A stretch of DNA of 30,694 nucleotides from a virus (Duplodnaviria; Caudoviricetes). Under the pieces are notes generated by a model. It saw nothing but the letters and a program-made list of their open reading frames with translations, was not told where the DNA came from and searched no databases. A program made the translations under genes and the position numbers. The stretch spans positions 1 to 30,694 of IMG/VR virus record IMGVR_UViG_3300011443_000043. One strand, written 5' to 3'. How positions within the stretch are numbered: the stretch's first letter is position 1; each line of letters opens with the position of its first letter. Positions 1 through 30,694 of the stretch are shown here, piece by piece.

Positions 1-94
1 GCCGTAGCCGTAGCCGTAGCCGTCGCCGGAGCCGTCGCCGTAGCCGTAGCCGTCGCCGTCGCCGTAGCCGTCGCCGTCGCCGTCGCCGGAGCCG
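1..94. repeat. Degenerate 6-bp tandem repeat (GCCGTA/GCCGTC/GCCGGA)
   Basis: Directly visible; encodes the Gly-X dipeptide repeat. Confidence 0.9.
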
Positions 95-141
95 TTCAAA
101 ATAAAATTCGGAAGAGCTCCGCGAATGAGTTTCGCTTCCAT
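1..141 (-). CDS. Gly-rich (G-Y/D/S)n repeat protein, runs off the window edge
   Basis: Own translation from ATG 141: MEAKLIRGALPNFILNGSGDGDGDGYGDGDGYGYGDGSGDGYGYGYG...; starts 8 nt after the upstream stop with GGAG upstream; not in the ORF track. Confidence 0.8.
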   Translation of the reverse strand, partial: MEAKLIRGALPNFILNGSGDGDGDGYGDGDGYGYGDGSGDGYGYGYG

Positions 142-149
142 CGCGGGCT

Positions 150-434
150 TTACTCCTTCGCGAATTTCTCGAATTTCTTAGCGGCTTCGGCCGTGCACTC
201 GACGACGGAAGTGATTGCTCGAAGCTGAATATCTGCCGGCCGGCCGATCTTGCAGTTGCTCGACGGGCCATGTGACGCCAGGCCCATGAATCCGCGCAGG
301 TCGCTGGACCAGTAGATGACGAGTTGCGCGCGCTTGAGGTCGATCACCTCGCCATCAGTCTTTGACGCGAAGCCAAAAAACACCCCGCGATGCTCAGTGG
401 TTACCAGGACCGGTCTCTCTGTCTTAACTGCCAT
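150..434 (-). CDS. DUF6948-like phage protein
   Basis: VLVTTEHRGVFFG...IYWS...GLASHGP pattern; GGAG RBS; this family is typically followed by a Gly-rich repeat ORF, as here. Confidence 0.75.
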   Translation of the reverse strand: MAVKTERPVLVTTEHRGVFFGFASKTDGEVIDLKRAQLVIYWSSDLRGFMGLASHGPSSNCKIGRPADIQLRAITSVVECTAEAAKKFEKFAKE

Positions 435-460
435 CTGAAATTCTCCGTTCGTTGAAATTG

Positions 461-480
461 AATCTGCGTAATCTGCGGAT
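461..480. repeat. Short tandem AATCTGCGTAATCTGCGGAT (REP-like interspersed repeat fragment)
   Basis: AATCTGCG twice in tandem in an intergenic gap. Confidence 0.4.
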
Positions 481-971
481 TAACTCGCCGCTGATTTCAG
501 GTTTTCCAGCCGCGCCTTGACGGCCGAGTCCAGGCGGTTCAGCGCTGCGACGTCTTCGGCGATTTCTGTGCGTGCCTTGCGAAGTTGGAATTCGTCAAGG
601 TGTTCCTGCATCAGCACCTGGGGAATGTCCGCCGCCTCGCGCAGCTCGTCTCGCAAACTTGCCAGCAACGCGTCTTCCTCGGTCTGGACATGAAGTCCGG
701 CCGCGCGGTCCAGTTCGTCAACCAGGTCAACGAAGTACTGCGCCGCCTGTCGAGCGTTACCCGGGTTGTAGTGGTGAATGATGGTGACGAGCCGCGCCGC
801 CTGGTCCAAAGGGTTGTGTTTGCCCGTGCCCGTCGGGTGAATGTCCGATTCTTTCGGGTGCCGCCACGAGCGCACCGTCTGCTCGTTTACTCCGAACGCC
901 CGCGCCACAACGTGAACCAGGTGCGATGTCAGGCTCTCAGCTAATAGCTCGTGGGTTTCAACCGTTGGCAT
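480..971 (-). CDS. Phage regulatory protein, CII-like (N-terminal HTH)
   Basis: VARAFGVNEQTVRSW HTH-like segment followed by NPLD; located directly after the cro position. ATG 971 preferred; the frame extends to TTG 1061. Confidence 0.65.
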   Translation of the reverse strand: MPTVETHELLAESLTSHLVHVVARAFGVNEQTVRSWRHPKESDIHPTGTGKHNPLDQAARLVTIIHHYNPGNARQAAQYFVDLVDELDRAAGLHVQTEEDALLASLRDELREAADIPQVLMQEHLDEFQLRKARTEIAEDVAALNRLDSAVKARLENLKSAAS

Positions 972-1057
972 CTTTTGAATTTGAGAAGGTGGTGCGTTTC
1001 CCCCGAAATCTCGCCTAGATAGCCCGCAATAAATCAGGCTAATCTCGCGATGATGAA

Positions 1058-1228
1058 TCAAGCGGCTTTCTTTTCCAGGTCATCAAGGCGATCAAGCATC
1101 AGCTTTTTGGCTGCCGGGGCTTTCTTCGCGATGTGCTCACGTTCCATGTAAGCCTCGAACCGTCGCGCGTCGTCGCCGTCAAGTTCGAGAATGACAATGG
1201 TTTTGCTGTTCTGAGATTTGTTTTTCAT
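1058..1228 (-). CDS. Small Cro-position DNA-binding protein (56 aa, ribbon-helix-helix-like)
   Basis: Divergent from the repressor; first ATG downstream of the leftward promoter; beta-strand TIVILEL followed by two predicted helices. Confidence 0.6.
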   Translation of the reverse strand: MKNKSQNSKTIVILELDGDDARRFEAYMEREHIAKKAPAAKKLMLDRLDDLEKKAA

Positions 1229-1260
1229 TAACGTTGGGTCAAATTTCCAATCCGACGCAG

Positions 1261-1289
1261 AAGGTACGCCCATTGTTTTTTATTGTCAA
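1261..1289 (-). promoter_or_regulatory. Leftward early (lytic) sigma70-type promoter
   Basis: Minus strand TTGACA (1289-1284), 17 nt, TACCTT (1266-1261). Confidence 0.7.
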
Positions 1290-1311
1290 GTAATATTTTC
1301 TATGGTACGTT
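1283..1311 (+). promoter_or_regulatory. Rightward (repressor/lysogenic) sigma70-type promoter
   Basis: TTGTCA (1283-1288), 17 nt, TACGTT (1306-1311) with extended -10 TG. Confidence 0.6.
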
Positions 1312-1364
1312 TCCCACTCGACGCGCTGCCTGTAGTAGAAGGTTCACTGCACATAGGAAATGCC

Positions 1365-1790
1365 GTGCAAGGAACTAACCAAGGCTTGAAGGAAACTCTT
1401 CCCGACTACGTGAGGCGCATCCGCCAGGAGCATCGGCTTTCTCTGCTCGATGTCGAGGGGCAGAGCAGGCGGGCGGGCTGGAAGATTGCCGGTAGTTATG
1501 TTTCGAAGATTGAAAACAAAGTGGCGCGAAATCCGAGTATCGACAAGCTGATCGGGCTCGCATTCGGTCTGGGCGTCCCCCTCGAAGAAGTGCTCAGTAT
1601 CGCATCAGGAAAACCACTGCAAGCCCCGGAGGCGCAGGAGATCCGGCTGGTCGTTATGTTTCGCGAGCTGCCCCCGGATCGCAGGGATGACGTTATGAAC
1701 CATGTGCGCATGCTTCACAAGCAATACGCCGTCAAGCCGACTGAGGTAAAAAATATCGACGCGAAAAAGAAACGACCCCGCGCCGCCTAA
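1365..1790 (+). CDS. CI-like repressor, XRE-family HTH (no S24 peptidase domain)
   Basis: YVRRIRQEHRLSLLDV...SYVSKIEN...NPSIDKLIGLAFGLGVPL XRE signature; GTG 1365 preceded by AGGA. Confidence 0.85.
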   Translation: MQGTNQGLKETLPDYVRRIRQEHRLSLLDVEGQSRRAGWKIAGSYVSKIENKVARNPSIDKLIGLAFGLGVPLEEVLSIASGKPLQAPEAQEIRLVVMFRELPPDRRDDVMNHVRMLHKQYAVKPTEVKNIDAKKKRPRAA

Positions 1791-1826
1791 AATTTAAAGG
1801 CGGCGAAAAAAGGAAAGGAACACCTC

Positions 1827-2153
1827 ATGCCCGGATTCTTCTCGTTTCACAAACTCGTCAGCACTTCCATCATTAAAGCAACCTACATCATCGGGCTCGT
1901 GCTAATGACTCTATGGGGAATCGGCGCGATCGGCCTTGGTATTGCTGCGCTGGCTCAGCCTGACAACTTAGATTTGAAGGCGATAGTGGTTGGTCAACCC
2001 GCCGGCGTCATAGTGTTGGGCGCGGTCGTTATCGTATTTGGGAACCTGCTCTGGCGCTTGCTCTGTGAGGGATGGATTCTGCTTTTCAGCATTCATGAAC
2101 TGCTCGCGAGGATTGCACATTCAGATCGGACCGGTCTGACTTCCGACTTTTGA
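1827..2153 (+). CDS. DUF4282-like membrane protein
   Basis: FFSFHKLVSTSIIKATY...two TM segments...WRLLCEGWILLFSIHE; AAGGA RBS. Confidence 0.75.
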   Translation: MPGFFSFHKLVSTSIIKATYIIGLVLMTLWGIGAIGLGIAALAQPDNLDLKAIVVGQPAGVIVLGAVVIVFGNLLWRLLCEGWILLFSIHELLARIAHSDRTGLTSDF

Positions 2154-2154
2154 T

Positions 2155-2574
2155 ATGCCCAGCAGAGATAAATCTGGTTCTATTGTCGCCGCCGCGTTAT
2201 TGCTCGCGGTCATTCTGGGATGCAAGAGCCCTTCGAGAGTTCAGCTTCCACCCTCACAACTTAATTCTGAGCAGCACTTTGCAATCATGAAGGCGCTTAA
2301 AGAAAAGGGATACCCCGAACCTAATCTGGAAGTCTCTGACACTGGCTTTCTAGTCGCGACGTTCACACTGAGTGGACCGCCGACCAGGCAATCGCTCCGG
2401 ACCTATGCGGAGGAGGCTTTGCTGATAATCCGGAACACAATGCACCCACATCAGGTTGTGAAAAGCTACCGGGTCACGCTGAACGGACCATCGCCGGGTC
2501 CGGGATTGATTCGCCGATACGGCGTTGCCAGATATATCGAAGGCTACCAAGTGACATGGGAGCCCGCTGACTAA
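2155..2574 (+). CDS. Lipoprotein in the lysogeny operon
   Basis: Hydrophobic leader ending in ILG-C lipobox. Confidence 0.7.
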   Translation: MPSRDKSGSIVAAALLLAVILGCKSPSRVQLPPSQLNSEQHFAIMKALKEKGYPEPNLEVSDTGFLVATFTLSGPPTRQSLRTYAEEALLIIRNTMHPHQVVKSYRVTLNGPSPGPGLIRRYGVARYIEGYQVTWEPAD

Positions 2575-2582
2575 AAACCTTA

Positions 2583-3836
2583 ATGCCCCGCGGAACTAAA
2601 GACGGCTCAATCACCAAACGACGCGTCACTCGCCTCATCAAAGGCAAGCCGCGCCAGGGCGACATCTGGGAAGTCCGCAAGCGCTACACCAAAGCCAACG
2701 GTCTCCAGGGCCAGAAGCGCCGCGTTGCTTACTCAGCCACCCAGGCAACGAAGACCATGCGCGCCCTCGAGGATGAGATCGCCGACGAGCTCGCCGGCGC
2801 CGGCCGTGACGACTCAGCCCGCACCTTCGCCGACCTCTCAAAACATTTTGAGACCAACTATCTGAAGCCGCCCGTCTGGCACGACGGCCGCAAAGTCGAG
2901 GGCATGCGCTCGTATAAAAAGCGCCGCAACACTCTGAAGTTTCTGCGCGCCGCTTTCGACGATCGCCTGCTGCGCGATATCGGTTGGGCCGAGCTCGCCC
3001 AGTTCAAGAGCCAGCGCCTGCGCTCGTTCGTGGTGATCAAACACCGCAGACCTCGCGGCACTGAGGTCAGTACCGGGAGCGATAGCGACCGGGTCCGCGG
3101 TGCCGAATACGACCTGCGCAGCCGCACTCGCTCCATGGCTTCAGTCCAGGAGCCGCTGAAGCTGGCCCGGCGCATGTTCAACGTGGCCGTGCGGCTCGGG
3201 TGGATTGCTGAGAACCCATTCAGCCGCGGCGACTCGCTGATTGTCGTCGCGCACGAACGCAAGCGGATGCGGATCCTCTCACGCATTGAGGAAGGGAAGC
3301 TGCTGTCATTTTGCACCGGCCGCCGTGGCTATCTCTCCGATGCGATCACTTGCGCGATTGACACGGCCGCTCGCCAGAATGAACAGCTCACCCTCGCCGT
3401 CGACGATGTTTACATCGAGAAGAGATTCATGCGCATCCGGGCCCGCAACGCGAAGATTGAGGAAGAGCGCACCGTCCCGATCACCGCCCGCCTGGCCCTC
3501 GTGCTCGAGAGACTGATCGAGCAGTCAGTCAAAGGCCGGCTCTTTCCCCCGGGTACCGCAACCCGCATCAAGCGAAACTTTCAATCTGTCTGCCGTCTCG
3601 CCGGCATTGAGAACTTCCGCTGGCACGACCTCCGCCACACTGGTACGATGCGGATGCTCGATGCAATCAAGGACCCCGCCAAAGTGATGAAGATCACCGG
3701 CCACAAACAGTGGACCACCTTCATGGTCTACGTGAACGTCGACGAAGAGATAGCCCGCGAACTCGCCGGCGCCATGGACGCCGCCCGGGCGATTACGGAA
3801 ACGATCATCGAAACGAACGAAGAGAGGGTGAACTAG
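2583..3836 (+). CDS. int: Tyrosine recombinase / phage integrase
   Basis: Catalytic residues intact: DTAARQNE (R), NAK (K), WHDLRH (HxxR), TGH (H), MVYVN (Y). Confidence 0.95.
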   Translation: MPRGTKDGSITKRRVTRLIKGKPRQGDIWEVRKRYTKANGLQGQKRRVAYSATQATKTMRALEDEIADELAGAGRDDSARTFADLSKHFETNYLKPPVWHDGRKVEGMRSYKKRRNTLKFLRAAFDDRLLRDIGWAELAQFKSQRLRSFVVIKHRRPRGTEVSTGSDSDRVRGAEYDLRSRTRSMASVQEPLKLARRMFNVAVRLGWIAENPFSRGDSLIVVAHERKRMRILSRIEEGKLLSFCTGRRGYLSDAITCAIDTAARQNEQLTLAVDDVYIEKRFMRIRARNAKIEEERTVPITARLALVLERLIEQSVKGRLFPPGTATRIKRNFQSVCRLAGIENFRWHDLRHTGTMRMLDAIKDPAKVMKITGHKQWTTFMVYVNVDEEIARELAGAMDAARAITETIIETNEERVN

Positions 3837-4052
3837 GTGAGGTTCTTTAATTATTATCGAAGCCCAGACTTCAGCCTCTTCTGGCTGGTATTTCTTCCAG
3901 AATTGGTAGTGTGCGCCATGGTGGATAACGCTATATCGATCCGCGTTTGGACCGTATCAGGCGTGAAAGGATTTCTGCGTGAGTTCGCTCTGGACGCGCC
4001 CTGCACAACCACAGACACACCCATCGAAGTGAGAGAGGAAACGGTGAATTGA
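3837..4052 (+). CDS. Small cassette ORF 1 (hydrophobic N-half; ends in integrase-like tail)
   Basis: GTG directly after the int TAG; ends LDAPCTTTDTPIEVREETVN. Confidence 0.55.
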   Translation: MRFFNYYRSPDFSLFWLVFLPELVVCAMVDNAISIRVWTVSGVKGFLREFALDAPCTTTDTPIEVREETVN

Positions 4053-4273
4053 TGTTCCACCAAGCTGATGACGTGTTCACCATACAGGAAAGTGGCAAGG
4101 AGTTAGTGCGTGTCACGCCGGACGGTGAGATTCAGATCGCTGATGGTCTAACTCAGGATGAATTGAGAGCCGTAATTCGGCACCTGGCCTGGGCGATAGC
4201 AAAGCCCGCCCTCGACGCCGCCCACGCTCTACCGGAAACACCGATCGAAGTGAGAGAGGAAACGGTGAACTGA
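4052..4273 (+). CDS. Small cassette ORF 2
   Basis: TGATG coupling with ORF 1; ends LDAAHALPETPIEVREETVN. Confidence 0.7.
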   Translation: MFHQADDVFTIQESGKELVRVTPDGEIQIADGLTQDELRAVIRHLAWAIAKPALDAAHALPETPIEVREETVN

Positions 4274-4275
4274 TT

Positions 4276-4491
4276 ATGGACGAAGCTAATGACTTGACTC
4301 GACTCAGCGCAGAAATCACAAAGCTGTCAGAGTGGAAGGCCGACGCTCTAGATGTCATCAGGAAGTATCAGGCGATTGCGGATCTTGCATGTCCTAAACT
4401 CGACGTCGGCTGTAGCAGAGTTGAAGCCTTGCAAAACTTTGTGATAGCTCACAAGAACTGTGACCGAGTGAGAGAGGAAATGGTGAATTGA
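4276..4491 (+). CDS. Small cassette ORF 3
   Basis: ATG 2 nt after the previous stop; helical content, 3 Cys; ends VREEMVN. Confidence 0.7.
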   Translation: MDEANDLTRLSAEITKLSEWKADALDVIRKYQAIADLACPKLDVGCSRVEALQNFVIAHKNCDRVREEMVN

Positions 4492-4583
4492 TGTCAGCCA
4501 CACTCTTAGTGACCCTTGGATTTAGTGGTCTTTACGACCAGGACGGAAACCTGCTCGAAGGGCCGCCGTTGATAGACCCTTGA
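4491..4583 (+). CDS. 30-aa ORF after the last repeat
   Basis: TGATG coupling; MSATLLVTLGFSGLYDQDGNLLEGPPLIDP; below the ORF-track cutoff. Confidence 0.4.
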   Translation: MSATLLVTLGFSGLYDQDGNLLEGPPLIDP

Positions 4584-4668
4584 CTACGCCGCGAGAGTTG
4601 CCACATATTGCGCTGAAAGCAGAGCAAGACGGCTTTCAGGTCGTTCGAGTGGGTGACTGGGACTGGAC

Positions 4669-4704
4669 GAGCCTCCAATCCGGCCCTCCGTCAGGCCCTC
4701 CGTC
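4669..4704 (+). promoter_or_regulatory. Putative integrase arm-type binding sites (12-bp period)
   Basis: GAGCCTCCAATC / CGGCCCTCCGTC / AGGCCCTCCGTC in tandem; another GGCCCTCCGT at 4909-4918 on the other side of the core. Confidence 0.6.
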
Positions 4705-4817
4705 TGACGTTACTAGCCCCGAATAGCACCGCAGCCCGACTCGCGGTTAAGATGGCAGAGCAGGGAATTACAACTCCAGACACAGCCAGCCCCCGCGTGA
4801 CTCAGGTAATGGCCAAA

Positions 4818-4862
4818 CTCCTAAGCGGAAGGTCGCGCGTTGGAATCGCGCCGGGGGCACCA
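4818..4862 (+). other. attP core: 3' half of tRNA-Arg(CCU)
   Basis: CTCCTAA anticodon loop, GCGGA, AGGTC, GCGCG-TTGGAAT-CGCGC T arm, CGGGGGC-ACCA; 5' anticodon-stem strand missing; downstream of integrase and flanked by arm-like repeats. Confidence 0.85.
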
Positions 4863-4881
4863 TTTTCCTGAGCAAAACTGC

Positions 4882-4914
4882 AAAATAGAGAAGGGCCGCG
4901 CGAATTGCGGCCCT
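4882..4914 (-). terminator. Intrinsic terminator for the tail/late transcript
   Basis: Stem AGGGCCGC/GCGGCCCT followed on the minus strand by TCTCTATTTT. Confidence 0.6.
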
Positions 4915-4950
4915 CCGTTTGGTCCTCACACACTTCAAAAGTGATGGTTT

Positions 4951-6324
4951 TTAGTAGATTGTGCGCCAGGCGTAGGCGTCGCCGGCGTCTTTCGCGCAGA
5001 CCTCGACGGTGTCCTTCACACCGGCTCCGCCGTTCACCACCCAGAAAGTTCCGCGGTTGCTCGAGTTGCAGGTCGGCTTGGCGGTGGCAGTGTTGAGACG
5101 CAGGCCGCCGTTTACCTCGAGCTCGCGGCCGGGGCTGGTGGTGCCCACCCCGACGAGGCCCGCATAGTCGATCGTCATCCGGGCGTCAGCTACTGCCGCA
5201 CTCGCTGAACTCGCGGCGCCATTCATCGCGAAGTACATCTTGCCGCGGCCGTTTGCGTCCTGGCCTTCGAAGATGATCGCGCCCTTTTGATAGCCGGCGC
5301 CGGAGTCGGTGAATCCAAAGTTGATGCCAACCCAGTTGCCGGCCGTGCCGATCAAGGCCGAAGTAAGCGTGGCCGCAAAATAGTTCCCAGCCGCGTCGTG
5401 AATGTTCAACTTGTGACCAGGGCTGGTGGTGCCGATGCCGACTTTGCCGGCGAACGTGTTATTGCCCGAGTTACTGAAGGCGTTCGCCGCGTTGATTAGC
5501 GGCACGTTGGCAGAGAGACGCGCGTCGGCTACTGTGCCGCTGCCGAGGTTGGAAGCATTCAGCGCGGTGAGGTTTATTCCGCTCGCCGCCGGCAGCGTGG
5601 CCGGGAAGCGGCCGTCGGGCAGAGTGCCGCTGGTGATGTTGGTGGCGTTGGTCGCGTCGGTCGCGCATGAGGCGGCGCTGTCGGAAAGGTTTGCGCAGGT
5701 CGGGCGTGCTTTGCTGATGAGGCCCTGGGCGCTTACGGCCGTCAGAAAGTTGTTTGAAGTTCCGGTGTCAGGCTGGACGGTGGTCGAGTCCGCGTTCGGA
5801 ATGTTGATCGAGCGTGTCGTCGCGGTCGCGATATTTGAGACGTCGAACTTTGCGGCCCTGGTCGTGTCCGATGGATCCACCAGGTTGAAGTTGTTTCCTG
5901 CCTGGAATTTCTGCAGGAACGCGCCGAACGTGTTTGCCTGGTCGGTGTAGACCGTGGCCGCGTGCTGCCTGGACTTTCCCAGGGCTCCGGACCAGCTCAG
6001 AGTGAAACTGTGATTGTTGGCTGCGCTCGCGATCGTCAGCAGGACGTTGGTGTCGTTCGTGCGGCTGAAAGTTTGGGTCGCGCCGATCATCCCGTTCAGC
6101 GATGAAATGCCGCTGCCTGGCACACCGCCGCCGCCGCCGGTACCGATGCGCGCCTGGCGGCCGTTGATGACTACGCTGCCCGGAGGAAACACCAGCTCAG
6201 TGATGCCGTTGAAAGTTGGCGTGCCGTCGGACTCTGAGACGCGCAGGGTCTGGGCCTGGAGCGAAGTGCAAAGGGCGAAGAGCAAAGCGTTCGTGACGAG
6301 CGCGTACCTAAACAAGCATCTCAT
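4951..6324 (-). CDS. Tail-fibre/adhesin-like protein with N-terminal signal peptide
   Basis: KVGIGTTSP and LVGVGTTSP repeats, NASNLGSGTV-type repeats, last gene of the tail operon; ATG 6324 overlaps the upstream gene end. Confidence 0.75.
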   Translation of the reverse strand: MRCLFRYALVTNALLFALCTSLQAQTLRVSESDGTPTFNGITELVFPPGSVVINGRQARIGTGGGGGVPGSGISSLNGMIGATQTFSRTNDTNVLLTIASAANNHSFTLSWSGALGKSRQHAATVYTDQANTFGAFLQKFQAGNNFNLVDPSDTTRAAKFDVSNIATATTRSINIPNADSTTVQPDTGTSNNFLTAVSAQGLISKARPTCANLSDSAASCATDATNATNITSGTLPDGRFPATLPAASGINLTALNASNLGSGTVADARLSANVPLINAANAFSNSGNNTFAGKVGIGTTSPGHKLNIHDAAGNYFAATLTSALIGTAGNWVGINFGFTDSGAGYQKGAIIFEGQDANGRGKMYFAMNGAASSASAAVADARMTIDYAGLVGVGTTSPGRELEVNGGLRLNTATAKPTCNSSNRGTFWVVNGGAGVKDTVEVCAKDAGDAYAWRTIY

Positions 6325-7531
6325 ATGTATCTTTCGGCTCGGGGTTGAATTCTCCGGTCGATCCGCCCGCGCCGCTCCCTTCATTGGCAAATGTCACTTC
6401 AAGAATGTTGCTGTCCGGAGTGAAGGCGCCGCCGCTCGAGTGCGCGACTGCCACGTAAATGGTTTGCGCCAGGCGCACCGGAACGGAGTCGAGCTGGTAA
6501 GTGAAGCCCGGCCAGACCACGTCGGCGTCGTCAGTCGTTACCAGGTCCCCGAAACTTAGGCCCGACGTTGCTGTTGCCCCGGACGCGGTGGCCGTTTCCA
6601 CTTCCGTGTCACCGATCCAGAGGTCTGCGGTCGCGCCTCCGGTGGCCACCACCAGGCGAATGCGCATGTTGGCGATCGCGTGACTCGACCCGCCATTGAG
6701 CGCGACGTTGCCGCTCGCGTCAAAGGTCAGCTCGAATCGATGCGTGCCGTCTTCGATCCGGAAGGCGACGCACTGGGCCGGGCTCGGATTGTCGCTGGTG
6801 ATTACGAATGGCGGGATGGCCAGCTCCAGCGTGAAGCCACCGCTGAACGCGCTGCCGGGCCAGCTTGTTTTTTCGAAGTAGGTCGCCGCGTCGCTGAGAG
6901 TGGTGTCAATGCGCCAGCCGCCGGCGTTTGCTTCCGTCAGTCCGGATCCGGTTTTCGTGAAGCCGTTTGTCTCCGGGTCGTTTCCGGTGTAGGTGAAGTC
7001 AGGGACCATCGCGCCGGCGCGCAGGATGTCGATGTATTTCGGGACTTCGTTGGGCCCGTACTCAAAGATTTGTTCTGAGGGGTCGTCGAGGTCGCCGCCC
7101 ATGGTCAGTGATTCAGCGATGCGCACGCGCCGGCGGGTTACCAGTCCACTGAACTCGGTGACCGCGACTGTCGCGCTGTCGGCCGTCGCATCGTTGAACA
7201 GGCCGATCACCGGCGCCGTTGTCTCGCGTTGAAACGTCAGCTCGTGTTCGATCGCGTCGGTTAATTCTCTGACTCCGCGCGTGCCGTCCGGAGCGATCGA
7301 CACGGTCGAGAGAATCGGGTTTCGATCTTCCTGGGGGTTGTAGTCAAAGGATCCGGACTCGCCCGGGCGATAGAGACCGACCAGGCGCGCGGCCGCGGGC
7401 GGCTCGCCTTTGGCACGCCGCCAGACTTCCACCGTGGCGGGCTGGACCTCGCGGGTTGGATAGTATTGCCGGCGCGCCATGGGGCGACAGACAATGTTCT
7501 TTCCTCCGGATGCTTTGCAGATTAGGTTCAT
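6308..7531 (-). CDS. Minor tail protein, beta-rich (possible lectin-like domain)
   Basis: 407-aa ORF in the tail operon; Thr/Gly/Asp-rich beta-type composition. Confidence 0.65.
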   Translation of the reverse strand: MNLICKASGGKNIVCRPMARRQYYPTREVQPATVEVWRRAKGEPPAAARLVGLYRPGESGSFDYNPQEDRNPILSTVSIAPDGTRGVRELTDAIEHELTFQRETTAPVIGLFNDATADSATVAVTEFSGLVTRRRVRIAESLTMGGDLDDPSEQIFEYGPNEVPKYIDILRAGAMVPDFTYTGNDPETNGFTKTGSGLTEANAGGWRIDTTLSDAATYFEKTSWPGSAFSGGFTLELAIPPFVITSDNPSPAQCVAFRIEDGTHRFELTFDASGNVALNGGSSHAIANMRIRLVVATGGATADLWIGDTEVETATASGATATSGLSFGDLVTTDDADVVWPGFTYQLDSVPVRLAQTIYVAVAHSSGGAFTPDSNILEVTFANEGSGAGGSTGEFNPEPKDTYEMLV

Positions 7532-7656
7532 TGCAGTAACCAGGTCACTAGCTTCACTACTCCAAAGACGAGCGGGATGAAGACAAAGAGCCCGACGGTC
7601 GGAATCACGATTACAGGACCGCAGCCCATGTTTGTGGCAGGTTTGCCGTAAGCCAT
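7528..7656 (-). CDS. 42-aa single-TM membrane protein
   Basis: Own translation MAYGKPATNMGCGPVIVIPTVGLFVFIPLVFGVVKLVTWLLQ; TGATG and ATGA overlaps with both neighbours. Confidence 0.6.
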   Translation of the reverse strand: MAYGKPATNMGCGPVIVIPTVGLFVFIPLVFGVVKLVTWLLQ

Positions 7657-7901
7657 CAGGTTGTTAACACTTCAGAAAAACCACAGATGCCGTCAGCGCG
7701 GCTGAAGCTGAAGCGCAGCAGTGTGCCGACGTCGACGGCCACGGTGTCACCGGGCACGATGCCATCAGAATCACTTGCGGTGTCGGCCAGGGGCGCGTCG
7801 TTCGTGACGTCGTAGACGCTGATCGTTTCGCTCACCAACGGCGTGGTGGTGCCGTCGTCGTTGTCGATCATGACGTCGAAGGCTGCGTAATCACTAGGCA
7901 T
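7656..7901 (-). CDS. Small acidic beta-rich tail-region protein
   Basis: 81-aa ORF with GGAGG RBS, coupled to neighbours. Confidence 0.7.
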   Translation of the reverse strand: MPSDYAAFDVMIDNDDGTTTPLVSETISVYDVTNDAPLADTASDSDGIVPGDTVAVDVGTLLRFSFSRADGICGFSEVLTT

Positions 7902-8073
7902 CGGTTACTTCCTCCAGCATGACGCGCAGAAACATCTTTTCGTCTTCGGTGAGCTTTGGCGCGATGTCCTCGCCCAGACACTTGCGGGCAAAATCTGCCA
8001 GCATCTCGCGGCGCTCAGGTGACTCGACCAGGGCGTCCAGTGAGAAGTCTTCGTCAGAAATTTCCATTCCCAT
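7894..8073 (-). CDS. 59-aa acidic hypothetical protein
   Basis: Own translation MGMEISDEDFSLDALVESPERREMLADF...EEVTDA; AGGAGG RBS 6 nt upstream; not in the ORF track. Confidence 0.65.
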   Translation of the reverse strand: MGMEISDEDFSLDALVESPERREMLADFARKCLGEDIAPKLTEDEKMFLRVMLEEVTDA

Positions 8074-8112
8074 AAGTTGCCTCCTGAAAGCACGCCGGAG
8101 GCGTGCGTACCG

Positions 8113-10332
8113 TTACACCATCAGCTTGAAGGTGACTCGATCGAATGAGTGGTTTACTTCGTCGAAGTCGACGTCGAACGGCAGCCGGCCGAAACCGCCG
8201 CCGGCGTTCAGTTCCGGAGCGGACGGCACAATCAAGGGCGCCTCGGCCGATTCAATGAAGTTGTAGTAATCAACCGAATACGCCTGCGCGGTGATTTCCA
8301 CTTTCAGATCCGGCAACCGGCGGCGGCTCAGGATCCGGAAGTACTCGAATCGCTCGCGGCCGGCGTCTTCGTTCAGGTCGTTCACAAAATCCAGCTTGCT
8401 TGAGCGAACGCGAATCACGTCGTACTTCAGCAGCGTCAGCGCGTGCAGGTACCAGGTCGTGAAAGTCACGCGCAGATTGTTAGCCAGACCGCCTTCGTCA
8501 AACTCGCCCAGGTTAAGCAGAAGGTTTCCCAGACGCGCCGCCTCGCCGAAGCTGGTGACCCCAAAAGCGTTGATGGACTTCTCAACCACACGCCGGGTGT
8601 TATCACCGAATGCGCGACCGGCGGCGAGCTGCTGCAGCTCGGATTCGAAGGGCAGCGGCGTCTGAGTGTTCTGCTGGGCCTCGTCATCAAAGCTCACCAC
8701 GTACCGGTTGCAAAGTGTCTTATCGTCTTGCATCGAATAGCGCAGCGTGGTGACTTCGTTTTCCACCAGGATGTTTCGATCTTCGCCGTAATCGATGAAC
8801 AGCGGCGCCGCGGCCAGCTCTTCTTCTGACAACCCCTTGAGTGGCTTCACCCGCTCACGGCCGGACAGGTCCGGAAAGGGCACGCTGCAGCGGCCGGCCA
8901 GACACATGTCGTAAATCTGCTGCTGGGCGGTCCGGTCGATCAGCTCGGCATTGAAAGACGAACGCACGCCGGGGGTCGAGTTTCCGTCCCGGTCGAGTTG
9001 CGTCACGCTTTCCGCATACCAGGCTGCCAGGTCGATATAGTCCTGAATTTCGACGCGCGAATAATCCAGGCCCTCACCCCAGCGCTTGTCCGTCTGGACT
9101 CGCAGCAGCCACCAGGCGCGGTCGGTCGAGTACTGTTCGGTGAAGCTGCTCTCGTCGGTGTAAACCCGGATGTCGCGCAGGCCCTGGACGTCGACCTCCG
9201 CGCGAAGCTGGTCAGCGCTGGTCTTGGTGAAATCGCCCTGCACGCGCGCGAAGAAAAGCGCGGTCCCGGAATAGTTCGAAACGTTTTTGCTGAAGCCGGT
9301 CTTTGACTGGCGGAGCTCGCCGTTCCGCACGTTCAGGTGCATGTACCCGACGCGCACGCCGTTGACTGTTTGTCCGGACTGGCCATTGATGGGCCCCTCG
9401 CAGATGGCGTATTGAACAGCAACCGCGCCACCCTCCGGATGCTTCGTGTCCGGCTCGATCGCGAAGGCGAGCAGATCCAGGTCGGAAACATGGCGCTGGC
9501 CGGCTATGACTCGCAGCGGCCGTTTGAGATTGTTGTTATTGCCGCGGGTGGTGACGCTCAGGTTGGGGCCCTTGGTTTGACCCACAGTATAACTCTCGAT
9601 CTTCGTGTCGAAGCCGAGGAACGACGGCGCGGCCGTCCCTCCCGCCTCGAGGCGCTCGATGCAGACGGCAAAGTTATTGCGCGGGCACGACGTGAACGGA
9701 CTGCCACCGTTGAGATTGCCAAAGGATCCGCCGAGGTGACGATCGTATTTGCAGTCGTTGGCTGCAACTTGTGCAGCCGTTTCCAGCAACCCGCCGAACA
9801 GCGCCGAGCAGGTCGAGAAGAATGCGCGCCGCGGCAGCGGCAACGACGAGGATCGAAAACCAAACTCGGCCGACGTCTTGAACCGATCAAGTGTGACGTC
9901 ACTCGGCGGCTGCAGGTGTCCCCACCATTGCAGCAGCAGCAGGTCGGGTTCGGGAAAGTAATAATAGATTTCAGTTTTGGGGCCGGGCCCGTGAGTGTGA
10001 AAGAGCCGGCTGATTTCATGCCGGCGCGTTACCTCGCCATCCTCCCGTTCCTCGCCATCGTAAAAGTCGAGGGTCACCTTGTCGTCACTGATGCCGGATT
10101 CCTGGGCGATGTCCAGAAAGAAGCTGCCGTCGAAGCGCAGCTCGAGGATTTGCTCGCCCTCGAGCTGGTCCAGCAGGGTCTGATTGTCGAGAATGCCGAC
10201 GGCCGATTTCGGGCCGTAGTAGATCGGGCCGTCAGGTTCCGGCCAGCGCACCAGCACCAGCTCTGCCACTCTGGGTGAAGCGATGTCCTGGAGCTCCTCG
10301 ATCTTGGCGGCGATTTCTTCGGGCGTCGGCAT
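8113..10332 (-). CDS. Tail tip/hub protein (gpL-like Cys domain plus gpJ-like domains)
   Basis: 739 aa downstream of tape measure and distal tail; four-Cys cluster; ICEGPI, NYSGTA, DVQG and WGEGL-type motifs. Confidence 0.75.
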   Translation of the reverse strand: MPTPEEIAAKIEELQDIASPRVAELVLVRWPEPDGPIYYGPKSAVGILDNQTLLDQLEGEQILELRFDGSFFLDIAQESGISDDKVTLDFYDGEEREDGEVTRRHEISRLFHTHGPGPKTEIYYYFPEPDLLLLQWWGHLQPPSDVTLDRFKTSAEFGFRSSSLPLPRRAFFSTCSALFGGLLETAAQVAANDCKYDRHLGGSFGNLNGGSPFTSCPRNNFAVCIERLEAGGTAAPSFLGFDTKIESYTVGQTKGPNLSVTTRGNNNNLKRPLRVIAGQRHVSDLDLLAFAIEPDTKHPEGGAVAVQYAICEGPINGQSGQTVNGVRVGYMHLNVRNGELRQSKTGFSKNVSNYSGTALFFARVQGDFTKTSADQLRAEVDVQGLRDIRVYTDESSFTEQYSTDRAWWLLRVQTDKRWGEGLDYSRVEIQDYIDLAAWYAESVTQLDRDGNSTPGVRSSFNAELIDRTAQQQIYDMCLAGRCSVPFPDLSGRERVKPLKGLSEEELAAAPLFIDYGEDRNILVENEVTTLRYSMQDDKTLCNRYVVSFDDEAQQNTQTPLPFESELQQLAAGRAFGDNTRRVVEKSINAFGVTSFGEAARLGNLLLNLGEFDEGGLANNLRVTFTTWYLHALTLLKYDVIRVRSSKLDFVNDLNEDAGRERFEYFRILSRRRLPDLKVEITAQAYSVDYYNFIESAEAPLIVPSAPELNAGGGFGRLPFDVDFDEVNHSFDRVTFKLMV

Positions 10333-10339
10333 CAGGTCT

Positions 10340-10525
10340 TTACTTTTCCATTCTCTGATGACACGGGCAGGTGCAATTCGCCTTGGGGCAAGAACCGCTA
10401 TGGCCCAAACCTGTCCGGCACTTGAAAGACTTTCCGTCAGTAATCCGACCCTTACCTACGGGACGGCGGGGCCGACGCTTTGAGCACTCTGTGTCCGTAG
10501 CCAGGCGCGTGACTTTTCTTTCCAT
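10340..10525 (-). CDS. Small basic Cys/His-rich protein
   Basis: CRTGLGHSGSCPKANCTCPCH; fills the gap between tail genes. Confidence 0.55.
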   Translation of the reverse strand: MERKVTRLATDTECSKRRPRRPVGKGRITDGKSFKCRTGLGHSGSCPKANCTCPCHQRMEK

Positions 10526-10539
10526 CGGTGAATCCCCGA

Positions 10540-11994
10540 TCACGCGTGAACGATTTTGACCGCGTCGCCGGTGCGATAGACATCGCCCGCAACCAGGCTG
10601 CCGGCGATGGCCGCGGCATTGTCCGCATATTCCGGAATGCTGGCGACGTTGAAGTTTGCTCCTGAGTCGGCGGGCTTAATGATGACCTTGCCCACCTGGG
10701 TGATGTCGACGCGGGCCTTGGCGAGAGTCCCGAGAATCAAATGGCCACCAGCAGCGCTGGTGCCGATGCAGGCCGCAGAACCGGGGGCGCCGACAATGAC
10801 GGTCCCGCCAGCAGCACTCTCAATCCCCACCACCATCAGCGCAGTGCCATCGCCGTTGTCTATTTGAAAGAAACACTGCTCATCCAAAGCGTTAGACACG
10901 AAGTGCGCGATTCCGCCGCTCCCTTTAATTTGAAACCTGTAGCCAGAATCGAGATCGTCGTTGATTCCCAACGCACCGAGGCGCAATAAACCTTTCACTT
11001 GCTGCAGGGCCGCATCCTGGGAGATTGCCCGCGGATACGACATGCCCTGGTTGGCGCGCTGCGCGAGCAGCTCGTGGCCGACCGCGGTCGGATGCAAGCC
11101 TGTGCCGCCGGTTTCCTGAAATAGCACTTCATCGAATGGATCCGGCAGCTCCAGCGCAAAGTCGAGCAGGAAGTCCCACTGCCCGGTTGCATTTCGTATG
11201 AGGCGGTCAAGCTCCTGTTTAGTGATTTGAAGGACGAGCGCATTGGCACCGTTGGGTGTGTTCGTACATGCCACAACTATGAAGCCGTCGGCCTTTGCGG
11301 TCGCCCAGTAGCTTTCCAGGCGTGCAAAAATCGTGGCCGCATCGTCGCCGCTGCCGTTGATGTCGTTGATGCCGATGAACACAAACAGGTACGCAGGTTT
11401 TCCGGTAATCGCAGGGCGCAGCGGGAAAACCTCCGTCGCGTACCGATCCACGATGTTCAGGGCAGGGTCTCCGCTTTCATCAATCCAGGAACCGGAAACG
11501 GCAACGTTGTTCTTGGTGCCATGGGCAAAGAACGGCAGCTCCATGGCTCGCGCTGGCCAGTCTTCCCCCTCGGCCATTCCCAGAGCCGAAGTGCGCGAGT
11601 CGCCTTCGAAGATGAAGTTGACGTCGCCGGCGCTAACGAGCAGGGGCCCGATTACCTCGACCGTGCCGTCGTTCTGGATCAGCAGGCGCGTGATGTTGCG
11701 CGTCTGCAGTGCCACCGTGCCGACGTCGTCTTCGTCAGTGTCGGCCCCGATAGTCGTTGAACCGGTATTGGCCACGCCGCCGGTGCCCCCGGTGATTCCC
11801 GTGAGGCCCGCGCCACTGAGACCGTTGAGGTCGGACGACTGCAGCGTCACCGCCCCGCGCCGGGTATTGAAGGTCTCAACCGGGTTGCCGCGCACGGTGC
11901 GCATCGTCACCTTCTTAGTGACACCAGCATGGTTGGCAACCAGCAGATCGCCGTCGTCAGGGGTGACCAGCTCATCGTATTCAGAGATTTTCAT
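10540..11994 (-). CDS. Tail appendage with SGNH/GDSL esterase domain
   Basis: N-terminal KISE...GDLLV...TKKVT fibre-type anchor; GDS, AVSG, IGIND and GLHP blocks. Confidence 0.8.
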   Translation of the reverse strand: MKISEYDELVTPDDGDLLVANHAGVTKKVTMRTVRGNPVETFNTRRGAVTLQSSDLNGLSGAGLTGITGGTGGVANTGSTTIGADTDEDDVGTVALQTRNITRLLIQNDGTVEVIGPLLVSAGDVNFIFEGDSRTSALGMAEGEDWPARAMELPFFAHGTKNNVAVSGSWIDESGDPALNIVDRYATEVFPLRPAITGKPAYLFVFIGINDINGSGDDAATIFARLESYWATAKADGFIVVACTNTPNGANALVLQITKQELDRLIRNATGQWDFLLDFALELPDPFDEVLFQETGGTGLHPTAVGHELLAQRANQGMSYPRAISQDAALQQVKGLLRLGALGINDDLDSGYRFQIKGSGGIAHFVSNALDEQCFFQIDNGDGTALMVVGIESAAGGTVIVGAPGSAACIGTSAAGGHLILGTLAKARVDITQVGKVIIKPADSGANFNVASIPEYADNAAAIAGSLVAGDVYRTGDAVKIVHA

Positions 11995-12470
11995 ATGATT
12001 GGCTCCTCGAGAATTTCGTCTCCGTTTTCATCAAGAATCGCGTCGCCGGTTTCGTCCAGAATGGGGAAGCCGGCAATCGGGGCGGTCACACCGGCCAGCC
12101 GGCGCTGCCTGAGCTGCAGCCCGGTTGAGTAGATTTTGGCGCAGAGCATTTCGAAGCTCAGGGAATGGTCCACAAACGACGCTAGGTGAAAGACGTCGTC
12201 TTTGAAGTCGAACACCCAGAAGGGCTCGTCTCCGGCGAGTTTTTTCTCTACAAAGAAGTCCCACAGATAGTCAGCTCGCGTCTGGTCTTCGACGGCGGGC
12301 GCAAACCCGGATTGTCCTGGCAGCACGGCGATCTTGATTGCCCAGGTGCGCAGACCTGAACCGATCACAGTGGCGTCCTGGAAACCTTCGCCATAGTCGG
12401 CCGTGAGCAGCGTCATGCCAATCGCGGTCTGGGTGAACTGAAAGCCGTTGACGTGTAGTTGGTCAGTCAT
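11991..12470 (-). CDS. Distal tail (gpM-like) protein
   Basis: Directly after tape measure; DYGEGFQ..., GDEPFW motifs; C-terminal ILDExG repeats. Confidence 0.7.
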   Translation of the reverse strand: MTDQLHVNGFQFTQTAIGMTLLTADYGEGFQDATVIGSGLRTWAIKIAVLPGQSGFAPAVEDQTRADYLWDFFVEKKLAGDEPFWVFDFKDDVFHLASFVDHSLSFEMLCAKIYSTGLQLRQRRLAGVTAPIAGFPILDETGDAILDENGDEILEEPII

Positions 12471-12516
12471 GGTGTTTTAAGACTCCGCTGTGTGCCCGGC
12501 ACACACGGCCTGGTTA

Positions 12517-14838
12517 TTACGCCAACCTCTGTCTCTGACCCATCAGTCGAATCAGGTCAGCGTTGCCGTCCATGGCGTCGACAACTCCGTGCGCCCCCAT
12601 GGCCACCACGGATCGCGGGCTCATCGCCTGGAGCCGCTCGATCGCCGCCGCTAATCGCCCGAGTGTTTGTTCCGAAGCGCCGCCGCTGAAGTTGCGATTC
12701 TCGGCCGCTGTCAAGACTCGCTCGCCCTGGTGAAGCCGGGCCCGATAGTTGTCATAAGGAACGTAGCGAAGGCCCGCTGCGTGGCCCGGCTCCGGGGGAG
12801 CGCCCGGATTCGGATTGCTGCTACGTCGTCGGAACGCGCCGCCCGACATGAAGCCGCCGGCGACGCTGGAAGCCGCGCCGCCATAGTCACCGCCGAGCGC
12901 CGAGCTCGCGGCGCCGGCGGCCATTGACAAGAACGCCCCGCCAGGCAGGAAACTGAGGAACGGAGCAGCAAATCCCACTATCTTGCTAAACAGACCCTGT
13001 TTTTTGGATTGCTGCTGTGAGAACATCCCGTTGATTTGGCCCAGCGCATCCTGCAGCCCGCCTTTGAAAAACTCGGTCCACTTCGACTTCGTTTCTTCGT
13101 TCGGCACGAGCTGTTTGCTCGTGTCCTTCCAACCAATGCCGAAGGCATCATCACCGGCCATCGTCTCAGCCAGACCGCCGATGACCTCTTTGTGAAAGTC
13201 TTCGTGACGTTGGGTCGCGCCCTGCATAATCTTGATACTGTCAATCATGGCGGCGTTGGCCCGAAGCTGCGCGGCGGTGATTCCGTCCAGGCTATACTCA
13301 GTTTTCTTGATGGCTTCCTCGAGCTCGAGCACTTCGTCGACGGCAGTCCGGGTATAGCCGTTGAGCTCATCGATCTGCGCTGCCTGTTTAGCGATGAAGC
13401 TCTGCTTCATTTCGGTGAAGGTTGCCCGCTTTTTGTTCTGGTCCATCTGGTTGGCGATGGCCAGCGCTAATTTTTGGAACTGAAGCGCCTCTGCCTTTAA
13501 CTCTGGAGTGAGCTTTTCGATGCCGGCCTTCAGGAAATCCTGTTCAACGCGCGCGCGTTCGGTATTGTCGCCATAGAACTGGACCTCGCGCTGCAGGTCT
13601 TCCAGGATGTCTCTGAATTTGTGAAGCGGATCGAGGGCCACGCGGGCGGATTGCCCGAGACGGGCGGCGCGACCGGCACTTTTGTCTTCCCGATCGCTGC
13701 CTAAGCCGAGGCCCTTCCGCCGGTTCAGGAAGCCGGGTGTTATGTCGCCGCCAAACTTGTCACCGGACAGGGTCTGATAGCTGTCAACCACTTCCTGCGC
13801 CGAGCCCTTGAATTCCCGCCAGAATTTGTAAGCAATACTTATAAGACCCGTGACGGGCATCAGATCCTGCAGGGTAAGGCTCTTAATTGTTCGCCAGGTC
13901 GCCATAGTCAAACTCTCTATGGTGAGCAGCACGCCTGCGATTTCCTTCCCCCATTGCTTCCAGTTTTCCCGGTTGCCGGCAAGGCCCTTATCGATCTCCA
14001 CGAACATGGTCATGAATGCCGGCAGGACTTCGAATCCGATCGTTCGAGTCATCGCCCCGAACTGAAGCTCGAACTGCTTTTTCATGTCCTGAAAATCGTT
14101 CGACGCTTCGGCGGACTCGTCATCGATCACGATGCCGAGCTCCCGCATCTTCCTCATGAACTCATCAAGATTGCCGCCCGCCTGGTTGAAGGTGCCCACG
14201 AGATTGGCGCCGAATTTCTTACCGAAAATTTCCGAGGCGGCAATCACCCGCTCCTGGTTTGAAGGCAGTTCAGCAAAGCGCTTCATGAATTGGGCCAGCG
14301 CCGCTTCGGGGTCCTGTAAGCCCTGCTTGATATCGACACCCATTCGGGCGAACGCCTTTGCCAGCTTCTCGTTACCTTCGGCCGCCTCGGCCATGTTGAT
14401 GTTGAATTTGCTGAGACCGCTGGCGAACTCTTCCACCGTTGACCCGGCGGATTCGGCGGCAAGCTTGAAGGCGGAGATCGTTTCAGCGCTGAAACCAGAC
14501 TTTTCCGAGAGTTCGAATATCTTGTCGCCCGCCTCGGCCGATTGATCGGCGAGACGGAAGAGAGCGACGCCCAGGCCCCCGACTGCCGCTCCAATCGAAG
14601 TAATTGCACCCAGGGCCAGGCCAGCCGGACCGCCGGCGAGAGAAGTAAACGAGCCGCCCAGCCGTTGGACCTTGTCGATGCTCTCAGCAGCATCCTTGTT
14701 AAAGAGCCCGAGACCGGCTTTCCACGCACCGGTGAGCTTGCCCACATGCCGCTCAGTCTGTTGCAGCGCAGCATTGGCCTTGGCGTTCGCGACCTCGATT
14801 TCTATTCGCTCTTTAAATGCTTCAATACTGCGCGCCAT
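12517..14838 (-). CDS. Tail tape measure protein
   Basis: 773 aa, Ala/Gly-rich helical; C-terminal HAAGLRYVPYDNYRARLHQGERVLTAAEN motif. Confidence 0.9.
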   Translation of the reverse strand: MARSIEAFKERIEIEVANAKANAALQQTERHVGKLTGAWKAGLGLFNKDAAESIDKVQRLGGSFTSLAGGPAGLALGAITSIGAAVGGLGVALFRLADQSAEAGDKIFELSEKSGFSAETISAFKLAAESAGSTVEEFASGLSKFNINMAEAAEGNEKLAKAFARMGVDIKQGLQDPEAALAQFMKRFAELPSNQERVIAASEIFGKKFGANLVGTFNQAGGNLDEFMRKMRELGIVIDDESAEASNDFQDMKKQFELQFGAMTRTIGFEVLPAFMTMFVEIDKGLAGNRENWKQWGKEIAGVLLTIESLTMATWRTIKSLTLQDLMPVTGLISIAYKFWREFKGSAQEVVDSYQTLSGDKFGGDITPGFLNRRKGLGLGSDREDKSAGRAARLGQSARVALDPLHKFRDILEDLQREVQFYGDNTERARVEQDFLKAGIEKLTPELKAEALQFQKLALAIANQMDQNKKRATFTEMKQSFIAKQAAQIDELNGYTRTAVDEVLELEEAIKKTEYSLDGITAAQLRANAAMIDSIKIMQGATQRHEDFHKEVIGGLAETMAGDDAFGIGWKDTSKQLVPNEETKSKWTEFFKGGLQDALGQINGMFSQQQSKKQGLFSKIVGFAAPFLSFLPGGAFLSMAAGAASSALGGDYGGAASSVAGGFMSGGAFRRRSSNPNPGAPPEPGHAAGLRYVPYDNYRARLHQGERVLTAAENRNFSGGASEQTLGRLAAAIERLQAMSPRSVVAMGAHGVVDAMDGNADLIRLMGQRQRLA

Positions 14839-14842
14839 TTTT

Positions 14843-15493
14843 TTAACCTCTGGCTGTTCTGAAGGCTCTCTTTAACTTTGCCTCGAAAATGTTGGCCCAG
14901 TGTTTCTCAACGATCCGGCGGGCCGGTCCCAGGAATATGTCCCGCTGGCGAATCTTTGCGGCTGGGGTCAGGATGTACATCGCGACCAGACGGCCGGATC
15001 TGTTTCCCATGCGTGAAGCAAAAACCCCTCGCCCCGGACGACCTTTAACGTATTGAAAGAGCACGAACCCCTTACCGGATTTGAGCGGCAGCAGCACATC
15101 ACTCTTTCCCATGAAGTCGCGCGGCCGCTGGCCTCGTTTGATTGAGTCGCGTTTCGTCCGTTTGACGTTTATCGTCGGGACCGCCAGATACCTCCCTCGC
15201 GGAAGGTTGACCACAATGCCGCCCGGCGAGCCGCGGAGAAACTTGCTCAACCAGGGCGCGGCCGTGCCAACGGTTGCCGTCAGATTCTGCTTAGTCGCGG
15301 CCTTTACTTTCACGGCAAATGGACCGGTTTTGTGCCAGGTTGTGCGCAGGGTGAAATTGTCCTCAATGGCGTCGATCGCCGCCCCGCGCGTTCGCAGCGC
15401 GACCTCGGTCAGAGTGGTCGCGAGCGCAAAGGTGGTCTGCTTATCGAGATGTATGCTGCCCTTGATTGAAATTTTGAATGTTGGGCTAAGCAC
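14843..15493 (-). CDS. Basic tail completion/neck protein (gpZ-like)
   Basis: Very basic 216-aa ORF; FALATTLT...VKAATKQNLTATV pattern. Confidence 0.55.
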   Translation of the reverse strand: MLSPTFKISIKGSIHLDKQTTFALATTLTEVALRTRGAAIDAIEDNFTLRTTWHKTGPFAVKVKAATKQNLTATVGTAAPWLSKFLRGSPGGIVVNLPRGRYLAVPTINVKRTKRDSIKRGQRPRDFMGKSDVLLPLKSGKGFVLFQYVKGRPGRGVFASRMGNRSGRLVAMYILTPAAKIRQRDIFLGPARRIVEKHWANIFEAKLKRAFRTARG

Positions 15494-15761
15494 TTGTTGA
15501 CATTTCCTCTCGCACCAGCTCCGCGATACGCCGATAAAACTTCTGATCGTCCGTCTCGTTCGCCAGTGATTGACCCTGCAAAAAGAAAAGCATCAGGTTC
15601 ACGTCTCGCTCGCTCCATCCTTCATAGATTTCGGAATAGCTCTTGTTCATCCGGGCCGCCAACGCGAGATACGGCAGCTCGGGAATGTTCAGCTCTGCGC
15701 CGCCGGTTCCGTCGCGGAGGTAGACCGCGAGTCGGTGGATGTCGCCGGCGCTTGAGTAGGG
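15486..15761 (-). CDS. Tail assembly chaperone, -1 frameshift extension (gpT-like)
   Basis: Open -1 frame PYSSAGDIHRLAVYLRDG...WSERDVNLMLFFLQG...VREEMSTSA ending at TAG 15486, overlapping the next start. Confidence 0.65.
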   Translation of the reverse strand, partial: PYSSAGDIHRLAVYLRDGTGGAELNIPELPYLALAARMNKSYSEIYEGWSERDVNLMLFFLQGQSLANETDDQKFYRRIAELVREEMSTSA

Positions 15762-16081
15762 TTGATGTCTTTGAAAAGACGGAAATAGATTTCGCGGCAG
15801 TTCACTGCGCCGAGGTCCGCAAGATGTTCCTCGGTGATCTCGAGCGGCCCGCCATCACCATTGGTGATGTCCGGAATTGAAGTGACCACCAGGGCGAGCG
15901 ACTTTGCCATGTTCCAGTCGGGTACTTCCTCGAGCTCCGTGACCTGGCGCATCAGCGCCGGCGTCACCCGGTATTTGACGGCAAAGTCTTCCGTCTTTCG
16001 TTCGCAGTTCTCGCCCTCTTCAAAGGTCAATGGCACCGTGATAGTGCGGGTGGTGAACTGGCTTACATTTACTCTCGGCAT
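15689..16081 (-). CDS. Tail assembly chaperone (gpG-like)
   Basis: GGAG RBS at ATG 16081; upstream of tape measure; INPT followed by an S/T-rich tail typical of frameshifting chaperones. Confidence 0.75.
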   Translation of the reverse strand: MPRVNVSQFTTRTITVPLTFEEGENCERKTEDFAVKYRVTPALMRQVTELEEVPDWNMAKSLALVVTSIPDITNGDGGPLEITEEHLADLGAVNCREIYFRLFKDINPTQAPATSTDSRSTSATEPAAQS

Positions 16082-16367
16082 AGATCTCCGTTTCGTTGTA
16101 AACACACCTCTGCGCCCGATGCACGAAGGCATCGGCGCGAAGTTTCAATGATGAATGTGATTAGCGGTTGAGTTTTGCGCGGTCGCGCTCGACCGTGCCA
16201 TCGCTGTAATGCTCGGAAGGCGAAACGCCTTCTGTCTGAAATTCCCGATCTTGTTCCAACGCCTCTTCAATAGATCACTCCTAACGTTTTAAGTGGATTT
16301 AGTTTTTGCGGCTCGCACTCGCGCGTGAGACGCGGATGCGTGGTGTGTGGAAACGAGGGTCAGGGTT

Positions 16368-16739
16368 TCAACGCTGTGCGCCGATTTGCTTGCGTTCGAG
16401 ACGTTCGACTGTCATTTCCAGTTCCCGGATGCGCGCGTCCTTCAGGCCGATGATTGATTGCTGGCTCGCAATCTTTTCTTTCAACTGCCCGCCTAACATG
16501 GTTGCCTGCCCGAGGTTCATGCTCATTTCTCGAATCAACTGCGCCGTGCTGACCGCGCTCTGCGTCCGGATGCTTTCAGCTTCAGCAAAGGTTTTGTCTG
16601 CCTCGGCCGGCGCCGTCCGCCAGGTCTTGAAAAATGCAACGATCCCATTCCACAAGCCTTTGTGTGTTGCAAGAATTATTGCAATAAGCAGCCAGACCGC
16701 TTCGCGCCACGAGTGAGGAATGGGAATCCAGGATTGCAT
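16368..16739 (-). CDS. N-terminal TM plus coiled-coil protein (holin/spanin-like)
   Basis: AVWLLIAIILA TM segment then heptad-like C-terminus. Confidence 0.6.
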   Translation of the reverse strand: MQSWIPIPHSWREAVWLLIAIILATHKGLWNGIVAFFKTWRTAPAEADKTFAEAESIRTQSAVSTAQLIREMSMNLGQATMLGGQLKEKIASQQSIIGLKDARIRELEMTVERLERKQIGAQR

Positions 16740-16742
16740 ATT

Positions 16743-17180
16743 TCATAATGCGATCGATTGCAGTTCTCTGGCGTGCGCTCTCAGCTCGCAGTTGATGCGC
16801 TCCAGCTCGTTCCGGTCGACTCCAAGAAGAGGGCAAAGCCCTGGACTTGTTTCCTCGTACCACTCACGCGCGTCAGAATTCGGGAACAGATGTAGGCCGG
16901 CCCGCCGGTGTTCGGGCCCGTATGAAGCGTTCACCGGAAGAGTCTGGACAAACCCGCCAGCGTACTTGGCCGCTTCTTCCTGGGCCAGCGTCAGGTCGGT
17001 GTAGAAGCCGAACCACTCAACGGCAAAGTCGCTGGACCACCCCGTGTCGGCGTAAGCCTTCCGGATCTGTTCCTGCTGTTCAGACGCCAGCTCCGATAGT
17101 GGCCAGCGGCGGCCGACGAGATAGCCTTCGTCTACCGCGGCCAAAACGGGCGCGCGCCGCTCTGCTGTCGCTGCCGACAT
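16743..17180 (-). CDS. Hypothetical protein
   Basis: 145 aa, tight spacing with neighbours, GGAG RBS. Confidence 0.7.
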   Translation of the reverse strand: MSAATAERRAPVLAAVDEGYLVGRRWPLSELASEQQEQIRKAYADTGWSSDFAVEWFGFYTDLTLAQEEAAKYAGGFVQTLPVNASYGPEHRRAGLHLFPNSDAREWYEETSPGLCPLLGVDRNELERINCELRAHARELQSIAL

Positions 17181-17183
17181 TGA

Positions 17184-17345
17184 TTACTCTCCCGATTCGT
17201 TTTCGCCCTGGTCGTCGCCATTGCCTTCGCCCTCTTCAGGCGGCGGCTCGGGTGCCCCCGGGCCGGGGGTCACGCCTGTTGGTTGTGGCGCTGGGCCTTT
17301 CGGCTCGTCGGTGTCGTGGACTTTGTCTTTCTTTTCGTCACTCAT
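17184..17345 (-). CDS. 53-aa acidic Pro/Gly-rich disordered protein
   Basis: ATG 17345 with AAGG upstream; MSDEKKDK...PEPPPEEGEG. Confidence 0.55.
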   Translation of the reverse strand: MSDEKKDKVHDTDEPKGPAPQPTGVTPGPGAPEPPPEEGEGNGDDQGENESGE

Positions 17346-17467
17346 TGGTTTGCCTTTTCTTTCGAGCTGATGTTTACTTCCCGCGCCGCGGTCGCTGCTA
17401 CCTGCAAAGTATGGCGACCGTGACGGTTGGCGGCGTGACTTTCGGGCCACGTCGCCGCCTCTCACTT

Positions 17468-17782
17468 CTAAGTCGCTGTTGGCGGTGTGTGAATCATTAT
17501 TCGGTCCAGCTTTTCCTCAACTCGATCAAATCGCCGCGTGTTTTCGGCTTTGAAATCTTCCCAAATCTTTTTGTCTCGATTTGGATCAAGATGCAGCGCC
17601 GTGTTCGATTCATGCTTATGGAGCTCCTGCTCGGCCTCTCGTAATCGCTCCGCAAATAGCTTGTTCTGTTCTGTCAGCGCGTTAATCCGAAAGTTGTTTA
17701 CCGCCCACGCCGCAATCACCCCAGCAGCAATGACTCCGAGCGTAACCAAAACACCGATGTTGTTCGCAAGCCATGCTCCCAT
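17468..17782 (-). CDS. N-terminal TM plus coiled-coil protein (holin-like)
   Basis: IGVLVTLGVIAAGVIAAWAV TM; C-terminal FDRVEEKLDRI. Confidence 0.65.
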   Translation of the reverse strand: MGAWLANNIGVLVTLGVIAAGVIAAWAVNNFRINALTEQNKLFAERLREAEQELHKHESNTALHLDPNRDKKIWEDFKAENTRRFDRVEEKLDRIMIHTPPTAT

Positions 17783-17792
17783 CCTTTACCCG

Positions 17793-17957
17793 TTACCGCC
17801 CCAACAATGAGACGAGGTGCGGACCCGCGATCAGCAGAAACGCTAACAGGCCCATCGCAAACGCGAGGCGGCCCATCTCAGAAACCTTTGCGTTGGTCGA
17901 CAGTGCGTAGACCAGGGCGCCGATGACGCAGATTAAGAGTGGTAAAAAGATGATCAT
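17793..17957 (-). CDS. 54-aa two-TM membrane protein
   Basis: Own translation MIIFLPLLICVIGALVYALSTNAKVSEMGRLAFAMGLLAFLLIAGPHLVSLLGR; ATGA overlap; not in the ORF track. Confidence 0.75.
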   Translation of the reverse strand: MIIFLPLLICVIGALVYALSTNAKVSEMGRLAFAMGLLAFLLIAGPHLVSLLGR

Positions 17958-18097
17958 AAATCCCTGCCCACCAACAACCGATAGACCAGAAGCACGACCA
18001 CGATCACGATTAACAGGTGAATGAGGTTGCCGCCAAACCCCGACAGCAGGCCGAGCAGCCAGAGAATCAATAGCACTACCAGGATGGTCCAGAGCAT
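17954..18097 (-). CDS. lmo0937/DUF5670-like small membrane protein
   Basis: Own translation MLWTILVVLLILWLLGLLSGFGGNLIHLLIVIVVVLLVYRLLVGRDL, matching the family pattern; not in the ORF track. Confidence 0.8.
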   Translation of the reverse strand: MLWTILVVLLILWLLGLLSGFGGNLIHLLIVIVVVLLVYRLLVGRDL

Positions 18098-18104
18098 GCC
18101 TTGT

Positions 18105-18653
18105 TTACCCCCTGCGAATCGCAAACGCTATTCCAATGATGGCGCTACCAATGACGAAGGCGGCTAAAAGCAGGTAGACGAGCCACTGGATGAGCTGCTG
18201 CTGCGAAACGCGTCCGGTTTTTTCACCCGCGCTGCCGGCTCCTGACGCTGACTGTGCCAACTCGACCATTGATAACCTCTTCAGCACCTCGGCTTGAAAT
18301 GCCCCGAACTGAGTGGCTTGAGCTTGCGCGGTTGATGCTACCTGCGCCCGAAGCGTTTCCGCTGTCGCCACTACTGCAGAGGCCGTTTTAATGACCTCTT
18401 CTCGATCTATCTGTCGAATAGAATCAAGTCGCTTTGACTCAGCGTCGTCCAGTTGATGCTGATGATTGGCCCTGAGTTCACCGATTTCCTTAACGTGTTG
18501 AAGCTTCGCATCAGTCAGCTCTCTCTCTGCTCTGCGCTGAGCGTCGGAAGATTCCTTATTTGCCTGAACAAGCGCGATGACATTCGCAGTCGGATCAATA
18601 ACCGGGCCACCGCTCGCGTCTACTCCTAAACCTGTCACCTTGTCGACGCTCAT
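18105..18653 (-). CDS. Coiled-coil protein with C-terminal TM anchor
   Basis: Long helical region then WLVYLLLAAFVIGSAIIGIAFAIRR. Confidence 0.7.
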   Translation of the reverse strand: MSVDKVTGLGVDASGGPVIDPTANVIALVQANKESSDAQRRAERELTDAKLQHVKEIGELRANHQHQLDDAESKRLDSIRQIDREEVIKTASAVVATAETLRAQVASTAQAQATQFGAFQAEVLKRLSMVELAQSASGAGSAGEKTGRVSQQQLIQWLVYLLLAAFVIGSAIIGIAFAIRRG

Positions 18654-18671
18654 TCATCTCGGGGGCATTTG

Positions 18672-19784
18672 CTACCAGGTGTGAATGTCGCCGTAGCCAT
18701 CCGCCGCAGTCTTATCGGGGCGAAGCTGCGCTTTACCTGTCAGTTCGTATTCGTTGGCTGTGTTCCCAGTGCCCGCCGCGCTGCCGGACTTGAGCTGGAT
18801 CGGCGCCGCCGACAGGCGGATATTGTCGACGCGCGCGAACAGGTTCTGATCAGGCGAGTTCGTCAGGTTCTTGCCGTCGAGAACCAGGCAGACGGCTTCC
18901 GGAGTCTGGCTCAGCAGAGCGGCGTTGAGCGACACACCATAGTCATAGGCCAGGTGGAATGGCTGGACCAGCGCGTCGGCGTCGTCGCCGCCGGAGAAGT
19001 TCGCATCGGTCAGGTTTACGCCGTCAGTCGTCAGGGTGATCGAATTGCCGGCCACGCCCGGAGTGTTGGCGGTAAGCGTTACGGTACTGGGATGCGGTGC
19101 GGCCGTGCACAACGTGGTGGCCGTGTCGGTGTTGACCTTGACCGCCAGGTTGGTGGCCGAGGTTTCGATATCATCGCCGATGTTGATCTGGTCGCCAACC
19201 GCGCCGGAAGCTTTCCATGTGTAAGTCTTGCCCCCGACGACGGTCGTCTGGTCCACGTCAGGTTGATCGGCAAACGTAACCGTGGCGGTTGCTGCCACGG
19301 CGTCCGCGGCGTCGACGTCCAGGAATGTGATGGCGCCGGATTCCGAAACGCGGTAATGCGTGCCTTCGGCCAACGTGCTGGGGCTGCCGGCGTCGTCAGT
19401 GATGACGACCGTGTCAGTGTCGATGTTCGAGTTTGCCGGGTGATAAATGTGACCAGCTTCAAAACCGACAGGCAGCTCTTCGTCGGTAACTGAATCCGCT
19501 TCCACTTCGGTCACCGTTGCGTGACTGATCAGCTCGAGGGTCCGCTTGGTGTGCTCCTTGACGGTGATTTTTACCTCGAGCTCGCGGCTGATGGGGATCC
19601 GCATGTCGATCATGTTCGGACCTTCGCGGCCGGTGGACTTGTTTTCAGCCCACTCGATGGTTTGCGTTAGCTCGAATACAGGCGATTCGCCGAGGTCGGT
19701 GAACTGGGTCGGCATGCCCGCCGCGTCAAGAGGCGAAGCGGAAACATTGCCGGTGCCGATGTAGTATTTTTTCTCAGTTGCCAT
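18672..19784 (-). CDS. Major tail (tube) protein with inserted domain
   Basis: YYIGTGNV...FTDLGESPVFEL...YELTGKAQ tube-like motifs; follows the tail terminator. Confidence 0.8.
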   Translation of the reverse strand: MATEKKYYIGTGNVSASPLDAAGMPTQFTDLGESPVFELTQTIEWAENKSTGREGPNMIDMRIPISRELEVKITVKEHTKRTLELISHATVTEVEADSVTDEELPVGFEAGHIYHPANSNIDTDTVVITDDAGSPSTLAEGTHYRVSESGAITFLDVDAADAVAATATVTFADQPDVDQTTVVGGKTYTWKASGAVGDQINIGDDIETSATNLAVKVNTDTATTLCTAAPHPSTVTLTANTPGVAGNSITLTTDGVNLTDANFSGGDDADALVQPFHLAYDYGVSLNAALLSQTPEAVCLVLDGKNLTNSPDQNLFARVDNIRLSAAPIQLKSGSAAGTGNTANEYELTGKAQLRPDKTAADGYGDIHTW

Positions 19785-19803
19785 GTTCGTTGACCTCGTG
19801 CAT

Positions 19804-19865
19804 GTAACGCAGACTGTCTAGTCTGCGGATTTTCCAATAGCCGCAGACTGGACAGTCTGCGGTAC
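19804..19865. repeat. REP-like inverted doublet
   Basis: GTAACGCAGACTGTCTAGTCTGCGG and inverted CCGCAGACTGGACAGTCTGCGGTAC, each itself palindromic, 12-nt spacer. Confidence 0.8.
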
Positions 19866-19870
19866 ACCCG

Positions 19871-20500
19871 CTACTCCCAGGCGTTGAAGGGCTCGCTGTA
19901 AAACTCGACGGTGAAACCGACTGCGGCGCCGTCGATCGAGAAGGTTTCGGTCGGGATTATGAAACCGTCATTCTGTGGCTTAGTGTCGACCGCGATGGCG
20001 CTCTCAGGGACGTACTTGTTTGTTTCGGCGTTGAAGGTCCGGAACTGCGGATCTCGCTGGCCACTGACTTCGTTTTCGATGATGGCCTTCATGACGTCGC
20101 CAATCATCACCCGCAGCTCGGCCGGCGTGGTCTTTTGCGAATGAAAGATGCGCACCTGAAGCGGTAGAGTGTTCGGAATCGCCTTTTCCTGCGGAAAGCT
20201 TTGCTCACTGGTGTTTACCTGGTCGAAGATGCCCAGCCGGGTCGCGTCTCGCAGTTGGTCCTCATTGAAGTGTGTAGGCCAGTCCTCAGCAGCCGTCGCG
20301 CCGATGTCGGTCTGGAAGCCATTGGCCACCGTGATGCGCGCCAGGCGCTGCGTGAGCTTGTCGACTATCTGCTGGCGGATGGTTGAAGGCATAGCGAGTT
20401 TCGGGTCGAGTTTCGAGTTAGCAGATGCGCGGGTGGGAACTGAGACAAGGCCCGCCAGCAGCACAGCCGTGACAAGTAACAGTCGAAAGATTTGTTTCAT
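19871..20500 (-). CDS. Tail terminator-like protein with N-terminal signal-peptide-like extension
   Basis: STIRQQIVDKLTQRLARITVANGFQTDIG pattern and position before the major tail gene; GGAGG RBS at ATG 20500. Confidence 0.75.
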   Translation of the reverse strand: MKQIFRLLLVTAVLLAGLVSVPTRASANSKLDPKLAMPSTIRQQIVDKLTQRLARITVANGFQTDIGATAAEDWPTHFNEDQLRDATRLGIFDQVNTSEQSFPQEKAIPNTLPLQVRIFHSQKTTPAELRVMIGDVMKAIIENEVSGQRDPQFRTFNAETNKYVPESAIAVDTKPQNDGFIIPTETFSIDGAAVGFTVEFYSEPFNAWE

Positions 20501-20537
20501 CGGTGGATCCTCCGTTGGTCATTGGTGAAAAAGCCGC

Positions 20538-20825
20538 CTACGCGGCATCTTTTTCGGCTTGAATTTCTTTGACTTTTTCAACCGAAGTATTCTCTGGTTG
20601 CTTTACGGCTGTTCGGATCAGCGAGTTGACTTCGGGCTCAGACCTGACCTGCGATCGAGTAAGCACAATGGATAAAGAGCCAACCACCACACCGACTACC
20701 AGCATCACCTGGGCGGTCTGTTCAGCCGTCCATTTGAGAATGCCAAAGATAATCAGCATCGGAATGACGGCCTTGACGATCTCGGCCAACGCGCCTAAAA
20801 CAACTGCTGGTTCTCTTCCGAACAT
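20538..20825 (-). CDS. Holin-like two-TM protein
   Basis: MFGREPAV...two hydrophobic segments...TRSQV, charged C-terminus. Confidence 0.6.
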   Translation of the reverse strand: MFGREPAVVLGALAEIVKAVIPMLIIFGILKWTAEQTAQVMLVVGVVVGSLSIVLTRSQVRSEPEVNSLIRTAVKQPENTSVEKVKEIQAEKDAA

Positions 20826-20854
20826 AGAGTTCTTTCCTTTGTCGCCGATCCGCC

Positions 20855-21358
20855 TTATGGCTGCAGCGCATTGCGCAGCTCGTCGAGACTCGCTTTCAAG
20901 TCAGCATCGGTACTGGCTCTCGCCGGCGTCGAGCCGGCGGCCGTAGACTGGCCTTTAGCACCCAGGCCGCCACCATAGAAAATGCGCGCCGCGTCAATCA
21001 CTCCCTGGATTGCCCGCTGCACCCGATCGAGTTTTGGAGATAGCTTGAAATGACCGCGCCTGAGCACGTCCCAGAAGCGGCCCTGGTAACGGTCGATCGC
21101 GGCTACCTTGCAGGGCTTGTCTGAACCGCATGCCTTCAGCTCGTCGCCGAGAGTAATCGCGCCGTTCGACAGGTCCGTGAAGTCCTGGACCACCGCCGCG
21201 CGATCGCCGCCAAGCTGAAGAGAGTCAAAGAACGCGGGCGAAGCAGCCAGCAGCCCGCGCAGCGTGCCGGTGAATCCGCCGCCGCAGGAAACAAGCATCA
21301 GCAGCAGTCCCGTGACTGCCACCGATTTGAGAGATGAAATGTAAGTTTTGCGAATCAT
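20855..21358 (-). CDS. Lipoprotein
   Basis: Basic N-terminus, hydrophobic stretch, LVS-C lipobox; additional Cys pair CGSDKPC. Confidence 0.7.
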   Translation of the reverse strand: MIRKTYISSLKSVAVTGLLLMLVSCGGGFTGTLRGLLAASPAFFDSLQLGGDRAAVVQDFTDLSNGAITLGDELKACGSDKPCKVAAIDRYQGRFWDVLRRGHFKLSPKLDRVQRAIQGVIDAARIFYGGGLGAKGQSTAAGSTPARASTDADLKASLDELRNALQP

Positions 21359-21699
21359 ACTTCCTTCAGATAGAGCCGGCTGGTGCCGGCGCCCTCAGCC
21401 ACAACCCGCGCGGTCAGCTTGTAAGTTTTGCCATAACCGTCTTCGTGCGCCTCGAGGTTTGGGAAGGTGACCTGCATTCCCGGCTCGATGTCTGCCAGGT
21501 CGGGTGACTTACACAGCATCGAGGGCTCGCTGGTCGAGATGTCAGTGTCGACATAAACCTGGTTGGCTTCACCGGTGAGATCGAAAATGACGTCCATCGT
21601 CTTCTCGAAATCGTCGGGACCGGTGACGGCTGCGGCCGTGGCAAAGTCGTCAGTATCAAAGAACGTTTGGTCGAGGTCTGCGGCGGTCTCGAGGCTCAT
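21355..21699 (-). CDS. Head-tail joining/closure protein (gpFII-like)
   Basis: 114 aa acidic; FFDTDDFATAA...GAGTSRLYL pattern; position after capsid. Confidence 0.7.
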   Translation of the reverse strand: MSLETAADLDQTFFDTDDFATAAAVTGPDDFEKTMDVIFDLTGEANQVYVDTDISTSEPSMLCKSPDLADIEPGMQVTFPNLEAHEDGYGKTYKLTARVVAEGAGTSRLYLKEV

Positions 21700-22127
21700 T
21701 TGCCTTCCAGTTCCGCCTCAATCGTCTCGAGGATTTCGGCTTTCTTCAGGTGCTCAGTTACGCCGATGTTGCGTTCGTGCGCGTAGGCCAGCAGCTCGGC
21801 CTTCGTCATTTTGTGCAGGTCCTGGGGCGACCCGGTCGCTACCGCTCCCGATACTGAAGCCGAGCCGGCGATGACCGGATCGCGGTTGATGGGCTCAGGA
21901 TCGCGCGTCTGTACCTGCTGCCCCCCACCAGGAGTCTCCGACGCTGGCAGCGACGAAGAGACTTCGACTGCGCGACCCTGATTGATGAACCGAAAAGCTG
22001 CGGCCGGATCGACGTCGCATTCCTGCACGGGATAGTCCGGACCGTAGTCACAGCCGTTATAGGAAGTGTTGCGGGTGAACCGCAGCCGCTTCGGACCTTT
22101 CTTTTTGTTGACGAATTCGACTGGCAT
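21696..22127 (-). CDS. Capsid-adjacent protein with C-terminal helix-extension-helix (Rho-N/LEM-like) domain
   Basis: LHKMTKAELLAYAHERNI...KKAEILETI; gpFI position. Confidence 0.65.
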   Translation of the reverse strand: MPVEFVNKKKGPKRLRFTRNTSYNGCDYGPDYPVQECDVDPAAAFRFINQGRAVEVSSSLPASETPGGGQQVQTRDPEPINRDPVIAGSASVSGAVATGSPQDLHKMTKAELLAYAHERNIGVTEHLKKAEILETIEAELEGK

Positions 22128-22208
22128 TGTCTTCGACCGTTTCAGGTGTTGGAGCGGGAACCAACGGCGCCCGCCCCGATCGAGCCATCCCACATTGCTG
22201 CCGCCTTA

Positions 22209-24236
22209 CTAGACGGTCAGGCCGGTGCCCTTAACGAAAGCTTCGGCATAACGGAGCGCGATATCGACCATCAGGAAGCTAGTCACTTCAATCATGCCCT
22301 GCTTCTTGAGGGCGTACGGGTCGGTGATGATTTCGAGCGCGCCCCACTCGCCAACGAGAAGCTGGGACCAGACACCAAATACGATGCCGTGCTCGCTGCC
22401 GGCGCCCAGCGTTTTCGAAACCTGGTTGGTGGCCTCGGCGCGGTAGCCGTTCATCTCACCTCCGCGCCACATCGGCAGCGCGATTGTATTCTCGAGCTCG
22501 GCGGTCTTCTTAGCCTTGCCGCGCACGCCCGGCGTGGTGAGATACGCCATGGTCCCGATGGCCGCGTTGTCGTTCTCGATTTCAGTCTCCATGTCGACAA
22601 TCTTGTCGAAGCTAATAGCGCCACCCATGGCGACCGAATTTACGCCTCCCTGCGCGTAGATGCCGGTTGGGGCACTGCCGCCGCCACCGTGCAGCGCTGC
22701 GCGATCGATGGCCAGCGCGGCGATCGTGGCCATGTCCTGCATTACCAGGGCGTCGATGTTGACGACGGATTGGCGCAGCAACTGGCGCGAATAACTCGTG
22801 GTCGATTGACCCGTCTTCGGCGACATCTCAACCTGGTCCAACGTCAGATTTGATTCGGCAACGTCACTGCCGGGATTCTCACCCACCCAGGTGAAGGTGC
22901 CGGCGCCAATCTGTTTCGGGAAAGCAATGTTCCCCTGAAGGCCCGGCATCACCGTCGCGCCGAGGGCAATTACCATCGCGCGGTTGCGCAGGAGGTCGAT
23001 AAACGATCCCGGCTCAGTGAAGACCAGCTCCTCGCCGGCGGTGTCTGTCTGAGTGTCGAGACCCGAGCGTTGCATCATCTGACGTTGCAGACGCTCGCGC
23101 TCAGCCTGGACCGCGCCGCGTAGAGCGATCGTCGAGGGGATGAGTACGCCGCCGCGCTGTTTGTAGCCCGGCGCATCGATGCGCTTGCGAATCTCGTCTG
23201 AGATTTCCAGCTCGAGTGAATTTGTGTCGCCACCGATCGACCGGTCGCGCATGTTGGCGTCCGCCAGAATCGCGCGGGTGATCGAAAAGGCTTTCTTCTC
23301 GCGCTCTGTAAGGTCGATGACGTTGCCCTGTTTGAGCGGGGTTTTGTTTTCCTGCTCGCGCGACTGGCGCTTGTCGAAGACCATCTGCCGGAACTCGGCG
23401 ACGTTCTTGCCCTGGGCAATCGCGTCGCGCGCGACTTCCTGGGCAAGCGACTCGCCCGGCGCGTCGATCACTTTGGCCAGGTCCATAATTTCGGTCGCAC
23501 GCGCAACCTCGGAAACGACCACGGGTTTGTTTTCTTCTTTTTCCGGCATTGATTTCACCTCATCAGGGTTTTCAGTTGCGCGCGCTTCCGGCTCTTCAGC
23601 CGTGGCACCTGGTTCAACGATTTCGAGCCCGAGCTCCTTCGCGCGGGCCTTAACTTGTTCGACTTCATCAGCGGCTGGAGTCTCCAGCTCGCGGCCAACA
23701 CCGACTGTGGTGTCAAACGGAATTGAGACAAGCGAGATTTCCAGCGGCTCCCACAACGTGGCCGTCAGCGTCTCGCTCTTTTCGTCATACTCGTACTTGT
23801 GGATCTCATAGCCGACACTGACGAGCTGGCGAATCCCGTCGACAACGTCCTGGAATTCATCCTCGGCGATCTGGCGTTTTGAGAATTTAACCGTGGCGCG
23901 CGCCTTCTTGCCGTCGGTCTCTGCAGTGCCTTCGACGACTTTGCCGACCTGCGTCCTGGTGTCGTGGTCTTTCAACAACGCGCCGCCGCTGTTCAGGCGA
24001 TCGAGCTTGATCGCGCCGTCCTTGTGCGAGAGAACTTCGGTGTAAAAGTAACGCTCGCCGGCCATGTCGCTCGAGAAGGAAAGGTCGACGGTGCGATCGT
24101 CGGCGTTGATGCCGTCGCGGCGAACAACCTCGAAGTTGCGATAGAGCTTTTTGCCGACGACTTCGCGCTTGAGAAACTCCCGCCGTTCCTCGGGCTTGAG
24201 GCTGCGGAAATCGCGGCGATTGAGTTTGTCAGTCAT
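22209..24236 (-). CDS. Prohead protease and HK97-fold major capsid protein fusion
   Basis: N-terminal LLKDHD...VSVGY...WEPLEISLVSIPFD protease motifs; C-terminal capsid with FGVWSQL..GEWG...DPY. Confidence 0.92.
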   Translation of the reverse strand: MTDKLNRRDFRSLKPEERREFLKREVVGKKLYRNFEVVRRDGINADDRTVDLSFSSDMAGERYFYTEVLSHKDGAIKLDRLNSGGALLKDHDTRTQVGKVVEGTAETDGKKARATVKFSKRQIAEDEFQDVVDGIRQLVSVGYEIHKYEYDEKSETLTATLWEPLEISLVSIPFDTTVGVGRELETPAADEVEQVKARAKELGLEIVEPGATAEEPEARATENPDEVKSMPEKEENKPVVVSEVARATEIMDLAKVIDAPGESLAQEVARDAIAQGKNVAEFRQMVFDKRQSREQENKTPLKQGNVIDLTEREKKAFSITRAILADANMRDRSIGGDTNSLELEISDEIRKRIDAPGYKQRGGVLIPSTIALRGAVQAERERLQRQMMQRSGLDTQTDTAGEELVFTEPGSFIDLLRNRAMVIALGATVMPGLQGNIAFPKQIGAGTFTWVGENPGSDVAESNLTLDQVEMSPKTGQSTTSYSRQLLRQSVVNIDALVMQDMATIAALAIDRAALHGGGGSAPTGIYAQGGVNSVAMGGAISFDKIVDMETEIENDNAAIGTMAYLTTPGVRGKAKKTAELENTIALPMWRGGEMNGYRAEATNQVSKTLGAGSEHGIVFGVWSQLLVGEWGALEIITDPYALKKQGMIEVTSFLMVDIALRYAEAFVKGTGLTV

Positions 24237-24254
24237 TTCAAAAGTTGTCTGCGG

Positions 24255-25109
24255 TTACGCGGCTACAGGCATCGCGAGCACGCTCACAGTCACGCCGCCG
24301 GCGCCAGTGCCGGTCGCGGCCGTCACCGTGACGAGCAGGGCTTTGCCCGCGGTAAGGACGCCGCCATAGGTAAGGATGGCGCCCGCACTGCCGGTATTGA
24401 GATCGTTCTTGAACTTGTTCGTGGTGTCGGTTTCGCCGATATCAAACAGAGTGGCCGCGCCGCTGCCGGCGGCAAAGGTCTCATCAATAGTCACGACAAT
24501 GACGACCGCACGATCGACCGGAGCGGCGGCGAGCAGCGACTGGGCGCCGGCGTCCGTTTTGATGTAACTGTCGCTGGCACCCACGCCGTTGCTCGGCGTA
24601 GCTCCCGCGAACTCGACGGCACCCGTTGATGCGTCGTAGCTGAGAATCGGGTTCTCAGTCGTGTTACGGATCGGGATGACTGTGGTTAGCGAACTGTCGG
24701 CGATGTTGTCGGTATAGGTCGTCGCGGTGTTATTGCTGATGGTGGCCAGCAATTTGTAATTCGCCGGGATGTTCCGGTCCGCGTTTGCTGCTGTGCGGTA
24801 AAGTTTACGCGCTGTTACGAAAGCCGAGCCGAGCGGAATATCAGTCAGGGCGACCTGGCCATCAGTTCCCAGTGCGGCCACGGTAGCACTGACCGCGCCC
24901 AGGTCTTCGTCGTTGAATGAGGTTTCGCCCTCGGCGGTGACAAACGTCACCAGGTAAGAGTGGGCCCCGTTGTTGACGTTGCCGGCGCCACCGCCAGCCA
25001 GTGCGGCCGCCATGCCTGCCGTCTCGAGGTCCGGAGTCAGCTCAGGCCGGCTCAGCAAAACGTTGCCATCGATGTCTTCGATTGGCCAAACTCTTCGTCG
25101 TAATGTCAT
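24255..25109 (-). CDS. Putative head decoration/fibre protein
   Basis: Between portal and capsid; Ala/Thr/Gly-rich; YLVTFV...RKLYRT...TYTDN FN3-like segment plus a beta-rich C-terminal domain. Confidence 0.55.
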   Translation of the reverse strand: MTLRRRVWPIEDIDGNVLLSRPELTPDLETAGMAAALAGGGAGNVNNGAHSYLVTFVTAEGETSFNDEDLGAVSATVAALGTDGQVALTDIPLGSAFVTARKLYRTAANADRNIPANYKLLATISNNTATTYTDNIADSSLTTVIPIRNTTENPILSYDASTGAVEFAGATPSNGVGASDSYIKTDAGAQSLLAAAPVDRAVVIVVTIDETFAAGSGAATLFDIGETDTTNKFKNDLNTGSAGAILTYGGVLTAGKALLVTVTAATGTGAGGVTVSVLAMPVAA

Positions 25110-25161
25110 GGTTGTTTCTCCGTTGGCTCGCTTACTGGCGCTCTTTCCTGATGGCGGCGAG

Positions 25162-25206
25162 AAAATAGCAAAAAAAGAAACCGAGGCTGGGCGGGGATTG
25201 GCCGCT
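25162..25206 (-). promoter_or_regulatory. Putative activator-dependent late promoter, copy 2
   Basis: AGCGGCCAATCCCCGCCCAGCC, 17 nt, TATTTT with extended TG. Confidence 0.6.
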
Positions 25207-25210
25207 CGCG

Positions 25211-26749
25211 CTATTTCCCGGCGTTTTCGTCGGCCGGCTGGTTGGCATCAGCGGGCTCGGTGGCTGCCTTTGGCGCTGGGCCGACCTTCACGCCGTACTT
25301 CGTCTGGAGCTTTATTTCTTCCGACTTAACGACCAGCATTTCTTCGAAGTCCTCGCCTTCATCAGCCAGCACCTGGGTGGTGGTCGTGAAACCGTTGGCG
25401 ACCCGCTTCTCGTCGGCCTCGGCGTCCTGCTGCGGATTGACGTAACCCCAGCCGCGCGGCAGAAACTTTGGCTCAGTCAGGCGGTCGACGTCGCGCGGCA
25501 GTACTCCCTCGAGGGCGCCGGTCAGCATTGCACTGCGCAGCCAGGAGAGATAGACCTCGCGGTGCAGGTGCTCGATGAAAAACTGCTGGCAGACCTTCCA
25601 GACCTCGCGGGTTTCCTGGATGCCGGCGCGAATGCTCGAGTAATTGACTTCGCGCAGGTCTGAGGCGAATGTGCAGTAATCAACGTCGAAACCGACCGCG
25701 ATACCTTTCAGCATTGTCTTGAGAAACTCGCCTTCATTGCCGTTCGGGTGTTTTGGATCGAAGTTCTTGATGTCATAGCCGGCGGGCAGTTGGGGAAAGA
25801 TGCCCGGGCTGGCTTCGACTTCGACCGGCAGCGGGTCCGCTCCGGTGAATTGGGCCTCCTGGCCCCCGGGTGGAATCAGGAAAGCCATCTGACAGGCTTC
25901 GACGCGGGCCCCGATCACTTTCGCTTCGATGAACTCGCCCAGGTCGCGCAGGTTCCGCATGGCCGCGTGCGTCCAGGGCACCCCGCGGGTCACCGTTTCA
26001 TCTTCCTGGCAGACGAACAGATGAATGATTTCGCTCGCCGGCACACGCACGGTCTTATTCACCCGGCCGGACTCCGGATAGAGATGGTCGTAATACGGCG
26101 TCGTCAGGTGATAAGCCACCGGCCGATCGTCGTTGTCGACTTCCACCGACATCAGGATCCGGTTGCCGTTGGGTAGAAGCTGGTTATTCGTCTCACTGAG
26201 ATAGCTCACGTCGATGAGCTTCAGGGCAAAGCCGAAATCATTCTTCGCCGTGACCTTCCGGATCAGGCACTCGCCGTCACGCGCGAGCTGCGTCGCGGCC
26301 AGGTTCTGCACATCGAGCCACGAGAGTTTTCCGGAGACGGTGCAGGTGTCTTTGTGGCACCAGCGCTGCCAGGCATCTTCGACCTGGCGATTGAGCACGC
26401 TGTCGAGCTCGTCACCGTTGGTCTTCGCGCGTGCCTGGACGCGGATGCCGCGCGGGCCGATGACGTTCGATCTCACCATCGAGAGAAACTTCTTCATGTA
26501 GCCGTCGTTGTGCGCCAGGTCCCGTGAACGCGCGCGCATCGTGCGCAGCCCCTGACGAAGCTCAGCGCCGGCGGAAGTGACCGGGGCCACCCAGTCACTG
26601 GTAAAACGATTGTTCATGGCCGCGTCAAAACGGCGCTGCATCAGAGCGCTCTGTCTGCGCTGAAGAGCGCGGGTCCGCTCTGCAGCAGCCTGCTGGGCGC
26701 GCAGCTCGCTGAAGGTTGGCAGCTTGAGATCGAGGGACGTGAATTCCAT
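25211..26749 (-). CDS. Portal protein, lambda family
   Basis: RARSRDL..ND, DGECL, RGVPW, NYSSIRAG, GWGYVNP motifs. Confidence 0.95.
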   Translation of the reverse strand: MEFTSLDLKLPTFSELRAQQAAAERTRALQRRQSALMQRRFDAAMNNRFTSDWVAPVTSAGAELRQGLRTMRARSRDLAHNDGYMKKFLSMVRSNVIGPRGIRVQARAKTNGDELDSVLNRQVEDAWQRWCHKDTCTVSGKLSWLDVQNLAATQLARDGECLIRKVTAKNDFGFALKLIDVSYLSETNNQLLPNGNRILMSVEVDNDDRPVAYHLTTPYYDHLYPESGRVNKTVRVPASEIIHLFVCQEDETVTRGVPWTHAAMRNLRDLGEFIEAKVIGARVEACQMAFLIPPGGQEAQFTGADPLPVEVEASPGIFPQLPAGYDIKNFDPKHPNGNEGEFLKTMLKGIAVGFDVDYCTFASDLREVNYSSIRAGIQETREVWKVCQQFFIEHLHREVYLSWLRSAMLTGALEGVLPRDVDRLTEPKFLPRGWGYVNPQQDAEADEKRVANGFTTTTQVLADEGEDFEEMLVVKSEEIKLQTKYGVKVGPAPKAATEPADANQPADENAGK

Positions 26750-26756
26750 TTCGGTT

Positions 26757-27359
26757 TTACCGCGGTGCGACGAATCGCACTTCGACGTTGCGCATCAGCG
26801 GGCTGCCACCGTTGGCGGCGCGCTCGGAATTGACTCGCTGAACCAGGTGCTTTTCGAGTTCGATCAACTCGCTCAGTGAATGCTCGCGCTTCATCCGGCC
26901 GGCGATTGAGTATTCGGCGGCGTTTTTCGCTGCGGCTTTGCCCAGCGCCACGCGCACGGCCGCGAGATCGATTTCGGTCTGAGTTCGCCCGTCGTAGGCG
27001 GTCGTGATGTCGCTGTTGAGCAGGTTCGGCTTGACGTTCGTCTGGCCCTCGCCGACCTGGTATTCCTCGCCGGTGTCTGGATTGCTCACCCAGGCTTGCC
27101 AGTAGTAGAGACCGGCGGAAAGGTTCGCCGTCGCCGGCAGGTCTTCATCGGCATAAGCGGGAATCGTCACCAGGAATGAGCTGCCATCCGCAACGACCAG
27201 GTCGCCCTCGATGTCGAGACCGGCGCCGGCGCCGCGGAAGAAGTACGCCAGCAACCAGCCCGACTCAGGGTTGTAATTGGCAAACGTCTTTTTCCATTTC
27301 ACTGTCGAGCCGACAGTGATTTCGACGGGCTCAGTGGTGGCGATCGCCGGCGTGGTCAT
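26757..27359 (-). CDS. Head completion protein (gpW-like C-terminus with N-terminal extension)
   Basis: EYSIAGRMKR..SLSEL motif; between terminase and portal. Confidence 0.7.
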   Translation of the reverse strand: MTTPAIATTEPVEITVGSTVKWKKTFANYNPESGWLLAYFFRGAGAGLDIEGDLVVADGSSFLVTIPAYADEDLPATANLSAGLYYWQAWVSNPDTGEEYQVGEGQTNVKPNLLNSDITTAYDGRTQTEIDLAAVRVALGKAAAKNAAEYSIAGRMKREHSLSELIELEKHLVQRVNSERAANGGSPLMRNVEVRFVAPR

Positions 27360-27368
27360 TGCGCCGGG

Positions 27369-27413
27369 ATTGTATGGGAAGGAAGGGAATCGGCTGTGCG
27401 GGGATTGGCCGCT
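27369..27413 (-). promoter_or_regulatory. Putative activator-dependent late promoter, copy 1
   Basis: AGCGGCCAATCCCCGCACAGCC, 17 nt, TACAAT. Confidence 0.65.
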
Positions 27414-27416
27414 GCG

Positions 27417-29435
27417 TCAGAAAAACCTACCGGGCGGACGTCGCACGAAGCCACCAGGGCGGCGTGGAGCAAGGCGGGACTTACCTGCCGGCGGCGTTGA
27501 CGTGGGCGGTGTTTCCGGTGGTGGCTCGCCCTCGCTGTCAGGCTTTGGCTCGAGCAGCTCGGCCTTGCGAAGCAGCAGCGCGTGAATCTTCCCCATGTCG
27601 GGATTCAAAATGTAATAGGCAGCCATCGCATAAACACGGCAGTCAAGCGCCTCGTTGCGCGCCGACTCGCGGATCTTTTCCCACACGCGGGCGCCCTTTT
27701 TCATCCTCGGCCGCTCGCTCAGTAGCTGTTTGAAGTGGTCCTCGCCATAGAACACGCGGCCCTGCTCGCCGGCGCGCTCGAGCGGGAAGTGACAGTAGCC
27801 GGGCCCCTGGTCCTTCAGGTGCAAGTTGGTGATGAAGGTGTCCTTCGCCGCCTCAGTGCCGACGAGAAACAGCTTGATTTTGGGCCGGCCTGCCTCGGTC
27901 GGTTTGCCCACGATTGGCTTGCCGGCAGTCGAAGCGCCCTTCACTGCGAAGACCCGGTAACCGCGATTGGCATAGGCGAACGCATAGACTTCGTTGGTGA
28001 AACCGCCGCCGGAATCGATGGCCGTGCAGGCGACCTTCAGCGTGACGCCGTCGGCGCGCTTGAACTCGCGGGTTATGACTTCGGATTTCAGACGCTCCCA
28101 GGTCTCGGCCTTGGTGGGATCACCCCAGACCACCACGTAATCGGCCGACCAGTTTTCAAGGTTCAAGCCGAAGCCGAGAATCTCGCACTCCAGACGGTCC
28201 GGGTGGACGTCGACGCCGGCGACCAGGAGACACACACCGATCGGCATCGGATACTCGCCGCCGCGGCCGTCGCTGCCACCATAGTCTTCGCAGCGATCGG
28301 TTATCTCGCTGGTCTCGATCTTTTCCTGGGGCGGCTCCCATCCCTCGGCGAGCCACATGGTGACGAACGCTTTGAGCTGCCCGGGATCCCCGCTGCGTTT
28401 GGCGGTGACGAAAGCTTCGGCCATCTGGCCCCAGGCGACGAACGGTGAATAGAGTTTGTTCAGGTGGAAGCCGGCGCGGCCGGGCACACGTTGGCCGTCT
28501 GGATTCTCCTGGCGCCACTCGCCGCGCGCGAGCATCTGCGTTTTGTGCCGCTCTTCGATGACGGCGCCGCAGCCTTTGATCAGCAGGACCTTCTTGCCAT
28601 CCTCATCGAACTCGCCGCAGATGTAATACGCGGCCAGCGGGTCTTTGTCCCACCGCAGATTTTTGAACTTCAGCACCTGGAATTCGCCGCAGTGTGGACA
28701 GGGCACGTAGTAACGGCGCTGGTCGCTTTCGTGAAACTCGCGCTCGATCGGAGAGAAGCGCGGGGCATCGAGAGGCGTGCCGGCCGGGTTCTCGAGGCGA
28801 TCGCCGGGCGTCGAGACTTTTACGATCAGGGTGTCGGGCTGCCAGGTGTCCAGCGACGGTTCCGCGACTTTGCAGTAATCGCCGAGGTCGGTTTCTTTGT
28901 AGGCGTCGCGTTCGTCGAAGTAAATCTTTGCATTCGAGCGCGACGTCGCCGTCGCTGATGAAGTGGCCCAGCCCAGCACGAGCTGGCCGCCCGGATATGA
29001 CTTTGCTTTGATGGTGTTGCCGCTGTCGCGGATGCGCTTGTCCCGGACCAGGGCGTGCAGCACCGGAGTGTCATGCAGCATCGGCGCGAATGCCAGCTTG
29101 GACCACTCGTCAGCTTTCTTTTCATCCTCGCAGGCGTAGAGCTGTGGCACCGGATCCGCATGAATGGAGTGGCCGATGATGTTGAGAATGCACTCGGTGC
29201 CTCCAACCTGGCGTGGCTTTACGAAAACGATCTCTTTGATGTCCGGATCAGAGGCGGCTGCCATGATGCCGCGGGTGTAAGGGACCAGGTCAGTGCGCCA
29301 TGGACCAGGCCGGGAGCTCCGGCCCTTCGAGACGAAGCGATAGCGATCGGCCCAGTCCGCAACGGTGATCAGCGGCGGAGGGATCGCCTGGTCAAGCGCT
29401 TCGGAAAATACTCTTGTAATTATCTCGGAGGTCAT
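27417..29435 (-). CDS. terL: Terminase large subunit, lambda GpA family
   Basis: KPRQVGGTE (Walker A variant), YFDERD (Walker B), VSTP, YVPCPHCG, GVDV, IDSGG, RNEALDCRVYA. Confidence 0.95.
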   Translation of the reverse strand: MTSEIITRVFSEALDQAIPPPLITVADWADRYRFVSKGRSSRPGPWRTDLVPYTRGIMAAASDPDIKEIVFVKPRQVGGTECILNIIGHSIHADPVPQLYACEDEKKADEWSKLAFAPMLHDTPVLHALVRDKRIRDSGNTIKAKSYPGGQLVLGWATSSATATSRSNAKIYFDERDAYKETDLGDYCKVAEPSLDTWQPDTLIVKVSTPGDRLENPAGTPLDAPRFSPIEREFHESDQRRYYVPCPHCGEFQVLKFKNLRWDKDPLAAYYICGEFDEDGKKVLLIKGCGAVIEERHKTQMLARGEWRQENPDGQRVPGRAGFHLNKLYSPFVAWGQMAEAFVTAKRSGDPGQLKAFVTMWLAEGWEPPQEKIETSEITDRCEDYGGSDGRGGEYPMPIGVCLLVAGVDVHPDRLECEILGFGLNLENWSADYVVVWGDPTKAETWERLKSEVITREFKRADGVTLKVACTAIDSGGGFTNEVYAFAYANRGYRVFAVKGASTAGKPIVGKPTEAGRPKIKLFLVGTEAAKDTFITNLHLKDQGPGYCHFPLERAGEQGRVFYGEDHFKQLLSERPRMKKGARVWEKIRESARNEALDCRVYAMAAYYILNPDMGKIHALLLRKAELLEPKPDSEGEPPPETPPTSTPPAGKSRLAPRRPGGFVRRPPGRFF

Positions 29436-30048
29436 TGAAGGCTTTCGACGTTTCGCGCTTCAGCAGACTCGCCACCTCGCGCGATGTCTTGCACATATTA
29501 AGCCGGCCGGCCAGCTCGCGCGGCTGTTTGACGACCAGGAGCTGGTGCAGATGGTGAATGACAAGCTGCAGATGGTCGCGAACTTCGTTGTAAGGGACCA
29601 GCTCGCGGCGGGCCTGCTGGACTTTGATCTCTTTCAGCTCGGCCTCGGCCAGGGCGCCGCGCGTTTTAACGTCGCTCAGAGTCGGATCCTGGATTGATTC
29701 GAGCAGTTCCTTGACCGTTTTGCCCTGGGCATTCTTCTGGGTGAGGCGATACTGCTTTAGCTTTGGTTTGTTGACCGCCGGCGTGATGCCCTTCAGAACT
29801 TTCTTCACCACCTGCGAATAGGTCCCCGTCATCTCCGCCAGCGCCAGTATCGAGAAGAGACCATCGGCTTTGGGTTGGTCCGGCTGGATCGCGCGCGCGG
29901 TTTCCGATCGAACTGCTGAGACGAAGGCGGCAACGATCTGCTCGACGCTCGGGTCTTCAGGCAGCCCGGTGAGAATTTCGGTGATGGCTTTGCGCGGAAT
30001 GCCCGTCAGCTCGGCGGCTTTGCTGATTGAGAATACGGGATTTGTCAT
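29392..30048 (-). CDS. Terminase small subunit (Nu1-like)
   Basis: Overlaps the terL start; HTH-like segments and the AEAELKEIKVQQARRELV coiled coil. Confidence 0.7.
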   Translation of the reverse strand: MTNPVFSISKAAELTGIPRKAITEILTGLPEDPSVEQIVAAFVSAVRSETARAIQPDQPKADGLFSILALAEMTGTYSQVVKKVLKGITPAVNKPKLKQYRLTQKNAQGKTVKELLESIQDPTLSDVKTRGALAEAELKEIKVQQARRELVPYNEVRDHLQLVIHHLHQLLVVKQPRELAGRLNMCKTSREVASLLKRETSKAFNDLRDNYKSIFRSA

Positions 30049-30500
30049 GCCACGATTTTGAGGCGACTGCTGGTGGCGGGTTGTGTTGTTAGCGCCGGCA
30101 CCCGGCGCGCGCGGTCACCCAGGCGCAACAGAGAGTTGATTTCTTTCTGGACTGCCAGCGCGGTCTTTGGGTCTTTTGGCTGCTCGATCGGTGCGGAGCA
30201 TGTTGGGCAGTTTATTACGCCGGCCACCGCTGATTGGAAAAGAGACTCGAGCCGCTCGAGCGCTTTGCCGACCTCAGTGTCGAGGTTCAGCACGCCGGCC
30301 GTCTCGATCAGCCGCGTCGTCGCGTTATCGATCACCGTGGTCATCACATGAGGGCTGAGCCCCCACTTTTGCGCCTTCGCATATTCGAGAATGTAATCAC
30401 GATTCATACCGCGACAAAAAAGCCGGTAGACCTCCAGCGTCGCCTGCTCCGGAGTCAGCTTTTTCGCCTTCGATGTTTTTGCTTTTGTCATTGCGCGCAT
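30045..30500 (-). CDS. HTH-like protein with CxxC, second small-terminase-like candidate
   Basis: ATGA overlap with the next gene; WGLS...D..TALAVQKEINSLL pattern; CPTC insert. Confidence 0.55.
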   Translation of the reverse strand: MRAMTKAKTSKAKKLTPEQATLEVYRLFCRGMNRDYILEYAKAQKWGLSPHVMTTVIDNATTRLIETAGVLNLDTEVGKALERLESLFQSAVAGVINCPTCSAPIEQPKDPKTALAVQKEINSLLRLGDRARRVPALTTQPATSSRLKIVA

Positions 30501-30659
30501 CAATCGAATGTAATGGTTAGGGCCGCGATCGCGGTCCGGTTTTTCCAGAGATATCGGAGGTTTCTCCAGGTCAAGGAATAATTGCAGCTCTTTGTTGAGA
30601 TCGTTACCCTCATTTTTATGTTTTGGAAAATTGCGTCGTTATTAAAATCCGAAAAAGTT

Positions 30660-30694
30660 CTGTTGTTAGCCACCCAGCGCAGTGGCGCGTTACC
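30660..30694 (-). other. Possible cos/packaging-initiation region
   Basis: GC-rich GGTAACGCGCCACTGCGC followed by an AT-rich tract just upstream of the small-terminase genes of a GpA-type packaging module. Confidence 0.35.

Follow-up and report, generated by a model that had tools for sequence, protein, structure and literature searches.

Three small units in a row, each closed by a copy of an integrase 3′ end: an integrase-anchored variant of a described phage gene junction

Phages carry many small orphan genes, and how they acquire them is an open question that the locus described here raises in a concrete form. Downstream of the integrase gene of a temperate phage lie three short units, each ending in a copy of an integrase 3′ end. 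The window, meaning the whole 30,694-bp stretch that was analysed, is one virus record, a contig incomplete at both ends, so that replication and recombination genes are possibly absent from it. Terminase, portal, capsid, tail, and tape-measure genes were annotated on the minus strand (Pfam and PHROG), while a plus-strand block contains the gene of a 417-aa tyrosine integrase (int), preceded by a repressor-like gene and two small genes. The three preceding genes, int, and the units likely form one operon. The predicted fold of Int best matched Tn1549 and lambda Int in a fold search, and its catalytic motifs are located 5′ of the stretch that is repeated downstream (Table 1).

Table 1. Coordinates of the integrase, the array, and the flanking attachment region in the window
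Feature	Position	Strand	Basis
Repressor-like HTH gene	1218-1790	+	Upstream, same orientation as int
DUF4282 gene	1827-2153	+	Upstream, same orientation as int
139-aa ORF	2155-2574	+	Upstream, same orientation as int
Tyrosine integrase int, 417 aa, lambda-type three-domain	2583..3836	+	PF00589 E 2e-17; PHROG 1 E 6e-40
int 3′ end, 21 codons + stop, repeat template	3771..3836	+	Alignment, model
Unit 1, 216 bp, open frame of 71 codons (GTG start) or 44 aa (start at ATG 3918)	3837..4052	+	5′ half weakly coding
Tail copy 1, 66 nt	3987..4052	+	41/66 vs int tail, 50/66 vs copy 2
Unit 2, orphan ORF of 73 aa, 221 bp from stop to stop; its start overlaps the unit-1 stop	4052..4273	+	
Tail copy 2, 66 nt, best-preserved	4208..4273	+	45/66 vs int tail
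Unit 3, orphan ORF of 71 aa, 218 bp from stop to stop	4276..4491	+	
Tail copy 3, short, ~7 codons + stop	4467..4491	+	27/28 vs copy 1 over 4467-4494
Fourth coupled ORF, 30 aa, without tail	4491..4583	+	
Sigma-70-like promoter candidate, consensus 9/12, facing attP	4580..4609	+	Motif match
Exact 10-nt direct repeats (two), likely arm-type sites of Int in the P arm	4682..4703	+	Role inferred from position
attP core, equal to the final 45 nt of tRNA-Arg(CCT), with its start in the anticodon loop	4818-4862	+	Identical to tRNA-Arg 3′ ends in genomes of the likely host family (that of G001/G282)
Terminator-like hairpin (4890-4916), overlapping third arm-type repeat (4909-4918)	4890..4918	.	Fold + repeat scan

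The array sits between int and the attP core, where the first-pass annotation had placed it. Matches to the core at E ≤ 1e-8 were found in 101 of 401 genomes of the likely host family, many of them with 100% identity, and all 30 core-matching loci that were fetched contained the whole tRNA-Arg(CCT). An exact 10-nt repeat, likely representing the arm-type sites of Int, occurs three times in the window (4682, 4694, and 4909; 0.15 expected), flanking the core. With its tyrosine integrase, a core formed by a tRNA 3′ half, and flanking arm-type repeats, the carrier fits a lambda-type, tRNA-targeting temperate phage. Its host is likely a member of the Blastocatellia/Pyrinomonadaceae, since the family has an uncultured Blastocatellia genome and three integrase homologues came from Pyrinomonadaceae. 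Small shares of runs X2-X6 were left out of the evidence on habitat. The unpublished genomes G131, G200, G298, G359, and G554 are included in the genome tallies, and no claim depends on them alone.

Stop codons ending at 3836, 4052, 4273, and 4491 delimit units of 216, 221, and 218 bp, exactly the lengths first read from the sequence, and the start codons stand relative to the four preceding stops at an offset of 0, in overlap, at 2 nt, and again in overlap. Starts that abut or overlap stops fit the proposed translational coupling of the units to int, but the coupled GTG start of unit 1 appears doubtful. Specifically, public gene calls began unit 2, unit 3, and the 30-aa ORF at these same starts and recovered unit 1 only from the ATG at 3918; the antisense frame scored better over the first 27 codons of unit 1, and its 5′ half may be non-coding. 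The chance of an open frame was p about 0.07, 0.07, and 0.03 for units 1 to 3, respectively. In a sense-versus-antisense amino-acid test, which is weak for foreign genes, the three units fell at the 1.5th, 2.2nd, and 28th percentiles among 137 real gene windows.

Apart from their ends, the units appear to be strangers to each other and to int. The GC content of the bodies was 47%, 53%, and 49% versus 62% in int (GC3 0.54-0.57 versus 0.78), and DNA and protein alignments returned no similarity between bodies (12 tests, all p ≥ 0.1) nor, using profiles of close or of all homologues, between bodies and the int 3′ region (p ≥ 0.11). The first-pass description of unrelated bodies of lower GC than int was thus borne out. 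These comparisons also bear on an origin by ancient tandem duplication, either of a single mini-gene or of the final ~72 int codons, after which the bodies would have diverged and the ends been homogenised. Such duplication would directly explain the equal lengths; moreover, the position 216 nt 5′ of the int stop corresponds to the conserved HxxR motif, and units 2 and 3 are identical at 16 of the 30 nt that follow the stop. The absence of detectable body-body or body-int similarity and the GC3 gap argue against it, and we regard this origin as largely refuted and very improbable. Diverged duplicates had been named at the outset as one counter-reading, and the body-to-body comparisons gave them no footing.

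Neither protein nor genome searches returned homologues of the unit bodies or a tail-less donor gene. The five non-self matches in one search were all long repeat proteins (two were inspected), another search gave two candidates, neither of which was a homologue, and matches in a protein atlas were all under 0.9 or unusable. One 13.9-kb contig of the likely source run, which is not independent of the record, covers positions 2400-5300 with zero differences and zero joints. No tail-to-tail joints were present in the contigs of four runs, a type of data in which rare variants are dropped.

We then considered the shared ends. In the structural model of Int, the last helix spans residues 388-403 and is followed by a low-confidence tail (405-417), and the repeat covers the helix end and this tail. 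A repeat scan recovered a 65-nt family at 3770, 3986, and 4207, the latter two 65% and 71% identical to the int copy, and a 28-nt family at 4028, 4249, and 4467, with 89% and 96% identity to the unit-1 copy. The int tail scored 54 against its own downstream DNA, versus a maximum of 30 in 60 shuffles. A degenerate junction pattern placed four of its five window matches at array stops, and five matches were reached in 0 of 100 shuffles. The first-pass claim that each unit ends, in frame, in an integrase 3′ end was upheld by repeats of 66, 66, and ~28 nt.

A convergent gene-junction motif, in which a Shine-Dalgarno sequence is combined with an overlapping stop and start, could produce some likeness of this sort, as could an assembly artefact, and the distal repeat does contain Shine-Dalgarno-like bases and coupled starts. 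However, in two copies the homology reaches 66 nt, into integrase-specific codons; the copies have diverged, and the 13.9-kb contig spans the locus. In addition, of 176 ORFs of at least 45 aa in the window, only four end in Val or Ile followed by Asn or His (hereafter [VI][NH]), all four inside the array. Given the length of the homology, a convergent motif is effectively refuted, and we consider this pair of explanations scarcely credible.

The tail copies show two tiers of identity. Copies 1 and 2 agree at 31 of 33 distal positions and at 19 of 33 proximal positions (Fisher p 0.001), the proximal portion of copy 1 is decayed, and both differences within the last 10 codons are synonymous. Judged from this pattern, the last ~30 nt would have been copied recently or else be constrained. 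Copies 1 and 2 also share their left boundary, at the same codon, while that of copy 3 differs. Furthermore, the tails do not appear to derive from the integrase that now precedes them. The unit-2 tail scored 87 against the P0007 integrase and 60 against its own int, scored above the latter value against 10 of 13 other close integrases, and had a mean score of 66 to 14 close integrase tails, no lower than that of any real tail. Since copy 2 is closer to the integrases of other phages, the unit tails appear to come from an allele other than the present int.

Based on these observations, we propose that units were added or swapped by general recombination at the shared int 3′ end, rather than by Int, a reading we hold to be somewhat better than an even bet. 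In a first step, a single illegitimate event would have fused the 5′ part of a foreign gene with the 3′ end of an int, and the foreign part would thereby have gained a stop codon, a coupled start, and a Shine-Dalgarno-like sequence. Recombination between tails, by host RecA or a phage annealing protein, would then release a body together with one tail as a circle of ~218 bp; alternatively, there could be unequal pairing with a co-infecting phage or a prophage. Finally, if such a circle entered an int 3′ end by a single crossover, the body would come to lie directly after the int stop, and a tail would be restored at its far end. Int would stay intact in this step, since its catalytic core does not extend into the repeat. 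Over several rounds the stack would grow, and the distal ~30 nt of the tails would be homogenised. An earlier int allele was probably replaced by the present one, as the unit tails are closer to one another than to it. Expression of the units, as accessory genes, would be driven from the repressor-int operon, and in the prophage they would stay together on one side.

This model accounts for the in-frame tails of all three units, for the coupling, and for the two-tier identity of copies 1 and 2, which is expected if crossovers or conversion fell in the last ~30 nt. It does not cover the left boundary that copies 1 and 2 have in common. Nor were units seen to be gained, lost, or exchanged in the one genome that has the stack. 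An identity of 62-68% between the unit tails and the present int is low for RecA, which counts against the model. Among the 35 ORFs scanned on this partial contig, none was annotated as a RecA-type or annealing recombinase. Likewise, the near-equal unit lengths stay unexplained under general recombination: with lognormal size distributions, of which three were assumed, a range within 5.5 nt had p 0.0007-0.003, a rough estimate. One guess is a floor on circle size combined with pressure for small genes.

Another reading is a dedicated capture system that measures sequence or length, whether Int acting at a secondary site or a nuclease that cuts near the int end, and inserts cassettes of fixed size. 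The lengths (p about 0.001-0.003), the same starting codon in copies 1 and 2, and a similar spacing of arm sites all speak for it. Across attP this spacing is 215 bp in the window phage and 215-217 bp in L334 and L336, loci of related phages, a likeness to unit length that may be coincidence; the 215-217-bp repeats of those two loci were set aside as tail copies, as they lie 3′ of the int terminator and by eye are arm sites around attP. Against a dedicated system, the tail repeat matched the attP core and arm sites no better than shuffles did, the longest exact inverted arms were 3-6 nt, and the junctions folded no better than shuffles (z 0.0-1.2), with no stable hairpin. Given the unlikeness to core and arm sites, the lack of inverted arms longer than 6 nt, and the lack of folding, Int is disfavoured and was probably not the catalyst of unit gain. 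Copy 3 has a different left boundary. PHROG annotation placed no nuclease gene next to the array; the head module, at a distance of 17 kb, does include an endonuclease VII-like gene. With, in addition, none of 65 other integrases followed by tail copies, we consider dedicated capture improbable. Recombination at the int end, as first suggested, remains the best mechanism, while the suggestion that Int mediates it found no support in repeats that resemble neither core nor arm sites and contain no palindrome.

Two better-known arrays were dismissed in the first-pass annotation, correctly so. In an integron, a tyrosine recombinase stands beside short ORFs of lower GC that follow one another with repeats in between, and attC sites are palindromic. 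The present locus shares the recombinase, the short lower-GC ORFs, and the repeats, but Int is not an IntI (TIGR02249 24.6 bits versus the integron-integrase cut-off of 265), has its own tRNA attP and arm-type repeats, and is followed downstream by a co-oriented array in which no palindromic attC was found. The intervals between repeats, 150-190 nt with open frames, are unlike the 25-45-nt spacers of CRISPR, and an Rfam scan of positions 3700-5100 returned no CRISPR family.

The three-unit stack was seen in one genome only. The close integrase homologues, P0002-P0016, are 51-78% identical to Int and have the same kind of tail. Among them, P0007-P0009 are 73-76% identical at residues 176-230 and 50-58% at 231-396, whereas P0002-P0006 are 77-92% identical at 231-396, and these segment-wise identities suggest that the close integrases are mosaics. 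DNA context for an integrase more than ~40% identical was not found in viral, genome, or metagenome contigs, in which the best identities among the matches listed were 39%, 36%, and 33%, respectively, and no full-length match above ~40% was present in 401 class genomes, 401 family genomes, or genera of 185 and 45 genomes. A viral scan with the single protein likewise found nothing, and exact and degenerate tail patterns had 0 matches in viral contigs. Behind the 65 more distant integrases, each with at least 400 nt of downstream sequence, no tail copies were found; two exceeded all 60 shuffles, and neither was a tail copy. Individual candidates proved to be a short att-like repeat family (L267), an out-of-frame match (L271), a palindromic repeat with four copies (L070), and a tRNA (L121), and one more (L010) was rejected on inspection. 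Some 10 further weak matches of 20-30 nt were noted among very distant integrases.

Seven phages related by their tail genes were also found, all with distant integrases (24-32% identity to Int among the five values listed), and no tail copies were present in the six with downstream DNA, which are all but L345. A search for short proteins bearing the int end returned only a 190-aa integrase fragment, and diverged tails may have escaped it. Two loci, L081 and L271, carry tail-less small genes between int and att, which indicates that this spot accepts accessory genes in the family.

We next pursued what the tail might do as a peptide. A [VI][NH] C-terminus was present in 76 of 107 integrase homologues (VH or IH in 11) versus one of the 256 ORFs on a 400-kb portion of G627, a genome of the likely host family. 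Of 70 int-like ORFs from the loci, three of which are low-scoring and possibly not integrases, 44 have this end, encoded by seven Val/Ile codons, both Asn codons, and both His codons, and only nine of the 44 have a coupled start. The mixed codons and the infrequent coupling point to a protein-level motif. The distance from the catalytic-Tyr motif to the C-terminus is 31-36 aa in 57 of 72 cases, and the int tail is predicted to be disordered. Int and all three units end in Val-Asn.

The [VI][NH] end is, on such sequence-level grounds, likely a candidate degron or docking end, and the tails could have been kept for a working peptide, so that the units carry the C-terminal recognition end of Int and act as decoys or modulators of a protease or as competitors of Int, with which they would be co-translated. 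Lon recognises C-termini of the form x-L/I-L/I/V-H (PMC11986505), the small C-terminal-degron proteins LarA and HspQ regulate Lon (PMC10665427), and BPs Int carries a C-terminal tag for degradation (PMC3694055). The family-wide motif, the constant distance from the Tyr, the disorder, the last two residues kept in all three units, and the synonymous distal differences are in keeping with such a role. On the other hand, the Lon motif ends in His and this clade in Asn, a residue outside the top three terminal residues for Lon in the same source (PMC11986505); neither Int nor the units have the terminal His after hydrophobic residues that defines the Lon degron. LarA is a Lon activator, described as acting without notable competition with a Lon substrate (PMC10665427), so a decoy would not be the sole outcome. 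Moreover, there are too few sites for an argument from selection, homogenisation of DNA explains the identity equally well, and the proximal part of copy 1 has decayed. We therefore rate retention for a working peptide as rather unlikely, and it can be layered on the general-recombination explanation. A bolder combination, in which the int 3′ end is a capture dock for ~218-bp circular cassettes and the products, bearing the Int recognition peptide, form a decoy bank that tunes Int stability or activity while new small genes are sampled, we hold to be a long shot. For a decoy bank acting on Int stability, lambda CIII is the comparison.

The initial statement that no system with this layout has been described is not supported. 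In mycobacteriophage Island3, gene 68 is an orphan of 85 residues whose last 60 bp are common with the upstream gene 67; it is absent from the close relative Brujita, and general recombination at boundary sequences was proposed (PMC3029335). As there, where 18 residues (60 bp) are copied, the present phage has small orphan gene bodies unrelated to the upstream gene and an in-frame shared 3′ end (PMC3029335). Island3, as described, has one such unit, while this phage has three of near-equal length, anchored on an integrase next to attP; its tails come from an allele other than the upstream gene, unlike those of Island3; and presence or absence between relatives is a feature of Island3, while the present array is known from one genome. 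Multi-unit arrays on an integrase 3′ end were not found in the literature searched, which was largely open-access. The locus is, then, a three-unit, integrase-anchored variant of a described phage gene junction, of which the one-gene version was already known.

Other systems offer partial parallels. For rhs tips, a two-step circle model of displacement has been described, and this model fits the array (PMC2935791). The conserved part of rhs lies before the variable tip, and tips that have been displaced are silent (PMC2935791); in the present array, each unit closes with its conserved part and retains a start codon. In T4-type phages, the short repeats termed PeSL bound small orphan genes, with shuffling by recombination and mini-circles (PMC2839356, PMC4122927). 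They are non-coding promoter-terminator motifs of lytic phages (PMC2839356, PMC4122927), while the present repeat is coding, has neither a promoter-like site nor a stable hairpin, supplies the stop codon, and belongs to a temperate phage. Similarly, the BPs integrase has a conserved C-terminus that is not part of its catalytic core (PMC3694055); this clade differs from the BPs and Lon cases in that it ends in Asn rather than His, its attP lies outside the repressor gene, and its degron is putative.

Conserved boundary sequences are seldom visible in phages (PMC3029335). The present locus has three boundary junctions in a row at one anchor, and the allele mismatch would record an integrase swap. 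The array is therefore a compact substrate for asking whether coding repeats of 28-66 nt add or remove whole genes, and the family-wide [VI][NH] C-terminus is a testable degron or docking candidate in an understudied phylum. If the units exploit the Int peptide, gene capture would be linked to the control of lysogeny.

Across the family of the window's integrase (homologues P0001-P0107; comparison loci L243-L302), the protein ends in a conserved [VI][NH], preceded by a linker that varies in sequence and is nearly fixed in length. This C-terminus is a candidate degron or docking end. In the alignment of integrases (A1), the close homologues P0007-P0009 and P0016 seem to be mosaics in which the N-terminal part derives from one subgroup and the C-terminal part from another.

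The integrase gene (int) also carries, in frame, a host-type repeat that is placed in a variable loop (residues 160-171) of the predicted structure, where confidence is low. A second copy lies in the head module, and the repeat was present at 46-66 copies per genome in five of the ten genomes tested from the likely host family. The close integrase P0006 may have the same insertion. At comparison locus L334, a promoter-and-start region of 85-110 nt is present twice, 1.6 kb apart, with one copy preceding that locus's int and the two flanking small genes. At L070, a palindromic repeat of ~35 nt occurs four times, always within coding frames and twice in the 3′ end of an integrase gene.

Elsewhere in the window, the Cro-like and repressor-like ORFs both have an Ala-Ala C-terminus, resembling ClpXP-type tags. 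An ORF of Gly-Asp/Gly-Tyr repeats, open at the contig end, adjoins DUF6948. Opposite unit 1, the first short ORF behind int, an antisense frame of 40 codons following a stop resembles a soluble-protein fragment and had no match in Pfam, the comparison loci or 45 genomes.

Features in the window and at two comparison loci
Feature	Location	Coordinates	Strand
Gly-Asp/Gly-Tyr repeat ORF	window	1-141	minus
Cro-like ORF	window	1058-1273	
Repressor-like ORF	window	1218-1790	
Host-type repeat, int	window	3060-3096	
Unit 1 antisense frame	window	3837-3956	minus
Promoter-like site, then 8-bp hairpin	window	4580-4670	
Hairpin past attP core	window	4890-4916	
Host-type repeat, second copy	window	21829-21857	
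Promoter-and-start region	L334	15784-15895; 17382-17494	
Palindromic repeats	L070	5655-6550	

The promoter-like site is oriented toward attP and, once the phage had integrated, would face the adjoining host DNA, outward from the prophage. Integration would split the hairpin past the attP core from the int operon, placing it behind the restored tRNA, such that the stability of int mRNA could differ between phage and prophage.
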